Part shown: piece after piece, positions 1-64,000 of the stretch
Layout of the letters: each line of letters starts with the position of its first letter
How positions within the stretch are numbered: position 1 is the stretch's first letter
Source: an uncultured Alphaproteobacteria bacterium
GTDB taxonomy: Bacteria; Pseudomonadota; Alphaproteobacteria; Rhizobiales; Hyphomicrobiaceae
DNA: 64,000 nucleotides
Direction of reading: 5' to 3'
Assembly (NCBI GenBank): GCA_963770295.1
Contig: CAVYPA010000002.1
Coordinates: 53,672-117,671 of the forward strand
Made by a program: the position numbers and the translations under genes
The notes under the pieces: model-generated
The model's database searches: none
Told to the model about the DNA's origin: nothing
The model's input: the letters and a program-made list of their open reading frames with translations, nothing else

Positions 1-300
1 GCAGCGGGTGGGGGCGTCGTGGGCGGCATCTTGGGTGCACTGACCGATTATGGAGTGAGCGAGCAGGATGCCCACGTTTACTCGGAAGCTTTGCGCCGTG
101 GCGGTTCCCTGGTGACCGTGCGCACAGATGACGCCAGAGCCGCGCAGGCAGATGCGATCCTCAACTCACAACGGCCTGTCGACATCGGACAGCGCCGCGA
201 GGCCTATGCTAAGTCAGGTTGGTCGCAATACGATCCAGCTTCCAAGGGCTACACTGCGGAGGAAATCCGGCGCGAGCGTGAACGCTATCTGCGCGGTTAG
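1..300 (+). CDS. C-terminal part of a YflT/general-stress-protein-like protein (5' end outside the window)
   Basis: The frame is open from base 1 to TAG at 298-300. A Gly-rich stretch is followed by 'GVSEQDAHVYSEALRRGGSLVTVRTDD', which I recognise as the module typical of YflT-type stress proteins. By-eye similarity only. Confidence 0.5.
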   Translation, partial: AAGGGVVGGILGALTDYGVSEQDAHVYSEALRRGGSLVTVRTDDARAAQADAILNSQRPVDIGQRREAYAKSGWSQYDPASKGYTAEEIRRERERYLRG

Positions 301-308
301 TCCTCTCA

Positions 309-473
309 GGAGATCTCGCGCGCGGGCAGTGGTCCTTTGTGCAACGGACCGAAGGGCAGAACGGGCGCATTAAGCGCATCATGATCGTTGCAGTGGCGCG
401 AAAGCTCGCCATTGCCCTCTGGCGCTATCTCGAGCAAGGTCTGGTTCCGCAAGGAGCGACCCTCACGCGATAA
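309..473 (+). pseudogene. 3' remnant of an IS110-family transposase gene
   Basis: The frame ending at TAA 471-473 reads '...GQNGRIKRIMIVAVARKLAIALWRYLEQGLVPQGATLTR*', a typical IS110-family C-terminus. No N-terminal DEDD domain lies upstream. Confidence 0.6.
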
Positions 474-790
474 CGTCAACAGCGCGCTGAGTTCCGATAC
501 CCAGTCCGGTGTGTCGGGCAGGTCGGATGTGTGGCTGGGGGTCCGCATCGCAGATCGGCGCTTGCCAATCTGCCGTTCGAAAGATGAGCCCCATCCCTCC
601 TGCGCGATCGTCCATGCATGCAGCACCTTGGCAAGCCGGATCGGAGCTGCCGGATATAAGTTGATGCGAACATCGCACGCGCCATGGACTTCGCAGCAAG
701 ACCTGCCGAAAGCAACTCCGAGATCGGAATAACGCGCGACGTCAAGACCGAGACCCCTCTCGTTTCCAAGCATAGCGCGGTGCTCGATCG

Positions 791-838
791 GTCAATGACA
801 AGCCCTGTCGGGCGGGCGCAACCGCGCCCGTCATTGAC
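791..838. repeat. Imperfect palindrome / hairpin
   Basis: GTCAATGAC (791-799) pairs with GTCATTGAC (830-838), and CGGGCGC (813-819) pairs with GCGCCCG (824-830). The left arm carries a bulge. Confidence 0.5.
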
Positions 839-1008
839 GGATCTTGCTCGCCCGCGCTCGTGAGAACGGTAGGGCCGGGACGAAAGAATGGGGCGTTCTC
901 CAAGCCGAACAAAAGAATATGAGGCGAGGGAAGGAAGAAGAAGCCCTACAGCGCTTGACAGGAGGCCCGCCCATATAAGCGGACCGCACAAAGCGGAGGG
1001 AGAAATCC

Positions 1009-1383
1009 CTATTCGTGCTCGCCGAGGTAGCCTTGGATGGTACGCAGGAGCTGCAGCAGACTATAGGGTTTGGTGACATAATGATCGCACCCCGCAGCCC
1101 GTGCTTTCTCTTCATCGCCCTTCATGGCGAATGAGCTGACGGCTATGACGGGTGTCTTTGCCAGGGTCGGATCTGCCTTGATCTGCCGGGTGGCCTCGTA
1201 GCCGTCCATGAGGGGAAGCTGAATGTCCATAAGAATGAGATCGGGGCGCTCGGATTTCGCTTTGGCTACGCCCTCGCGTCCGTCTGCAGCCTCGACAACC
1301 GCATAGCTAGAGCCGCTTAGGAGGTCGCGCAGGACACCGCGCAGGTCTTCCTGGTCGTCGATAATGAGGATGCGCTTGCTCAT
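1009..1383 (-). CDS. Single-domain response regulator (CheY-like receiver)
   Basis: 124 aa. 'ILIIDDQEDLR...PDLILMDIQLPLMDGYEA...VIAVSSFAMKGDEEKA...YVTKP' shows the receiver Asp pocket, the phospho-Asp and the conserved Lys. Confidence 0.9.
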   Translation of the reverse strand: MSKRILIIDDQEDLRGVLRDLLSGSSYAVVEAADGREGVAKAKSERPDLILMDIQLPLMDGYEATRQIKADPTLAKTPVIAVSSFAMKGDEEKARAAGCDHYVTKPYSLLQLLRTIQGYLGEHE

Positions 1384-1431
1384 GAACCGCTCGCTTCAGA
1401 TACAAAGCTCAATAGGAGGCCAATGCCATGT

Positions 1432-2580
1432 TCACGAAGCATCCTGTTCACGAAGGCCGACAACGTTGAATGCTGCGGTCGGCCGATGCAGGCCCTTTAG
1501 CATGAGCTCACCAGCAGGCTCGGCGACGAAAAATGCATCGACGGCGGCTAATACCTTGCGATCGATCAAAATCTGGTTGTCCGCAGCCCTGGCGCACAGG
1601 CGCGCCGCCAGATTGACGACAGTGCCTATCGCTGCGTAATCGAAACGTCCTTCAAAGCCAATGCGGCCCAGCGTGGCATACCCGTGAGCGATACCGATTC
1701 CGAACCCGAGTTGGTGACCTTGCCTGCCCCACTGCGCCACCAATTCCGCCATTAAGGTCCGCATCTTCATGGCCATTCGGACGGCCCGCTCGCACGGATC
1801 AGGGCACGGTAGTGGATCATTGAACCAGACCATGACACCATCGCCAGCATAGCGCTCGAGCGTGCCTCCAAATTGGTGAATTAGTCTCCCCAACGTTTCA
1901 TGGTATTGACGCATGACTTGCATCACGTCCTCAGGTTCGGCGACTTCTGTGAACCCCGTGAAGTCCCGCAAGTCGCAATGAACCGCTGTAATTTCCCGGC
2001 GATGGCTTTCCAACAACTGTTCACCGCCGGAAGACAGAACGAGCTCAGCAATTTGCGGTGACAGGAAGCGTCTTAGTCGGCTGATACGCTCGATTTCTGC
2101 CAATTGATCGTTCACGCGTTGCTGCAGGGTGGTGTTCCATTGGGCAAGCTCGTCCGCTTGCGCCGCAAGCCTCTTAGACTGCTCATGCACAGTGTCGTGC
2201 AGTTCCTTGATACGCAAAGCAGAGCGCACACGGGCCACCAGCGCGGCCTGATCAATTGGTTTGGTAACGTATTCATCGCCGCCCGCTTCCAACCCACGAA
2301 CGACGTCCTTGCTGTCGGCTCGCGCTGTGACCAGAATGATGGGCATGAACGGCAAGTTCTTATCGGCCTTTAGCCGATGGCAGACCTCGAACCCGTCCAT
2401 CTTTGGCATCATAAGGTCGAGAAGTACGAGATCTGGCAGCTTGCTGAGGGCGCAGGCGAGAGCCTCCTCACCATCATTTGCCAAGACAATATCGTAGCCG
2501 CGGGCCTCGAGCAGTCGCCCAAGGATGTCGCGATTGGCCTCATTGTCGTCAGCAATGAGAATCAAGGGTGGCTGGCGCAC
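1432..2580 (-). CDS. Response-regulator receiver fused to a class III adenylate/guanylate cyclase domain
   Basis: 382 aa. N-terminal REC ('LILIADDNEANR...DLVLLDLMMPKMDGFEV...YVTKP'), a coiled linker, then a cyclase core ('REITAVHCDLRDFTGFTE...LERYAGDGVMVWFN...GIGIAHGYATLGRIGFEGRFDYAAIGTVVNLAARL'). Confidence 0.85.
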   Translation of the reverse strand: MRQPPLILIADDNEANRDILGRLLEARGYDIVLANDGEEALACALSKLPDLVLLDLMMPKMDGFEVCHRLKADKNLPFMPIILVTARADSKDVVRGLEAGGDEYVTKPIDQAALVARVRSALRIKELHDTVHEQSKRLAAQADELAQWNTTLQQRVNDQLAEIERISRLRRFLSPQIAELVLSSGGEQLLESHRREITAVHCDLRDFTGFTEVAEPEDVMQVMRQYHETLGRLIHQFGGTLERYAGDGVMVWFNDPLPCPDPCERAVRMAMKMRTLMAELVAQWGRQGHQLGFGIGIAHGYATLGRIGFEGRFDYAAIGTVVNLAARLCARAADNQILIDRKVLAAVDAFFVAEPAGELMLKGLHRPTAAFNVVGLREQDAS

Positions 2581-2706
2581 ATTTATACCCGACCGATTAT
2601 TAGCGCCTCCTCACGAGGAGGCGCGGGTGCTGGATGATTTGGCGACGTAAGCATCGCAAAGGGTGGCCTACGAGCAGGTCTCGCAGAACAATCAAGCCAC
2701 GCTTGC

Positions 2707-3830
2707 TCACACCCTATCCCCACTGAGTTCGGCCCGAATGGGCAGGGTGAAATGAAATGCTGATCCCTTGCCACCTTCCGAGTCCACCCAAATTTGTCCA
2801 CCATGCAACTCCACAATGCGCTTGGCAATTGCGAGCCCGAGCCCCGTACCACCTTTTGCTTTGGTACTGGAGCTATCTACCTGATGAAATTGCTCGAAGA
2901 TGCGTTTCTGCTCCGCCACGGCAATCCCTGGTCCCGTGTCGGTGACACAGACCTCAAAGGTATCATTCCCCGCCGTCGCGCTGATCCGCACCTCACCCTT
3001 GTCGGTGAATTTGATAGCATTGCCGACGAGGTTGAGCAGGACCTGGGTGAGGCGCTGCTCGTCGCCGACGCCCACTGGTAAGCGCTTGGCAACGTCGGTC
3101 TTGAGCCCAAGCTCCTTAGTTTCTGCCAGGGCCTCGGTTGCCGCGCGCACTGTCTCAACCACGTTCTCGAGGGCGTATTCGCCGAGGTTCAGGCTGAACT
3201 GGCCAGAACTCGATCTTGGCGATGTCGAGCACGGTGTTGATCAACCCCAGCAGGTGCTTGCCGTTGGAGCGGATGCGGGTAAGCGCATCCAGCGATTTCT
3301 CGGGCAGCGGACCATAGAAGCCCTCCTGGATCAGCTCGGCATAACCCAGGATCGCGGCCAGCGGGGTTCTAAGCTCGTGGCTCATGTTGGCAACGAATTG
3401 CGACTTGTGCTGGCTGGCGAACTCAAGCTCCCGGTTCTTCTGCGCGATCTCCTCAAACAAGCGGGCGTTCTCCAGCGCAATCGCGGACCGGTCGGCGAAG
3501 GCCTGCATCAGGCGGATGATGGCCTGCGGGAACTCGCCAGGCTGGCGACGCCGCAGGATGAGCGTGCGAAGCGGCTCCTCCGCGCCGAGTAGTGGGACGA
3601 TAAGAGATGCGCGGAACCCCGCTTCCAGAACCAAGTCCCGCAAGGGTTCGCTCGGGCGTTGATTCAGATCTGGAATTTGTAGTGGCTGTCGCTTCGCAAT
3701 CGCCTCGCCTAGGCCAGATTCTCTCGCAGAAATGTCAAGCTTTTGGAGTCGAGCAACGAAGTCCTCAGTGAGCCCCCGTCTCGCCGAGTTCGAAGGTGCC
3801 AAGCTCCTTGCGATAGTAGAATATCGATGT
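2707..3830 (-). pseudogene. Decayed paralogue of the adjacent GAF sensor histidine kinase (GAF remnant, HisKA, HATPase_c)
   Basis: ORFs 3155-3802 and 2707-3162 together read GAF, then 'SHELRTPL', then HATPase ('[18 protein letters not shown]'). They are out of frame. Removing one base near 3207 restores '[25 protein letters not shown]', as in the intact copy. A further frame change lies near 3775. The N-terminal GAF repeats are missing. Confidence 0.8.
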
Positions 3831-3990
3831 CCATGAGGATGAGATCTGGGCGATCCGATTTGGCCGTTGCGATGGCCGCCTGCCCGTCTGGCGCTTCAAG
3901 GACAGCTTAACCCGAGCCGGTCAAGAGATCGCGTAGGACGCCGCGCAGGTCCTCCTGGTCCTCGACGACGAGAATGCGTTTGCCGGTCAT
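3823..3990 (-). pseudogene. N-terminal 56-codon remnant of a CheY-like receiver, with an in-frame TAA, fused to the kinase remnant
   Basis: The minus strand reads 'MTGKRILVVEDQEDLRGVLRDLLTGSG*AVLEAPDGQAAIATAKSDRPDLILMDIDI', a paralogue of the 1009-1383 product. The TAA (plus-strand tta at 3907-3909) replaces the Tyr codon of the paralogue. The domain stops after 'LILMDI'. Its ATG overlaps the upstream kinase stop as ATGA at 3987-3990. Confidence 0.75.
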
Positions 3991-6423
3991 GGCTCAACTC
4001 CGTGCCCGGCGGCGCGGATCGGCAGCTGCAGCTGAAAGGTGGCGCCCCGGCCCAGTATCGACTCCACCCAGATACGCCCGCCGTGCATCTCTATGATCTG
4101 CTTGGCGATGGCCAGACCCAGCCCGGTCCCACCCTTGAGCTTGGTGTCGGAGCTGTCGACCTGGTGGAATTGCTCGAAGATGCGGGTCTGCTCCTCGGAA
4201 GGGATTCCTGGCCCGGTGTCCGCCACCGTGATGGCGAACTGGTCGTTCGCGGCCGCGGCCGCAATCCGCACCTCGCCCACATCTGTGAACTTGATGGCAT
4301 TACCGACCAGGTTGAGTAGCACTTGAGTCAGGCGTTGCTCGTCGCCAAGCCCGATCGGCAGGGACCTCGCAACATCCGCCTTGAGCCCGAGCTTCTTGTT
4401 CTCCGCCAACGCCTCCGTGGCGGCGCGCACCGTCTCGACCACGTTCTCCAGGGCATACTCGGCGAGATTGAGCTTGAACTGTCCTGACTCGATCTTGGCG
4501 ATGTCAAGAACGGTGTTGATGAGACCGAGCAGGTGCCTGCCGTTTGAGCGGATGCGACCGAGCGCATCCAACGATTTTGGACCCTGGGGCTCATAGAAGC
4601 CCTCCTGGATCAGCTCGGCGTATCCTAGGATCGCGGCGAGCGGCGTCCTGAGCTCATGGCTCATGTTGGCGACGAACTGCGACTTGTGCTGGCTGGCGAT
4701 CTTGAGATTCTCAACTGTAGTGGCGAGTTCACTTGTGCGCGCCTGCAACTCTTCGAGAAGGCGCGCGTTATCGATGGCGATGACGGCCTGGTCGGCGAAG
4801 GTCTGCAGCAGTTCAATCTGCTTCCTAGTCAGCTCGAAGCCAGCCTCCGGGTGGGTGAGGATAATGGTGCCGATGCCCTTGTCCTGATTCACCAGGGGCA
4901 CGAAAGCAATGGAGCGAAATCCGCACAGCCACCTGAACCTTGCGGGTAAACTCAGGCGTATCGGGTGCTGTGGCGTCGGGGATCACCACCATTCGCCGCT
5001 CGAGCATGGCGCGGGCCGACGGCACCCGCTCCGGATCGAAGGGAACAGGGTACACCTCCTGCATGCGACGGATGTCGGATGCAGGATTCAGGGTCGCCGA
5101 TCCATTCCAGTGCAGGCACTCATCCTTGAGGGTAGTGATGGTTGCGGTGCAGGGGTAGAAGAGCCGCGCCGCATTCTCTACGATCGCGTCAAATACTGGC
5201 TGGATCTCGGCTTTCGTGCGGCTGATTATGTCGAGGATCCCGCTGGTCGCGGTCTGGTATTCGAGCGACTCAGTCAATTCGCGCGTCCCAGCCTGAACCT
5301 CCTCAAACAGACGCGTGTTCTCGATGGCGATGACGGCCTGGTCGGCGAAGGTCTCCAGCAGCTCGATCTGCCTCAGTGTGAAAGGGGCCACGCGCGTGCG
5401 GTAGAGCGAGAGCAGGCCCACCGGCCGGCCGTCACGCAACAGTGGCACGCCCAGCATGCTGCGCGCCCCTGTGATGCGCGTGAAGTCGCGGAACGTGTAC
5501 TCGGCGTCGGCCTCCACGTTCGGGATGTGCACAGGCCTACCCCCGGCGATCGTGCGTCCGGCGAGCGAGCCGCGGTCGATTACCTGGCCGATCTTGCTCA
5601 GCGCCTGCACCATATCGGTGGGGAAGCCATACCGCGCCCGACCGGGCAGGCTGGCGTCGCGCTGGACGTGGATGGCCACCATCGGCGCGTCGCACAGGTG
5701 CGCGGCGGAGGCGACCAGCGTATCGAGCACGGGCTGCAGCTCGAACTTCGACCGGCTGATGGCCCCTAGCACCTCGCTCGTCGCCGTCTGCTGCTCGAGC
5801 GCTTCTGCTAGCTCCCGCGTCCGCGCCTCCACCTCCTCAAACAGACGCGTGTTCTCGATGGCGATCACGGCTTGATCGGCGAAGGTTTGCACGAGTTCAA
5901 TTTGCTTTGCCGTGAAAGGCCGCACCTCGCGGCGCCCGCATCCGATCACGCCGACTACGATGTCCTCTCTGAGCATTGGCACGGCGAGAATCGTGCGAAC
6001 CCCTGCTGCCTGTGGACCTACCCATGCATACTCGGGATCCTTCAACACGTCATGGATGTGGACAACCTGGCGCTCAAGCACTGCCCTTCCCGTCGCCGAT
6101 TGGCGGCCCTGAGGGATCGGGTTCTGCTTTGCGACCTGGATGAACTCGGGAGAGGCGCCATAGATGGCTGCAGCGCGATAGACCTCGCCATCTTGCCTGA
6201 TGATGAGCCCCGTTTCCGCGCTCGTGAGCTGCACGGCGGTCTGTATTAAACTGTCCAGCACTTCTTGCAGATCGAAAGTCGAACGGCTGACGGCCTTGAG
6301 AACCTCGGCAGTGGCCACCTCGCGTCGATGAGCTTCGGTCAGCTCTCGCTCCAGCTCGGTGACCCTGCGGGCGAGTTGTTGATCCGCGTCGGCTGTCGTG
6401 TCGGACGCCATGGCAACATCCAA
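3987..6423 (-). pseudogene. Cytoplasmic multi-GAF sensor histidine kinase, reading frame broken once (mutation or sequencing error)
   Basis: ORF 4825-6423 has a coiled N-terminus and repeated GAF domains, each ending '[19 protein letters not shown]'. ORF 3987-4901 has a last GAF, HisKA 'SHELRTPL' and HATPase. The two join as '...[18 protein letters not shown]' if one base near 4920-4925 is removed. No TM segment. Confidence 0.8.
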
Positions 6424-6806
6424 TTTTTTTGAATTCGACAGCTGCCTTAATGTTAACTGACGAACCTAGACCATCCTACGCGAGGCTGTGGTCTTACGAA
6501 ATGACTTCCGGCGCGCAGGAAGCGAGCCACAAGGTGCTAAATCGAATGATCCGATCCTGACGTCCCATGGCACGATTGCCTCCCGGCGATGTCCGCTTCA
6601 GGCATTGCGCGGGGCCACAATCCCAACAACCTATGTCGCTTGCTGTGCAGGTTTTCACCGTCGTCCAACCGCCCGATCGCCGCTTCACCTGCACAAAAGC
6701 GGACAACGAAGCCCCGCCTGCACCTCGGCGGCGGCCATTGTGGGGTCGACGCCGGCTCGATTGTCAGGCGCACGACGCCGGGCCGACCTCCTTTTTGTCC
6801 GCTGAA

Positions 6807-7217
6807 CTAGGGCGCCAGTTTCTCGGCGTTACCAGGCGCCGTCTTCACAACCTTGGCACGGGTCTGGCCGGTGGCTGAGTCGATTATCGAAACCGTCTCA
6901 CCAGTCTTGTCCCAGCGTCCACACGGAGCAGGCGGCCTCTGCTTCCATTCGGTGCACAGCAAATCGCCTTTCATTTGCCACGTGCCCGTCCACATGGCCC
7001 CAGTCGGCGTCTTGTAGATGGCCGTCCCATCCTCAGTCCAATGGAGTACGCCCTGCCCAGCCGCTCCAGTGACTGACGAGGCAGTAGTCTCCAAGTAGAC
7101 GGTCTTACCTATGGCAAACGCTCTGATGTCTGCAGCCGTCATGTCCGCGGCGAGCGCCGAACCGGCCAGGCCGACGACGCCAATGGCAACGCAGATGGTA
7201 CGCGCAGCAATACGCAT
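6807..7217 (-). CDS. Small secreted protein (DUF995-like)
   Basis: 136 aa. Signal peptide 'MRIAARTICVAIGVVGLAGSALA'. The 'WQMKGDLLCTEW' type core resembles rhizobial DUF995 proteins. The family call is tentative. Confidence 0.6.
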   Translation of the reverse strand: MRIAARTICVAIGVVGLAGSALAADMTAADIRAFAIGKTVYLETTASSVTGAAGQGVLHWTEDGTAIYKTPTGAMWTGTWQMKGDLLCTEWKQRPPAPCGRWDKTGETVSIIDSATGQTRAKVVKTAPGNAEKLAP

Positions 7218-7601
7218 GTGTGATTCTCCCTCAAGTCATCCGAGTTCGATTTGACGGTTGTTCCCAATCACCCGGAGTATCCGCTATCGTAGGGTGGACG
7301 CAGCCGGCGAGCAAGACGAGCACAGACTGGCACCTCGGCGCTCCAGGCCCGGCCATCCTAGGCAACCCTCGAAGCTACATCGGGGGTAAGTCGCCTCGTC
7401 CGTGGAGGGACATACAGGCTAGCCGCGCCATTTCTCATCGAAGCTTTGCCATGCAGGCAAGGTCGTGTACGATCATGGTGGTCGGCGCCGCTCCACTCCC
7501 GATGCTCCCGGGATACAGCTCCTCGTTGATTACCTAAGTTGGTCAAAAGCCCGACACCCGACCAGTGTGCATCGAATCTGGATCGTATAGGGAGAGACAC
7601 A

Positions 7602-8207
7602 ATGGCGGAGAAAAGCGCAGACCTGGCGACGCCTGCCGCGGCACCGCAATTGTTGCCAAGAACATCGTCGCAAATTCTCGGGCCTTTCTATCCACTGTGT
7701 GAGCCCTCGAAGGGCGGCGACCTCACGCGGGTCCCCGGGCGGACCGCGCGGGCGCAGGGACAGATCATCTATCTCGGTGGCCGTGTCCTCGATCGTGCAA
7801 GCAATCCGGTGCGCGGCGCCAAACTCGAAATCTGGCAAGCGAACACCTTCGGTCGCTACAGCCACCCTAACGATGACAATCCGGCACCACTCGATCCCAA
7901 TTTCGAGGGTTTCGCGGTCGTGCAGACGGACGACGATGGCCTCTACAACCTGAAGACAATCAAGCCGGCGGCCTATCCGGCGGGTGCTGCGATGCGTCCT
8001 TCACACATTCACTTCGAGGTGTGGGGCAAGCGCGAACGGCTGGTCACCCAGTTGTACTTCAAGGGCGATCCATTTCACGACAAGGACCGCTTCCTGCTAT
8101 CGGCGGAGCGTCCGGAAACGATCGTAATGCCGATCCTCGAGCCGCTCGCGGGGATGGACGCCGATGCCAAGCGCGTCGTCTTCGACATCGTGCTGATGCA
8201 AGGGTAA
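7602..8207 (+). CDS. Intradiol ring-cleavage dioxygenase (protocatechuate 3,4-dioxygenase beta-subunit-like)
   Basis: 'ILGPFYP', 'LEIWQANTFGRYSHPND' and 'RPSHIHFEVWG' motifs. ATG at 7602 is preceded by GGGAGAG. No alpha-subunit gene is adjacent. Confidence 0.75.
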   Translation: MAEKSADLATPAAAPQLLPRTSSQILGPFYPLCEPSKGGDLTRVPGRTARAQGQIIYLGGRVLDRASNPVRGAKLEIWQANTFGRYSHPNDDNPAPLDPNFEGFAVVQTDDDGLYNLKTIKPAAYPAGAAMRPSHIHFEVWGKRERLVTQLYFKGDPFHDKDRFLLSAERPETIVMPILEPLAGMDADAKRVVFDIVLMQG

Positions 8208-8232
8208 CAGCCAGCACTGGCGAGAGGGCTCG

Positions 8233-9051
8233 ATGGTGTTCCGCTTGCCCGAACAGGCGGCGGTCCGCGAGGGGTTGGCGGACACGCCGGGGGCGCGGCT
8301 TTGGTACTGGGACACCGGAGGTGGCGGTGAGCCGGTCGTGCTCAGTCATCCCTTGTCGCAAGGCAGTGCGATCTGGGCGCACCAGCAGCCGGTATTTGCC
8401 GCCGCGGGCTATCGGGTCGTCGGTTATTCCCGTCGCGGTTTTGACCGGTCGGAGCGAGGAACCGCGGAGGACCCAGGCACGGCAATCGGGGATTTTTGCC
8501 AACTCCTCGACGCCCTTGCGATCGACACGGCGCATGTGATCGGAGCCGCGGCCGGCGGGGGCATCGCGATGCGGCTCGCTGCAGCACATTCCGAACGGGT
8601 GAGTTCCTTGGTGCTTGCCGGCTCCATCGTTGCGCCGGCCGAGCCAGACTGGCTTGAAATGTACACAAGGCTCGACATTAAAGCGGTCAAGCCTCACGTC
8701 TCGACCGCATTCATCGAGCTTGGACCGTCTTACCGCGCGAGCAATCCCGAAGGCACGGCGAGGTTCGCGGCCCTTTCCGCGGAAGCCCACCGCAACCATC
8801 CCGTTGACCAGCCGTCAGGTCTCGAGCTGAACTGGAAGGCAATGGAGCGCACACGCGTTCCAGTCCTCCTGCTGACAGGCGAGGCGGATCTCTATGCTCC
8901 CCCTGCGCTGCAGCGCCTCATGGCTCAGCATCTGCCGCTGCACGAGATCGCAACGATCCGAGAAGTTGGACACGCGCCCTATTGGGAAGCACCCGAGGCC
9001 TTCAACGGGCTTGTTCTCGATTTCCTGCGGCGGCACCGCTGGCAGCCATAG
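8233..9051 (+). CDS. Alpha/beta-fold hydrolase
   Basis: 272 aa. 'EPVVLSHPLSQGSAIW...GYRVVGYSRRGFDRS', a nucleophile-elbow-like 'VIGAAAGG', and C-terminal 'EVGHAPYWEAPEAF'. Confidence 0.8.
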   Translation: MVFRLPEQAAVREGLADTPGARLWYWDTGGGGEPVVLSHPLSQGSAIWAHQQPVFAAAGYRVVGYSRRGFDRSERGTAEDPGTAIGDFCQLLDALAIDTAHVIGAAAGGGIAMRLAAAHSERVSSLVLAGSIVAPAEPDWLEMYTRLDIKAVKPHVSTAFIELGPSYRASNPEGTARFAALSAEAHRNHPVDQPSGLELNWKAMERTRVPVLLLTGEADLYAPPALQRLMAQHLPLHEIATIREVGHAPYWEAPEAFNGLVLDFLRRHRWQP

Positions 9052-9410
9052 GGCGCCGACGCCAGGGCGCTGATGAAGGGTCTCAGTGCGAACGGCGGGA
9101 GGACCGTGCTTGCCGCATAGGTCGTGGCGTGGATTGCGATCACCGCAATAGGGAAAACGTCGTGGTGCACACGCCGTCGGCTGCCATCGAAACCCGCAAA
9201 TGAGGAAGCGCTAAGATCGGGAGACTCGTATCGCAAGCTTTGCTTCTATCTCAAGTCAACACTTGTCACGCGGCATAATGAGGGTTCTACCTGATCCCGA
9301 AACTGCCGGGATTTCGGCAGCATGGTTGCTGCGCCGCTTGGCACTCCGAAGAACGACCCAAGGTCAGGTGCGAGCACAAATATCAGTCAAACCCCGTTGG
9401 GAGTTCCGCG

Positions 9411-9932
9411 ATGAGCGACCTCATTGTCCTCGATTTTGACGGCACAGGCACCGCGGACGAGGTGCTGACAAGGTTGCGGAGCATGCAGAAGGAGCATCTT
9501 ATTGATCTGGAGGATGCCTGCGTCGTCGTTCACACGGAGGCCGGCAAGCTCCAGGTCAAGCAGGCGGTCAACCTGACCAAAGCCGGAGCAGCGACCGGTT
9601 TCAGCACCGGCATGCTGATCGGCGCGCTAGCCGGCCTGCTGGTGCTCAATCCTCTTGCCGGAATGGTCGTCGGCGGTCTGAGCGGCGCCGGCTTTGGTGC
9701 CTTGTCGGGCAAGATGGCCGACTACGGTATCAACGACGACTTCATCAAGGGCCTCGGCAATACAATTCCGAAGGGCTCATCGGCGCTGTTCGTCCTGGTT
9801 AAGAGTTCCACGCCCGATAAGGTTCTGCCAGAGATCGAGCCCTACAAGCCACGCGTGCTCAAGACATCGCTCTCCAAGCAGCAGGAGGACAAGCTACGAG
9901 CCGCACTGCAGACGAGCGCGCAGGCTGCGTAG
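9411..9932 (+). CDS. DUF1269-family membrane protein
   Basis: 173 aa. 'LIVLDFDG...ADEVL..L..' N-terminus, a Gly-rich hydrophobic centre 'GMLIGALAGLLVLNPLAGMVVGGLSGAGFGALSG', then 'DYGINDDFIK'. Confidence 0.7.
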   Translation: MSDLIVLDFDGTGTADEVLTRLRSMQKEHLIDLEDACVVVHTEAGKLQVKQAVNLTKAGAATGFSTGMLIGALAGLLVLNPLAGMVVGGLSGAGFGALSGKMADYGINDDFIKGLGNTIPKGSSALFVLVKSSTPDKVLPEIEPYKPRVLKTSLSKQQEDKLRAALQTSAQAA

Positions 9933-9960
9933 GCGAACGTTGTCGCGGCCAGCCGCCGAT

Positions 9961-9984
9961 GTGGGAGGCGAGTTCGCGTCCCAC
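9961..9984 (+). terminator. Candidate stem-loop downstream of the DUF1269 gene
   Basis: GTGGGAgGCGAgtTCGCgTCCCAC lies 29 nt after the stop. No U-tract follows, so its role as a terminator is uncertain. Confidence 0.3.
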
Positions 9985-11000
9985 CTAGCGCGAGATCGGC
10001 GCTGCCGCGCCTCAGCAAGCAGGAACTTTCCGTACTGCTGTGCCGGATCGAAAGCGAACTGCGGAATGCGGAACCTGAAAAGGGTTGGCCGAGTTTCGCA
10101 ATGCGCTCTGGCGCGGCCGCATTTCTGGGTGCACTAGCAGTGCGAGAGACTGTGAAAGGCTCGCGCGCCAAACAGCGTGAAGACCTCGGAGTGGCTCTGC
10201 TTGGCCATCGGCACCTGGGCCTTCACACCTGATTTCGTCCCGACGATGCGCCAGTTGGGCGGCGACAATCTGGGTGAGAACTCGTGAATGTCGCGCGCCA
10301 AATATTGCGATCGCGGACCCCCTGTGTCGTGGTTTCGCATCCAGCGCCGCTAGCTGCGATCGCGGGGCAGGGGTGCCGGTGGTTATAGGTGCGCGAAATT
10401 GTTTGGCAGGATGCGGTTTTCGACGGCTAGATATTCGTTCCGCGCCTAGCAGCTCTTGACCCACCTTCCCAGATAGAGATCGACAAGGCCGACATCGAGT
10501 TCGCCATAGCTGACCGCGTTCTCGGGCGTTTCAGTTTTTTGAAGGAGCTGGGCCGTCTCCCGCATGCGCTTCATCCGGTCAGCGAAGTTCGGTTCGTCCA
10601 TAATGGGTGTTCGTTGGCCGGATCTCGACCTGCCGCGCCTCTCGCCGCAACATAGCGTCGCAACGCACGGCTCTGCGCGGCGTCAGAGGCGAAGTACCCA
10701 ATGAGGAGGTGGCCCATCTACAACTCGCGCGACGGGTGCCTGGATGCCGGGCGGGGCCGTGCAGCGAGGAGCATTCCTGCTTTTGGATTGCGCGGGCTTA
10801 GGGTGAGGGGTGTCCGTCCCACTACTGGGGCCCGGGGCGCTTCGCGCGCCGCATCAGCTTTCGCGTGAATTGGCTCTCGGGCCGTTTGGCTCGTGCCAAT
10901 TTGGGGCCGGCGATGGTCGACTGTGACAGCCGAGAAGTCGCCGGAGGCTCATCCCTCCGCTAAAATCCCTTCGTGTCTTCTGGTCGGCGCGAGAAATGCC

Positions 11001-12520
11001 ATGCAAATCGCCTTGCGTTCCATAGTCGCCTTCGCTGTTGCCCTGGCGGCGGCGCAAGCACCCGCTGCGGCCCAGACGTTGCGCATTGGTCTGCAGGAGG
11101 ACCCGGATCGGCTCGATCCGGCTCAAGGTGGGACGTTCGTCGGTCGTATCGTTTTTGCCGCACTCTGCGACAAGCTCATCGACGTCGACGCAAAGCTGAA
11201 CTATCGAGCCGCAGCTCGCAACTGAATGGGCCTGGAACGAAGACGGCAAGGCTCTGACCTTGAAGCTGAGACCAGGTGTCGTCTTCCACGACGGCACGCC
11301 ATTGGACGGCGAGGCAGTAAAGGTCAACTTGGAACGCTATCGAACGGCGGACTATTCGCGGCGCAAGGGCGAGGTCAAGTCGATCGCGAATGTGGCTGTC
11401 GTCGATCCGACTGACCGTACGGATCGAACTGTCCGAGCCCGATGCGCCGTTGCTCAGCGTGCTCGCCGATCGCGCCGGCATGATGCTGTCGCCGAAGGCA
11501 CTCGCTGCCGCCGGGCAGAACATCGCCAACCAGCCTATCTGCGCGGGGCCGTTCCGCTTTGTCGAGCGCGTCGCGCAGCAGAAGATCACGCTGCAGCGCT
11601 TCGACCAGTACTGGGACGCCGGTCGCATCCACTTCGACCAGGTCGTGTTCCAGCCGATGCCGGATACGACGGTGCGGACCGCAAACCTGCTGGCCGGCGG
11701 ACTTGAGCTGGTCGAGCGGCTACAGCCGACCGATCTCAGGCAACTCAAGGAGAACAAGCGCGTCAAGATCGTGGCCAGCACAGCGCTCGCGTACAACACG
11801 ATCTCCATCAACCTCAACAATGGCCAGCGCGCGTCCGAATCCGTGCTCGCCAAAGACGCGCGCGTCAGGGAAGCGCTGGAACTTTCACTCGATCGTCAGG
11901 CGCTCATGCAGGTGGTCTTCGACGGCGAGTTCATTGCCACCAATCAGCCGCACGCTGTCGACAGTCCCTGGTACATCAAGGGCCGTCCGGTTCCAGCACG
12001 AAACCTGGCGCGTGCGAGGCAGTTGCTCGCCGATGCGGCAGTGACGCGTCCTTCGTTCACGCTCTCGGTGCCGAACAGCCCGGTGGAGAGCCACGTGGCG
12101 CAGGTCATTCAGTCAATGGTCAGCGAGGCAGGCTTCGACATGAAGATCGAGGTCCTCGAGGCGAACACGCTGACCGCCAATGCTACCAAGGGCAACTACG
12201 AGGCAGCCCTTGTGATCTGGTCCGGCCGTGCCGATCCCGACGGCAATATCAGCATCTGGCTCGCGTGCGATGGATTTCTCAACTGGGGCAAACACTGCAA
12301 TCGACAGCTCGACACTCACCTCGCGGCAGCTCGTCGCACGACCGATCCCGCCCTCCGCTTAGCGGAATACGCGGCGGCGGCTGGGATCTACCTGGACGAC
12401 CGGGCGCACATCTTTCTCTACAACTACAAATGGCTCTGGGGTGTTGCCGAGAAGGTCGAGGGTTTCGCACCGCATCCCGACGGCATCATCCGACTGCAGG
12501 ACGTGAGGTTCAGACTCTGA
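11001..12520 (+). pseudogene. Family-5 (peptide/nickel type) ABC substrate-binding protein with two frameshifts
   Basis: Three frames join to a typical SBP_bac_5 sequence: signal peptide 'MQIALRSIVAFAVALAAAQAPAAAQ', then 'TLRIGLQEDPDRLDP...KLNY', a shift near 11205, then 'EPQLATEWAWNEDGKALTLKLRPGVVFHDGTPLD...VAVVDP', a shift near 11410, then 'LTVRIELSEPDAPLL...'. No permease or ATPase genes are adjacent. Confidence 0.8.
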
Positions 12521-12577
12521 ACGCAGCCAATAGTTACGGCACGAGGGAGCCCGCGCTCGGTGAAATTCGAAGTCTGG

Positions 12578-13621
12578 TCAGTCGAGACGGTAGGCGCGGC
12601 GCGCAGTGCCGCTGAACAGTGCGATTTTTTCCTCAGCCGACGCGGAGGCGGCGATGCGCTTGAACGCATTCCACAAGGCCGCATAACCGATGCCCATCTT
12701 GTCAACCGGGAAATTGCTTTCGAAGGTGCAACGCTGGGCGCCGAACAGCTCGATGCAAGGCTCGATATACGGGCGCCAGAACGCCTCCAGCTGCCCGGAG
12801 GTGGGCGGGGCCGGCAGCGCGTTGTAGTCGTAGGCGGCGAGCCGCATCATCATGCCGCCGAGCTTCATGGTGACGTTCGGGCAGGCGGCAATCGCGGGGA
12901 GCGTCGCGCGCCACTGGGCATAGACGTCTTTCTGCTTGCCCGCGAAGGGGCCGTAGCCGAGCGGCATGCCGGTGTGGTTCATAATGATATTCGCACTGGG
13001 ACAGGCACGAGCCAGATCAATTAAGTCAGCGTGCTGGTGGTGGTAGACAAGTGCGTCGAGCGATAGGCCCATGGCAGCCAATCGGTTGAGTCCGGTGCGG
13101 AAGTCTGCCCGCAGGTAGTGGCCGGCACCCGCGCCATGGTGGTTGTTGCCGATGACCGGGTCTTCATGCCAACCTGCGTTGTTGCGGACGCCGCGAAAGC
13201 GGCCGTTACCCGCCTCGGTCAGGGCGGCCAGTATCGGCTCCACGCGATCGCCGAGAGTTAGATCGGCGAAACCGACGATACCGGCGGCCACGCGTGTCTT
13301 GCCACGATGTTCGGCGTCGCACTGCGAGGCGAGATTGGCGACGAACTCGACCTCACCGACGGAACGCATCTCGATCGGGCCATCCGTCCGATAGTTGGTA
13401 CGGCATTCGATAAAGACGGTTGCCTCGATGTTGTGGCCGGTTCCAGTATCGGCCAACAGCTCCTCGACCAAATAGCGTCCCCGCTCACTCCACAGGTGAT
13501 GGTGAGTGTCGACGATTGCGAGCTCAGGCTCGAGAATCTCCTCGACCGGCGCGCGGGCGAGCCAATCTTCGCGCGCCGGGAAAATCCGGCCAAACGCTGT
13601 CGGTTGATGGTCGACGCTCAT
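12578..13621 (-). CDS. Amidohydrolase-2 family metal-dependent hydrolase
   Basis: 'IVDTHHHLW' motif and overall TIM-barrel hydrolase pattern. GGAGGA lies 6 nt upstream of the ATG at 13621. Confidence 0.75.
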   Translation of the reverse strand: MSVDHQPTAFGRIFPAREDWLARAPVEEILEPELAIVDTHHHLWSERGRYLVEELLADTGTGHNIEATVFIECRTNYRTDGPIEMRSVGEVEFVANLASQCDAEHRGKTRVAAGIVGFADLTLGDRVEPILAALTEAGNGRFRGVRNNAGWHEDPVIGNNHHGAGAGHYLRADFRTGLNRLAAMGLSLDALVYHHQHADLIDLARACPSANIIMNHTGMPLGYGPFAGKQKDVYAQWRATLPAIAACPNVTMKLGGMMMRLAAYDYNALPAPPTSGQLEAFWRPYIEPCIELFGAQRCTFESNFPVDKMGIGYAALWNAFKRIAASASAEEKIALFSGTARRAYRLD

Positions 13622-14163
13622 TGACGTCCTCCGGTCGGGCTGCACTGATCGACGCGGCTATTGTTCCCGTCCGATCTTCTCAGTTTTCGTCTTTTTCGTT
13701 CATTAGCTGGGCTCCCTCACCGTAGCACGCTTTCATTTTCCCGCCCCAGGCGGCCGCAGCAGAACCCGCCTACACGGGCGGCGGATCCTTCGGGGATGCC
13801 AGCTCTGCTGCCGGAAATCGAGGTCGGAGCGCGCCAAATGGGGTCGCCCCGCATTCCTCTCGTTCCCGTTTTCCCCTTGCTGGGGCCATGCCGCACCACC
13901 GACTTCGGATATTTTGGATAGTCCGCCACACCTGCGAATTCCAGGCAAGACGTCAGTCCGACTAACGAGTTGATGTCGAGATCCGTTATCTACGGTTACC
14001 TTGACGTTGCGGGGAACTGAGAGCTTGACGGTATCCAGGGTTCTCGAGCGTTTTAATGCAAGTGTTCCGCGCTAACTGCCGTCCGGAAGTGACCTTCTGA
14101 CCGGTATCTCTACGCTACTGCTGCAGCGGGACGATCCCGCGCTCGCTTCACAACATGGTCAGT

Positions 14164-14592
14164 TCAGGCGGGATGCGGTTGAGTAGCTGGTCGCCAGGCA
14201 GCGATGCTCCAAGCACCTGCTCCGCTGACGAAATAGAACAACAGGGCCGCGACGACGCCGCCATTCTTGTAGAAATTGATCTCCTGCGACCGCCGCGTCG
14301 CTGCTTCCGTGAATTCCCAGTACCGGTGCGTGGTCGCGGTGGCCATGATCACGAATGCGATCAGGGCAACAGATGTCCACCGCGGCGCGACGCCAAGAAT
14401 AAGGGCTATGGGGCCGAGCACCTCGATGGCGACGGCCGCCGCGGCCCAGGCCTCTGAATAAGGCAATCCCTTGGAAGCAAGCGAAGCGGCGAAGGCGCCG
14501 AAGCCCATCGCCTTGCTGATACCGGATGGCAGGAACAACGCCGCCAAGAGCAGACGACCCAGGAGCAGAAATGCGTCATTGACCTGCTGCAT
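14164..14592 (-). CDS. DoxX-family membrane protein
   Basis: 142 aa from the internal ATG. 'LLLGRLLLAALFLPSGISK...' and four hydrophobic segments typical of DoxX. Confidence 0.75.
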   Translation of the reverse strand: MQQVNDAFLLLGRLLLAALFLPSGISKAMGFGAFAASLASKGLPYSEAWAAAAVAIEVLGPIALILGVAPRWTSVALIAFVIMATATTHRYWEFTEAATRRSQEINFYKNGGVVAALLFYFVSGAGAWSIAAWRPATQPHPA

Positions 14593-14644
14593 GGCACCCA
14601 CCGCCGGTTCGATGTCTCCAGTACACAGCCGCCTCGCCGACGCT

Positions 14645-16840
14645 TTAAGTAAGCTTCGTGTGCTTGAGGGGTAACGACCGCACCCGCTTGCCGCTCGCCG
14701 CAAACACGGCGTTGAGTACGGCAGGAGCGGCGACACTTATGGTCGGTTCGCCAACGCCACCCCAGAAATCTCCGGACGGCATGACGATAGCCTCGACCCT
14801 GGGAAAGTCTTCCATAAGCATCATGGGATAGGTGTCCAGATTCTGTTGCACCATGCGGCCATCTTTGACGGTGCATTCCTGGTAGAGCATCGCGCCCAGG
14901 CCGAACGCAACGGAGCCCTCGGTTTGCATCGCCACCTGCTGCGGATTGACCGCATAGCCGCTGTCGATTGCAATCACCAAACGATGGATTTTGAGCTTGC
15001 CGCTGTCGTTGACGGTAACCTCGGCTGCCGCTGCGCAATAGCTCCCGTAGCCCATGAACTGAGCGATGCCCCGATGTACTCCGGGAGGCGGAGGCGTTCC
15101 CCAGGCGATGCGCTCGGCGACGGCATTGAGCACGGCGAGATGCTTGGGGCTGTTAACCAAAAGCTTGCGCCGTAACTCGAGAGGGTCCTTGCCTGCGGCG
15201 TGGGCGATTTCGTCGATGAACGACTCCAGCCAGATCGCATTTTGGTTGGTGTTGACGCCCCGCCAGAAGCCCACAGGCACATGCGTATTACGGATGGCGT
15301 GCTCGATCAGGAGATTCGGAATGGCGTAACCGAAGCGCCCCTCCGCACCACTCGGATTGAGACCCTGAAACGCAGCCGAATCCCTGCCATCTTTGTCGAG
15401 GCGATTAGGCGCGGCGCTCGCCAGAATTGAAGGCGCGGCGATGCGCATCTGCAATCCGACCAATTCGCCTTGTTGGTCAAGGCCAGCTTGCAGTTTGCAC
15501 AAACCAACCGGCCGGTAAGTGCATTGGCGCATATCCTCTTCACGGCTCCAAATCAACTTGATCGGGATGCCGGGGATCTGCTTGGCGATTAGTACAGCCT
15601 TGGTTGTGTAGTCCTGTCTACCCCGTCGCCCGAAGCCACCACCCAGATGCAGCTTGTGAAACTCGCATTGGGTGGGCGAAAGCCCGGCTGCTTCGGCGGC
15701 AGCCGCCAGGCCGCCTTCGGCGTTTTGGGTTGCTCCCCATACCTCGCACCGATCGGCGGTCACCAGTGCCGTGCAGTTCATGGGTTCCATGGTGAAGTGG
15801 TTCTCGAAGGGTGCAAAATAGACCGCTTCGAGTTTCTTGGCCGCGCCAGCGATCGCCTGCGTCGGCTCGCCCATCCGGTTGCCGATGAATGCGCCATCCT
15901 TTGCGTCGAGACCATCTTGAAGGTGCGCCTGGATAGACTCACTCGACACCTTGTCGTTGGGTCCCTCCTCCCAAGCGATGTTTAGGGCCTTGAGCGCCTG
16001 ATTGGCCTGCCACCAACCGTCGGCAACTACGGCAACCGCCGTGTCACCGACCTTCACCACGTGTCGCACGCCCGGCATCGCCTTCGCCTTGGCCTCGTCG
16101 TAGCTCTTGACCTTGGCGTCAAATACCGGGGCATCCATGATGGACGCGTTCAGCATGCCCGGGAGCTTGACATCGATGGCATAGACCTGCTTGCCAGTGA
16201 TCTTGTCGGCGGTATCCAGCCGCAAGAGCGGTTTGCCAATGATCTTCCAGTCCTTGGGGTCCTTGAGCTTGATGTCCGTCGGCGGGTCGAGGCGCGCCGC
16301 GGCGCTGGCAACCTTCCCATAAGTGGTCTGGCGGCCGCTGGGGACGTGGGTGATGACGCTAGCCTCTGCCTTGCACTCAGCAGCGGACACGTTCCATTGA
16401 TTGGCTGCGGCTTGGATTAGCATTTCGCGGGCGACTGCGCCGCCCTTGCGAACGTACTCTTGTGAGCCGCGAATACCACGACTGCCCCCGGTCGACATGT
16501 CGCCCCAGATGCGCTTGCGCGTGAGGTTTTGTCCCGGCGTGGGATACTCAGTTTTGACTTTCTTCCAATCACATTCAAGCTCTTCGGCCACGAGTTGCGC
16601 GAGACCCGTCAACGTCCCCTGCCCCATTTCCGATCGGGCGATGCGGATCACCACGTCATCATTGGGCTTGATGAAGACCCAGGCGCCGACTTCGCTGCCG
16701 TCCGCGGCGCGCGGCGTTTGCGCAAGTGCATTCTTAGGCCAAGGCGCGTAGAGACCCAGCGCCAGGCCGCCACCGGCGGCAGCGGTCGAGATCAAAAAGC
16801 GGCGACGAGAGACGTCCGTCCCATTCGTCTTGAGGGTCAT
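14645..16840 (-). CDS. Molybdopterin-binding subunit of an aldehyde-oxidase/xanthine-dehydrogenase-family hydroxylase (IorB-like), Tat-exported
   Basis: Twin-arginine signal 'SRRRFLISTAAAGGGLALG'. About 730 aa with IorB-type sequence throughout. GAGGAG lies upstream of the ATG at 16840. Confidence 0.85.
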   Translation of the reverse strand: MTLKTNGTDVSRRRFLISTAAAGGGLALGLYAPWPKNALAQTPRAADGSEVGAWVFIKPNDDVVIRIARSEMGQGTLTGLAQLVAEELECDWKKVKTEYPTPGQNLTRKRIWGDMSTGGSRGIRGSQEYVRKGGAVAREMLIQAAANQWNVSAAECKAEASVITHVPSGRQTTYGKVASAAARLDPPTDIKLKDPKDWKIIGKPLLRLDTADKITGKQVYAIDVKLPGMLNASIMDAPVFDAKVKSYDEAKAKAMPGVRHVVKVGDTAVAVVADGWWQANQALKALNIAWEEGPNDKVSSESIQAHLQDGLDAKDGAFIGNRMGEPTQAIAGAAKKLEAVYFAPFENHFTMEPMNCTALVTADRCEVWGATQNAEGGLAAAAEAAGLSPTQCEFHKLHLGGGFGRRGRQDYTTKAVLIAKQIPGIPIKLIWSREEDMRQCTYRPVGLCKLQAGLDQQGELVGLQMRIAAPSILASAAPNRLDKDGRDSAAFQGLNPSGAEGRFGYAIPNLLIEHAIRNTHVPVGFWRGVNTNQNAIWLESFIDEIAHAAGKDPLELRRKLLVNSPKHLAVLNAVAERIAWGTPPPPGVHRGIAQFMGYGSYCAAAAEVTVNDSGKLKIHRLVIAIDSGYAVNPQQVAMQTEGSVAFGLGAMLYQECTVKDGRMVQQNLDTYPMMLMEDFPRVEAIVMPSGDFWGGVGEPTISVAAPAVLNAVFAASGKRVRSLPLKHTKLT

Positions 16841-16850
16841 GGCGTGCTCC

Positions 16851-17312
16851 TCAGGTCTTGTTGCCGTTGCCTGCCGCCTGATGGACCGCGGCACGAATGC
16901 GTTGGTAGGTGCCGCAGCGGCAGACATTGGTCATGGCCTCGTCGATGTCGGCATCTGTCGGTTTCGGCTTGGTCTGGAGCAACGCTGCGGCTGCCATGAT
17001 CTGACCTGACTGGCAGTAGCCGCATTGGGGTACATCAAGCGCTAACCAAGCCATCTGCACGGGATGATCTCCCTTTGGCGAAAGGCCTTCGATGGTAGTA
17101 ATCTTATCTGTACTCTTCAGCGAACTAACGGGGATGGAACATGAGCGCTGCACCTCCCCGTCAATGTGGACCGAGCAAGCGCCACACTGGGCAATCCCGC
17201 AGCCGTACTTGGTGCCGGTCAATCCGAGCTGTTCGCGCAACACCCACAGCAACGGCATATCTCCGTCTGCGTTCACGTCGACGGTCTTTCCATTCACGTT
17301 CAACTTGACCAT
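16851..17312 (-). CDS. (2Fe-2S)-binding small subunit of the hydroxylase (IorA-like)
   Basis: 153 aa. '[16 protein letters not shown]' and '[11 protein letters not shown]...VCRCGTY' cluster motifs. Confidence 0.9.
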
Positions 17313-17635
17313 GACTCGTGGCTCCGATGCGGGTTGCCGATTCGAACATCATCCGCAATACGAAGGAATATTAGCCAGCGTTCCGGGGCGGCAATGTTCA
17401 CATTCACGTGCGTGGGCGGGAGCACTCAGCTCAGATGCGCTGCACAGAGCGTCACGCCCGGGAACGCTAGCGTTGCCTTTCACGGCGCAAGGGAAGCGCG
17501 CAGAGCACGCCTTGGCCTTCAGCGTTGTCATCGACGAAGGTTCCTCGCGGGCGCCCTGGAGGCCCTGGGCGATTTTGTCGCTCGAACAAAAGTCCGATTT
17601 TGTGGCGCAATTTTGGATTGTCCGCCCAGACACTG

Positions 17636-17905
17636 GTGCTCAACCAATATCATCATTGCCACGGAAGTTATCGGTTTCGTAAGGGAAGCGATCCGAAAGA
17701 TCGCATCCGTCTTCATACCCAACTGCCTCTCACGATCTTGGAACCCGAACGCTTTGAGGTACGCAACGCTACCGTTGCGAGCGACCAGGACGACAGCTCC
17801 GGGGATCCGCCCCTTGTCTTCCTCTGATGGGAACGCAACATCAATCCGTTTCAAGCGCTCCGGTACCACCGACTTCACTAGCTTCGGCTCTCGGAAAGGC
17901 GGCAA
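17636..17905 (-). pseudogene. N-terminal fragment of a serine hydrolase (class C beta-lactamase / esterase family)
   Basis: 'IPGAVVLVARNGSVAYLKAFGFQD...DAIFRIASLTKPITSVAMMILVE' contains the S-x-x-K motif. The similarity ends after about 90 codons and the ORF runs into unrelated sequence. Confidence 0.6.
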
Positions 17906-18215
17906 GATGGAAGAGGAAACCGAGGCGACGGGGTCTATGAGGTTGATGACGCAAAATGCAGCGACGCCAGTACGACGTTAAGCTCGACAAGGATTTCAGG
18001 GTGATCGTCATCACGCGCGACTGACCGGGAGTCTGTCTCGGTCGATGCAAGCCAGTTGGCCTGATCGGCATGATGCTTGGCGTTGTTGATAGAGCCGTCT
18101 TCGCGCCGATTCTCACATACGCGGGCTGATAGATTGTGAAATGCAAATTAATCCATTCTTCACGATTGCTTTCCACAGGCGTCGCAAACCATGACATGGA
18201 CTCCCCCAGCAACTC

Positions 18216-18317
18216 ATGAGACGGATCGGCATGGTCAGAGAATTTATCATTCTCTACGTGATCCTCAGCCTCGCCCTTCTTACGGTGGTGGTGATGGCTG
18301 TGCTCGTCGCAGGGTGA
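18216..18317 (+). CDS. Mini-ORF A: predicted single-TM hydrophobic peptide (33 aa, or 28 aa from the ATG at 18231)
   Basis: '(MRRIG)MVREFIILYVILSLALLTVVVMAVLVAG*'. It is a paralogue of mini-ORF B and shares the ATCGGCATG start context. It is below the ORF-track cutoff and I translated it by hand. Confidence 0.45.
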   Translation: MRRIGMVREFIILYVILSLALLTVVVMAVLVAG

Positions 18318-18451
18318 GAAGAAACACAGCCTACGCAGAATTAACCACTCATTAACCGTTGGCCCTCACCGCTGACTGTGCGCGCTAAAAGAATTAAACT
18401 TGCCGTCACGAATAATTTCCACAATCACGCAAGTCATGCAATGCCATCGGC

Positions 18452-18544
18452 ATGCCCCGCGAGTACATCTTCCTGCACACGATCTTCAGCCTCGCCATTC
18501 TCCTGATGGCGGTTCTCATGGCCGTAGTCATCGGAGCAGGCTGA
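18452..18544 (+). CDS. Mini-ORF B: predicted single-TM hydrophobic peptide (30 aa)
   Basis: 'MPREYIFLHTIFSLAILLMAVLMAVVIGAG*'. Shared pattern RE[FY]I[IF]L..I.SLA.LL..V.MAV. Nucleotide similarity to ORF A continues past the stop codon. Confidence 0.45.
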   Translation: MPREYIFLHTIFSLAILLMAVLMAVVIGAG

Positions 18545-19242
18545 AAGAAGGGCTACGAGCATAAGAGCCCTGGCAAATCATTGGCTCACTTTCTGCGAAT
18601 ACCAATATTGATCGACCGCCTTCTTGCAGGCTGGGATATCTCCCGTCGGCAACGAACAACCCCGCAATCCCAGCCTAGATGACGTTAGAACGCCAGGGCT
18701 TCCTGGGGTTCCGTCAGGACGTCACTGTACCCAACTGCAAAGGCGTAACTCCCGAAGCCTCCTTTGCTATCGGAGCCGATCTGGCTTCTGGGGTTCCAAA
18801 TGGATAAGCAAAATGCCGGCAGATCGTACAGCATGCTCCATGGCGGATGTGGCGACGATACGTTTTTCTGATTTTCGTCCCGCCCTGATTTCTCGCGGCC
18901 GGCGCGCATTCGAGACGGGCTTGTCCGATCCCAATATCGCTCATCGCGCCTACGACTATGCCTAGTCGTTAGCCCAATTCGCGCAAGGCGCGCCTACGCT
19001 GGAGGGATACCGAGCGGGAAGTCTTAAGGAACTCGAAGCCAGCGGTGCGACCCGATTGGTGATGGCGCTTGGGATGTTCAACCTGCACAGGGCAATCTTC
19101 GCCATTGGTATAGGTTCTGGCTTCCGCCACTTTCCGTGGGGCGACCACGAGCAAGCTCGCGTTGATCTGCTGGCGATTGACTTCGAGATACGCAAGGGTC
19201 GCGCGCAAGTGCGTGAGCACACTCTCTCTATATGCAGTTCGT

Positions 19243-19710
19243 TCATCCCCAGCCCACGGCTTCAACCGCATCCCGTCTTTGCGTATTTGCCGGCACGTAC
19301 CAGCATTTGACCTTAACGGGCATGCCGGGACGGTCCCTGAGGCAAGCATGATAGCCACCATCCCGTGAAGGCAGCTTCTTTACCTCAGGGCCGACACGCA
19401 CATGGCGGCCATGAACGTCTGCCGTGTAACTGCGGTCATATGAGTAGTAGACGACGTTTTCTGCAGGAAAGCAGTCTTTGTCGCTGCAGCAGTCGGCGTC
19501 GTACCAGCTATGACCTGAAACTATCGTCGGCGCGCAAAAGAACAGGACTGTCAATACCAGCCGTCTCCACCGTCCGATCCATGCACCCGGCAGTTGTCCA
19601 ACCCACTTGTTCACGATGTGTGTTGGAAATTTGGATGTCGTGCTTTGCCGCTCTACCTCCTTCAGCACAATTCGCAGCGCTGCAATGACTGCATCGACAT
19701 CTGTCGACAT
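19243..19710 (-). CDS. Hypothetical Cys-rich protein, probably exported (start uncertain)
   Basis: Hydrophobic 'LVLTVLFFCAPTIVSG' is followed by 'HSWYDADCCSDKDCFPAENV...', a motif I have seen in small alphaproteobacterial hypothetical proteins. Confidence 0.45.
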   Translation of the reverse strand: MSTDVDAVIAALRIVLKEVERQSTTSKFPTHIVNKWVGQLPGAWIGRWRRLVLTVLFFCAPTIVSGHSWYDADCCSDKDCFPAENVVYYSYDRSYTADVHGRHVRVGPEVKKLPSRDGGYHACLRDRPGMPVKVKCWYVPANTQRRDAVEAVGWG

Positions 19711-20045
19711 CTCACACGCCTCCGCACCACCTACGCAATTTCAGTCGACAAAAAAATACGGCAGCGTTCGTTTCTCGAGCATCCATGGTGCTCGTGCGCA
19801 GATCGGTACTGGCACCGTAACCTGCGTCCATCAAGACCACACCGCGCGGCAGACCGCTTTGTACACCCAACGCGTTACTCTAGAGCAAGCGTGCCGAGAG
19901 TTCAGTGCTTGATCAGCCTAACGAGCAAATGCGCGCAAAGCCTGAGCAAACCGCGACTACTCGCTGTCGAGGTTTAGAAGGCGACCTGAATGAGCATGGA
20001 CAAGATGGCCCGAGCTCTGGCCTTCACGCAACCTCACTGTCGGTG

Positions 20046-20498
20046 CTATTTACCCCCAATCTTCCAGAAGTCTTTGAGCCAGGCGTGCCTCTCGCCGGAG
20101 CTACCCGGCACCTTTGCAATGGGTAGTGGGTGCATCGGGCCCTTCGCCGCGGTGCCCCTGCTCTCACCTTCAGTGGCCGCGATCTTCTTTGCGACCACCG
20201 CGCTTCCATGGTGCACCAGGCCCGAACATGAGAACGATGCGTCAAAGTTATTCTGAACCGAGGTGCAAGCTTTAGCCATTGCTATTGCAGGCGTGGCAAA
20301 GGGCTCTTGATTGCTCCAGGCCAAATCGTTGTAGTCGTTGCGAAGATCATGCCGCCAGACCTCGGCCTGGAATTGCCCGCTGCGCAGGTGGCGCGCAACC
20401 GGCCAATACTCAAAGGCGGCGGACTGTTCCTGCGCAAGTGTGGACGTTGTCAATGCAAAGCCATACGCCATGGCTAGGACGATCTTTGGAAGGAGCAT
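20046..20498 (-). CDS. Hypothetical secreted protein
   Basis: 150 aa. Signal peptide 'MLLPKIVLAMAYGFALTTSTLAQ'. No recognisable domain. Confidence 0.5.
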   Translation of the reverse strand: MLLPKIVLAMAYGFALTTSTLAQEQSAAFEYWPVARHLRSGQFQAEVWRHDLRNDYNDLAWSNQEPFATPAIAMAKACTSVQNNFDASFSCSGLVHHGSAVVAKKIAATEGESRGTAAKGPMHPLPIAKVPGSSGERHAWLKDFWKIGGK

Positions 20499-20958
20499 CG
20501 TTTCCTCCTGGTGCTTGCTTGTCTGATGGACTCCACGCCGAGCGTGGACCCGCGGCTTCGCAGGATCCCGTCCGTCCCGTAGCTAGTTGGCCAAGTCAGG
20601 CCATTGTGTGACCGACCCAATTACTCAAAGCGGGGATTATGCTCCGCGCGTAGACAAAGACAGCCTCACACTTGGTGCGCTCGGCGAGTGGGCTGCTCGC
20701 TCGTACCCGGCTTGAGGCAACGGCACTCCCAGCCAAGCGGTTTGCCTGAGCAGAGGGCCGCCCGGGCAGATCCAACAGATGCGGAGGCGCGCAGTGCGGC
20801 TGCTGGCCGTTCGGGGCCGGCAGCGCACGACGCGCAATCTCTGGGCCCAGCGTACTGCCCTCGTTGCCCCCGAGCAGCTCGGTAGCTGCTCGCTGATGCC
20901 GTAGTCACCGTCCCTTGGATTGGCTGCATCTCTTTTGCCGTCCGCTGTGCTGCACCAC

Positions 20959-21774
20959 TCAAGACGGTTCGATTGGCATCCGCGCGATGCTGAGCCAGGC
21001 TATCGGTGCACCGGCTTTATCGGCCGCTTGGGCCGGCGGCACGTTAGTGTCCCAGTCCGCGGCGATGAAGCGTTTGCCGTTCACTGCCAGCGCCTCGTCG
21101 GAGAGCAGCCAGAGGAGTGGCGGGACCATGATCGCTGGCCTCAGCATCTTCTCCCGGTTCGGAGCCGCGCCCACCAGTGGCGTGTCGGTCGTTCCGCCCG
21201 GCACCAGCACATTCGATGTCACACCGCTGCCGGCAAGATCCGCCGCCAGCACCGCCATGGCCGACTCCGCCGCCGCCTTGGACGAACCGTAGAGCAGGAA
21301 CCCTTCTCGCACCATTGTTCCGAGGCTGGTGGTGACCGTAACGATCCGTCCGTGCTTCGCCGCCAGCATGTGGGGCAGCACTGCGCGTGCCATGTTGATC
21401 GGTCCAGCGGCATTGATCGCGATGAAGCGGCCCCATTGCTCGGCCGTGGTCTCCCAGAAGCGGATGGGCTGACGATCGTTCCGCACCGAGGCCTGGCCAA
21501 TGCCCGCGTTATTCACCAAGGCATCGATCCTCCCGAATTTGATCAGAGCAGCGTCCGTGACGTGGGCAAAGCTATCCGGCTGTGCCAAATCGGCTGTGAC
21601 CGTGTGCACGCTTCCCTTCAATCCTGCCCCTTGCTTCGAAAGCTCCGCCAAAGCATCGGTGTTGCGGTCTACCGCGACAACGTCATGACCAGCTTTCATC
21701 AGACCCATTGTCATCGCCAAACCGATACCGCTCGCGGCGCCGGTTACGATCACTGCGATATTTTTTGAAGTCAT
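20959..21774 (-). CDS. Short-chain dehydrogenase/reductase (SDR)
   Basis: 'VIVTGAASGIGLA' Rossmann motif, 'NNAG', and a 'YGSSKAA' catalytic Y-x-x-x-K. Confidence 0.9.
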   Translation of the reverse strand: MTSKNIAVIVTGAASGIGLAMTMGLMKAGHDVVAVDRNTDALAELSKQGAGLKGSVHTVTADLAQPDSFAHVTDAALIKFGRIDALVNNAGIGQASVRNDRQPIRFWETTAEQWGRFIAINAAGPINMARAVLPHMLAAKHGRIVTVTTSLGTMVREGFLLYGSSKAAAESAMAVLAADLAGSGVTSNVLVPGGTTDTPLVGAAPNREKMLRPAIMVPPLLWLLSDEALAVNGKRFIAADWDTNVPPAQAADKAGAPIAWLSIARMPIEPS

Positions 21775-21933
21775 CTATCGTTCCTCCTACACGGCGATCG
21801 GTGGCGAGCGTCCCCGGTCCAAGGGCGATTGTCCAGCGGCAGGTCGTCTCGTGTGCGGCCATCCCCGCACGCAGGATGGACCAGTAGGGAGGGATCGTCG
21901 GGTGACGGGTCCCACCTTTTATCGCCGGTCAGC

Positions 21934-22989
21934 TCATGCAATCTGCATGGGCCCGGAGCCCGGCAGGCGCGTGACGAGATCGGGGCCGATCAGCGTGGCA
22001 GGCGTGTGGGTGCCGCCCGGCATGTCATGGGCCAGCAAATGCTCGACCACTGCCAATGCGCCCGCCACTGTCAGGCTGTAGCCGTTGGCCGTCTTGATCC
22101 GAGCGGTGCGTTTGTCGCCTCGCGCATTCGTGGCCTCGCCCCACACGAACGTCGGCTGCGCCTCGCGCTTGGCCGCCGAAGGACCTTTGACTGTCCTTTC
22201 GATGCGCCGCTTCATGAAGTTCTGAACCATGCCCGTGCCGAGCAGCCACTTGAGCCGGTTGGCGCGTCTCGCCCACGCGACCATCGCCGGTGAACCCGGG
22301 ATGTAGACCTCGATGTTGGAAATGCCGGTCGTCGCTGAGGCCGTCGAAACGTCGCCCCAGGGAATGGTCATCGCGAACTTCTCGCCGTCGCCGAAGTCGA
22401 TGCGTCGAGTTTTGTACGCGAGTGGCACCGAGATGATTTGCCCGTCCCGGCGCACCTTGCCACCCTGGGCCAGGCCTTCGACCGAGGTCTTGGCCGTTCC
22501 GGGCGAGAGGCCCGAACGTGAATCGAACCCCAGCGCGAGATGTGTGGCGTCTGGGAGGGCAGCCTTGAGAGTCGCCGCGACACAGTCGGTGGGGATCACG
22601 TCGAAGCCGACGCCGGGGCATATGACAATACCCGCGGCCCGCGCCGCTGCATCCAGTGTTCGGGAGTGCTCGAACACGTCGATCTCGCCGGTGATGTCGA
22701 GGTAATGGACGTGCGCGGTGAGGCAGACTGTCATCATCGGTGCGGCTGTTGCCGAGAACGGTCCCGCACAATTGAGGACAAGTCCCATCCCCTCGACACA
22801 CCTCGCGGTCGCCGTTGCGTTTTCGAGATCGAAGATGCGCGCTTGCAAGCCAAGCCTACTAGCCAGCTGCTCCACCTTGGCCGCCGTTCGGCCGGCCAAC
22901 ACCGGATTTAGATCGCGGCGTACCGCTTCGCGTGCGATCAGCTCGCCCGTGTAGCCATTCGCACCATAGATCATCCACGGCTTCGGCAT
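21934..22989 (-). CDS. Saccharopine-dehydrogenase-like NAD(P)-binding protein
   Basis: 351 aa. 'WMIYGANGYTGELIAREAVRRDLNPVLAGR' N-terminus is typical of this family. Confidence 0.7.
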   Translation of the reverse strand: MPKPWMIYGANGYTGELIAREAVRRDLNPVLAGRTAAKVEQLASRLGLQARIFDLENATATARCVEGMGLVLNCAGPFSATAAPMMTVCLTAHVHYLDITGEIDVFEHSRTLDAAARAAGIVICPGVGFDVIPTDCVAATLKAALPDATHLALGFDSRSGLSPGTAKTSVEGLAQGGKVRRDGQIISVPLAYKTRRIDFGDGEKFAMTIPWGDVSTASATTGISNIEVYIPGSPAMVAWARRANRLKWLLGTGMVQNFMKRRIERTVKGPSAAKREAQPTFVWGEATNARGDKRTARIKTANGYSLTVAGALAVVEHLLAHDMPGGTHTPATLIGPDLVTRLPGSGPMQIA

Positions 22990-23242
22990 GGGATTACTCT
23001 TTTAATGGTTCGTGCTTCGCGGGTAGCCTTGCATCACTTGGGGCCGGGCGCCTGGCAAGGGCTTACCCCGAAGTGGTTGCACCGCCGAACTTTTCAACCT
23101 CTGGCAGAAGCAATGTAGGCGGCTTCGGCCTGCCGGCTATACCGTTATTTCCGGGTCTTGGCGGCTCAATTTCGTGGCGGATTGTCGCGCGAGTGCGACG
23201 GCACTACGCTTCGACGAAGCGCAACATGTGAAAGTCACCGTC

Positions 23243-24085
23243 ATGCGTATCGGATTGTCCATGCCATTGCCCGCCTACACTATCGACCCAGCCTTCATGG
23301 GGCGAACGGCGGAACGTCTGGGCTTCGAATCAATCTGGTATGCGGAGCATCCCGCCGTGCCGGTCGAGAGTGCGAGCCCGTTCCCAGGCACGGGCGGCGC
23401 TATCCCGTGGACTTATTCACACTTCACGGACCCCTACATCGCCCTGGCACGTGCGTCTGGGGTGACGACGACGTTGAAGCTGGCAACCGGAATCACTCTG
23501 GTGCCTCAACGTAATCCATTGCTCTTGGCCAAGGAAATCGCCGCCTTGGATCACCACAGCGGAGGCCGCTTCATCCTTGGCGTTGGCACGGGGTGGCTCA
23601 AAGAGGAAGTCGAGATCTTTGGCGGTAATTTTGCGCGCCGATGGACGCAGACACGAGAAGCGCTCGACGTGATGAAGGCGCTCTGGTCCCAGGACGCAGC
23701 CGAGTTTCATGGGGAATTCTTCGATTTCCCGCCCGTGCGCTCGTATCCTAAGCCCGCGCAGAAACCGCATCCGCCTATCGTGCTCGGTGGGGCGGCAAAG
23801 AACGTGCTCAGGCGCGTCATCGACCACGCCGACGGCTGGCTGCCCAATCGCATTACCCCTGCCGACCTGGAAAGAGCCCGTATGGAGCTCGATCGACTGG
23901 CAGTGGACGCCGGCCGCGATCCGAAATTGATTACCATCACCGTCTATGGGCAGGTGCCGACGAAGGATGTCGTGCGACCGTTGTTCGACGCGGGTGCCGA
24001 TCGCGTAGTTGTGCGTGCGGCGCACGTTGAGACGGAAGCCGAGATGGGCGCACAACTGGAGCGGATAGCGGAAGCGGTGCTCTAG
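23243..24085 (+). CDS. Luciferase-like monooxygenase (LLM) class oxidoreductase
   Basis: 'MRIGLS...GFESIWYAEH', 'LATGITLVPQRNPLLLAKEIAALDHHSGGRFILGVGTGW', 'HPPIVLGG'. Confidence 0.8.
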   Translation: MRIGLSMPLPAYTIDPAFMGRTAERLGFESIWYAEHPAVPVESASPFPGTGGAIPWTYSHFTDPYIALARASGVTTTLKLATGITLVPQRNPLLLAKEIAALDHHSGGRFILGVGTGWLKEEVEIFGGNFARRWTQTREALDVMKALWSQDAAEFHGEFFDFPPVRSYPKPAQKPHPPIVLGGAAKNVLRRVIDHADGWLPNRITPADLERARMELDRLAVDAGRDPKLITITVYGQVPTKDVVRPLFDAGADRVVVRAAHVETEAEMGAQLERIAEAVL

Positions 24086-24469
24086 CGGCTGCCCGGTGGC
24101 GGTCTAGCGTGGCCTTCTGCCAAGTGTCGCAAGGAGAACTCTGGACCATGTTCGGAACACCCGACGCTAGGCGGGTGACGCCGGTTTATAGCTAGCCTGA
24201 TCCTCAGTTGCCAGTTCCGCCTCCATAACCGTATTTTTTTGAGGCCGACGTTGCGGCCGATCAGCCGGTAGGAAAGACCCTTCACGGTGTGGGGCGCGCG
24301 AGGAATGCTGGCCCCCATGGCGCCCAAGATTGGGCCTGTTACCGCGCGCCGGCGCGGATTATAGAAGCCCTCGAAGCAACGGGCATGCGCGAGCAAATCC
24401 CGGCAATAGCTCAGAAGTTGTTCGCCCTCGGGGGTGAGCGACGAGCGGGCTCTCTCCCTGCGGCAAGGT

Positions 24470-25110
24470 GACAGGGGCGTGCTCCGGGTCGCGGCCTCCC
24501 TTGTGCAGATCGAAGCCATTTTGACGACGTTCCTACACCGCTACACGGAAAAATATCCGCTCGTAACTGTGAAGCTCATCGAGGCGGTGGGACCCAATAT
24601 TCGGACCCTGCTGGAACGTGGTGATATTCACGTCGGCCTGCTGCTGCAGACTGACCGCAGCGACCTAGAACACCTTGCTGCGTACCCCGTGCCCGCGGTC
24701 GAACTTCTAGCCGCATTTCATCGCTCGCTGCCACTGGCACGAGGGAAGGTCGTACAGCTCACTCAGCTCGCCTCGCATCCCCTGCTGCTGCTCGATCCCG
24801 GCTTTCTAGTCCGCCGGACTTTCGACGCCGCCTGCCGTCTCGCGGGTGTGAGGGCGAATATCCGGTTTTGAAAGTCGTGCGCCCTCAAACCTGCTGGCCT
24901 TGGCGGAAGGTAGGCACGGAGTGGCCGTGATCCCCTCGGTGGTGCTGACGCACCGTTATGACCTGCGAATTGCTCGCTTGCTGCACGAACGCAAGCCATT
25001 GCGGGAAGCTTAAACGTGGTGTGGGACCGGCGGCGCGGACCGCCGCGATATGCGCACGATCTTCGCCGGAATGCTAGCTATGCACATGCGCACACTGCTT
25101 CGATCCAGCC
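24470..25110 (+). pseudogene. LysR-family regulator remnant: substrate-binding domain only, with frame breaks and no recognisable HTH
   Basis: 'GVLRVAASLVQIEAILTTFLHRYTEKYPLVTVKLIEAVG...GDIHVGLLL...HPLLLLDPGFLVRRTFDAACRLAGVRANIRF' stops at 24871. It continues in other frames as 'ESRAPSNLLALAEGRHGVAVIPSVV...' and '...VVWDRRR..RY/MRTIFAGMLAMHMR'. Confidence 0.65.
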
Positions 25111-25471
25111 ACCGATCGGAAGCACTGCGGATGTCTGGGGCAGAGCAGGCATGCAGGACGAGCGCCGCCCCCGTCCGCTGCACTGAGTTCATGTATGGAC
25201 GACGCCCGCCGTGCAAGAGGAATTTGACGTTTGCCGCGATGGTCGGGTGCGGTCATGTATTCGGCCTATTGTTGCAGCCCGCTTTTGGCCGCTGGCCATG
25301 ATGTGATCCGCTGATCGGGTCCCAATCAGAAAAACGCGCTCGTTAGTCGCGTGACTCAGTACGGGTTCTCCCAATCGAACGGCTCGACCGTTTCGCATCA
25401 ACGTCGTGATCACCCCTGCAATCCTAAACGCAACGTTACAAAGCTATTCCCCTGTCTCTTTTGCCCGCTTT

Positions 25472-26521
25472 TTACGCAAGTGCCGCGGTTATTGGACGTG
25501 CACGGTAGACTTCCTTCTTGGTCAGCACCGCCCAGGCGATGCGCGCTGTCTTATTAGCCAATGCCACCGCAGCAACCTTTGCCGGCTTGCGCGCCAATAG
25601 TTGCGTCAGCCAAGGGTACTTCTCGGGATGGGCGCGCGCCTGCCTGATCACGGCAAACGCCCCGACGACAAGGATGCGCCGCAGATATCGGTCGCCTTGC
25701 TTGGAGATGGGTCCTAGCCGCTGTTTGCCGCCGGTCGAATCTTCGCGCGAGACGATGCCGATCCAGGCCGCAAAGTCGCGCCCTGTCTTGAAGATCGAAG
25801 CATCTGGAACCGTGGCGACAATGGCACTCGCGCCGAGGACGCCGATGCCAGGAATGGTCTCGAGCAGTTTGCTGTCCTCGTTTTTGCGATGCTGAGAAAG
25901 AAGGCGCTTCTCGATCGCACCAATCTCGGCCTGGCAAGAGGCAATCTGTGCAACAAGCGCTGATAGGCTGGCGCGCGCATTCTCGGGCAGGCGGGCATCG
26001 CTACTGTCGGCGATGATTGCAAGCAGCATCTTGAGACCGTCATAGCCTTGCGCGGCAACGATGCCGAGCTCGGCCAGGTGCGAGCGCAGCCCATTGATGG
26101 CCTGTGTACGCTGCCGCACAAGTAGGTCGCGCACGCGGTGCTGCATGAGCTGGGCTTGCTGCTCGGGCGTCTTCACCGGCACGGTACGCACCGTCGGTCG
26201 CCGGACCGCCTCGCAACACGCCGCAGCATCGACAGCGTCGTTCTTGTTGCGTTTGACGTAGGCCTTCACGTCCTTGGCCGGCATCAACCGTACGTCATGG
26301 CCGAGCTTCTTGAGCTCGCGCGCCCAGTAGTGGGCCGACGCACACGCTTCCATGCCGATGAGACACGGCGCGAGTTTGGCGAAGAAGGGCAGAACTTGTG
26401 ATCGCCGCAACGGCTTGTTGAAGACCACCTTGTCGTTGGCGTCGACGCCATGCACATGGAACACCTGTTTGGCAAGATCAATGCCGATCGTGATAACCTG
26501 CATGTGGACGGTTCCCCTCAT
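25472..26521 (-). mobile_element. IS110-family insertion sequence (intact transposase ORF; element ends not determinable by eye)
   Basis: The ORF probably starts at 26503. It reads 'MQVITIGIDLAKQVFHVHGVD...CLIGMEACASAHYWAREL' (DEDD_Tnp_IS110) and '...IPGIGVLGASAIVATVPDASIFKTGRDFAAWIGIVSRE.STGGKQRLGPISKQGDRYLRRILV' (Transposase_20). Confidence 0.9.
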
Positions 26522-26787
26522 GTGATTCGTGTCCGACGATCACCCTATGGCACTTCGATGCCGGGAGCGGGCGCCGTCCACCACATCAGAAGAAAACGTA
26601 GCTGGATCAGCTACTGCGGCTCAGTGCGCCAGATCGTGCTGCCAACTAGTATAAGCAGAAATGCGCGTAGCCGTTGTGCCCCCGCAGAGTGTCTGCGGTA
26701 TCCGAGAGCTGCATGTTGTCTAACCTCCCTCCCCGTGGTTCAAGACTACGGTGTCCCCGCCTTTGCGCGACTTTAAAAGGAACCCGT

Positions 26788-29148
26788 ATGGCATCCGCAC
26801 TGGATGGATTGACGGTGCTCGATCTGAGCACCGGGTCGGCGGCAGCTTTGGCGACGATGTTTCTCGGCGACCACGGAGCACGCGTTGTGCGTCTTGTCGC
26901 AACCCAGAGCGCCCACCTGCGCCAGGGAGGCTTCGTCGTGTGGGACCGGGGCAAGGCGTGCGCGATGCTCGACCTCAATCTGGTTCTGGATGGCCTTGGT
27001 TCATCCGGTGCTCACCAGGACGGTGGCACGCCAGCAGCAGAGTTCTTGCGGCTGGTAGCGGGCACAGACATCCTCGTTGAGGACTTTTCACCCAGTTCGC
27101 CATTGCAGCACCTCGTGGATTGGTCACGGCTGCAGCGCGTCAATCCGCGCCTCATCGGCTGCTCAATCACCGCCTATGGCAAGCGCGGGCCGTGGAAGGA
27201 AGAGCCGCCGATCGATGATCTTGTGTTGGCCCGCACAGGTCTCCTCTGGGGCATGCCAGGGTTTCGGCCCGCGCCGGTGCATGTCGTGCACCCCCTGCCG
27301 AGCGTGGGGGCCGCTCTCTTCGCCGCGACCGGCATTGCCGCTGCGCTACTCGCGCGTGAAACGACAGGCAGGGGACGCCAGGTCGAGACCTCGCTGATGG
27401 CAGGCGCCTTGCTCTTTCAGACAAAGGTAACTGGAGAACGTCTCGACCGGCAGGTCTTCCAGAGCAACCCATCGGGGAGCGCTCCGTTCTATAGCGTCTA
27501 TCCCTGCGCCGACGGCCAATGGGTCCAGCTCGGCTGCGTGCACGCAGGATTCATCACGACAGCCGCGAAGGTGCTGGGGATCGGCGAGTTGGTCGAAGAG
27601 CCCCGGTTCAAGATCGGACTAGGCGGCGTATTGCCTGAGGACGAAGCCGAGCTGCGTGCGACCCTCACCCTAATCCTGCAATCGAAACCCTATGCCGACT
27701 GGGCGGCGGCCTTCGAGGCTGCCGACGTTCCCTTCGCGCCTGCGCAGCAGATCGAGGAGGGCATCAGCGACCCTCAAGTGCTGCACAACGGCATGGTTAC
27801 GACATTGGAGGATCCGGCTGTCGGGCCGACGACGCAGATGGGCGTGCCAGTCCGTCTCAGCGGAACTCCGGGGCGTATCGCCGGCCCTCGAGCCGCGGCG
27901 CAGTTAGCGGCTGGGGATATCGCTGTCTCAGCGCCATCCTCCAACAACCCTATTCCGTCCGACGGGGAAGCAACCGATCCGCCGCCTCTGGCTGGGGTGC
28001 GCATCCTCGAGATCACCAATTTGATCGCCGGGCCGACCGCAGGCCGCATCCTGGCGGACTTGGGCGCGGATGTGATCAAGCTCGAGCCGCCGGCTGGCGA
28101 CATCTCCCGACCGCTCGCCCGGCCTTACTTCTACAGCGTGAATTTCAACAAGCGCTCGGTTTGTGTGGATACGCAGACGGATACCGGCAAGAGGATCGTG
28201 CAACAGATTGCAGCTACCGCCGACGCGCTGGTCGCCAACCTACGCCCCCACGCAACCGAGCGCATGGGAATAACCTCCACCGTAAATCCACGACTTATCG
28301 AGACCCATCTGACGGGTTATGGCTGGACCGGCCCCTACGCCAAGCGTCCCGGCATCGATCCGTTGGCGCAGGCGCTCTTGGGTCTTTCGCGCGCCCAGGG
28401 CGGGCCGGACAATCCGCCGGTGTTTCCCGCGCAATTGGCGCCGACCGACTATACCAATGGCGCGATGGGTGCATTCGGCACGATCCTGGCACTGTTTGCG
28501 CGCGCCCGCTCGGGCATCGTGCAGCGCGTCGACAGCGATCTTCTAAGCAGCGGTATCGTGCTGAGTTCGCCGTGGTTCACGCGCTATGCGGGCAAGCCGG
28601 AGCGGCCGTTTGCCGACAAGGAGCAATACGGGCTTGGACCATTCCACCGCCTCTACCGCTTGTGCGATGGCTGGATCTACGTGGTAGCCGAAAGTGAAGC
28701 GCAACGACGAGCGATGTGCAGGATCTTTGGCTGCGCCGACCCAGAGCCATTATTGCCGCAGCAAATCGACGGGCATCATCCCAACACAACACCATTCGCG
28801 ATGGAGCTCGCAGCAGCTATAGCGCGCAGCTCGACGGCCGAAACGCTTGCTGCCTTGCGCGCGGGGGGCGTGCCGTGCAGCGAGGTTGTAACAGCCCAAA
28901 GCGAGGTATTCCTCGACCATCCGCATGCCAGCGCAAATGACATCGTCGCAATCCGCGAGCATCCCAGGGTCGGGAAGCTGCAGATCGCCTGGCAGCTTGT
29001 TCAATTCACCGACGCGCGCAGTTCGGACGGCCTGCCGACGCCACTCTTGGGAGAGCACACATCGACTGTTCTGCGCGAGATTGGCTACAGCGAAAGCGAG
29101 ATCCTCAGCCTCCACGCAGATGGTGTGGTGAAGACGGAAGGAGTGTAG
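26788..29148 (+). CDS. Tandem fusion of two family-III (CaiB/BaiF) CoA-transferase domains
   Basis: 786 aa from ATG 26788, with AAAGGA upstream. The first half starts 'LDGLTVLDLSTGSAAALATMFLGDHGARVVRL'. The second half (from about 27985) starts with the canonical 'LAGVRILEITNLIAGPTAGRILADLGADVIKLEPPAGD'. Both halves carry '..G.AA.GI.AAL.AR..TG.G'-type segments. Confidence 0.8.
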   Translation: MASALDGLTVLDLSTGSAAALATMFLGDHGARVVRLVATQSAHLRQGGFVVWDRGKACAMLDLNLVLDGLGSSGAHQDGGTPAAEFLRLVAGTDILVEDFSPSSPLQHLVDWSRLQRVNPRLIGCSITAYGKRGPWKEEPPIDDLVLARTGLLWGMPGFRPAPVHVVHPLPSVGAALFAATGIAAALLARETTGRGRQVETSLMAGALLFQTKVTGERLDRQVFQSNPSGSAPFYSVYPCADGQWVQLGCVHAGFITTAAKVLGIGELVEEPRFKIGLGGVLPEDEAELRATLTLILQSKPYADWAAAFEAADVPFAPAQQIEEGISDPQVLHNGMVTTLEDPAVGPTTQMGVPVRLSGTPGRIAGPRAAAQLAAGDIAVSAPSSNNPIPSDGEATDPPPLAGVRILEITNLIAGPTAGRILADLGADVIKLEPPAGDISRPLARPYFYSVNFNKRSVCVDTQTDTGKRIVQQIAATADALVANLRPHATERMGITSTVNPRLIETHLTGYGWTGPYAKRPGIDPLAQALLGLSRAQGGPDNPPVFPAQLAPTDYTNGAMGAFGTILALFARARSGIVQRVDSDLLSSGIVLSSPWFTRYAGKPERPFADKEQYGLGPFHRLYRLCDGWIYVVAESEAQRRAMCRIFGCADPEPLLPQQIDGHHPNTTPFAMELAAAIARSSTAETLAALRAGGVPCSEVVTAQSEVFLDHPHASANDIVAIREHPRVGKLQIAWQLVQFTDARSSDGLPTPLLGEHTSTVLREIGYSESEILSLHADGVVKTEGV

Positions 29149-29395
29149 GCTGCCACCCCATTGAAGGCATTCGTTCACCGCGTCAGGTCTACCCCCAGTA
29201 GCCGACGAAGTTGCGCAGCGCCGCGAACGGTCAAAAGATGCCACTGCCATTGGCCAGCCCACCCGGCAAAGCAATTGCGCATGGGCCGGTTCGCCGCGCG
29301 GCAGCAACGCCAATGCGCTCAGGACTTGCTTTGACGTTGCAGAAGGAGAGCGATGATGCGGCTGTGGGGGCGGACTCACGACCCGTTCGACACCC

Positions 29396-30046
29396 TTAGA
29401 ATGGATTTAAGAGCATGAGAACGCCCGTCGCCACAAGCGCCGTTGCCCAAAGTACGTCGATGTTCAGCCAGGCCCTGCGCAGGACTTCGAGTCCGACCCA
29501 TTCGTAAACCGTGGCCGCGATCGTCGCCGTGACGGAGAGCATCGCCAGCGTATGTACGCCGATACCGGTGAGCCCGGCCGTCAAAGGACCGTTCGCCGGC
29601 GCTGCACTGGCACCGCTCGGGAGACACAGCGACATCATGGCAGGCCACAACATCAGGCCTGCACCATGGGCAGCCGCCATGACAAACGACCAAACGAAGA
29701 GACCGGAGAGCCCCACCTGCATGCCGAAGCGCACGCGATGACGATGGCTGAAGCGCCAGTGGTAAAGCGCCCAGCCGATCAAGGTGAGGCCGGCACCGAC
29801 GCGCAACGTCCAACTGCCCACAAACCAACCGACCCACAGAAAGACGAGCCCAACGGCCGCAATCGATACCGCATGGCCTAGGGCGATCGGCACGAGCGCG
29901 AGCCAGACGATGCGGCGATCCTGCCGGTGAAGCCCGAGCGCCACAGCGAACAGCCATCCCATACCAGGGTTCAACCCGTGCAATGCGCCGAGCCCTGCGA
30001 CCGTGAGCCATGGCCAGAGCTCGAGGGAAACCGAGACGCCAATCAC
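29396..30046 (-). CDS. Polytopic membrane protein of unknown function (His/Met-rich loops)
   Basis: 216 aa with about six hydrophobic segments. Contains 'LHGLNPGMGW', 'HWRFSHRHRVRF' and 'AAHGAGLMLWPAMMSLC'. GTG start lies 10 nt after the stop of the SBP56 gene. Confidence 0.6.
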   Translation of the reverse strand: MIGVSVSLELWPWLTVAGLGALHGLNPGMGWLFAVALGLHRQDRRIVWLALVPIALGHAVSIAAVGLVFLWVGWFVGSWTLRVGAGLTLIGWALYHWRFSHRHRVRFGMQVGLSGLFVWSFVMAAAHGAGLMLWPAMMSLCLPSGASAAPANGPLTAGLTGIGVHTLAMLSVTATIAATVYEWVGLEVLRRAWLNIDVLWATALVATGVLMLLNPF

Positions 30047-30056
30047 CGGTTACTTC

Positions 30057-31451
30057 TCAAGGATAGCAGAAGGAGTCCGACGAGCAGTCGCCGCCTTCCA
30101 GTCGCACCTGGTGTGGACGATGCGGCGACGGCCACTTTACGAAGAACCTCTCGTCGAAGGCGATGCCTCCGCCAGGCTTGGTGTCGAGCTTTACCATCCA
30201 TCCCTCGATCCCGTCGGGATAGAACTGGGCGTCGATGGCGCTATAAAGCGAGTTTGTAAAGTACACCCGCTTGCCATCGCGGCTGATCTCGACCATCTGC
30301 GGCCCGCCGCTCAGCGGACAATTCTTGGCGTTTGGGTGTGCGGCCCTCGACACGATGCCGCCGATCCGGACCTTGCTGATTAGCTTGGGATTGAACGGCT
30401 CCGACACATCGTATTGCTGCAGATCGCCCGTGCCCCAGCAGGCCACGTAGAGGAACTTGTCGTCCATGGATAGATCGATATCGGTAACGAGCGGCGGCAC
30501 CGCCTTGAAACCCTTGAGCAAGGGCGGGAGCTGGTCCTCAGTGGCCGGCTCGGCCGAGATCTCAATCACTTTCTTCACCGCCCACTTGTCGCCCTCCTTG
30601 TACCAGGTCCAGATCGACGAGGAGAGATTCTCCAGGCTCACCACACAGCTAACGAAGCCATAGGCCTTGGTGGGGTCGTGAGCAGGGCGGAGCTCAAATA
30701 CCAGCTGATACTCATCGCCCAAATCGATAGTCTGCAGGTGCTTCCTCTTGTGCAGGTCCCAGAAGTGAAGGCGGTGACCGTATTTGGCGCCTAGCAAAGC
30801 CTCGGGGATTAACCCATTCTCGAACATGTCGGGCGTGCCCCATTCGCTGGTCACCATGGTGTCATGGCCGAGATGCCACCAGACATCGTAGGCGAAGTGC
30901 TGCGGACCACGGTCCATCTCCCACTGGCCGCGCACGTCGAAGGTCTCGTGGTCCATGAGGAAGACGCCGCCAGGCCCTTTGCCTTCGCGGTTGCCGAGCG
31001 CGGCGACATAAATGCCTTCGGGACCGCAGTGTATGGTGTGAGGCCGGGTGTAGCCGGCCCGCTCTGCCACAGTCTCGGGCTCGATCACCTTCACGATCTT
31101 AGGGTACTTGGGATCGGGTTTGGTATCGAGGATATGGATGCGCGACGATCTCAGCCCGGGTACCACGAGGTAGCGGCGCTCAGCATGGGGGTGGGGCGCG
31201 TTCGGACAGAGACACGAAGAGCAGGCGTTCCAGCCAAAGTGGTGCAGCTCGTCGCCTGCATTGGGCATCGGGGTCGAGTTCACGATCTGGGAGTAATGCT
31301 TCGACTTTGGATCGACATCAACGACCGCGATTGCATCCGGCGTCTTCCGGGCAGGATCGAACACAGCGACGTAGGCAAGCGTCTCGGCTGCCGCCTTCAT
31401 GGCCGTGCGGGGGGATGGGTAGAAGCTTGGATCGGGCGTCCAGGTTGTCAT
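30057..31451 (-). CDS. Selenium-binding protein 56 family (methanethiol-oxidase-like), no signal peptide
   Basis: 464 aa. 'DPSFYPSPRTAMKAAAETLAYVAVFDP', 'ELHHFGWNACSSCLCP' (the CSSC motif) and 'RRYLVVPGLRSSRIHILDTKPDP' are hallmark SBP56 segments. Confidence 0.9.
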   Translation of the reverse strand: MTTWTPDPSFYPSPRTAMKAAAETLAYVAVFDPARKTPDAIAVVDVDPKSKHYSQIVNSTPMPNAGDELHHFGWNACSSCLCPNAPHPHAERRYLVVPGLRSSRIHILDTKPDPKYPKIVKVIEPETVAERAGYTRPHTIHCGPEGIYVAALGNREGKGPGGVFLMDHETFDVRGQWEMDRGPQHFAYDVWWHLGHDTMVTSEWGTPDMFENGLIPEALLGAKYGHRLHFWDLHKRKHLQTIDLGDEYQLVFELRPAHDPTKAYGFVSCVVSLENLSSSIWTWYKEGDKWAVKKVIEISAEPATEDQLPPLLKGFKAVPPLVTDIDLSMDDKFLYVACWGTGDLQQYDVSEPFNPKLISKVRIGGIVSRAAHPNAKNCPLSGGPQMVEISRDGKRVYFTNSLYSAIDAQFYPDGIEGWMVKLDTKPGGGIAFDERFFVKWPSPHRPHQVRLEGGDCSSDSFCYP

Positions 31452-31592
31452 GATGCGTTTCTCCTCTCCCTAGGCTGCTATCGGTAGGACCCGCGTCGCC
31501 ATGGACGGGCGCCGCCTCATTGTCTGGATCGACCGTTTCGGTCCGCCTTTGCTCTCATAATTCTTGCGGCCAATGCGGCAAAGAGCGATAGA

Positions 31593-31620
31593 GTGGAAGT
31601 CACCATTCCACTTAGTGGAA
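31593..31620. promoter_or_regulatory. Candidate LysR operator in the divergent intergenic region
   Basis: Perfect dyad GTGGAA-N7-TTCCAC (31593-31611) plus a third GTGGAA half-site (31615-20). It lies 10-40 nt upstream of the LysR start and 140 nt from the SBP56 start. Confidence 0.35.
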
Positions 31621-31630
31621 CAGTTGCTCC

Positions 31631-32540
31631 ATGGTGGACCGTCTCGACGAATTGCTTGTGCTAACGACCATTCTTGAGGCCGGCAGCCTCGCTGGGGCCG
31701 CTCGTCAGTTGCGTCGTTCACCTCCGGCAATGACGCGGTCGCTGGCAGCCCTTGAGGCGCGTGTCGGCGCTCGTCTCCTTCAGCGAACAACTCGCCGATT
31801 GGCGCCGACCGCGGCGGGCCGGCGTCTCGCTGCATCCGCCCGACAGCTTCTGGCCGACTACGAACAAGCGACTCGCAGAGGTAGAGAGGGGCAAGATGCG
31901 CCGTTAGATGGTGTCCTGCGAGTGACTGCACCATCCCTGTTCGGTCGCTGGCATATTGCTCCGCTCATAGCAAGTTTTCTCGATGCGCATCCGGGCGTTC
32001 GAGCTGAACTCGTGCTGACAAATCGCAATCTTGACTTGGTCGAAGAGGGTCTCGACGTCGCAGTTCGGATGGGTCCGCTCATGGAATCGGGGTTCATTCG
32101 GCGCCGCCTAGGTCAAGTGCGCTGGGTACTGTTTGCAAGTCCCGGCTATATCGCTCGGCGCGGCCGTCCGCGCACACCGAGGGATCTAATCAAGCACGAT
32201 ATCGTCTACGAATCGCATCGCCCTTCTCCATTGGAGTGGCGCTTTCAAAATTCCGGACGTGGCAAAGCTGTGCGAACTCAGTCCGAGGTTCATGGCCACC
32301 GAAATAGAAGCAGTGCTTGTTGCCGTGAAAGCTGGGCGGGGGATTGGCCGGACGCTTTCCTATCAGGTGTCGGATGATTTTGCGTCGGGGGCCCTAGTAC
32401 GGCTACTCGAGGAATTCGAGCCGCCAGCGTGGCCCGTTTATCTCGTCGTTCCGACCACCCGATATATGCCCAGAACAGTTCGCGCCTTTGTTGACCTCGC
32501 GGCACCGGCGCTGAGCCGCCTGCGCGCAATTCACTCGTAA
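31631..32540 (+). pseudogene. LysR-family transcriptional regulator with one frameshift, divergent from the SBP56 operon
   Basis: HTH 'LLVLTTILEAGSLAGAARQLRRSPPAMTRSLAALEARVGARLLQRTTRRLAPTAAG'. The substrate domain continues in ORF 32259-32540 ('ELSPRFMATEIEAVLVAVKAGRGIG...'). The frames join if one base is added near 32274. Confidence 0.8.
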
Positions 32541-33159
32541 TTGGGCGACTGTACACTTCCGCAACGGTCAAGGGCGGGCATCGCGTGCACCCGCTCAGCA
32601 TGTCTGCTATACCCCAGGATGGCCGTCGAAGTTGCGTTGCCGAAACTTTCTGCAAGGTGCCAAAAGGAGGCACCATCACTCTGGCGGAGGATGACGAAAA
32701 ATCCAGCTCTCGGAGCCAAAAAGCATCGCCGTCCTTTCGTAACTAGCACTCAAGCGTTCAGTGACCGCACGCGAAGCTAAATTCTTGAGATCGATGAAAC
32801 TGAGGCGGGACTTGAACCCAATGTTGGAATAGCCGTACTCGCGCGCACGCAGGGACGAACTCTTTGCCGTGGGCGGCCTTGAGCAGCCCTCAACCAACTT
32901 CGGGCTCCGGCCAGCCTTCTGGGAACCACAGTCCGGCGCACCCGACAAATTGCCCTGCGCGTTTACTTCAAGCGCCCAAAGCCGAAGCCCCGAAGAGACC
33001 AGTGCCCCGACCAAGGTCGTCATGCCTTGTGAGGCACCGTCCAGCTCATCGCTTGCGGTAACTATTACTCCCGGCTGCGCCTCGCGATCAGGATCGGCAC
33101 CCATACGCCACGCCTCATCGGACAGCGCTGGGAACACACCGCCGCCAAGGCGCGAGGCT

Positions 33160-34065
33160 TTACGGCGGGGTTGGGCGAGAGGTTGCGCGCGCGTTGAACT
33201 CAGCCGCGAGGGAGGGTGACGGGAGCGAGACTTTTGTCGCAAGGCCGAGCCACATGAGCAAACGAATAGCCTGCCATGCGAGGTCGAATTCCCACCAATG
33301 GTGACCGTGTCGCGCCGACGTGGGATCGGCGTGATGGTTGTTGTGCCACCCTTCACCGGCGGTGATGAACCCGATGAGCGGGTTGTTGCGGCTATCGTCG
33401 GGTGTCGCGTAATTGCGATAGCCCCAAATATGGGTCACCGAATTGACGGACCAAGTGGTGTGCCAGACGACCACCGTTCGCAGCGCGCCCCCCCAGATCA
33501 CAAGACTGGAGCCAAATAGCAGCGCTTCTCCTGAGCTTCCGCCTGCCGCCACAACCCAACTATAGCCGGCCGCGAAATACACCAGCCACATCAGAAACGA
33601 GATCTTGATCCAGTTCTTTCTGCGCTCGAGCATGGCGTAGAGGGGATCGCGCATGACATCTTTCGCGTAGCGTTCGATCAGCGGGCGCGACCGCATATCG
33701 CCTGAGCGCATTAGCAGCCACCCGAAGTGCGCCCAGAAAAAGCCTCGGAGCGGTGAGTGCGGATCGTGTTGGTCATCCGCATGGTGGTGGTGCCGGCGAT
33801 GCACGGCCACCCACAAGGCCGGCGAGAACTGCAAGGAGAACGTGCCGAGGATAGCGAGCGTGTGCTCTAACCAGAGCGGGACCGTGAAGCCGCGATGCGT
33901 TATGAGACGATGGAAGCCAAGATTGATCCCCAGAATGCCAAACGCGAGCATTCCTAAGACCAAGAGGACGACACCTGTCCAGCTAAAGAACGAGGGAAAA
34001 AACGCCAGTACCGCGAGCGAATGGCATAAAATAAATCCAATCAGGGCATCAGCTTTGAATTTCAT
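33160..34065 (-). CDS. Membrane acyl-CoA/acyl-lipid desaturase (delta-9 type)
   Basis: Three His boxes: 'HRLITHR', 'HRRHHHHAD' and 'WHNNHHADPTSARHGHHWWEFD'. Start taken at the internal ATG 34065 ('MKFKADALIGF...'). Confidence 0.85.
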   Translation of the reverse strand: MKFKADALIGFILCHSLAVLAFFPSFFSWTGVVLLVLGMLAFGILGINLGFHRLITHRGFTVPLWLEHTLAILGTFSLQFSPALWVAVHRRHHHHADDQHDPHSPLRGFFWAHFGWLLMRSGDMRSRPLIERYAKDVMRDPLYAMLERRKNWIKISFLMWLVYFAAGYSWVVAAGGSSGEALLFGSSLVIWGGALRTVVVWHTTWSVNSVTHIWGYRNYATPDDSRNNPLIGFITAGEGWHNNHHADPTSARHGHHWWEFDLAWQAIRLLMWLGLATKVSLPSPSLAAEFNARATSRPTPP

Positions 34066-34235
34066 CACGCACTCCCAGCAGCTGCTGTGCGCGGTGACCC
34101 AACGCACCCGCAACGTCCGCGGCCGCGCCCGTGAGGGCCCGACATCGCCATTCCAACTTGCGTTTGGCCATTGGCCCCCCTAGCTGACCTCGGACGTTAT
34201 TGGTGACTCAATCGTCCAGAGGCGATAGCACAACG

Positions 34236-34541
34236 CTAGAACTGTAAACCAGACATTGTTCTATGCGTTAGCCAGTTAGGCGCCTGCCCTTGCTTGGGAG
34301 AGGTAGCCTGCAGAGCATGTGCCATGAGTTTGCTTGTGCCCGTTTTCATACGCGATAGATCGCGCTCGCCGCCGTCCGCAAGACTGAGAATGATCGTGGC
34401 CAGCCGATTGCGCCGGTCTTCTATCATTGCTTCGGCCTGATAGTTCGCAGCGATTCCCCGCCACACCTCATCGAATGCCTGACTGAGCATCTTCAATGTA
34501 TCTGGGTCGTAGGATGCGGTATCGAAGAGAGATCGAGCCAT
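34236..34541 (-). CDS. Hypothetical small protein
   Basis: 101-aa ORF with plausible composition ('LFDTASYDPDTLKMLSQAFDEVWRGIA'). No domain recognised. Confidence 0.45.
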   Translation of the reverse strand: MARSLFDTASYDPDTLKMLSQAFDEVWRGIAANYQAEAMIEDRRNRLATIILSLADGGERDLSRMKTGTSKLMAHALQATSPKQGQAPNWLTHRTMSGLQF

Positions 34542-34945
34542 GGCGCTAGAGCAGGCGGGAGCGGATCGTGGGTTCTCTCAGCCGGTGGCGCCTGACAGTT
34601 ACAAGCCGCCGATCGGCGAGCATAGCAGACATACGGGTAACTTGACGAAAAAAACGCTCTGGCGAGTCATAAAATGGTGGGGCACCCAGCCCCGCGGCTG
34701 AGGTGCCCCTCCAGGGTGCCCGGGATGCCAAAGCGCAACCCGCAGCGCGTTGGCGTCATCGAGCAATGCTCACCAGTTAAACTCACGTGGGTTCGGTTCT
34801 ATTCCCGACCGTGCGCAGGATCGAGGGGCGGACCGCTGGCAGATCGCGAGGTGTTCGATGCGGCCAGCACAGGAGTCACAAAGATCAATACCGCCTATCC
34901 GAGCGAAGTGGTCGAGCGCGCTCAGGCTGTCGATGTTTGCTGTTA

Positions 34946-35317
34946 TCACTGAGGTGACCTCGTCATCATAACGCGGATACGCGACGGACCGCCCAACCGT
35001 TTGAAGCCAAACCGTTGGTAGTAGGCAACGAGCTCTTCAATGCCGTGCGCGCCGCGACGGCTCGCCGCTTTCAATGTGATTTGGCGCGAATGCCGATCGG
35101 CCGCGTGAATGAGTTCGCGCATGACAGCGGTGCCCGAACCTTTCCTTCGTTCGGTCGCCTCTATCCATTGTAAGTACCACCGAGAGATACCGTTGCTGTC
35201 AAGGACGCCATGAATTTCCAGATTGACACGCAATCGTTGCGCGAGCTCAACGCAGCCGCGCAGCTCAGCAACCCCCACTTCCGGTGGTGATCCGTCGTAG
35301 GTCTTGCACACTTGCAT
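34946..35317 (-). CDS. GNAT-family N-acetyltransferase (short)
   Basis: 'RRKGSGTAVMRELIHAADRHSRQITLKA...AYYQRFGFKRLG' is an acetyl-CoA-binding motif A-like segment. The start is uncertain. Confidence 0.6.
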   Translation of the reverse strand: MQVCKTYDGSPPEVGVAELRGCVELAQRLRVNLEIHGVLDSNGISRWYLQWIEATERRKGSGTAVMRELIHAADRHSRQITLKAASRRGAHGIEELVAYYQRFGFKRLGGPSRIRVMMTRSPQ

Positions 35318-35561
35318 CGCTACAGCCTCGCATTGCTTGCGCGCCGCCGCGCCCGCACACTTGAGTGTGCGCGTCAGTATTGTAATTGGGATATGGCCTC
35401 CTCCCGATGTGCGATCGCAGAGCAACCGACGAGAATGCCAGCGAGGCTTTGCCGGACTGCACGTGGAGCGGCCTGCCCGCCTGGCGAACCGACGGTGCGG
35501 TCTCGTTCACAGTCAGAGCCATGACCGAGGAAACGCATTCTGGCGTCAGCTAACGTGGATG

Positions 35562-35966
35562 TCATTGGTCCGCAGTATCCGGAGCATTGTGGTCAACAAG
35601 GCTGAGGACATCCCCGTTGTCCGGCTCCTGCTCGAGAACGACACAGTCTTCTGCAACTGCGGTCGCAGTCTCCTCGGCCTCGTTCCCCATGGCCAGCGAG
35701 TCCGAAGGATCGACGGGCGTGACATCAGCGACCGGAAGCACTGGCTGAGTTCGCTTGAACGGCTGGCTGCGCCATCCCGTCTTGCTGGAGAAGGGTACAG
35801 AAGGTTCCCTTGCTTGGACAACGGGCTCAGCCGGCGGTGCGTAGTGCGCTCCGCACATCGGACACACGATCGGACTGCGAGCGAGGTCATAGAATCGGGC
35901 TTCGCACGCTTGGCAGGTGCGCTTCGTGCCGCGCATGGCCTTGCGGCGCGCGGACATGGTGCTCAT
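35562..35966 (-). CDS. TIGR02300-family (FYDLN_acid) zinc-ribbon protein
   Basis: 'GTKRTCQACEARFYDLARSPIVCPMCGAHY' followed by an acidic tail. Confidence 0.75.
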   Translation of the reverse strand: MSTMSARRKAMRGTKRTCQACEARFYDLARSPIVCPMCGAHYAPPAEPVVQAREPSVPFSSKTGWRSQPFKRTQPVLPVADVTPVDPSDSLAMGNEAEETATAVAEDCVVLEQEPDNGDVLSLVDHNAPDTADQ

Positions 35967-36002
35967 TGGTAAACCTCATAACATCTGGGCTAAGACGCCA
36001 AC

Positions 36003-36030
36003 AGCGCCGCCGGACAAATCCAGCGGCGCT
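36003..36030 (-). terminator. Candidate stem-loop after cspA
   Basis: AGCGCCGC-N12-GCGGCGCT lies 30 nt downstream of the csp stop. There is no clear U-tract. Confidence 0.3.
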
Positions 36031-36059
36031 CTCTACAAACCCTCTCCTGGGCCCGCAGC

Positions 36060-36272
36060 TTAGGCTTTCTGGATCTGTCCGGCTTGCTTGCCGCGACCCT
36101 TACGGTCGTCTTCAAGCACGAAGGAAACCTTGTCGCCCTCGTTGATGGAGAAGATACCAGCCGCCTCGAGCGCAGTGGCATGGACGAAGACGTCCTTCTC
36201 GCCGCTCTCCGGCTGGATGAAGCCAAAGCCCTTGGCCGTGTTAAAGAACTTTACTGTACCCGTGGTTCGCAT
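36060..36272 (-). CDS. cspA: Cold-shock protein (single CSD)
   Basis: 70 aa. 'GTVKFFNTAKGFGFIQPESGEKDVFVHATAL' contains the RNP1/RNP2 motifs. Confidence 0.95.
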   Translation of the reverse strand: MRTTGTVKFFNTAKGFGFIQPESGEKDVFVHATALEAAGIFSINEGDKVSFVLEDDRKGRGKQAGQIQKA

Positions 36273-36802
36273 CTGGGTGTCCTTTCCCGGTAAGGCGTGA
36301 TGATGCCGGTCTGAAAGGCCGCACGCTCGGCCCGGCAACTCAGATGTGGGGAAAGGCAAATGCCCGAAGGCACTCATGCGTAACCGCAGATCGAGCGGCG
36401 CGCTCCAATGGAGTGTACCGGCCATGGTAACATGGGGTGTCCTGAGCCGTTCCGCAAGAAGCAGGTTTTCTGGGAGCCCCTTTTGCAGGTCTCATTGAAA
36501 CTGCGCAAGTGCATAAAGTCCGGTTGGCATTGTTGCTCGATGGGCCTAACAGCAGAGCGGCTCGCGAGCCCCGCTTAGCCGCAGGAGCGTAATTGTCCGC
36601 CTGAGTTGACTGTTGGAGGCCTTCGCGCTGGCCGCTCGCCTGTAGTGGGAATAGAGTGGTTTTCTAGGTTGCCCACGTCCCCCTAGCGGCGCTGTGCGTT
36701 GGCGTGTCTGTAGCCGGGGGCGCATGACCGGTCCTTGCGCCACTGTTTCGGTTGCCGGGATTGCAGTGGTTCATGGGAAACAATTTACGACGGGATTTCG
36801 AA

Positions 36803-37009
36803 ATGGACGAGATAACCATAGACCGTGACGCAATGGGGCGACTGGCAAAGGCGTTGGCTTTTATCTGCGGCACCGATCATCCTACGACCGTTGCCCTGAA
36901 AACCGCGGCCGAAAGCGGTGCCGAACGCGACATCAAGAATGCGCGGGCGTTATTCCTCAGACTGAAGCAAAGCGACCGGCGGGCAGCGTTGGCGATGCTG
37001 GACGGCTAG
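36803..37009 (+). CDS. Hypothetical small protein
   Basis: 68 aa from ATG 36803 ('MDEITIDRDAMGRLAKALAFICG...'). No domain recognised. Confidence 0.4.
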   Translation: MDEITIDRDAMGRLAKALAFICGTDHPTTVALKTAAESGAERDIKNARALFLRLKQSDRRAALAMLDG

Positions 37010-37022
37010 GCTTTGTCCACGC

Positions 37023-37403
37023 TCAGTGCCGCCATTTTCTGCGTGGGGACGCCGCGCCAGTTTTGGCGCGTTTGTCGAGTTCGGTCGCAAGTGCGATAAA
37101 TCGCTGAATAAGCGGGCGGATTTCCGAGATGGATGCGCGCAGGCGCACGACCTCGACGCGCTCAGGGTCGGTGGTCGCGTCCTTCTGCCAGCGCGTGAGC
37201 TGCTGTGAATGAACCGCCAGCAGTTCGAGGGTATCCTTTGCTTGCTGAAGAGGGACCTCAGCAATTGATGGGGGGAGCGTTGCGGCTCGATCGGCAAGGA
37301 GTTTTTTCATGCGCGCGATGTCGGCCTTGAGGATGCGTTCTGCACCATCGATGCGCTTGCGCATCTCTGGCAGCGCCGAGATAGGCAGGAACGATGCGGG
37401 CAT
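37023..37403 (-). CDS. Hypothetical protein (helical)
   Basis: 126-aa ORF with coiled, charged composition. No domain recognised. Confidence 0.4.
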   Translation of the reverse strand: MPASFLPISALPEMRKRIDGAERILKADIARMKKLLADRAATLPPSIAEVPLQQAKDTLELLAVHSQQLTRWQKDATTDPERVEVVRLRASISEIRPLIQRFIALATELDKRAKTGAASPRRKWRH

Positions 37404-37431
37404 GGATCCGCTCGCCGCTAATGAGATCTCG

Positions 37432-38064
37432 TTAGATCAAGGTAACGGCTGTAGCCTCGCGGCCCTTTTGGGTCTTCACCACCTTCATCGCAAGCCGCTG
37501 CCCCTCGTCCAAACCGCGCAGTCCGGCACGTTCGACTGTGGAGATGTGCACGAACACATCCTTTCCTCCATCCTCGCATACCACGAAGCCGAACCCTTTT
37601 TCGGGATTGAACCACTTCACCGTCCCTTCGATCTCGACAGCGGTCGCCGGATCGGGGCGCCCGCGGCGGTCGGATGGGTGTGGTGAGGGTCGCGCGGGCT
37701 GCCGAGGCGCCCCACCGGGACTTGTATCGACCGAGAGCACCGCCGTGACCTGGCGTCCCTTCTGCCCCTGGCCGACCTGCACGCTCAGTTTGGTTTCCGG
37801 ATCAACTCCTTCGCGTCCGGCCGCTTGCAGCACGGCAACATGGAGAAACGCGTCGCCGGAGCCGTCGGCCAACTCAACGAAGCCGAAGCCCTTGTCAGGA
37901 GCAAACCACTTGACGACGGCATCAATGGCTGGGCCGCTGGGGGTGGGACTTTCTCGCGGTGCCCGTTGGAATGACCGCTGCGGCCGCTCCTCGCGCGCTG
38001 TTGGCGCGTAAAAGTCATCGTCAAAGTCGCGGCGTCTTGGCGCCCGGTCTCGACCCTTTCCCAT
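37432..38064 (-). CDS. Cold-shock-domain protein with two CSDs
   Basis: From ATG 38064. A basic N-terminus is followed by 'VVKWFAPDKGFGFVELADGSGDAFLHV' and 'GTVKWFNPEKGFGFVVCEDGGKDVFVHIS'. Confidence 0.9.
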   Translation of the reverse strand: MGKGRDRAPRRRDFDDDFYAPTAREERPQRSFQRAPRESPTPSGPAIDAVVKWFAPDKGFGFVELADGSGDAFLHVAVLQAAGREGVDPETKLSVQVGQGQKGRQVTAVLSVDTSPGGAPRQPARPSPHPSDRRGRPDPATAVEIEGTVKWFNPEKGFGFVVCEDGGKDVFVHISTVERAGLRGLDEGQRLAMKVVKTQKGREATAVTLI

Positions 38065-38657
38065 GCAATAACCTGTTTGCTTGCCTGATCGTCGCCAAAG
38101 CGGTCTATCACTCACATTTATGCTTGGAAAGCTCTGACCGCAAGGCCCACTTGTACTGGGCGCAGCGCTGCGAGCGTTTTGGTACAGCTGATCGACGATT
38201 GGGAGCCCCCATTCCACCCGCTGGATCGATGCCGGCGGTCATGAACCCCCTGCCGGGGACACAACCCATTGGTGGGTTCCGTGTCCTGTTCGAGCGAATC
38301 ACTTGGCTTGCCGACCCGATCGATCCATGGCCACCGAATTCCAACATGGCATCGACGGCGAAACAGGTAAAAGAGCGCAGCTCCGACCCTAATGGCCTTC
38401 CGCTTCAAGAGTTCGCGGCCGCCAGATGTTGCGCGAGCGGCAGACCCTAGATGTTGTCACTGCATGGTTCCAGATCGATTTTGACCGAGAGGGCAACCAT
38501 AGGTCTGACGCTAAGCCCGACACTTTCGACGCGCGTCGAGGAAGGCGCGGATCGTGATGGAGAGCCTCGAGACGGAGAGCCTTGAGGGCCTGCGTCGTCA
38601 TCTCCGAGGTGGCACGTCGCCCATGGGATTCGTCGGCAGCAGCTGTGCGCAGCGCCG

Positions 38658-38830
38658 CTAGTCGTGCACGACCGCCCCTGTGAACACTACATTTTCCTGC
38701 AGTGCGGCAGGAAATGGACCGACGACGTCGAGACCTGGAGCGGTAAGAACCTTGAAGAGGAATATGCCCAATTCGGCTTCACCCTTGGCCACCACCGTCA
38801 AAGCCGAGCGCGCCGAAAACTTAGGTTTGC
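38658..38830 (-). pseudogene. C-terminal fragment of a periplasmic solute-binding protein (molybdate/family-1-like)
   Basis: 'VVAKGEAELGIFLFKVLTAPGLDVVGPFPAALQENVVFTGAVV'. The N-terminal three quarters are missing. It lies next to the IS630 left end. Confidence 0.5.
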
Positions 38831-38915
38831 GGGGGCATTCGCCTCTTGACCGGTCCGCCCTCGCGAGGCAGGGCCCCAGCAACGGATCAGTACGGCCAGG
38901 TGATGGCGGTTAATT

Positions 38916-40078
38916 ATACCAGCGGTCGAAAGGCTCAACTCCTGTTGCCTGGGTGCGATTCCCAGAGCGTCGGGTTCGTGGTTCCCTCCTTGTTGATTCG
39001 CGGAGGGCAAGATGACGGCGCGCTATCGATACGCAAGGACCGGTCCCCTGTTGTGCTGCGCAAGCTTGCCAAGGGGGAATCAGAGGCGCGTGTGTCGCGC
39101 CGGCTGTTGGGCGATCGCCAATGTGCTCGGTGGCATGAGCCGAGTGCAGCTCGCTCGGCTGGGATGGATCGGCAGACATTGCGCGATTGGATAATCCGCT
39201 ACGCATATGGTCTGGACGGACTTGCCGACCAGCGGGGGGATGGGCGCCCGCCGAAGCTGAGCCCTGAGGAGAAGGGCGAGCTGGTGGCCGATCGTTCCCG
39301 CCGGCCCGGATCCGGAGGCAAGCGGCATCTCAGCTTTTACGCGCGAAGACCTGGTGCGGATCTGCAAGGAGCGGTTCGGCAAGAGCCTGCATGTGACGTC
39401 GATGGGTCGCATCCTGCGCGAGTTGGGGCTGTCGTGGCAAAAGGCGAGACCCAGCCACCCGCAAAAAGACCCTGCCGCGCAGGCGGCCTTTAAAAAGAGC
39501 GCCGGCGCTGTTCAGAAAAATTCAGCTTACGCATAGGAACAAGCGCATTCGCCTGTTACTTCAGGACGAGGCGCGCATTGGCCAGAAAGGTCGCGTGTGT
39601 CGGGTCTGGTGGAAGCGCGGCGAACGCCCACCAGGCCTGTGCGACAAACGCTTCACGTTCGCCTACATCTTTGCGGCGGTCGAGCCCGGCACCGACAATG
39701 CCTTCGCGCTGGTGCTGCCCTCGGTAGGCACCGAGGCAATGCAAGCGTTCCTCGACGACTTCGCCAAGACGATCGGCCCGGACGAGCACGTCGTGATGGT
39801 TCTCGACCAGGCCGGCTGGCATGGCGCGGTTGCGCTACGAGTGCCCGATTGCATCACGCTTGTGCCGTTGCCGCCCTACTCGCCCGAACTCAATCCTGTC
39901 GCGTGGGTGTGGGAGTACATGACGGAGAGGTTCCTCTCGCTGCGACTACTCCGACTACGACGCCATTGCCGACGCCGTATGCAAGGCCTGGAACCGCCTC
40001 CTCGCCGAGACCGGCCGCATCACCTCGCTCTGCTCCCACCCCTGGATCATGGAGGTGAAACCTTAAGCGCGCTGGTAT
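38916..40078 (+). mobile_element. Decayed IS630-family insertion sequence
   Basis: About 1.16 kb. Terminal inverted repeats are ATACCAGCG (38916-24) and CGCTGGTAT (40070-78), extendable with mismatches to about 25 bp. They enclose a frameshifted DDE transposase. Confidence 0.75.
39012..40066 (+). pseudogene. IS630-family transposase, at least four frame disruptions
   Basis: Pieces lie in all three frames: 'ALSIRKDRSPVVLRKLAKGESEARVSRRLL', 'AGMDRQTLRDWIIRY..GLDGLADQRGDGRPPKLSPEEKGELV', 'LVRICKERFGKSLHVTSMGRILRELGLSWQKARPSHPQKD', 'RVCRVWWKRGERPPGLCDKRFTFAYIFAAVEPGTDNAFALVLP...LDQAGWH...LPPYSPELNPV..VWEYM', and '...AWNRLLAETGRITSLCSHPWIMEVKP*'. Confidence 0.8.
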
Positions 40079-40499
40079 GATTCCACCTTGCGCTAATACC
40101 CGGCGATTATCGGCCAAAGCGCGGCAACGCTTTGGCGATGCTCCTTTTAAAAACGGCAATCATAAGAGGGAAGGGACGATTTTTTCCAGCGACGAACAGA
40201 CCGCGGTCAAACGGGTCCAGGCCCGTTTGCGGCTATTCGGCCAATGGCCATTTTGCCACTTTTTCGGCCTTTCGGTCAGGTCGCTAAATGATCGATAGAA
40301 CTGCTAGCATCTCCCATGCGTGCTTCCAGTGGCACGCGAGCGTAGGGAAAAAAGCGTAACTTTAACCCGCCTCTCGTACACGGGACGGCGATGCGAACAG
40401 TCAGGGACAAATAATAAGGCCCAATGTCGCGTATTCATGCGCCCCTACGGAAACGTGCCGGGAAGTGCTTTTGCATTTTTTCTGAGGGGGTATTGCGCC

Positions 40500-40811
40500 A
40501 TGCGCGTTTTCGGCATCGTGATCTGTGGCCTACTCTTTGCGCCCCTGATTTTTCCGGGCGTAGCCTCAGCGCAATCAAGTGCAAACCTCCGTGCCGCTGC
40601 ACAGATTCAGGAGTCAAAATCGGCTAGCCGTCCCACAGTGCCGGTTCGTCTCGCCGATCGTAACCTGAAGGGAAAGTTGAATACCTGGACGATTGGTCTC
40701 GCCGCCGGGCAGCTCGAAGGTGCCCCCCTGAGATTTGCTGCAGAGCTCGCTCTGGTCTCACCCGGCGACAAAGTCGGGCAGAAGCAAAAAAGCAACCGAA
40801 GCCGTAGGTGA
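40500..40811 (+). pseudogene. N-terminal fragment of a TAXI-type TRAP solute receptor
   Basis: Signal peptide 'MRVFGIVICGLLFAPLIFPGVASA', then 'NTWTIGLAAGQLEGAPLRFAAELALV'. It terminates after about 100 codons, where about 320 are expected. Confidence 0.4.
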
Positions 40812-40832
40812 TTGCGTTCGGAGGTGTTGGCC

Positions 40833-41744
40833 ATGTCTGGGCAAGGCCCTGTGTCAAATGTGCTCTTCGCGTCGATTGGCGGAAGTCCAACCGACCCGCG
40901 TCAGTGTCGAATTCGGTTCTGGGCGGTCGCCGCATTGATCACCGCAATGACTATGAGCGCCGGCGCGGCTGAACCTGGGGAAGCAAACGGGAATGGTCCG
41001 GCACAGCTTCAACTCGCGGTCGGACCAACTCTAGAGGTGGAGCCCTCAGTATTTACGGAATTCTATGTGCGCGTCGGCGGTCCAACTGACGCTTTGCCTC
41101 CGCGCAGCTACGTTCAGATCAACAAGTTGCCTTCGTCTGTTGTTTTGTCAGAAGGCAAGAAGACGCCAGCGGGGTCTTGGGTGGTCCCGGTCTTGGCGCT
41201 TGAAAGACTTATGGTCACCGCACCCACTCACCTACCACAAGGGTCGGAGTTTATCGTCGCCTTGGTTGCCGGCGATGGTACCGTGCTTGTCGAGCGGACA
41301 GTTGCACTTTACGTCGCCCCCGTCGTCACCACGCGCACCAACTACAAAGTGGACGAGATGCAAGGGCCACGAATGCTGACCTCCACCGCCCCGCCCGTTG
41401 GCTCGGGATTCGTCTCCACCGACCCTTCTGACCGGAAAGTCGGGGCGCCCGTTCCGACCAAGGAGGAGCGCGCTCAGGCCGAAAGGTTGGTCGGCCAGGG
41501 TGAGCGCCATCTCGCTGACGGCAACGTTTCGGTCGCACGCCAATATTTCCTGCGTGCCGCCGAGCAGGGACTCGCAATTGCAGCATTGAAAATGGCAGAG
41601 ACCCACGATCCGCGAGCTCTTCTGGGTGTCAACGTGCGTGGTCTAGTGCCCGACCCGGCCGAGGCGAAAAAGTGGTATGAGCGGGCGCTTGAGCTTGGCG
41701 CTCCAGAGGCACAAGCTAGATTACAGCGGTTGGGCAGCAAGTGA
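40833..41744 (+). CDS. Exported protein with C-terminal Sel1-like (SLR/TPR) repeats
   Basis: ATG 40833 follows GGAGGTG. Hydrophobic 'FWAVAALITAMTMSAGAAEP'. The C-terminus reads 'GNVSVARQYFLRAAEQGLAIAALKMAETHDP...DPAEAKKWYERALELGAPEAQARL'. Confidence 0.6.
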   Translation: MSGQGPVSNVLFASIGGSPTDPRQCRIRFWAVAALITAMTMSAGAAEPGEANGNGPAQLQLAVGPTLEVEPSVFTEFYVRVGGPTDALPPRSYVQINKLPSSVVLSEGKKTPAGSWVVPVLALERLMVTAPTHLPQGSEFIVALVAGDGTVLVERTVALYVAPVVTTRTNYKVDEMQGPRMLTSTAPPVGSGFVSTDPSDRKVGAPVPTKEERAQAERLVGQGERHLADGNVSVARQYFLRAAEQGLAIAALKMAETHDPRALLGVNVRGLVPDPAEAKKWYERALELGAPEAQARLQRLGSK

Positions 41745-42105
41745 CTCCCGATAACCATGTCTCGTGCGCGATCGGCATGTTGGCCGCGGAAGTCACATCG
41801 CCACGGTTCCCCACGTACGCAACGAGGGGAGACCACAAGCCATGCCTTGGCGGCTGCGGCGTAGCCCTGAGGCTCTGGTTTCAGTTGCTAGGAGCGACAC
41901 TCGGAGCGATAAGGACCAGGATCAGGTCGCCAGTTGCGACCTGACTGTCGAGCCAGTCCGCGCACCGGGCCCCGAGGGCGGTGTGCCGGCGATGTCCAAG
42001 GAATATGTCCGCTTGCGGTTGAGTCGCAGCTGGCGGGCAGCAGGGTAGCGACTGCCGACGAGAAGCGGCGAATTCGACGCGGCGTCACGCGATCTGTGCT
42101 GCTCG

Positions 42106-45027
42106 CTACATGATTTTGTTCAGAACCAGCCAGTCACCGCCTCGCGTGCGATTGGCTTCGGATAGTGTTTGTTCAGCGCCCATGACAACAATTTGACCAC
42201 GATCGCGCACGCCGTCCATCACATCTGCGAAGTTCCGAAAGTCCGTCGCCGTTGTGGCAAACAGCTCGTCGCGCAGTTTCTGCCGGGCGACCTCCGTTTG
42301 TCCGATGAGGTAACGCATCAGGGACGTGAGGGCTTTGGCGGCGGGAAGCTGATATGGATCGACCCCGTTCAGAGCACCAATGACGCTTCGCGCGAGATCA
42401 CTGTCGCCGAGCTCGAGGTCACGCAGGAAGGCTCCTGTGCCATCGAAAGTTTCGAGCGTTTCAATGAGATTCGGATCGCGATAGGACGTCAGGGCCAAAT
42501 AACCGGAGTGCCGCTCGAAGTCCAGCGACGCGCCATAGGCACCACCCTGCTCGCGGATCTCTGGGATTAGCCAAGCGAGAGACAACCAGCGACAGACCGC
42601 CAGCGCAGCACCACTGGGTCGCGCCGCAAAATCGAAAATCCCCGTTCCCTTGGCGACGTAATTCACCTGGGTCGGCACCACAAGTCCTACGTTGCGCGGG
42701 GTAGTCAAGGGCTGCCACACCGCCGGAGCAGGGTTGCCCTCAGGAAGGCACCCGAGCAGTCTCTCTATCTGATCTCGCAACGGAGCCCATGCATTGGCGT
42801 CAACTGTCACGTTCGCGAGCGCCGACGCGCGGAGAATTAACTTCGAGCGAACGGTGGTCAGGCGCGCGAGCGCTGCCGGCCAGTCCGTCTCGATCTGAGC
42901 GGCAAGTTGGCGCAAGAACTCAAGTTGGCTCACGCCGTACATTTGTTCGTTTACGAACCCAGATACGTTGGCCCCTGCCTTCAGACGCAAACTGCAGTAG
43001 TAACTCCCTGCCGGGACGAGGCTAGATTCAAGTCGCGCTTTTTCCTCGAGCACTAGGCGGCGCACCCGTTCGCGCTGGTCGAGACGAGCCGAGAGCAGCA
43101 CATCGCGCATGATCGCGATCAGCTCGCTGGCCTTCGCCACCGTTGCTTTACCGCGCAACAACAGCCAAGCTGTGGTGCTCTTGGCATCTGTCTTGGTCAA
43201 CGCGAACGCCTGAGGTTCAATTCCACCAGTGTGCCGGGCAATTCGATGGGCGAAGGTGACCTCGTCCTCTTTGTCTGTACCAAGCTCGATAAGTGCCCTG
43301 GCCAACACTGGCACGTAGGCAAGCTCCTTGCCCGATAATGTCTGCAGATCGAAGCCAACGTCGATGTAGGCAATGCCATTGGTAGAGAGGCCATGTTGAA
43401 GAACAGGTCTTTCCGCAAGCATCACTACCTCGCTCGGAATCGCGCTGTTCTTGCGGTCCAAGTCGGTAAGACACAGCATTGGCAGCTTTGCGAGCGCTGC
43501 AGGTGAGTTTGGTGTTTCCTGTCGGCGCCTGAGCTCCAGCGCATTGGCGGCGATTTGCTGGCGTTCCTTGTCGCTGAGACGGCCGAGAATCTGTGCAAGG
43601 CGCGCCTTCTCCTCGATCTCCTGTCGCGCCAGCAGCTCGGCGTCAGGAGCGTGCCAAATCATTGACCGATGTGCGTTGGCGAGCAGGTACAACTCGATCA
43701 TTTGCTCAAAGTATCGGGGATTTTCCTGGAGGCGGGCCCGCACGGTTGCGAGGGGCTGCTCGAAGGCTAAGGCCGTTATGGGATCGCCGTCGTAGAGCCA
43801 TGTCTCAAATGAGCGCAGAATAGTGCCAACACCGCGGGCCCAAGTCCCGTTCTCACGCAGGGCAAACTCTATAGTATTGAGGGCAGCATCTGCCGCCACC
43901 TCGTCAATGCCCGACCGGACCAGGCTCTTTAGGGTATCAAGGACTAGCGGCTCGACACGATCGCGATTTGCCTCGCGGACGCCCTTGAGGCCGGTGACAA
44001 ATGCTGGTTGCCGCATCTCGTCCCAATCCGCGCCGTCAATCAAATCTTCGCCAAGTCCAGAATCCAGCAACGCCTTGCGTAAAGGCGATGCCGGCGAGCC
44101 GACGAGGATTTCGTTCAGAACGCGTATGGCAATGCGCACCTCCGGCGTGTCGCCTCCGTCTGATAGGAGCCATCCGACACTCACAGCTCCCTTGCCCTCC
44201 CGCGCGTCGGCTATAGCTGCGGGAACCCGGCCGCTGGAGCGGTGCGGAGCGGTGAAACGTGATTGCAGCGCAATCGTTTCTGATACGGCCTGACGATCAA
44301 AGGGCTTGAGTGCCTCATCGACGATCCTCAAACGTGTTTCTTCCGGATCGTCGCCCCAAAAGCAGATGCGGGCGTTGGATGGATGATAAAAGTGCCGATG
44401 AAATTCGCGCCAACGTGCATGGCTCAGTTCCGGGATATGCTGCGGATCGCCACCTGAGCTGTGGGCGTAAATTGTGTTAGGCAGCAACGCTCGCGTCACC
44501 TGCTCTGCGATGTGAGCATCTTGCAACGAGTAGGCACCCTTCATCTCGTTGAAGACCACGCCCTTGTAACTCAGGGCCGCGTCGGGGCCCTCGAGCTCGA
44601 AGTGCCAACCTTCCTGGTCTAGGGTATGGGACTCGAGAAGCGGATTGAGCACTACATCGAAGTAGACATCAACAAGGTTATAGAAGTCCTTGAGGTTCGT
44701 GCTGGCGACGGGATAACAGGTCTTATCTGGGAAGGTCATGGCATTGATGAATGTCGCGCAGGAGCCTTTGAGGAGCTCCATGAACAGCTCTTTCACCGGG
44801 TACTTGCCTGAGCCGCTGAGCACGGAATGCTCGAGGATGTGCGCAACTCCCGTATCGTCGGAAGGCAATGTGCGAAACGTGATGGCGAAACTTTTGTTCT
44901 CATCGCGGTTAGTGAGCGATAGCACCTCCGCGCCGGTCCGGCGATGGCGGAACAAGCGCGCCCCGGTATCCAGCTCGGAAATGGACTGCTCGCGTACCAG
45001 TTCGAAGCCTGCATGAGCACCCGACAT
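42106..45027 (-). CDS. M16C (PreP/pitrilysin-like) zinc metallopeptidase
   Basis: About 973 aa. Inverted zinc motif 'HILEHSVLSGSGKYP' (HxxEH). The length and architecture match presequence-protease-type M16C enzymes. Confidence 0.85.
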   Translation of the reverse strand: MSGAHAGFELVREQSISELDTGARLFRHRRTGAEVLSLTNRDENKSFAITFRTLPSDDTGVAHILEHSVLSGSGKYPVKELFMELLKGSCATFINAMTFPDKTCYPVASTNLKDFYNLVDVYFDVVLNPLLESHTLDQEGWHFELEGPDAALSYKGVVFNEMKGAYSLQDAHIAEQVTRALLPNTIYAHSSGGDPQHIPELSHARWREFHRHFYHPSNARICFWGDDPEETRLRIVDEALKPFDRQAVSETIALQSRFTAPHRSSGRVPAAIADAREGKGAVSVGWLLSDGGDTPEVRIAIRVLNEILVGSPASPLRKALLDSGLGEDLIDGADWDEMRQPAFVTGLKGVREANRDRVEPLVLDTLKSLVRSGIDEVAADAALNTIEFALRENGTWARGVGTILRSFETWLYDGDPITALAFEQPLATVRARLQENPRYFEQMIELYLLANAHRSMIWHAPDAELLARQEIEEKARLAQILGRLSDKERQQIAANALELRRRQETPNSPAALAKLPMLCLTDLDRKNSAIPSEVVMLAERPVLQHGLSTNGIAYIDVGFDLQTLSGKELAYVPVLARALIELGTDKEDEVTFAHRIARHTGGIEPQAFALTKTDAKSTTAWLLLRGKATVAKASELIAIMRDVLLSARLDQRERVRRLVLEEKARLESSLVPAGSYYCSLRLKAGANVSGFVNEQMYGVSQLEFLRQLAAQIETDWPAALARLTTVRSKLILRASALANVTVDANAWAPLRDQIERLLGCLPEGNPAPAVWQPLTTPRNVGLVVPTQVNYVAKGTGIFDFAARPSGAALAVCRWLSLAWLIPEIREQGGAYGASLDFERHSGYLALTSYRDPNLIETLETFDGTGAFLRDLELGDSDLARSVIGALNGVDPYQLPAAKALTSLMRYLIGQTEVARQKLRDELFATTATDFRNFADVMDGVRDRGQIVVMGAEQTLSEANRTRGGDWLVLNKIM

Positions 45028-45369
45028 CGTCAATCTCCACAACGGCAGATCGGAACAAGCACCAGCCAAGTGGTGGAGATATGGTTAGCCGGGTTGCGTC
45101 TTACCACCCGCTCGCGAACCGCGCGCAGTCGGCGCTTAGGTCGTAGGCCGGTTGGCGCCGAGACGGCCCCGCTGGCAATCTACCTCGATACGGTGGCGGC
45201 GCCCCCAGAACAACTCACCGGTCAGTCCTTCAACGTGTCTGACCCGGTGAGATGGGTAACAAAAGTACTCAAGACGTGGGTGACAACCTTGGCCCGAACG
45301 GGTTGTCGCAGTCGTGGAAGGGATAATCGAGGTCCCGGGAGCCCCTGATACGGGCGCCTTGAGGGGGGT

Positions 45370-45600
45370 TTAAACCTCCGCGGGGCATTTCATGGCGATG
45401 GCCTCGTGTGGCCTCTCGACATTGAACTCCTGCACGAAGTCATCGAAGCGGGCCTGTCGTTGCAGGCTATTCATGCCCGCGGGTCGGGTTGCCTCTTTTT
45501 TGAGGGTGAGGTTCATCCCATTCTGCTGGGGATGGCCGGGTTTGATGCGCTCGAGGGCAATGCCCAGTCTCAGCCACCCGACAACGGCCCGGGCGCACGG
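45370..45600 (-). pseudogene. C-terminal fragment of an IS481/IS3-type (rve) integrase-core transposase
   Basis: 'WLRLGIALERIKPGHPQQNG..LTLKKEATRPAGMNSLQRQARFDDFVQEFNVERPHEAIAMKCPAEV'. The 'RHERMH' segment after QQNG seems to be deleted. The catalytic N-terminal part is absent. Confidence 0.6.
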
Positions 45601-45748
45601 CATTGACCGTAATCTGCCGATGTCGCCGCCGCAGGTGTTGGCGGCCCTAACAGCCACAAGTTGACTGCTGAACTTATCAGTGATCGCAACTTGATGTATT
45701 GCTGAAGCCTAAGAGCTGTTCGTAGCACTGAAATCCTGGGAGGCATTA

Positions 45749-46612
45749 GTGAATCACCCTGCCATGACTCCGGGAGCAGTCGCCGTCATAACCGGGGCCG
45801 CCGCCGGTATAGGCCTAGCCGCTGCGACGAAGTTCGCCCGCATGGGCCTGAAGGTCTGCATTGCCGATCTTGCTGAGGATCGCCTCGCGCCAGCTGCAGA
45901 TGTGCTCAAGGCAGCGTCGCCATTGGGCGCCGCGAACATTTTGGCCGTAGCGGTCGACGTCAGCCGACTGGATGAAGTTCAGCGACTAGAGGCAGCTGTT
46001 CGCGAGCAGTTCGGTGGCACGGACATTCTGATGAACAACGCCGGCGTTCAGCCGGGAAGCGGCATATTCGGGTCGGTTACCAATTGGGAACGCGTCCTCG
46101 CAGTCAACTTGTGGGGCGTCATCCATGGTTCGCGGGTGTTTGGGCCGTCGATGATCAACCGTGGCCGTCCAGGCTTGATCATCAACACAGGTTCGAAGCA
46201 AGGGATCACCACCCCGCCCGGTGACCCAGCCTACAACATCGCCAAGGCTGGCGTAAAAGTCTTCACGGAAGCACTCCAGCATGAATTGAGGAACACGCCC
46301 GGTTGTCTGCTCAGCGCTCATCTCCTCATCCCCGGTTTCGTCTTCACTGGCCTCACGGCCAAGGGCCGCACAGAGAAACCTGCGGGCGCGTGGACGCCGC
46401 AGCAGACGGTCGATTTCATGTTGGAGCGCTTGGCTGCCGGCGACTTCTACATCCTGTGTCCAGACAACGACTCACCCCGGCAGCTCGATGAGCGCCGCAT
46501 CCTCTGGTCGGCTGGTGATATCGTGGAGAATCGCCCTGCCCTCTCGCGCTGGGATTCAGATTACAGCGGAGCCTTTGCTGACTTCGTAAGAGGGCAAGCA
46601 TCCAAGCCCTGA
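45749..46612 (+). CDS. Short-chain dehydrogenase/reductase (SDR)
   Basis: 'AVITGAAAGIGLA', 'NNAG' and 'YNIAKAG' motifs. Confidence 0.9.
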   Translation: MNHPAMTPGAVAVITGAAAGIGLAAATKFARMGLKVCIADLAEDRLAPAADVLKAASPLGAANILAVAVDVSRLDEVQRLEAAVREQFGGTDILMNNAGVQPGSGIFGSVTNWERVLAVNLWGVIHGSRVFGPSMINRGRPGLIINTGSKQGITTPPGDPAYNIAKAGVKVFTEALQHELRNTPGCLLSAHLLIPGFVFTGLTAKGRTEKPAGAWTPQQTVDFMLERLAAGDFYILCPDNDSPRQLDERRILWSAGDIVENRPALSRWDSDYSGAFADFVRGQASKP

Positions 46613-46904
46613 CCTACTACTTTGACATCATAGATGACGCCAACGCCGCGCTCGCTGCGCAGTCAGCAGCATCACTAGCTCGGCAACGGCGCAGCTCAAA
46701 CACCATCGGACCACAAAGGGTGGCGCGAGCACGGCAGGAGTTCACCCGCTTCCGGACATGCCTGCGCCAACGGGCACGCACAACGCATCTCGATGTCCGC
46801 GCTCGCCTCAGGGAGGCTGGATCAATGGAGAGTTGCCCGACCGTCGGAGTGGTCTAAAACCTTCCGAGCGCCTGAAGTGACGTGCCAGCAGATTCTAATG
46901 TTTG

Positions 46905-47985
46905 TCACGTTTCGTGCGTCATAGCGCGAAGGCACCGGGTTGTCTCCTCGGCGAGTGAATGCACGAGTTCTGCGGCAGTGGTATCTCTCGCCAGCGCAGC
47001 CGATTGACCTGCAAACAAGGCGGTGAGCTCTCTGTCTCCCGTCGCGCCCAGCGGCGCGGTGAGGCTCAGCTGAGCCGGAAAAGCGACGGGCCTCAGACCG
47101 GAAGCGATGAGATCGTCAGTGAGCTTGTTCCTGATGTAGCGAGCCGGTCTTCCCGTGATTGTGTCCGTTACGATAGTGCAGGCATCGGTGGCCTCACGCA
47201 GCGCAGCACGATGGGCATCGAGCACATTGGCCTCCTCGCAGCGAAGGAAGGCGGTGCCCAGTTGCACGGCGCTCGCACCCAGGACAAACGCAGCTGCCAC
47301 GGTACGACCGTCCGCAATTCCACCTGCCGCAATCACCGGCACACGAACGGCATCGACCACCTGGGGCAGGAGGGCAAACAGCCCGGGCTGCATGCTCATG
47401 TCGACTCCGGTAAATGTGCCGCGATGACCGCCGGCCTCGGCACCTTGGGCGATGACGGCGTCGAACTCCGCGCCGTTCGAGCACCTTGGCCTCTGCGACC
47501 GTCGTAGCGCTGGAGATGACAAAGATCCCCGCACCCTTGATGGTGTCCACGACCTCTTGCTGGGGGAGGCCGAAATGAAAGCTCACCATCTGTGGCTTCG
47601 CCCGCAATACCATGGCCAAATGCTCAAGGCTGACATCGCTCGCCGCACCCTTGGGCTTGGGCACTGGTCCGAGGAACTTTGCATCGTAGTGGGCCTGCAG
47701 TCGCCTGCGCATGGGGTCGGCGACGTCAGCCGTGATCTCCGGTTCCGGCCACAGCGGGTAGTTTACATTTAGGCTTCCGCCGCTTTGTTGGCGGAAGCCG
47801 GCGATGCGTCTCTCGGCGTCTTCCGCCGAGAAGCCCCACATGCCAATGCCTCCGAGCCCGCCAGCGTTGCTAACCGCAGCGGCCAGGGCCGGCGTGCTCA
47901 GCCATCCCATGGGTGCCTGCAGTATGGGCCAGCGGATGTTGAGTTTTTCCGTCAAGGTGTTCTGGGGCCACATGCATGTCTCCAA
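46905..47985 (-). pseudogene. Nitronate monooxygenase (NMO / 2-nitropropane dioxygenase family) with one frameshift
   Basis: ORF 47194-47985 ('WPILQAPMGWLSTPALAAAVSNAGGLGGIG') and ORF 46905-47534 ('AVIAQGAEAGGHRGTF...VIAAGGIADGR') join at 'AKVLER/NGAEFDAVIAQG' if one base is added near 47474. Confidence 0.8.
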
Positions 47986-48356
47986 AGGACTAGTGCCATT
48001 GCGCTCGCGAGGCTAACCCAGGGAGACCTGCTAGCTCAACTAGGGCTCGCTCCCGGACGTGCGGTGGAGTTCGCGCAGGCCGGACGCGCCTGAGCCTTCT
48101 CAACCCAGTGTCAGGCCTTATATTTGAGAAGCGAAGGACGCGTGAGCGCGGTAGCTGTGCCCCACACAGCGGACGCAACCGGCACACGGGAACCGTCGCC
48201 GATGCATTCGGGCATTAAGCGGGAGCTAACCATGGCTCCCAGGAGCGCGAAGCGATGAACGCCCAGCAGATCAATTTGCCAAGGTCCCACATCGGCCGAC
48301 AGCATCGCGCATGTTGCTAGCACTCGCTAGCCTGATGAGGTTTCGAGAGCGTCCGG

Positions 48357-48902
48357 TTAGTCTCGCTGAGCCTGAAAGCTCTGCTGGAGCCTCCAACCGC
48401 CATCTTCCCAAACCTCGTTGCGCCAAGTGAATGAGCGTGACGTCATGTCGGAGAACGACCATCGCATTCTAGGCTCCGTTCCCTCAGTCGTCTCGAGAAC
48501 GACTTGATCATCAACCGTCTTGGCAATGAAGGTGCGAACGAGGCCGTGCATTGGTCCAATCCAAGTCGATCGCCATGCCTGAATTTCCGGATCGAAGAAC
48601 CTTAAGGAGGTTCCATAATCATAGAGATCCGATCTTTGGTTACGTGCGTCGCGCGGGGGCACGATCCAGATGTCCTGAATGGCTCGACCTTCCAGCACCC
48701 AGGAAAAGTGCCACTCTCCACGCTCTTGACGGCTTAGACGGCCATCCATGTCGAACCAAGATACCTGAAGCCGCCAGCTCCCCACGAAAGGAGCGAAAAT
48801 CTGGTTCGCTGACGAAATCTGTGGGTGCGGGCCTGCGGAGATCAGGGCATCGGCAAATTCATTTGGCAACTGGGTCATGCGAGACCGACCCTCCATTTCC
48901 AA
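48357..48902 (-). CDS. Hypothetical protein (Trp-rich beta-type fold, DUF1579-like?)
   Basis: 181-aa ORF, 'GSWRLQVSWFDMDGRLSRQERGEWHFSWVLEGRAIQDIW'. The family is uncertain. Confidence 0.5.
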   Translation of the reverse strand: MEMEGRSRMTQLPNEFADALISAGPHPQISSANQIFAPFVGSWRLQVSWFDMDGRLSRQERGEWHFSWVLEGRAIQDIWIVPPRDARNQRSDLYDYGTSLRFFDPEIQAWRSTWIGPMHGLVRTFIAKTVDDQVVLETTEGTEPRMRWSFSDMTSRSFTWRNEVWEDGGWRLQQSFQAQRD

Positions 48903-48989
48903 TTTGCGCGGGGACTGCCCAAACGCGCTTTGACCTCAAAACCAAACTCTTGAGCATCATGGGTCACCCTAGTGCATCATTGCGGAGCA

Positions 48990-49395
48990 AGGTCTCTGCC
49001 ATCCTTTCAACGAAGACTGCAAATGCTCAAGCGCATTGTCCCCAGCGTCGACAAAGTGGCAATGGCCCTTAATGACAACAATGTCCAACAACGCGGCCCA
49101 ATTCGAACTGCTCGGTTCAGAAGCCCAGAACCTCGGCATAGCGGTCGAGTTGCTTGACATTCGAAAACCTGAGGACGTCGACGCGGTCTTTGATAAGGCC
49201 CTGGCATTCGGGGCCAAGGGGCTCGTGAACGCCGTCGCTACGTTCATAAATTCCCGACGCTTCGCGCTCGCAGCGGGCGCGGAAAAACACAAGTTGCCCT
49301 TCGTCTACAGCGACGTGGAGTATGTGATGGCGGGCGGGCTGATGTCGATCGGTCTGGGTCACTACGAGGGCTATTACGGTGCCGCCACACGATAG
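48990..49395 (+). pseudogene. Internal fragment of an ABC_sub_bind-type (PF04392-like) substrate-binding protein
   Basis: 'LQMLKRIVPSVDKVAMALNDNN', a shift, then 'AAQFELLGSEAQNLGIAVELLDIRKPEDVDAVFDKA...INSRRFALAAGAEKHKLPFVYSDVEYVMAGGLMS.G'. Both ends are missing. Confidence 0.55.
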
Positions 49396-49466
49396 CTTGC
49401 CCCTCAGGCTGCGCAAGCGCTGATGTGTTGCAGCGATTGGTAGCCTGTGCCAAATCCTGCCGTTCC

Positions 49467-50030
49467 ATGCTGGAGGCTGACCGGTATGGATGGAGACAAC
49501 CGACGGTGAAGATTGAAACGCCTCACATTCGGCTTCGCTGTTGGCAAGGGGGCGACCGAGAAGCGTTTGCTGCAATGAACGCTGATCCAGAGGTCATGCG
49601 CGATCTCGGAGGGCCGATCAGTCGTGAGGAGAGCGACGCAAAGCTTGACCGCTTTGCGGCAGCTTTCCATCGATACGGCTTGGGTCGGTGGGTAATTGAA
49701 AGTCCCGAGGGTCATTTCCTTGGTTACGCGGGCATAATGCCCTCACCTCCGCAGCACCCTCTCGGATCCCACTTCGAGATCGGTTGGCGACTTGTACGAA
49801 GCGCCTGGGGCCACGGGTATGCAACTGAGGCCGCCAAGGCAGCGCTTCATGACGCGTTTGGGCGCGCAGGATTGACGGAAATACTGTCCTACACGGCTCC
49901 CGACAACATCAGGTCACAGGCAGTTATGGTGCGATTGGGACTGCGGCGGCATCCGTCACTCGACTTTACGGCAGACTATGGAGAGGTCGGAAAGTGGCGG
50001 GGATGGGTCTGGGTGGCTCGATCGAAGTGA
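49467..50030 (+). CDS. GNAT-family N-acetyltransferase (RimJ/RimL-like)
   Basis: 'IETPHIRLRCWQGGDREAFAAMNADPEVMR...FEIGWRLVRSAWGHGYATEAAKAAL'. Confidence 0.75.
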   Translation: MLEADRYGWRQPTVKIETPHIRLRCWQGGDREAFAAMNADPEVMRDLGGPISREESDAKLDRFAAAFHRYGLGRWVIESPEGHFLGYAGIMPSPPQHPLGSHFEIGWRLVRSAWGHGYATEAAKAALHDAFGRAGLTEILSYTAPDNIRSQAVMVRLGLRRHPSLDFTADYGEVGKWRGWVWVARSK

Positions 50031-50741
50031 CGTTGAGAGATCGGCTTCGAGGCACGTGTGCGGGAATTCACGCCACTCGAGAGCATGTCGGCTCGTGGTC
50101 GGTAAGCAGTCTCTGAATGTCGCCAGTATTATCTACCCCGTGTAGGACGCATCGTTCAGGTTGCGGGCAATCGCCATCGCGGAGTAAGCAAGGAAAGCGG
50201 CCCAGGTTCCGAGCCTGGCGTGCACTCAATGCTCCGGATTTGCGTTGCGCTGTTCGCCCGTCAGTTCCCCGTCTACTTCCGCAAATCGGGGATGAGAGGG
50301 ACGCCAGCGCCTCGGCAATGTTCGGCAACGGCCAACGGAAAAGCCTCGGTCGTGGGGGGGATCATCACGAACTCGGAATTTTCGCCCCCTCGGGCTATCT
50401 GAATTACCTCCCTTTGGGTTATGGCCTGCCGCGGCGACCATTGTTCTTTCATGGACGGCCGCCAGGCGGTCTTCACTCTGAACTACGCCCACGCCCACTT
50501 TCGCGCCGCGGTCCGCAGGGCTTTGCCGAGGGCTGGATTGCCAAGGAGAGCGAACCCCGGACTATTGGGACTTCTTTTGTTTCGCGACTTCCTTCAACGC
50601 GGCCTTTCGGCCTCCGAGGCCTCGATCCTGACCAAGCTTGCGCCGGCTTGCAACCCTGCGCGCGATCGTCTTCTTCTTCAATATGGTCGCGCTGGCGCCT
50701 ATGATCGATTTTGCAGCCTCGCGGATCTGAAAGGACAAGCG

Positions 50742-51383
50742 GTGGAGTGGGGATCGTCCGGCCACATCGCGCACCTGATCGCCACCTACGGGTTACTGGC
50801 GATCGGTGTCATCATTGCCTTGGAGAGTATGGGGTTTCCCCTGCCCGGCGAGAGCGTGCTCGTGTTGGCCGCGCTCTATTCGGCTCACCATGGCCACAGC
50901 ATCACGGCGGTGGTGGCCTCCGCCGCGGTGGGTGCCATGCTCGGTGACAATGTAGGCTACTGGATCGGTCGCGAGTTCGGTTACCGACTCCTGCGGCGCT
51001 ACGGCAGCCGCATCGGCCTGTCGCCCAACAAGATCAAGATCGGCCAATATCTGTTCTTGCGCCACGGGAGAATGGTGGTGTTCTTTGGCCGCTTCGTCGC
51101 CGTCCTGCGCGTGCTCGCCGCCGTCCTGGCCGGGATCAACCGGATGGATTGGCGCCAGTTCCTGCTCGCCAATGCGGCGGGCGCGATCCTTTGGGCGTCG
51201 GTCATCGGCTTTGGCACCTATTTCTTCGGTAGAGCCGTGATGCATGTGACTCGGCCAGTGGGTATCGCGCTTGCGGCGGTCGCCTTGGCGGTCATTGTCG
51301 GAGCGCTGCTTTTCGTGCGCGCGCACGAGGCGGAGCTGGAGGCGGAGGCGGAGCGCGCACTGCCCGGTCCGTTGCGGCCGTAA
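50742..51383 (+). CDS. DedA-family (SNARE-associated) membrane protein
   Basis: 'YGLLAIGVIIALESMGFPLPGESVLVLAA...GDNVGYWIGREFG...FFGRFVAVLRVLAAVLAGINRM'. A GTG start at 50742 follows AAGGA. The start is tentative. Confidence 0.75.
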   Translation: MEWGSSGHIAHLIATYGLLAIGVIIALESMGFPLPGESVLVLAALYSAHHGHSITAVVASAAVGAMLGDNVGYWIGREFGYRLLRRYGSRIGLSPNKIKIGQYLFLRHGRMVVFFGRFVAVLRVLAAVLAGINRMDWRQFLLANAAGAILWASVIGFGTYFFGRAVMHVTRPVGIALAAVALAVIVGALLFVRAHEAELEAEAERALPGPLRP

Positions 51384-52071
51384 ATTCCATCGGACATCCA
51401 CCGGTCAACTTAGAAATGACTGGCTGCTCACCCTGTCGGGGGGCGCAGCTCGAGCTTGGAGTTGATCAGGTCGTGCCTTCGCGCCTGCAATACTGCCGCG
51501 GGCCGAGGTCAACGCCGGCCTCGCCGCCCGGGGTCGGCCGCAACGCCTCGCCAGCAGCAACTGGGGGGCTTCGTTGGAAGGTTGAAGTTAAGAGGCTTAG
51601 CAATGAAAGCAGTGCATGGGCCATGCGAAACATAGCGTTCGCGGGTTGCAAGGGTGAATACGACGTGATGCGAAGCGGTCGAGCCTTTCGATTGACGGAA
51701 CCCGCTTCATGCTGTGCTCAAAGCGCTGCGTTTTCCACAATGGCGCTGAAGAAGATTTCCCCCTTCTCCTCGGTTGCGCGGGGATCATCACGTCGGCTGG
51801 GATGTGCACCGAGGTGGGTTGCATGCGCGATCAAGAGCGATGCACCGTCCCCCGTATTTAGCAGTAAAGACCGACCGCATTGTCTTCGGTAGCAGACGTC
51901 GCAAATGCTCAGTTGGCCACGGTGAAGTCCGTCTGACTATACGGCCGGACTGCAGTGCTCATCTTAAGGACCATTGATACGATGACGGCGTAGGAGGATG
52001 CTGCCCTGCGGATGGAAGCTCGTCACCATCTGCCGTAATCACGAGCTTCAATTGCCACACTGGGACACGAT

Positions 52072-52344
52072 ATGACAGAAGCACAATTGCGCGAGCTGTT
52101 GTCGCGGGAAACCCTCGCCTGGGCGGAGAAAGCGCCGGCCGACATCGTTGCTGAGCTTGCAAGGCCGCAGACCTATCGTCGAGGTACGGGCGACACCTGG
52201 CACGAAATTGAAGTGACACTTCTCGAAGCCACCGGCGACTACATCCACGTCAAGACAAGCATACATGATGGCAGCCTCGTGTGGGCACTCAAGCCAATAT
52301 CGTCGAGCTTCCTCATTTATCGCGACGGGCGTATCGAGATCTGA
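52072..52344 (+). CDS. Hypothetical small protein
   Basis: 90-aa ORF with balanced composition. No domain recognised. Confidence 0.4.
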   Translation: MTEAQLRELLSRETLAWAEKAPADIVAELARPQTYRRGTGDTWHEIEVTLLEATGDYIHVKTSIHDGSLVWALKPISSSFLIYRDGRIEI

Positions 52345-52705
52345 TTGTCGCTCGAAGAGGTGAGACCCGCACGGCGCGTCCGCTGCACGCGACGGCTCAC
52401 ATGGCTGACATGCTCGACCGCAGCCACCATCCTCGTCAAACCTGGATCCGGCCGGTGGGTGTGCATCCTCAGGGTATCAGGTGCAAGGCTTGTCCACGGT
52501 CGGTGCAGTCCGAAAGCTTTCATCGGCCCGCAGGCGCAACGTGCCAAGAGAAGAACTCCGTCGCGCCGAGGCAGCGTGCACCGGTTGCCATCCGTGGCTG
52601 CGTGGGTCTCCAGCAAAGCCTGAGGCTTGAGTTGACGGGTGATCCTAGGCCGGCGTAAGCAGGCCTCATTGACCTCGTAGCCGGAAGCGCGAACGGGAGA
52701 TAGAG

Positions 52706-53086
52706 ATGGGAGATCGCGAAATACGGGCAGCGCTCGAGCGGCATTGGGCTGCCTCCGACGCTAACGATTTCGAGGCCGAGCATGACATCTACTGCGACGA
52801 CGCCGTGCTCGACTATCCGCAGTCCGGCGAGCGCATCCGGGGTCGGCGCAAAATCCAAGAGAGCCGAACTGTTCAGCCGAGCAAGAAGCGCTTTTCTGTG
52901 CGGCGAATCATCGGCAACGGAGATTTCTGGATCACGGAATTCGTGCTCACCTACGACGGCACGCCCTCGTACTCCGTGAGCATCATGGAATTCAGAGACG
53001 GAAACGTTGTGAGGGAGACGCAGTATTTCTGCGATTCGTTCCAGCCTGGACCATCGCGCGCGCATTTGGTCGAGTTGGTTTACTGA
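52706..53086 (+). CDS. NTF2/SnoaL-like fold protein
   Basis: 126 aa. 'REIRAALERHWAASDANDFEAEHDIYCDDAVLDYPQSGERIRGR' is a typical SnoaL-like N-terminus. Confidence 0.65.
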   Translation: MGDREIRAALERHWAASDANDFEAEHDIYCDDAVLDYPQSGERIRGRRKIQESRTVQPSKKRFSVRRIIGNGDFWITEFVLTYDGTPSYSVSIMEFRDGNVVRETQYFCDSFQPGPSRAHLVELVY

Positions 53087-53640
53087 AGCGATGCCAATGG
53101 CGGTGCCCGCGTTTTTGCGATCTTCGAACTCTCACCGCTACGGCCGCCTGCAATGCGCCGCTGTCGGGCGTCCCGCAACCGGATCCGCTGTGGCGTGACT
53201 ACATGCCGAAGCGAAAACTTTGAGCATTGATGCGCCGCACAAATTTGTCGGTAGAAGTGGACGCGTAATGCTCGGCTCTGGACTGGGCAACTCAAGACGC
53301 GATCATTTCTTTATCGTCATTGCTGCGCTTAGTCGCACGACATCTCTTCTCATTTGCAGAAGCGCGAGACGATTAGGCGACGTTCGCTGCGGCAGGGTCG
53401 TTGCGCAGGCGTGAGGCTTGAGTGAGGCCTGGAACGCTCGGCTCGCAATGCTACGGTCCTGGAGAACTCACGTACGATCATGCCGGCGGCCCCCCTGACG
53501 GTATATGGCGGGGTCAAGGTCAAGTTCTGACGCCTATTTGTTCATGTTCTGGCTTCAGACGCTTCGTAAAGGTATTGATGCCTCCGACCGTCGTGGTCCT
53601 GAGCCATGCATTCTTTGAGGTTTTTTAGAAGAGGCACATC

Positions 53641-53988
53641 ATGCCAAGACTTACCCTCGTGGTTCTCGCGCTGGTAATCACATCCTCGGTGGTGCTTGCT
53701 CAAGGTCGCCCAACACGCTTTTGGAATCTGACGCAGGACACCATCTCCGAATTCTATCTGGCGCCCGCGGGTACGACCCACTTCGGTCCCAATCAATGCA
53801 AGAACGATAAGGACGGCACCGTCGATCACGACGAGCGGTTGCGCATCACCGGAGTTGAGCCTGGCATGTACGATGCCAAGTTCACCGATGTCAAAGGCCG
53901 CACCTGCGTGGCGCGGAACATTAAAATCGAAACCGGCAAGATCTTCTCGATCGAGGAGAGCGAGCTGACCTCCTGTACCACTCGTTGA
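53641..53988 (+). CDS. Small secreted hypothetical protein
   Basis: Signal peptide 'MPRLTLVVLALVITSSVVLAQG'. Has a conserved-looking 'FWNLT...LAPAGT..FGPNQC' and a C-terminal Cys. Confidence 0.55.
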   Translation: MPRLTLVVLALVITSSVVLAQGRPTRFWNLTQDTISEFYLAPAGTTHFGPNQCKNDKDGTVDHDERLRITGVEPGMYDAKFTDVKGRTCVARNIKIETGKIFSIEESELTSCTTR

Positions 53989-54039
53989 TGTAACGAGGCG
54001 TTGGCTGCTGGCCGCCGCGCAGTTGTGTCTCTGGCGTGG

Positions 54040-54290
54040 CGTTTCGAATGGGCCACTGGCCGCGAATTCGGCGCGGGTCTTATGCTGGGCGTTGCCGGTT
54101 ACGACTACTGCCAGGTGACGAGTGATTCCGGTCCTTGTACTGTGCTTGGTCCATTCAAAAGCTGCGTCGACGCGACTGGCCCGGGACTCAGCCATCGTCG
54201 CCGTGCCACGCGGCGGCTGGCTGTATGCGTTGAGCGCAATCCGCGAGCGGCCACTCGGGGGTAGGTCCTCACCGGTGGGCCTGGCATACA
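54040..54290 (+). pseudogene. Possible C-terminal fragment of an outer-membrane 'MetA-pathway' transporter family protein
   Basis: 'GLMLGVAGYDYCQVTSDSGPCTVLGPFKSCVDATGPGLS' resembles the 'GY.YQQ.TGDSG.GA.LG.FKG.V.A.GP' block of that family. It lacks an N-terminus and changes frame near 54190. Confidence 0.3.
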
Positions 54291-55215
54291 CCCGCTGCGC
54301 TGGGCTAATCCCCCTTTCGACCCATCCTCGTGACCGCATGCTGCTACAGACAGCGAAGGGCGCCCGTGCGTGAGCGCCCCTGCTGGAATTGGCGCTCAGG
54401 TGGTGCGAGGGCTGAGCGCGATATGCCTCCCAGCGCAGCTTACGGCAGCAGGGCGAACCGCTGCGACCACTAAATTGGAAAGGATACTACGCAAAGAGCG
54501 AGGAGCGGCGCACCGAACCGCTCGCCAGCTCCTCGCGGCCTGCTAGGTCCCGCACCCCGCAGGCAGACTCATGCGTAATTAGATTAATTCGGCATAATCG
54601 ACGCTTCAGTATGGATGATGACTGGAGCGATTTCGACTTCAGACCAAACCCGGCTTCCGCTTTGTGCCTGCCGAGTATCAGTGCGCCAGAAATTGGCGCA
54701 ACGGCACAGCAAAATCGAATGCCGTAGCGATCCGGGCCACGCGGTCCCTCCAGCAACCCTTCCACACCGCGCAGATAATGACACCACGCCGATGACGAGC
54801 GGCACTCCGGTGGCCAGCAGGTTCCAGTTCAGGCCATGCAGAGTTTCCGGCACCACTTTCCCTAAAACATCGCGCGCTTATCCACAGACACAGCTCCGCC
54901 AAATTTTCACCGCGAAACATCTGTATGGTGTTCCGCGTTGGGTGAGTAAGTGAGTGGCGTCGAAGGGTTGTTGCGTAGGCGTCCCAAGTACCGAGTACCA
55001 ACGACGAAATCCCCCTTAACGGCTCTGGTAGCAAAACACCGGAGCCGTCACCTTTCATACCGTCGGCTTCCTGGTGTAACCCGACGCCGCTGCCGCAGCC
55101 ATGAAGGCCGCGCCAGCCGCCGTTAAGGCTTCGAACGGGCCGGCCTTGATCGCAGCGGCGGCCATGTCGCTTCCGCTGCCGCGGCCACGACCGACCATCT
55201 CTCACCGCGTCATTC

Positions 55216-55623
55216 CTAAGCCTCCCGTTGACATGACCTCTCCGTGGACATGGTTTTTTCCACACCGTTGGGAGTGTTGGTGCCGCAGGAATTGCCGCCG
55301 CAATCAGGGATTACACCATCCCCTTTGATGGCGCCGACAAACGGGAACCACTCGAGGATCCGCTTGGAGTCTTCGGGTGCATTTTTCTGGGTCGGCACCA
55401 GGTAGCGGTCGCGGATGCCATCAAAGGACCGCTTCGTCCAGGCGGACTCGCGAGCGAGCTTAAGCCTTGTCTTGGCGATGGCGTCGACCACCTCGGTCTT
55501 TGACCAGTTCCAGATCGGGTGCAATTTCTTCGCGGACGGCGTGATGAGCGTGCATAGCGCCATCATGCGGATCGGACCGTCTTCGGCGCGCACGCCGGTG
55601 GCCACCGGACGGTCAGGGTCCAA
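55216..55623 (-). pseudogene. Possible fragment of a PAPS-reductase-superfamily (phage/plasmid-type) protein
   Basis: 'HPIWNWSKTEVVDAIAKTRLKLARESAWTKRSFDGIRDRYLVPTQKNAPEDSKRILEWFPF' recalls the C-terminal part of such proteins. There is no PP-loop N-terminus. Weak call. Confidence 0.3.
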
Positions 55624-55973
55624 GCCCCTCTTCCTGCCCGACCATCACCTCCAGGTCTGTGAGGCTCGGCAGAGGATCAGATCGGAGGGAAGAAGAAATG
55701 CAGTTCAGTGACAAGCCCGCCACCGCCGTGGCAAAGTACACAGTGCTTGTCGCCTTCTTGGCGCTGTCGCTTGCGGTGACAGCCCTCGCGACTGGTCGGG
55801 TTGCGGTGGCGATGGGGTAGATGTGAAGGCCGGCCATGCCGTTGGTGGTGTTTTTGACCTCGCCGAGGCCCTGTCGGCGCTGTGGGGGCCGCCGATCGCT
55901 TGGGCTCGCCGCGGTCTTCGCAAGCGGTCCAGGCCCCGCTGACCGGCGCGGATAACACTTCTTTTCCGCCGCT

Positions 55974-58259
55974 CTAATTTTTTGACCCTACGGGTTTGAC
56001 GCCGTTGTAATGAGCCTGCGCAGTTTGAGCGGCGACGTCGTAGGGCCACTTGTTCATGCTTCGGCACCAAGTGGGCGGTTCGGCAGGGAGATAGTAGACC
56101 AGGCGCTGCTCGGGCGTTAGGCAGCGGGGCACATCGGCTTTGGCGCGATCAACGAGATCCTGGTTTTTCATAAAAGAGTCCCAAACACGCGCTGTGGCGT
56201 CGGCAGAGAAGGTGAGTATGCGCCCGCCGTCCTGGGAAAAGACTGCGTCATTCACCGACCCGGTGTGTCCTTCGAGCCTACCAAGTGGCTTGCCCTCAAT
56301 GTCCCACACGCGTGCGGTACCATCGGTGGAGGCGGTCAATATGCGGCCTCCATCTTGGGCAAACGCCGCCTTGGTGATCTTGCCCGCGTGGCCCAATAGG
56401 GTTGCCATCAGCCTACCTTCGCGGCTCCACAACCGCGCCGTCTTGTCAGCGGAAGCAGTTAGAATGCGGCGTCCATCGGGGGCAAACACCGCACCATAGA
56501 TCGGGCCAGTGTGACCCTGCAGTACGGCGAGAAGCCTGCCGTCAGCGTCCCATAACCGGGCCGTCGCATCGTTTGAGGTGGTCGCAATGCGGCGGCCATC
56601 CGGAGCAAAAACCGCGCTGGTGACTTTGTCCAAGTGCCCTTGCAATGTAGTTACCGGCTCGCCATCACGATCCCACAGCCGTGCGCTACCGTCCGCGGAG
56701 GCGGTGAGGATGCGTCCATTGTCCGGGGCGAACAGCGCACTAGTGACCGGGCCCGTATGACCCTGCAGCGTGGCCAGCGGTCGACCATCACGGTTCCAAA
56801 GTCGCGCAGTACCATCGACGGAAGCCGTGAGAATGTCGCTCGTCTGCGTGGCAAATACTGCGCCGGTGACGGGGCCCGTGTGGCCCTGCAGCGTGGCCAA
56901 GGGTCTGCCATCGCGGTCCCAAAGTCGCGCAGTACCATCGACGGAAGCCGTGAGAATGGCGCTGATCTGGGTCCCAAATACCGCGCTGGTGACGGGGCCC
57001 GTGTGCCCTTGGAGCGTGGCGACCAGCTCGCCGTCGTCCTCCCATAGTCGTGCCGTGGCGTCGTCCGATGCGGTCACGATCCGTCGATCGCCGGGCAAAA
57101 AAAGCGCGCTTTTTACCGGCGCCGCGTGACCTTGCAGTGTAACTTGCCGTTTGGGGTTGCGATCCCAAAGCCTAGCCGTCTTGTCGAAAGAGGCGGTTAG
57201 GATACGGTGCCCATCAGGCGTGAATACCGCATTGTAGACCAATCCTGCATGGCCCTGTAGCGTTGCAAGCGCCTTGCCCTCACGATCCCAAAGCCGTGCC
57301 GTGGCATCATCCGACGTGGTCAGAATATAGCCGCCATCGGCTGAGAGCTGTGCGCTGTTGACCTTGTCGGTATGGCCTTGCAGAACCGCGATCGGCTGAC
57401 CATTAGAGCTCCAAAGCCGTGCTGTACCATCCGCAGAGGCCGTCAGTATGCGGGTACCGTCAGCGGCAAACGCGGCGAAGCTAAGGGGTGCCGTATGGCC
57501 CTCCAGCTTGATTGCTGACTTGCCATCGCGGTCCCACACCCGCGCGGTCTTATCTGTGGAGGCGGTTAGGATGTTGCTCCCGTTGGGGGAAAATACTGCG
57601 CTAACTATCGGACCCTTGTGGCCCTGCAGGATGGCGACCAGCGTACCGTCGTGGTGCCACACCCGCACTGTCTTATCAGTGGAGGCGGTCAGGATCGTAT
57701 TACCGTCAGGCGCAAATACTGCGCTGGTGACTACTCCCTTGTGACCTTGCAATGTGAAAAGCAAGGTACCATTGCCGTCCCAAAGTCGCGCGGTACCATC
57801 CCAAGAAGCAGTCAAGATGCGATCACCGCCTGGTGCAAACACTACGCTGCTGATTGGGGCAGTATGACCCTGCATGATGAGGAGCTGTCTGCCGTCGCGG
57901 CTCCAGAGCCTGGCCGTCCTGTCATCGGACGCTGTAAGAACGCGACCTCCGTCAGGAGCAAACGCACCACTAGTCACAATGTCGGCGTGGCCACGGAGAA
58001 TCGCGAGCAAGTTGCCGGCGGGGTCCCAAAGCCGCGCCGTCTCGTCTGCGGAGAAGGTCAGAATGCCGCTGCCATCTGGCGCGAATGCGGCACCCAAAAC
58101 CGAACCGGTGTGCCCACTAAGGATCTTTCGCTCGCGCTGGTTTTGCAAACCGATCTGGGCAGCGCGCCACGTTTCATTCACGAATGGTCGTGAACGTTGT
58201 CTTTCATCGTCTGACATTTCGTCTCGCAGGCCTTCCAGGGCGAGCAGGGTCCCCAGCAC
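55974..58259 (-). CDS. 16x WD40-repeat region plus Cys-pair tail; most likely the C-terminal part of the TIR protein upstream, separated by a frame change
   Basis: After a 45-aa lead-in ('[13 protein letters not shown]...') there are sixteen consecutive repeats of exactly 41 aa, consensus '[41 protein letters not shown]'. The tail is '[28 protein letters not shown]'. No SD and no ATG at its 5' end. Confidence 0.85.
   Translation of the reverse strand: [761 protein letters not shown]
56157..58124 (-). repeat. Array of 16 in-frame 123-bp (41-codon) WD40 coding repeats
   Basis: Exact 41-aa periodicity. Units 10 and 11 (56772-57017) are almost identical and share an identical core of about 40 nt, 'ccaaagtcgcgcagtaccatcgacggaagccgtgagaatg'. 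Confidence 0.9.
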
Positions 58260-59127
58260 CGAATTCTGCTGCAGTGTGCGCAGCCTGATCAGCGCGAAAA
58301 TAGGAGTCCGCCTTCAGGCCTTCGCGAAAGTTGCGTTCGATTTCGCGTTTGCTGGCTTTCACGAGTGCAATCTGCTCTTGCGTCGCCAGTAGCTTTTTCT
58401 CGGCATCGTCTTTCTGGCGCAGGGCATCTTGCTGTTGGGACAGAACATGATAGCCAGCGCCGCTGACCACGGCTGCGCACACTAGGAGCGCAAACACGCC
58501 GATCCGCATGATCGACCTCCTACGCCCAGACGCATCAACTTTCGCGCTTAGCTCCGTCGCGGCACCGACAGACGCCCCGGCATTTCGGGCAGGCATTTCC
58601 TGAGGGCGCTTGCGTTCGCCGTCGAAGTCGCGACCTCCCTGCTGATCTCCTGCGGTGCGCAGCAGTTGCGAGTAGCCAGGTCGAGCGTCAAGATCCGCAG
58701 TGAGTGCGACACCGAGGCGCTGCAGACCAGCGCCGAATCCAGAACCGGGCGACTCTCTGTCCGCATAGAAAGAGATCCTTTCAGGACCTCTCGCCCGGAC
58801 TGGCGGGCTGATCTGATCGAGCGGATGGCAAGTTACGCAGACGGTACGCTTACCAAGGCGTGCCGCCTCTTCGAGTTCCCAGCGGCAGATTTCACTCGTC
58901 GCCGAAGCTGACGACACCACGCACACGACCGCCTCAGATTCTTCAATGAGCTGGCCGAGCCTACGTTGCCAATCGTCAAGGCCTAAAATCCTATCGCGGC
59001 CAGCGGTGATGGAAAACCCACCATAGAGCAGAGCTTTTTCAAGCTGATCTGCAAAATCAAAATCGTCCCGGGAGCAAGAGATGAAGACCCGCAGCCTCCC
59101 GCTGGCCGTCCCAGTGGCCTTGGACAT
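58204..59127 (-). CDS. TIR domain, single TM helix, coiled-coil protein (N-terminal part of a TIR-WD40 protein)
   Basis: 'RVFISCSRDDFDFADQLEKALLYGGFSI...AVVCVVSSASATSEICRWELEEAARLGKRTVCV' is a TIR_2-like domain. The TM is 'RRRSIMRIGVFALLVCAAVVSGAGYHVL'. The charged helix is 'QQQDALRQKDDAEKKLLATQEQIALVKASKREIERNF'. Confidence 0.8.
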   Translation of the reverse strand: MSKATGTASGRLRVFISCSRDDFDFADQLEKALLYGGFSITAGRDRILGLDDWQRRLGQLIEESEAVVCVVSSASATSEICRWELEEAARLGKRTVCVTCHPLDQISPPVRARGPERISFYADRESPGSGFGAGLQRLGVALTADLDARPGYSQLLRTAGDQQGGRDFDGERKRPQEMPARNAGASVGAATELSAKVDASGRRRSIMRIGVFALLVCAAVVSGAGYHVLSQQQDALRQKDDAEKKLLATQEQIALVKASKREIERNFREGLKADSYFRADQAAHTAAEFGAGDPARPGRPARRNVRR

Positions 59128-59562
59128 GCGCGGCTCCCCCCTGATGCCAACGCCCCGCTATGTAAAAAGACATTATGCTGTCGACCGGAGTGCGTGCAAG
59201 CGGGTCAAAATGCGGAGGAACCAGCGACGGCACTAGCGTGGCTCTACCACCACGCCCTTGAAACCCGACGCTGCCGTCGGCATTGCGCCGCCCTCTCGGC
59301 GCCGTGTGGGATCCTGACCGGGCTCAGCGGATAGTGCCATTTGTGCCCTGAGGTCAGCCGCGAGCGCGGTTGAAACCCATGCGCAGGAGCGGCCGGCAAC
59401 CCCCGACTTGCTGGGGGTCTTTGAGCGACGATCGAGCGTCACGATCTGTTCCTCGGCCCAACCACAATCGCGCCATACGAAATTCCGAGCCGATCGCACC
59501 GGCATCGACTTCATCGCCGTCATGCCCAGCTCGGTTTTGCGCCGCGCATTCGCGGCCTGGTT

Positions 59563-61059
59563 TCAATTGGCGTCAGGCAGACGACGATGGAGATGGAATG
59601 GCGCACGCGCGTGCGCCAGACAGAAATGCCCAACGAGATCGCGGAAGGGCTCGGCAGCCTCCGTAGCCCCGGCGTTAGCTGCATCAAGCCGCTCAACCGC
59701 CGCCTCGACCTGCCGCCGCAGGCGGGTTTCGTCGAGCGTCAGCATGCGGCCCCCGCGCAGCACGAAGCGACCGTCAATCATCACGCTGTCGATCGCCGCG
59801 CCGTTCTCTGCAAGCACCAACTGCCGCAGGGGATTGCGCAGCGGTACGTAATTGATGTGGCCGATGTCGAGAAAGACGATGTCTGCCCGATAATCCGGCT
59901 CCAGGCGGCCGATGTGCTCGAAGCCGAGAATCGCGGCACTTCCCTCGGTCGCGGCTCGAAACGCCTCTTCGACCGACAGCCAGCGTGCGGGGTCGGCGTC
60001 GGCGATGCGCGATAGCAGGGCTGCCAAGCGTTGCGCCTCGAACATGTTTTGCCCGTCGGAAGTATTGCTGGCATCGGTGCCGATCCCAACTCGTACGCCG
60101 GCGTCGAGAAGCGCGCGCGCAGGTGCAACACCAGAGCCAAGCCGAAGGTTGCTCATTGGATTGTGGACGACGCCGGCGCCGGCATCCGCGAGGCGAGCGA
60201 TATCGTCACCATCAAGCCAGATGCCGTGCGCAGCGCTGAAGCGAGGGCCGAGTACGCCCAGCCCCTGCAGATGCGCCACTAGGCTCTTGCCGTATTTCTG
60301 CAATCCGAGCATGGCCTGCGCCTTGCTCTCGGCCACGTGCGTCTGCACCACAACGCCATACTCTTCCGCGAGTTGCACGCATGCCAGCAGAAATGCATCA
60401 CTGCAATGCAGCGGAATGGTTGGCCCAAGCGCAGGTCGCAACAGGTCTCGGTCGAACCGCCAATTACCGAGGATCTCCCGGGCGGCCCCCACGCTGGCCT
60501 CGTAGGGAGCTGCCGTGATTTGCCGCGCGCGCTCTTGTAGCTGCTGCGGCAGGGCCTCCATCAATCCCGGCAAAGCCGAATATAGGGTGCGATCGGCCAT
60601 CATAGGCGCGATGACGGCGCGCATTCCGACCTCACCGTAGGCCTCGGCCACCGCATCCATTCCTTCGCGCGAGGGTACCGGGTATTCGACAAAAAGGTCG
60701 TAGGCGGCGGTGCAACCCTTGCGCACCAATTCGACCGCGGTCAGCGTCGCGCTGAGGCGCTTATCCTCGATGGTGCGGCTGCCATTGATGGCACCGCTGG
60801 CGCTGAGGAATACCTCGAGCGGCATGCGATCGGCCACAGCGCCCTTGCCCAATCCGCCGTGCCCATGCGTATGACCGTTGACGAGGCCGGGCACCAGCAG
60901 GCGATCGCTCGCCTCGATGCGCATAAGGTTACCGCGCGTGATTTGCCCAGGCGGCTCAATCGCACGGATAAAGCCGTCCTCGATCAACACGTCCGCCGGC
61001 CTGCAAGTCTTGAGGTCAGCACGGAGCACGTGCCCACCACTGATTAACATGAAAGTCAC
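59563..61059 (-). CDS. Amidohydrolase-superfamily deaminase/chlorohydrolase-like enzyme
   Basis: 498 aa. 'LLVPGLVNGHTHGHGG' (HxH), 'VQTHVAES', 'HNPMSNLRLGSG', 'GIGTDASNTSDGQNM'. Confidence 0.8.
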   Translation of the reverse strand: MTFMLISGGHVLRADLKTCRPADVLIEDGFIRAIEPPGQITRGNLMRIEASDRLLVPGLVNGHTHGHGGLGKGAVADRMPLEVFLSASGAINGSRTIEDKRLSATLTAVELVRKGCTAAYDLFVEYPVPSREGMDAVAEAYGEVGMRAVIAPMMADRTLYSALPGLMEALPQQLQERARQITAAPYEASVGAAREILGNWRFDRDLLRPALGPTIPLHCSDAFLLACVQLAEEYGVVVQTHVAESKAQAMLGLQKYGKSLVAHLQGLGVLGPRFSAAHGIWLDGDDIARLADAGAGVVHNPMSNLRLGSGVAPARALLDAGVRVGIGTDASNTSDGQNMFEAQRLAALLSRIADADPARWLSVEEAFRAATEGSAAILGFEHIGRLEPDYRADIVFLDIGHINYVPLRNPLRQLVLAENGAAIDSVMIDGRFVLRGGRMLTLDETRLRRQVEAAVERLDAANAGATEAAEPFRDLVGHFCLAHARAPFHLHRRLPDAN

Positions 61060-62609
61060 GCCGATCGCCTCGCCATACCTTGTGTCATGTGTCGCCCGAT
61101 CTCATAGCGGTCGGCGCTGGCACGATCCGTTTCATAGGTAATGCGTCCGCCGGCCATCACCAGCACGCGGTCAGACAGCTCAAGCACCTCATCGAGGTCC
61201 TCGCTGATTAACAGTACGGCGGCCCCATCGTCGCGGGCGCGCATGATCTGGCGCCGAATTTCGCCGGCGGCCGCAACGTCGAGCCCAAAGCACGGGTTTT
61301 GCATGATCAGCAGCCGCACTGCGCGCGCAAGTTCGCGCGCCAATACCGTGCGCTGGATGTTGCCGCCTGACAGCGTGTTCAGCGGCGCTGAAGCCGAGCC
61401 GGCACGGATGCCGTAGCGCGAGATCAGCGCGTGCGCGAACGGGTGTAACGCGCGCCGCTTCAGCACGAATCCAGCGATTGCTATGGGAGGTCGATCGAAT
61501 TGCCGCAGAGCCAGGTTTTCCATTACCGACATGGAAGGGACAGCGGCATTGGCGAGGGGTTCTTCGATCAGCAAGGACACGCCCCATCGTTCCAGTTCGC
61601 GCCGCGTACCGCGAAACGCGTGCCCGCCCACGCGCACGCTTCCGGCGTGTCTATCGCGCTGACCAGCGAGGATCTGCACCAGTTCTTTCTGGCCGTTGCC
61701 GGAGACACCGGCGACACCAACAATCTCGCCCGGGCGAACGCTGAGGCTCGCGCCTATCACGGCCGGCGTGCCTCGGTCGCCGACTGCGTCAATGCCTGCG
61801 AGCTCGAGATAGGGATCGGTGGCCCGCGGCGCGGCCTTGCGCGGCCGGTCGGTCTTTTCGGCCGATGCGGGTTCATCGAACATCATCCGTGCCAAGCTCG
61901 GTTCCGACGCTGCAACGACCTCGGTTTGGGCCACCACCTTGCCGCCGCGCAAAATGGTTACGTCCTGGGCAAATCGCACCACTTCACGTAGCTTATGCGT
62001 GATGAACACGACGGTGAGCAGCCGCGCGTCGGTCAGGCGGCGCATCTCGCCCAGCACTTCGTCGGCCTCGGTAGGGGTGAGGACAGACGTCGGTTCATCG
62101 AGCACGATGAAGCGTCGGTTGAGGTAGAGCTGCTTCAAGATCTCGAGTTTTTGTTTCTCGCCAGCCGCCAGCGTCGCCACGAGGCGCCGGGGATCAAGCC
62201 GGAACGGCATGCGTGCCATGAAGGCATCGAGCGCGGCGTGCTCGCTGCCCCAGTCAATTATGGCGGGGAGGCGCTCACGCCCGAGTAGGAAGTTCTCCGC
62301 CACGGTCATCTGCGGCACCAGCGTGAAATGCTGATAAACCATGCCGAGCCCGAGGGCATGCGCGTGGCGCGAATGCAACATGACGCGCCGATGCCCGTCC
62401 ACCAGAATTTGTCCGGCGTCGGCGCGGTAGTAACCCATCAGACACTTGACGAGCGTGCTCTTTCCGGCACCGTTTTCGCCAAGGAGCGCGTGCACGCGCC
62501 CGGCGCGAAATCTCGTTGAGACCCGGTCGAGCGCGCGCACAGCAGCAAAACTTTTGGATAGGTCGGCAACCTCGATGTCGGGCGGGGCGGGCGTCGGCTT
62601 GTCACTCAT
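61056..62609 (-). CDS. ABC transporter ATP-binding protein with duplicated ATPase domains (sugar/nucleoside, CUT2-like)
   Basis: 517 aa. Walker A 'GENGAGKST', signature 'LAAGEKQKLEIL', a second domain 'GVSGNGQKEL' and 'LSGGNIQRTVLAREL'. Its stop overlaps the downstream amidohydrolase start (ATGA at 61056-59). Confidence 0.9.
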   Translation of the reverse strand: MSDKPTPAPPDIEVADLSKSFAAVRALDRVSTRFRAGRVHALLGENGAGKSTLVKCLMGYYRADAGQILVDGHRRVMLHSRHAHALGLGMVYQHFTLVPQMTVAENFLLGRERLPAIIDWGSEHAALDAFMARMPFRLDPRRLVATLAAGEKQKLEILKQLYLNRRFIVLDEPTSVLTPTEADEVLGEMRRLTDARLLTVVFITHKLREVVRFAQDVTILRGGKVVAQTEVVAASEPSLARMMFDEPASAEKTDRPRKAAPRATDPYLELAGIDAVGDRGTPAVIGASLSVRPGEIVGVAGVSGNGQKELVQILAGQRDRHAGSVRVGGHAFRGTRRELERWGVSLLIEEPLANAAVPSMSVMENLALRQFDRPPIAIAGFVLKRRALHPFAHALISRYGIRAGSASAPLNTLSGGNIQRTVLARELARAVRLLIMQNPCFGLDVAAAGEIRRQIMRARDDGAAVLLISEDLDEVLELSDRVLVMAGGRITYETDRASADRYEIGRHMTQGMARRSA

Positions 62610-63535
62610 CGCGAAATCGATAGCTCACTCGGTGCGCCGGCCAGAGTGCGAGTGCGCGAGGAACTGTAGATCAGCAGGCCGAGCGTCAGGACATAGGGGG
62701 CGGCGTAGAACAGATAGTAGCCTTCGCTGATACCGACCGTCTGTACCGCCGGCCCGATGGCCGAGGCACCCCCGAACAGCAAAGAGGCGTAAAAGCAGCG
62801 CAACGGGCTCCAGCGGGCGAAAATCACCAGTGCTATCGCCATCAGACCCTGGCCGCTTGACAGACCCTCGTTCCAATTTCCAGGGTAGTACAGAGACAAG
62901 AAACCACCGCCGAGACCGGAAAGGAACCCACCGGCCATTGTAGCCAGCGTACGGATGCGATGCACGGAAAGGCCGATGGCGCGCGCGGCATCGGCGCTCT
63001 CACCGGCAATACGAAGGATGAGACCCCAGCGCGTGTTTTTGAAGCCCCACTCCAGAATGATGGCGAGCGCAATGCCGACGAAGAACATCGGGCTGATTTC
63101 AAAGGCCGAGCGGATCGCCGGATTGGCGCTCCAGTTGCCGAGGGGCAGTCCGGGCAGCATCGCCGCACGCGGCTCGATGAATGGCTTGCCGAGAAAGAAC
63201 GCCAGGCCGATGCCGAAAATGAGCAGCGCGATGCCGACGGCGATGTCGTTGACACGAGGCAGATTGCAGATGGCAGCGTGTAGCAATCCGAGCGCGCTGC
63301 CCGCAACGCCGGCAGCGAGCATGCCGAGCCAGGGTGAGCCCGTCAGATAACACGTCGCAAACGCGCTCATGGCGCCGAGCACCAGGGTGCCCTCCAAACC
63401 GAGGTTCACCCGGCCGCTTTTCTCGGTCAGGGTCTCGCCGAGACTCACGAGCAGATAGGGCGTGGAAACGCGGATCGCACCGGCAACAATGGCGAGCAGC
63501 ACGCCCCACCAGCCGAGATCGAAGGTGCCCGTCAT
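62606..63535 (-). CDS. ABC transporter permease (BPD_transp_2 type)
   Basis: 309 aa, polytopic. Start and stop codons overlap the neighbouring genes. Confidence 0.85.
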   Translation of the reverse strand: MTGTFDLGWWGVLLAIVAGAIRVSTPYLLVSLGETLTEKSGRVNLGLEGTLVLGAMSAFATCYLTGSPWLGMLAAGVAGSALGLLHAAICNLPRVNDIAVGIALLIFGIGLAFFLGKPFIEPRAAMLPGLPLGNWSANPAIRSAFEISPMFFVGIALAIILEWGFKNTRWGLILRIAGESADAARAIGLSVHRIRTLATMAGGFLSGLGGGFLSLYYPGNWNEGLSSGQGLMAIALVIFARWSPLRCFYASLLFGGASAIGPAVQTVGISEGYYLFYAAPYVLTLGLLIYSSSRTRTLAGAPSELSISR

Positions 63536-64000
63536 GCAGCCCCCCGGCGGGGCAGGAGCCGCCCTCGAAAGGTGCCACTAGCGAGCACGCAGAGGAAGAT
63601 CAGTCCCTGCAACACAGTGGTCGCAGCGTGCGGAATGTCGAAGCGGCGCTGGAGCAGTCCGCCGCTGGCCGAAATTCCGCCGAGCACCAGGGCTACCAGG
63701 ACCACTGCCAGGGCATTTTGGCGCGCAAGAAAAGCCACAAGAATGCCGGCGTAGCCGAGTCCGACAACCAGGGATTCGCTGGCGGCGCCGTGTACCGCCA
63801 CGATCTCAATGGCGCCGGCGAGCCCAGCGGCGGCGCCGCCCAGGAAGCAGGCAAGCAGAACGAGCCGGCCAATCGGCAGACCCGTCATTTGTGCCGCGCG
63901 CCGATTACCACCCAGTATATCCATCGCGAAGCCGAGCGTCGTGTGGCGCAGAAGCAGGTGCAGCGCACCACAGACAACAAGGCCGATGATCAAACCCCAA
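63532..64000 (-). CDS. ABC transporter permease, 3' part (5' end outside the window)
   Basis: The hydrophobic ORF is open to the window edge. Its stop overlaps the next permease start at 63532-35. Confidence 0.8.
   Translation of the reverse strand, partial: WGLIIGLVVCGALHLLLRHTTLGFAMDILGGNRRAAQMTGLPIGRLVLLACFLGGAAAGLAGAIEIVAVHGAASESLVVGLGYAGILVAFLARQNALAVVLVALVLGGISASGGLLQRRFDIPHAATTVLQGLIFLCVLASGTFRGRLLPRRGAA

Follow-up and report, generated by a model that had tools for sequence, protein, structure and literature searches.

Small single-pass membrane regulators are a described class of proteins (PMC12648545). MgrB, PmrR, AcrZ, YncL, and the CydX-like proteins are about 30 aa in length, possess one helix, and are encoded by a gene of their own. 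Type I toxins are recognized by a length of less than 70 aa and one transmembrane helix, and they are frequently, though not necessarily, duplicated in tandem (PMC2887945). They usually end in a polar, charged, or aromatic C-terminal tail, and their ribosome-binding site is hidden within a structured 5' UTR. The antitoxin is an antisense RNA, whose gene lies opposite to the toxin or is convergent or divergent with perfect complementarity, and it neutralizes the toxicity that overexpression causes (PMC2887945, PMC8309996). At the zor locus, the similarity between tandem copies extends beyond the ORF, and single and tandem forms have a patchy occurrence (PMC2887945). IbsC, ShoB, and DinQ are described as lacking positive charges at the C-terminus (PMC8309996).

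The window analyzed here is the whole stretch of 64,000 nucleotides from the genome of an uncultured soil alphaproteobacterium of the Hyphomicrobiaceae (G000). It carries two small ORFs in tandem on the + strand, referred to as ORF A and ORF B. Small membrane proteins are already known as a class; the A/B family is a new family. It adds an unannotated microprotein family, supported by selection, to the Alphaproteobacteria. The importance of the family is modest, since it comes from a narrow uncultured lineage.

Two tandem ORFs and their duplication

ORF A (18231-18317, + strand) encodes 28 aa, or 33 aa if the ATG at 18216 is the start, and is predicted to form a single hydrophobic helix. It is the less constrained of the two paralogues. 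ORF B (18452-18544, + strand) encodes a putative single-pass membrane microprotein of 30 aa. The gap between the two is 134 nt. Both ORFs lie where the initial annotation had placed them and have the translations that it gave. Over the best 19 residues, the Kyte-Doolittle mean reaches 2.84 in B and 2.96 in A. The only charges in B are R3, E4, and H9, and its C-terminus is Gly-Ala-Gly, without a polar or aromatic tail.

The two proteins share 57% amino acid identity over 30 columns. At the nucleotide level, their local alignment score is 76, whereas none of 2000 shuffles scored above 35 and none of 5000 random genome windows above 34. The similarity is far above chance, and the pair is a real tandem duplication. 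The period of the duplication is 221 nt. Direct repeats cover 68 nt at 71% with this spacing, and a further 32 nt upstream at 72% (18146-18177 versus 18392-18423). The duplicated unit therefore takes in approximately 60 nt of upstream sequence, which was overlooked in the initial annotation. The block upstream of copy A (18146-18230, + strand) is presumed to be a promoter/leader and is colinear with the block before B, apart from a 24-nt insertion adjoining the A start. No third copy of either unit was found in the 7.8-Mb genome, so the similarity does not stem from a dispersed repeat family; a non-coding repeat family had been named beforehand as an explanation that would undo the coding interpretation.

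Several finer features of the first description need correction. The start context ATCGGCATG is indeed common to A and B in the window, but it is peculiar to this genome; TT[CT]GGGATG takes its place in the remaining 10 copies of B. The hairpin after B (18549-18571) is present, but it has no T-run on the + strand, was not called as a terminator, and is not a canonical one; it occurs in 5 of 11 B loci and is missing from 6. The low-GC islet is a mild dip (0.51-0.53 versus 0.55-0.60 nearby). Two observations concern the window copy of B. The six bases before its ATG (18446-18451) are identical to those of A in this copy alone, which may reflect gene conversion, and its leader has a 1-nt deletion at 18424 relative to the other B copies.

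The surroundings of A/B are a patchwork, parts of which correspond to dispersed locations in five relatives. A truncated reading frame of the beta-lactamase family (PF00144) lies on the opposite strand at 17528-17905. It belongs to a broken serine hydrolase gene at 17528-18010 (- strand), divergent from ORF A, in which the PF00144 fragment has an E-value of 3e-17 and the 5' part is in another frame. A 42-codon ORF lies at 18679-18807; in locus L028, a frameshift affects it close to its end. Further along, an ORF at 25472-26521 (- strand) encodes a 349-aa IS110-like transposase, as judged by inspection.

Distribution

Full-length matches to A/B were found in G000 and one relative (G028) only, that is, in 2 of 61 relatives, 2 of 42 genus genomes, and 2 of 401 family genomes. 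Many of the searched genomes are incomplete, and absence means not found in those searched. At the order level, the search returned G000 only (1 of 401 genomes). A degenerate-pattern search identified nine metagenome loci, all of which encode B. A profile searched against 1.84 billion representatives gave seven matches, and a second search retained 9 of 52 candidates; all are A or B variants. The initial annotation made its coding claim depend on conservation in related genomes. The B frame is kept in 11 loci, and the family is found in 2 of the 401 family genomes. The A/B family is narrow and accessory and belongs to one alphaproteobacterial lineage.

Neither Pfam nor NCBIfam contains a family that matches A or B at E-values up to 1, and the profiles of PmrR, YncL, and Flp pilin likewise do not match. 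The earlier statement that the sequence is not KdpF, CydX, CcoQ, or any other named family therefore stands. Rfam gave no match at the gathering score and three sub-threshold eukaryotic matches outside the ORFs in 17300-19300. In PHROGs and PADLOC there was nothing meaningful for A/B, and the match to phrog_35948 (E 0.17) is noise. A and B were not found in the viral contigs, phages, and plasmids searched. Literature searching, in which papers cannot be queried by sequence, found no paper on the family.

Several candidate matches were discarded. Six genus DNA matches of 19-34 nt (E 0.04-0.1) were dropped as chance. In 58 of 60 matching family genomes, the matches covered part of the helix at E 0.0018 or worse, mostly within long frames, and were also dropped, as was a match of 15 residues to a Parcubacteria record from the genome-contig scan.

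Selection on ORF B

The 11 loci that encode B (the window, G028, and nine metagenome contigs) form approximately seven groups of near-identical sequence with six distinct coding sequences. The start and stop of B are retained in all 11 loci, with TGA as the stop in seven and TAA in four. A comparison of synonymous and non-synonymous divergence had been suggested at the outset. Over the six distinct sequences, there are 14 synonymous and 7 non-synonymous alleles for 22.7 synonymous and 67.3 non-synonymous sites. The resulting ratio is 0.17 with a binomial p of 7e-5, a value that is overstated because the kin are not independent. This substitution pattern shows purifying selection on the B reading frame. 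In four of the other five frames over B, the counts are 1-3 synonymous versus 18-19. The changes in codons 2-11 of B, which lie outside the RNA junction discussed below, are also mostly synonymous.

What is kept among the loci is a compact unit. In the two most distant versions, L028 and L025, 79/93 positions of the ORF and 56/67 of the leader are identical, but just 9/30 beyond the stop and 10/33 ahead of the leader. All-against-all comparison sets the homology boundaries at -63/-73 to +91. As judged from these alignments, a leader of approximately 70 nt is retained together with ORF B while the flanks turn over. On this comparative basis, B is clearly a selected gene in a self-contained cassette of roughly 165 nt, composed of the leader and a 30-codon ORF. 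The downstream DNA differs among the loci, so the ORFs are not leader peptides, as had been argued before.

In an 11-member protein cluster, all variants have a hydrophobic helix, and all are 30 aa long except one, which is 35 aa by an upstream start. Forms of 52-113 aa in the databases are upstream extensions in which the added part has no coding preference. A longer fused form of B was also considered and rejected, since the 569-aa cluster member is an unrelated AMP-binding enzyme without B sequence. The clustering of this enzyme (P0043) with a 52-aa B variant is a clustering artefact.

ORF A, the weaker paralogue

ORF A is whole in 2 of the 11 loci, the window and L021. It is reduced to its last codons in four (G028, L020, L024, and L027), is truncated at its stop in L028, and is missing from the four TAA-type loci; the L022 contig contains just 96 nt of upstream sequence. 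Database variants of A have Arg or Gly in the middle of the helix or have lost the C-terminus. Compared to B, ORF A retains Met1, Arg3 (AGA versus CGC), Glu4, Leu8, Ile11, Ser13, and the terminal Ala-Gly. The retention of these residues suggests that translation of A continued over a large part of its history. The initial annotation regarded both ORFs as translated small membrane proteins. For B, purifying selection supports this assignment; for A it is plausible only. A is the weaker paralogue, whose frame and hydrophobicity are retained relative to B but which is lost or altered in most loci. ORF A arose when the whole cassette was duplicated in tandem, and it is drifting or being lost. The locus thus captures a duplication as it diverges and one copy disappears.

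The leader and a CtrA-type box

The conserved block upstream of B (18381-18451, + strand) is approximately 70 nt in length and forms the left part of the minimal cassette. It is weakly structured, with 3-bp stems only in its consensus fold, and contains no Shine-Dalgarno sequence before B. The start region of B shows no unusual structure, with z between -0.7 and +1.2 in all seven loci folded. A leaderless start of B is equally possible.

A perfect CtrA-type box, TTAA-N7-TTAAC, is located in the spacer at 18341-18356, approximately 100-110 nt before B, and was missed in the initial annotation. This sequence is the CtrA consensus determined by ChIP-seq in Hyphomonas (PMC7200025). The consensus is also given in PMC11264516, where most CtrA-induced promoters have one such site at -35. 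A box at -35 would put the transcription start near -70, which is where the conserved block begins. The perfect box is intact in 5 of the 11 loci and absent from 6. In the genome, which contains a CtrA-like ORF, TTAA-N7-TTAA occurs 22 times, compared to 1-10 times for other spacings (3-13). Boxes with one mismatch are not enriched at N7 (190 versus 165-242), and near-consensus boxes before A and B were not counted. The 22 perfect boxes include one before a Flp-pilin-like ORF (C10:445471) and one before an XerC-like ORF (C6:291957), both named by inspection.

There were no promoter or terminator calls in 17800-19000, where consensus scans can miss alphaproteobacterial promoters. One soil RNA library contains three contigs of at least 99% identity over 17868-18121, 18240-18381, and 18355-18497. 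These contigs are a weak hint that the A/B region is expressed; they show neither strand nor ends and may derive from DNA. The library has no contig cover at 17300-17867 and 18498-19500, which carries no weight.

A candidate single-pass membrane regulator

By analogy with known small regulators, there is about an even chance that B is an accessory single-pass membrane microprotein that acts on a partner by helix packing. B would be transcribed from its own promoter, with CtrA control in the copies that retain the box, and its translation would begin at an open start region that lacks a Shine-Dalgarno sequence. The protein would then insert into the inner membrane as one helix, spanning approximately residues 6-28, with Arg3-Glu4 at one membrane face. 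There it may act in trans through the packing of helix against helix, with a larger membrane protein or B itself as the target. The packing surfaces would be the small-residue face Ala20-Ala24-Gly28 and the polar His9/Ser13. Such an action is likened to that of MgrB, PmrR, and AcrZ.

The initial annotation offered a small membrane-protein regulator as one of two possibilities. It is a better reading than a toxin, although every step beyond a selected ORF that encodes one helix is inferred. No partner gene travels with the cassette among the loci, so the mechanism is drawn by analogy. Unlike MgrB, PmrR, AcrZ, YncL, and the CydX-like proteins, B matches no Pfam or NCBIfam family, belongs to one narrow lineage, and is accessory. 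An accessory distribution of this kind is unusual for the regulator of a core complex and counts against the regulatory role. Language-model neighbours are other membrane proteins of 29-31 aa with scores of 0.81-0.87, which serve as leads only. The nearest named Atlas clusters are YncL (0.84) and PmrR (0.81), both below the 0.9 threshold for a lead.

Comparison with type I toxins

The other possibility raised at the outset was a toxin-antitoxin locus of type I, in which A and B would be membrane-depolarizing toxins silenced by antisense RNAs. This is unlikely, though it is the strongest of the alternatives. Like zorO/zorP, ibs, and ldr, A and B are small (28-33 and 30 aa, below the 70-aa limit), have a single helix, are duplicated in tandem with similarity past the ORF, and occur singly or doubly in relatives, a patchy pattern that is described for zor (PMC2887945). 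The coding region of B is structured. The C-terminus of B, which ends in Ala-Gly, has no polar, charged, or aromatic tail, but C-terminal charges are also missing from IbsC, ShoB, and DinQ (PMC8309996). An EcfG-like motif at 18689-18712 (- strand) points towards B in the window and in L028. However, over the 1.2 kb that was scanned, chance would give such a motif approximately 15% of the time (2.0% per 300 nt), and its GGAAC is lost in L021.

Unlike zorO/zorP, ibs, and ldr, the A/B locus has no long structured 5' UTR with a sequestered ribosome-binding site, no polar C-terminus, and no antisense unit that could be found. Scans for promoters, terminators, folding minima, and repeats gave no conserved antisense unit. 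Neither a terminator-like hairpin nor a free-energy minimum outside the ORFs is common to the seven loci, and the seven regions contain no perfect repeat of the tisB/zor type. Since the flanks are replaced on both sides among the loci, only -70 to +93 is left for an antitoxin. Tandem duplication discriminates poorly, as the genome contains at least five further arrays in which short hydrophobic ORFs follow one another in tandem. The 470 short hydrophobic ORFs form 39 same-strand pairs within 1 kb, among which A/B ranks 12th, and several arrays of signal-peptide-type genes rank above it. The resemblance to type I toxins is therefore unsupported beyond size and tandem duplication.

A predicted RNA junction inside ORF B

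The 3' part of B is predicted to fold into a three-way RNA junction at 18485-18545 (+ strand), from codon 12 to the stop, with moderate support. The fold of 18482-18547 has a z of -3.98, and 0 of 200 dinucleotide shuffles were as good. In the six distinct sequences, from which the junction was itself derived, 142 of 144 cells pair. Two of the 24 pairs change on both sides, which 15 of 500 shuffles also reach. One of these compensatory pairs links a change in a Phe codon with the TGA/TAA swap. When 14 substitutions were re-dealt under amino acid constraint, at most one break together with at least two compensatory pairs had a joint P of 0.0002-0.004. Changes to G-U assign the junction to the + strand, and two of the three amino acid changes in this stretch preserve or improve pairing. 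From this modelling, the junction is somewhat favored to be real. With its closure over the stop codon, the junction may shield the 3' end or set the pace of elongation.

The junction raises the question of what is selected. SgrS/SgrT and SR1/SR1P are dual-function RNAs, and B resembles them in that a short ORF overlaps a candidate conserved RNA structure. Unlike these RNAs, the B locus has no base-pairing target or RNA function shown, and the support for its structure is moderate. The microprotein could be combined with the fold in a doubly coded mini-gene. In such a case, the 165-nt unit would encode both a 30-residue membrane peptide and a three-way junction over the stop that controls peptide output or RNA fate. 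With the CtrA box, it would yield a cell-cycle-timed, membrane-active, and possibly toxic peptide without a separate antisense gene. There is a rather slim chance that this combination is correct. If the junction in the coding region or the CtrA timing is true, the locus would serve as a compact model for how a membrane peptide is controlled by structure within its ORF.

Another proposal is that the selected object is, also or mainly, a structured RNA of approximately 61 nt and that the peptide is a second product or a passenger. The stability, pairing, and compensatory changes described above favor it. Against synonymous shuffles with the codon usage of the genome, however, the fold is ordinary (z -0.6 to -1.8, with 38-258 of 1000 as stable). 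ORF A folds no better than its shuffles (z -0.97 and -0.39), and the B of L025 favors a different inner fold. A covariance model found no further copies, and its other matches are NtrY-like and other coding helices. An RNA-centred or dual role of this kind is improbable.

Other explanations

Compared to these readings, a defence or exclusion peptide has a still smaller probability. Here, a membrane peptide in rapidly exchanged islands would block phage DNA entry or a surface receptor. Its accessory distribution and its location among gene fragments and transposase remnants in differing contexts fit such a role, and the CtrA box would link it to the pilus/flagellum phase. However, there is no PADLOC or meaningful PHROG match, the cassette is absent from the viral contigs, phages, and plasmids searched, and no defence genes were identified near it among neighbors known by ORF listing.

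It is very doubtful that an antisense frame is the selected gene or that the region is non-functional. In 10 of 11 B loci, the antisense frame that shares the wobble position stays open for at least 48 codons, and its 13 synonymous versus 8 non-synonymous changes give nearly the ratio of B. Yet its stop position varies among the loci, a frameshift breaks it in the window, and a stop codon interrupts it across A. In addition, the upstream 63 nt have no frame preference, and the homology stops exactly at the sense stop codon.

The idea that A and B are diverged members of a wider family of small helices, ELRE-x-x-WLAS, with three genome copies and EcfG-type promoters, can be dismissed with similar assurance. 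In both, the helix starts with Arg-Glu and continues with x-[IV]-[FW]-L-x-[ST]. However, hhalign gives a probability of 0.6% (P 0.097), A and B come 393rd and 1142nd, respectively, among the six-frame matches of a 31-sequence profile in this genome, and the + strand near the two ORFs carries no EcfG motif. Homology was rejected, as the profile tests show no link. The two families share a genome, a genus, and Arg-Glu before one helix; unlike A/B, ELRE-x-x-WLAS is widespread and has EcfG-type promoters.

Other small ORFs in the genome

ELRE-x-x-WLAS is an unannotated single-helix family of 36-57 aa that was found in the CtrA-box survey. Its copies in G000 are at C10:513537-513656, C15:76406-76513, and C10:459028-459135, all on the - strand. 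It occurs in 55 of 401 family genomes and 35 of 41 other genus genomes (loci L061-L092) and has no Pfam or NCBIfam match. Within 300 nt upstream, GGAAC-N15-18-[CG]TT is present in 19 of 32 fetched copies, 17 of them at -55 to -85, against backgrounds of 2.0% and 0.24%; the kin are not independent. The C15 copy sits after a NepR-like ORF (Pfam E 0.095). The family looks like a small membrane protein of the EcfG/general stress response.

At least 14 short ORFs of 38-48 aa combine a signal-peptide-like stretch with a predicted mature peptide of approximately 15 residues and make up a candidate secreted peptide family. They are often in tandem and have good Shine-Dalgarno sites. Sites in G000 include C18:168959-169483 (- strand), C20:92076-92242 (- strand), C21:253322-253488 (+ strand), and C7:89302-89375 (+ strand), and singles occur on C4, C6, C16, and C24. 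At C1:293659-293825 (+ strand), tandem ORFs of 39-43 aa have a lipobox-like LGAC motif and are candidate small lipoproteins.
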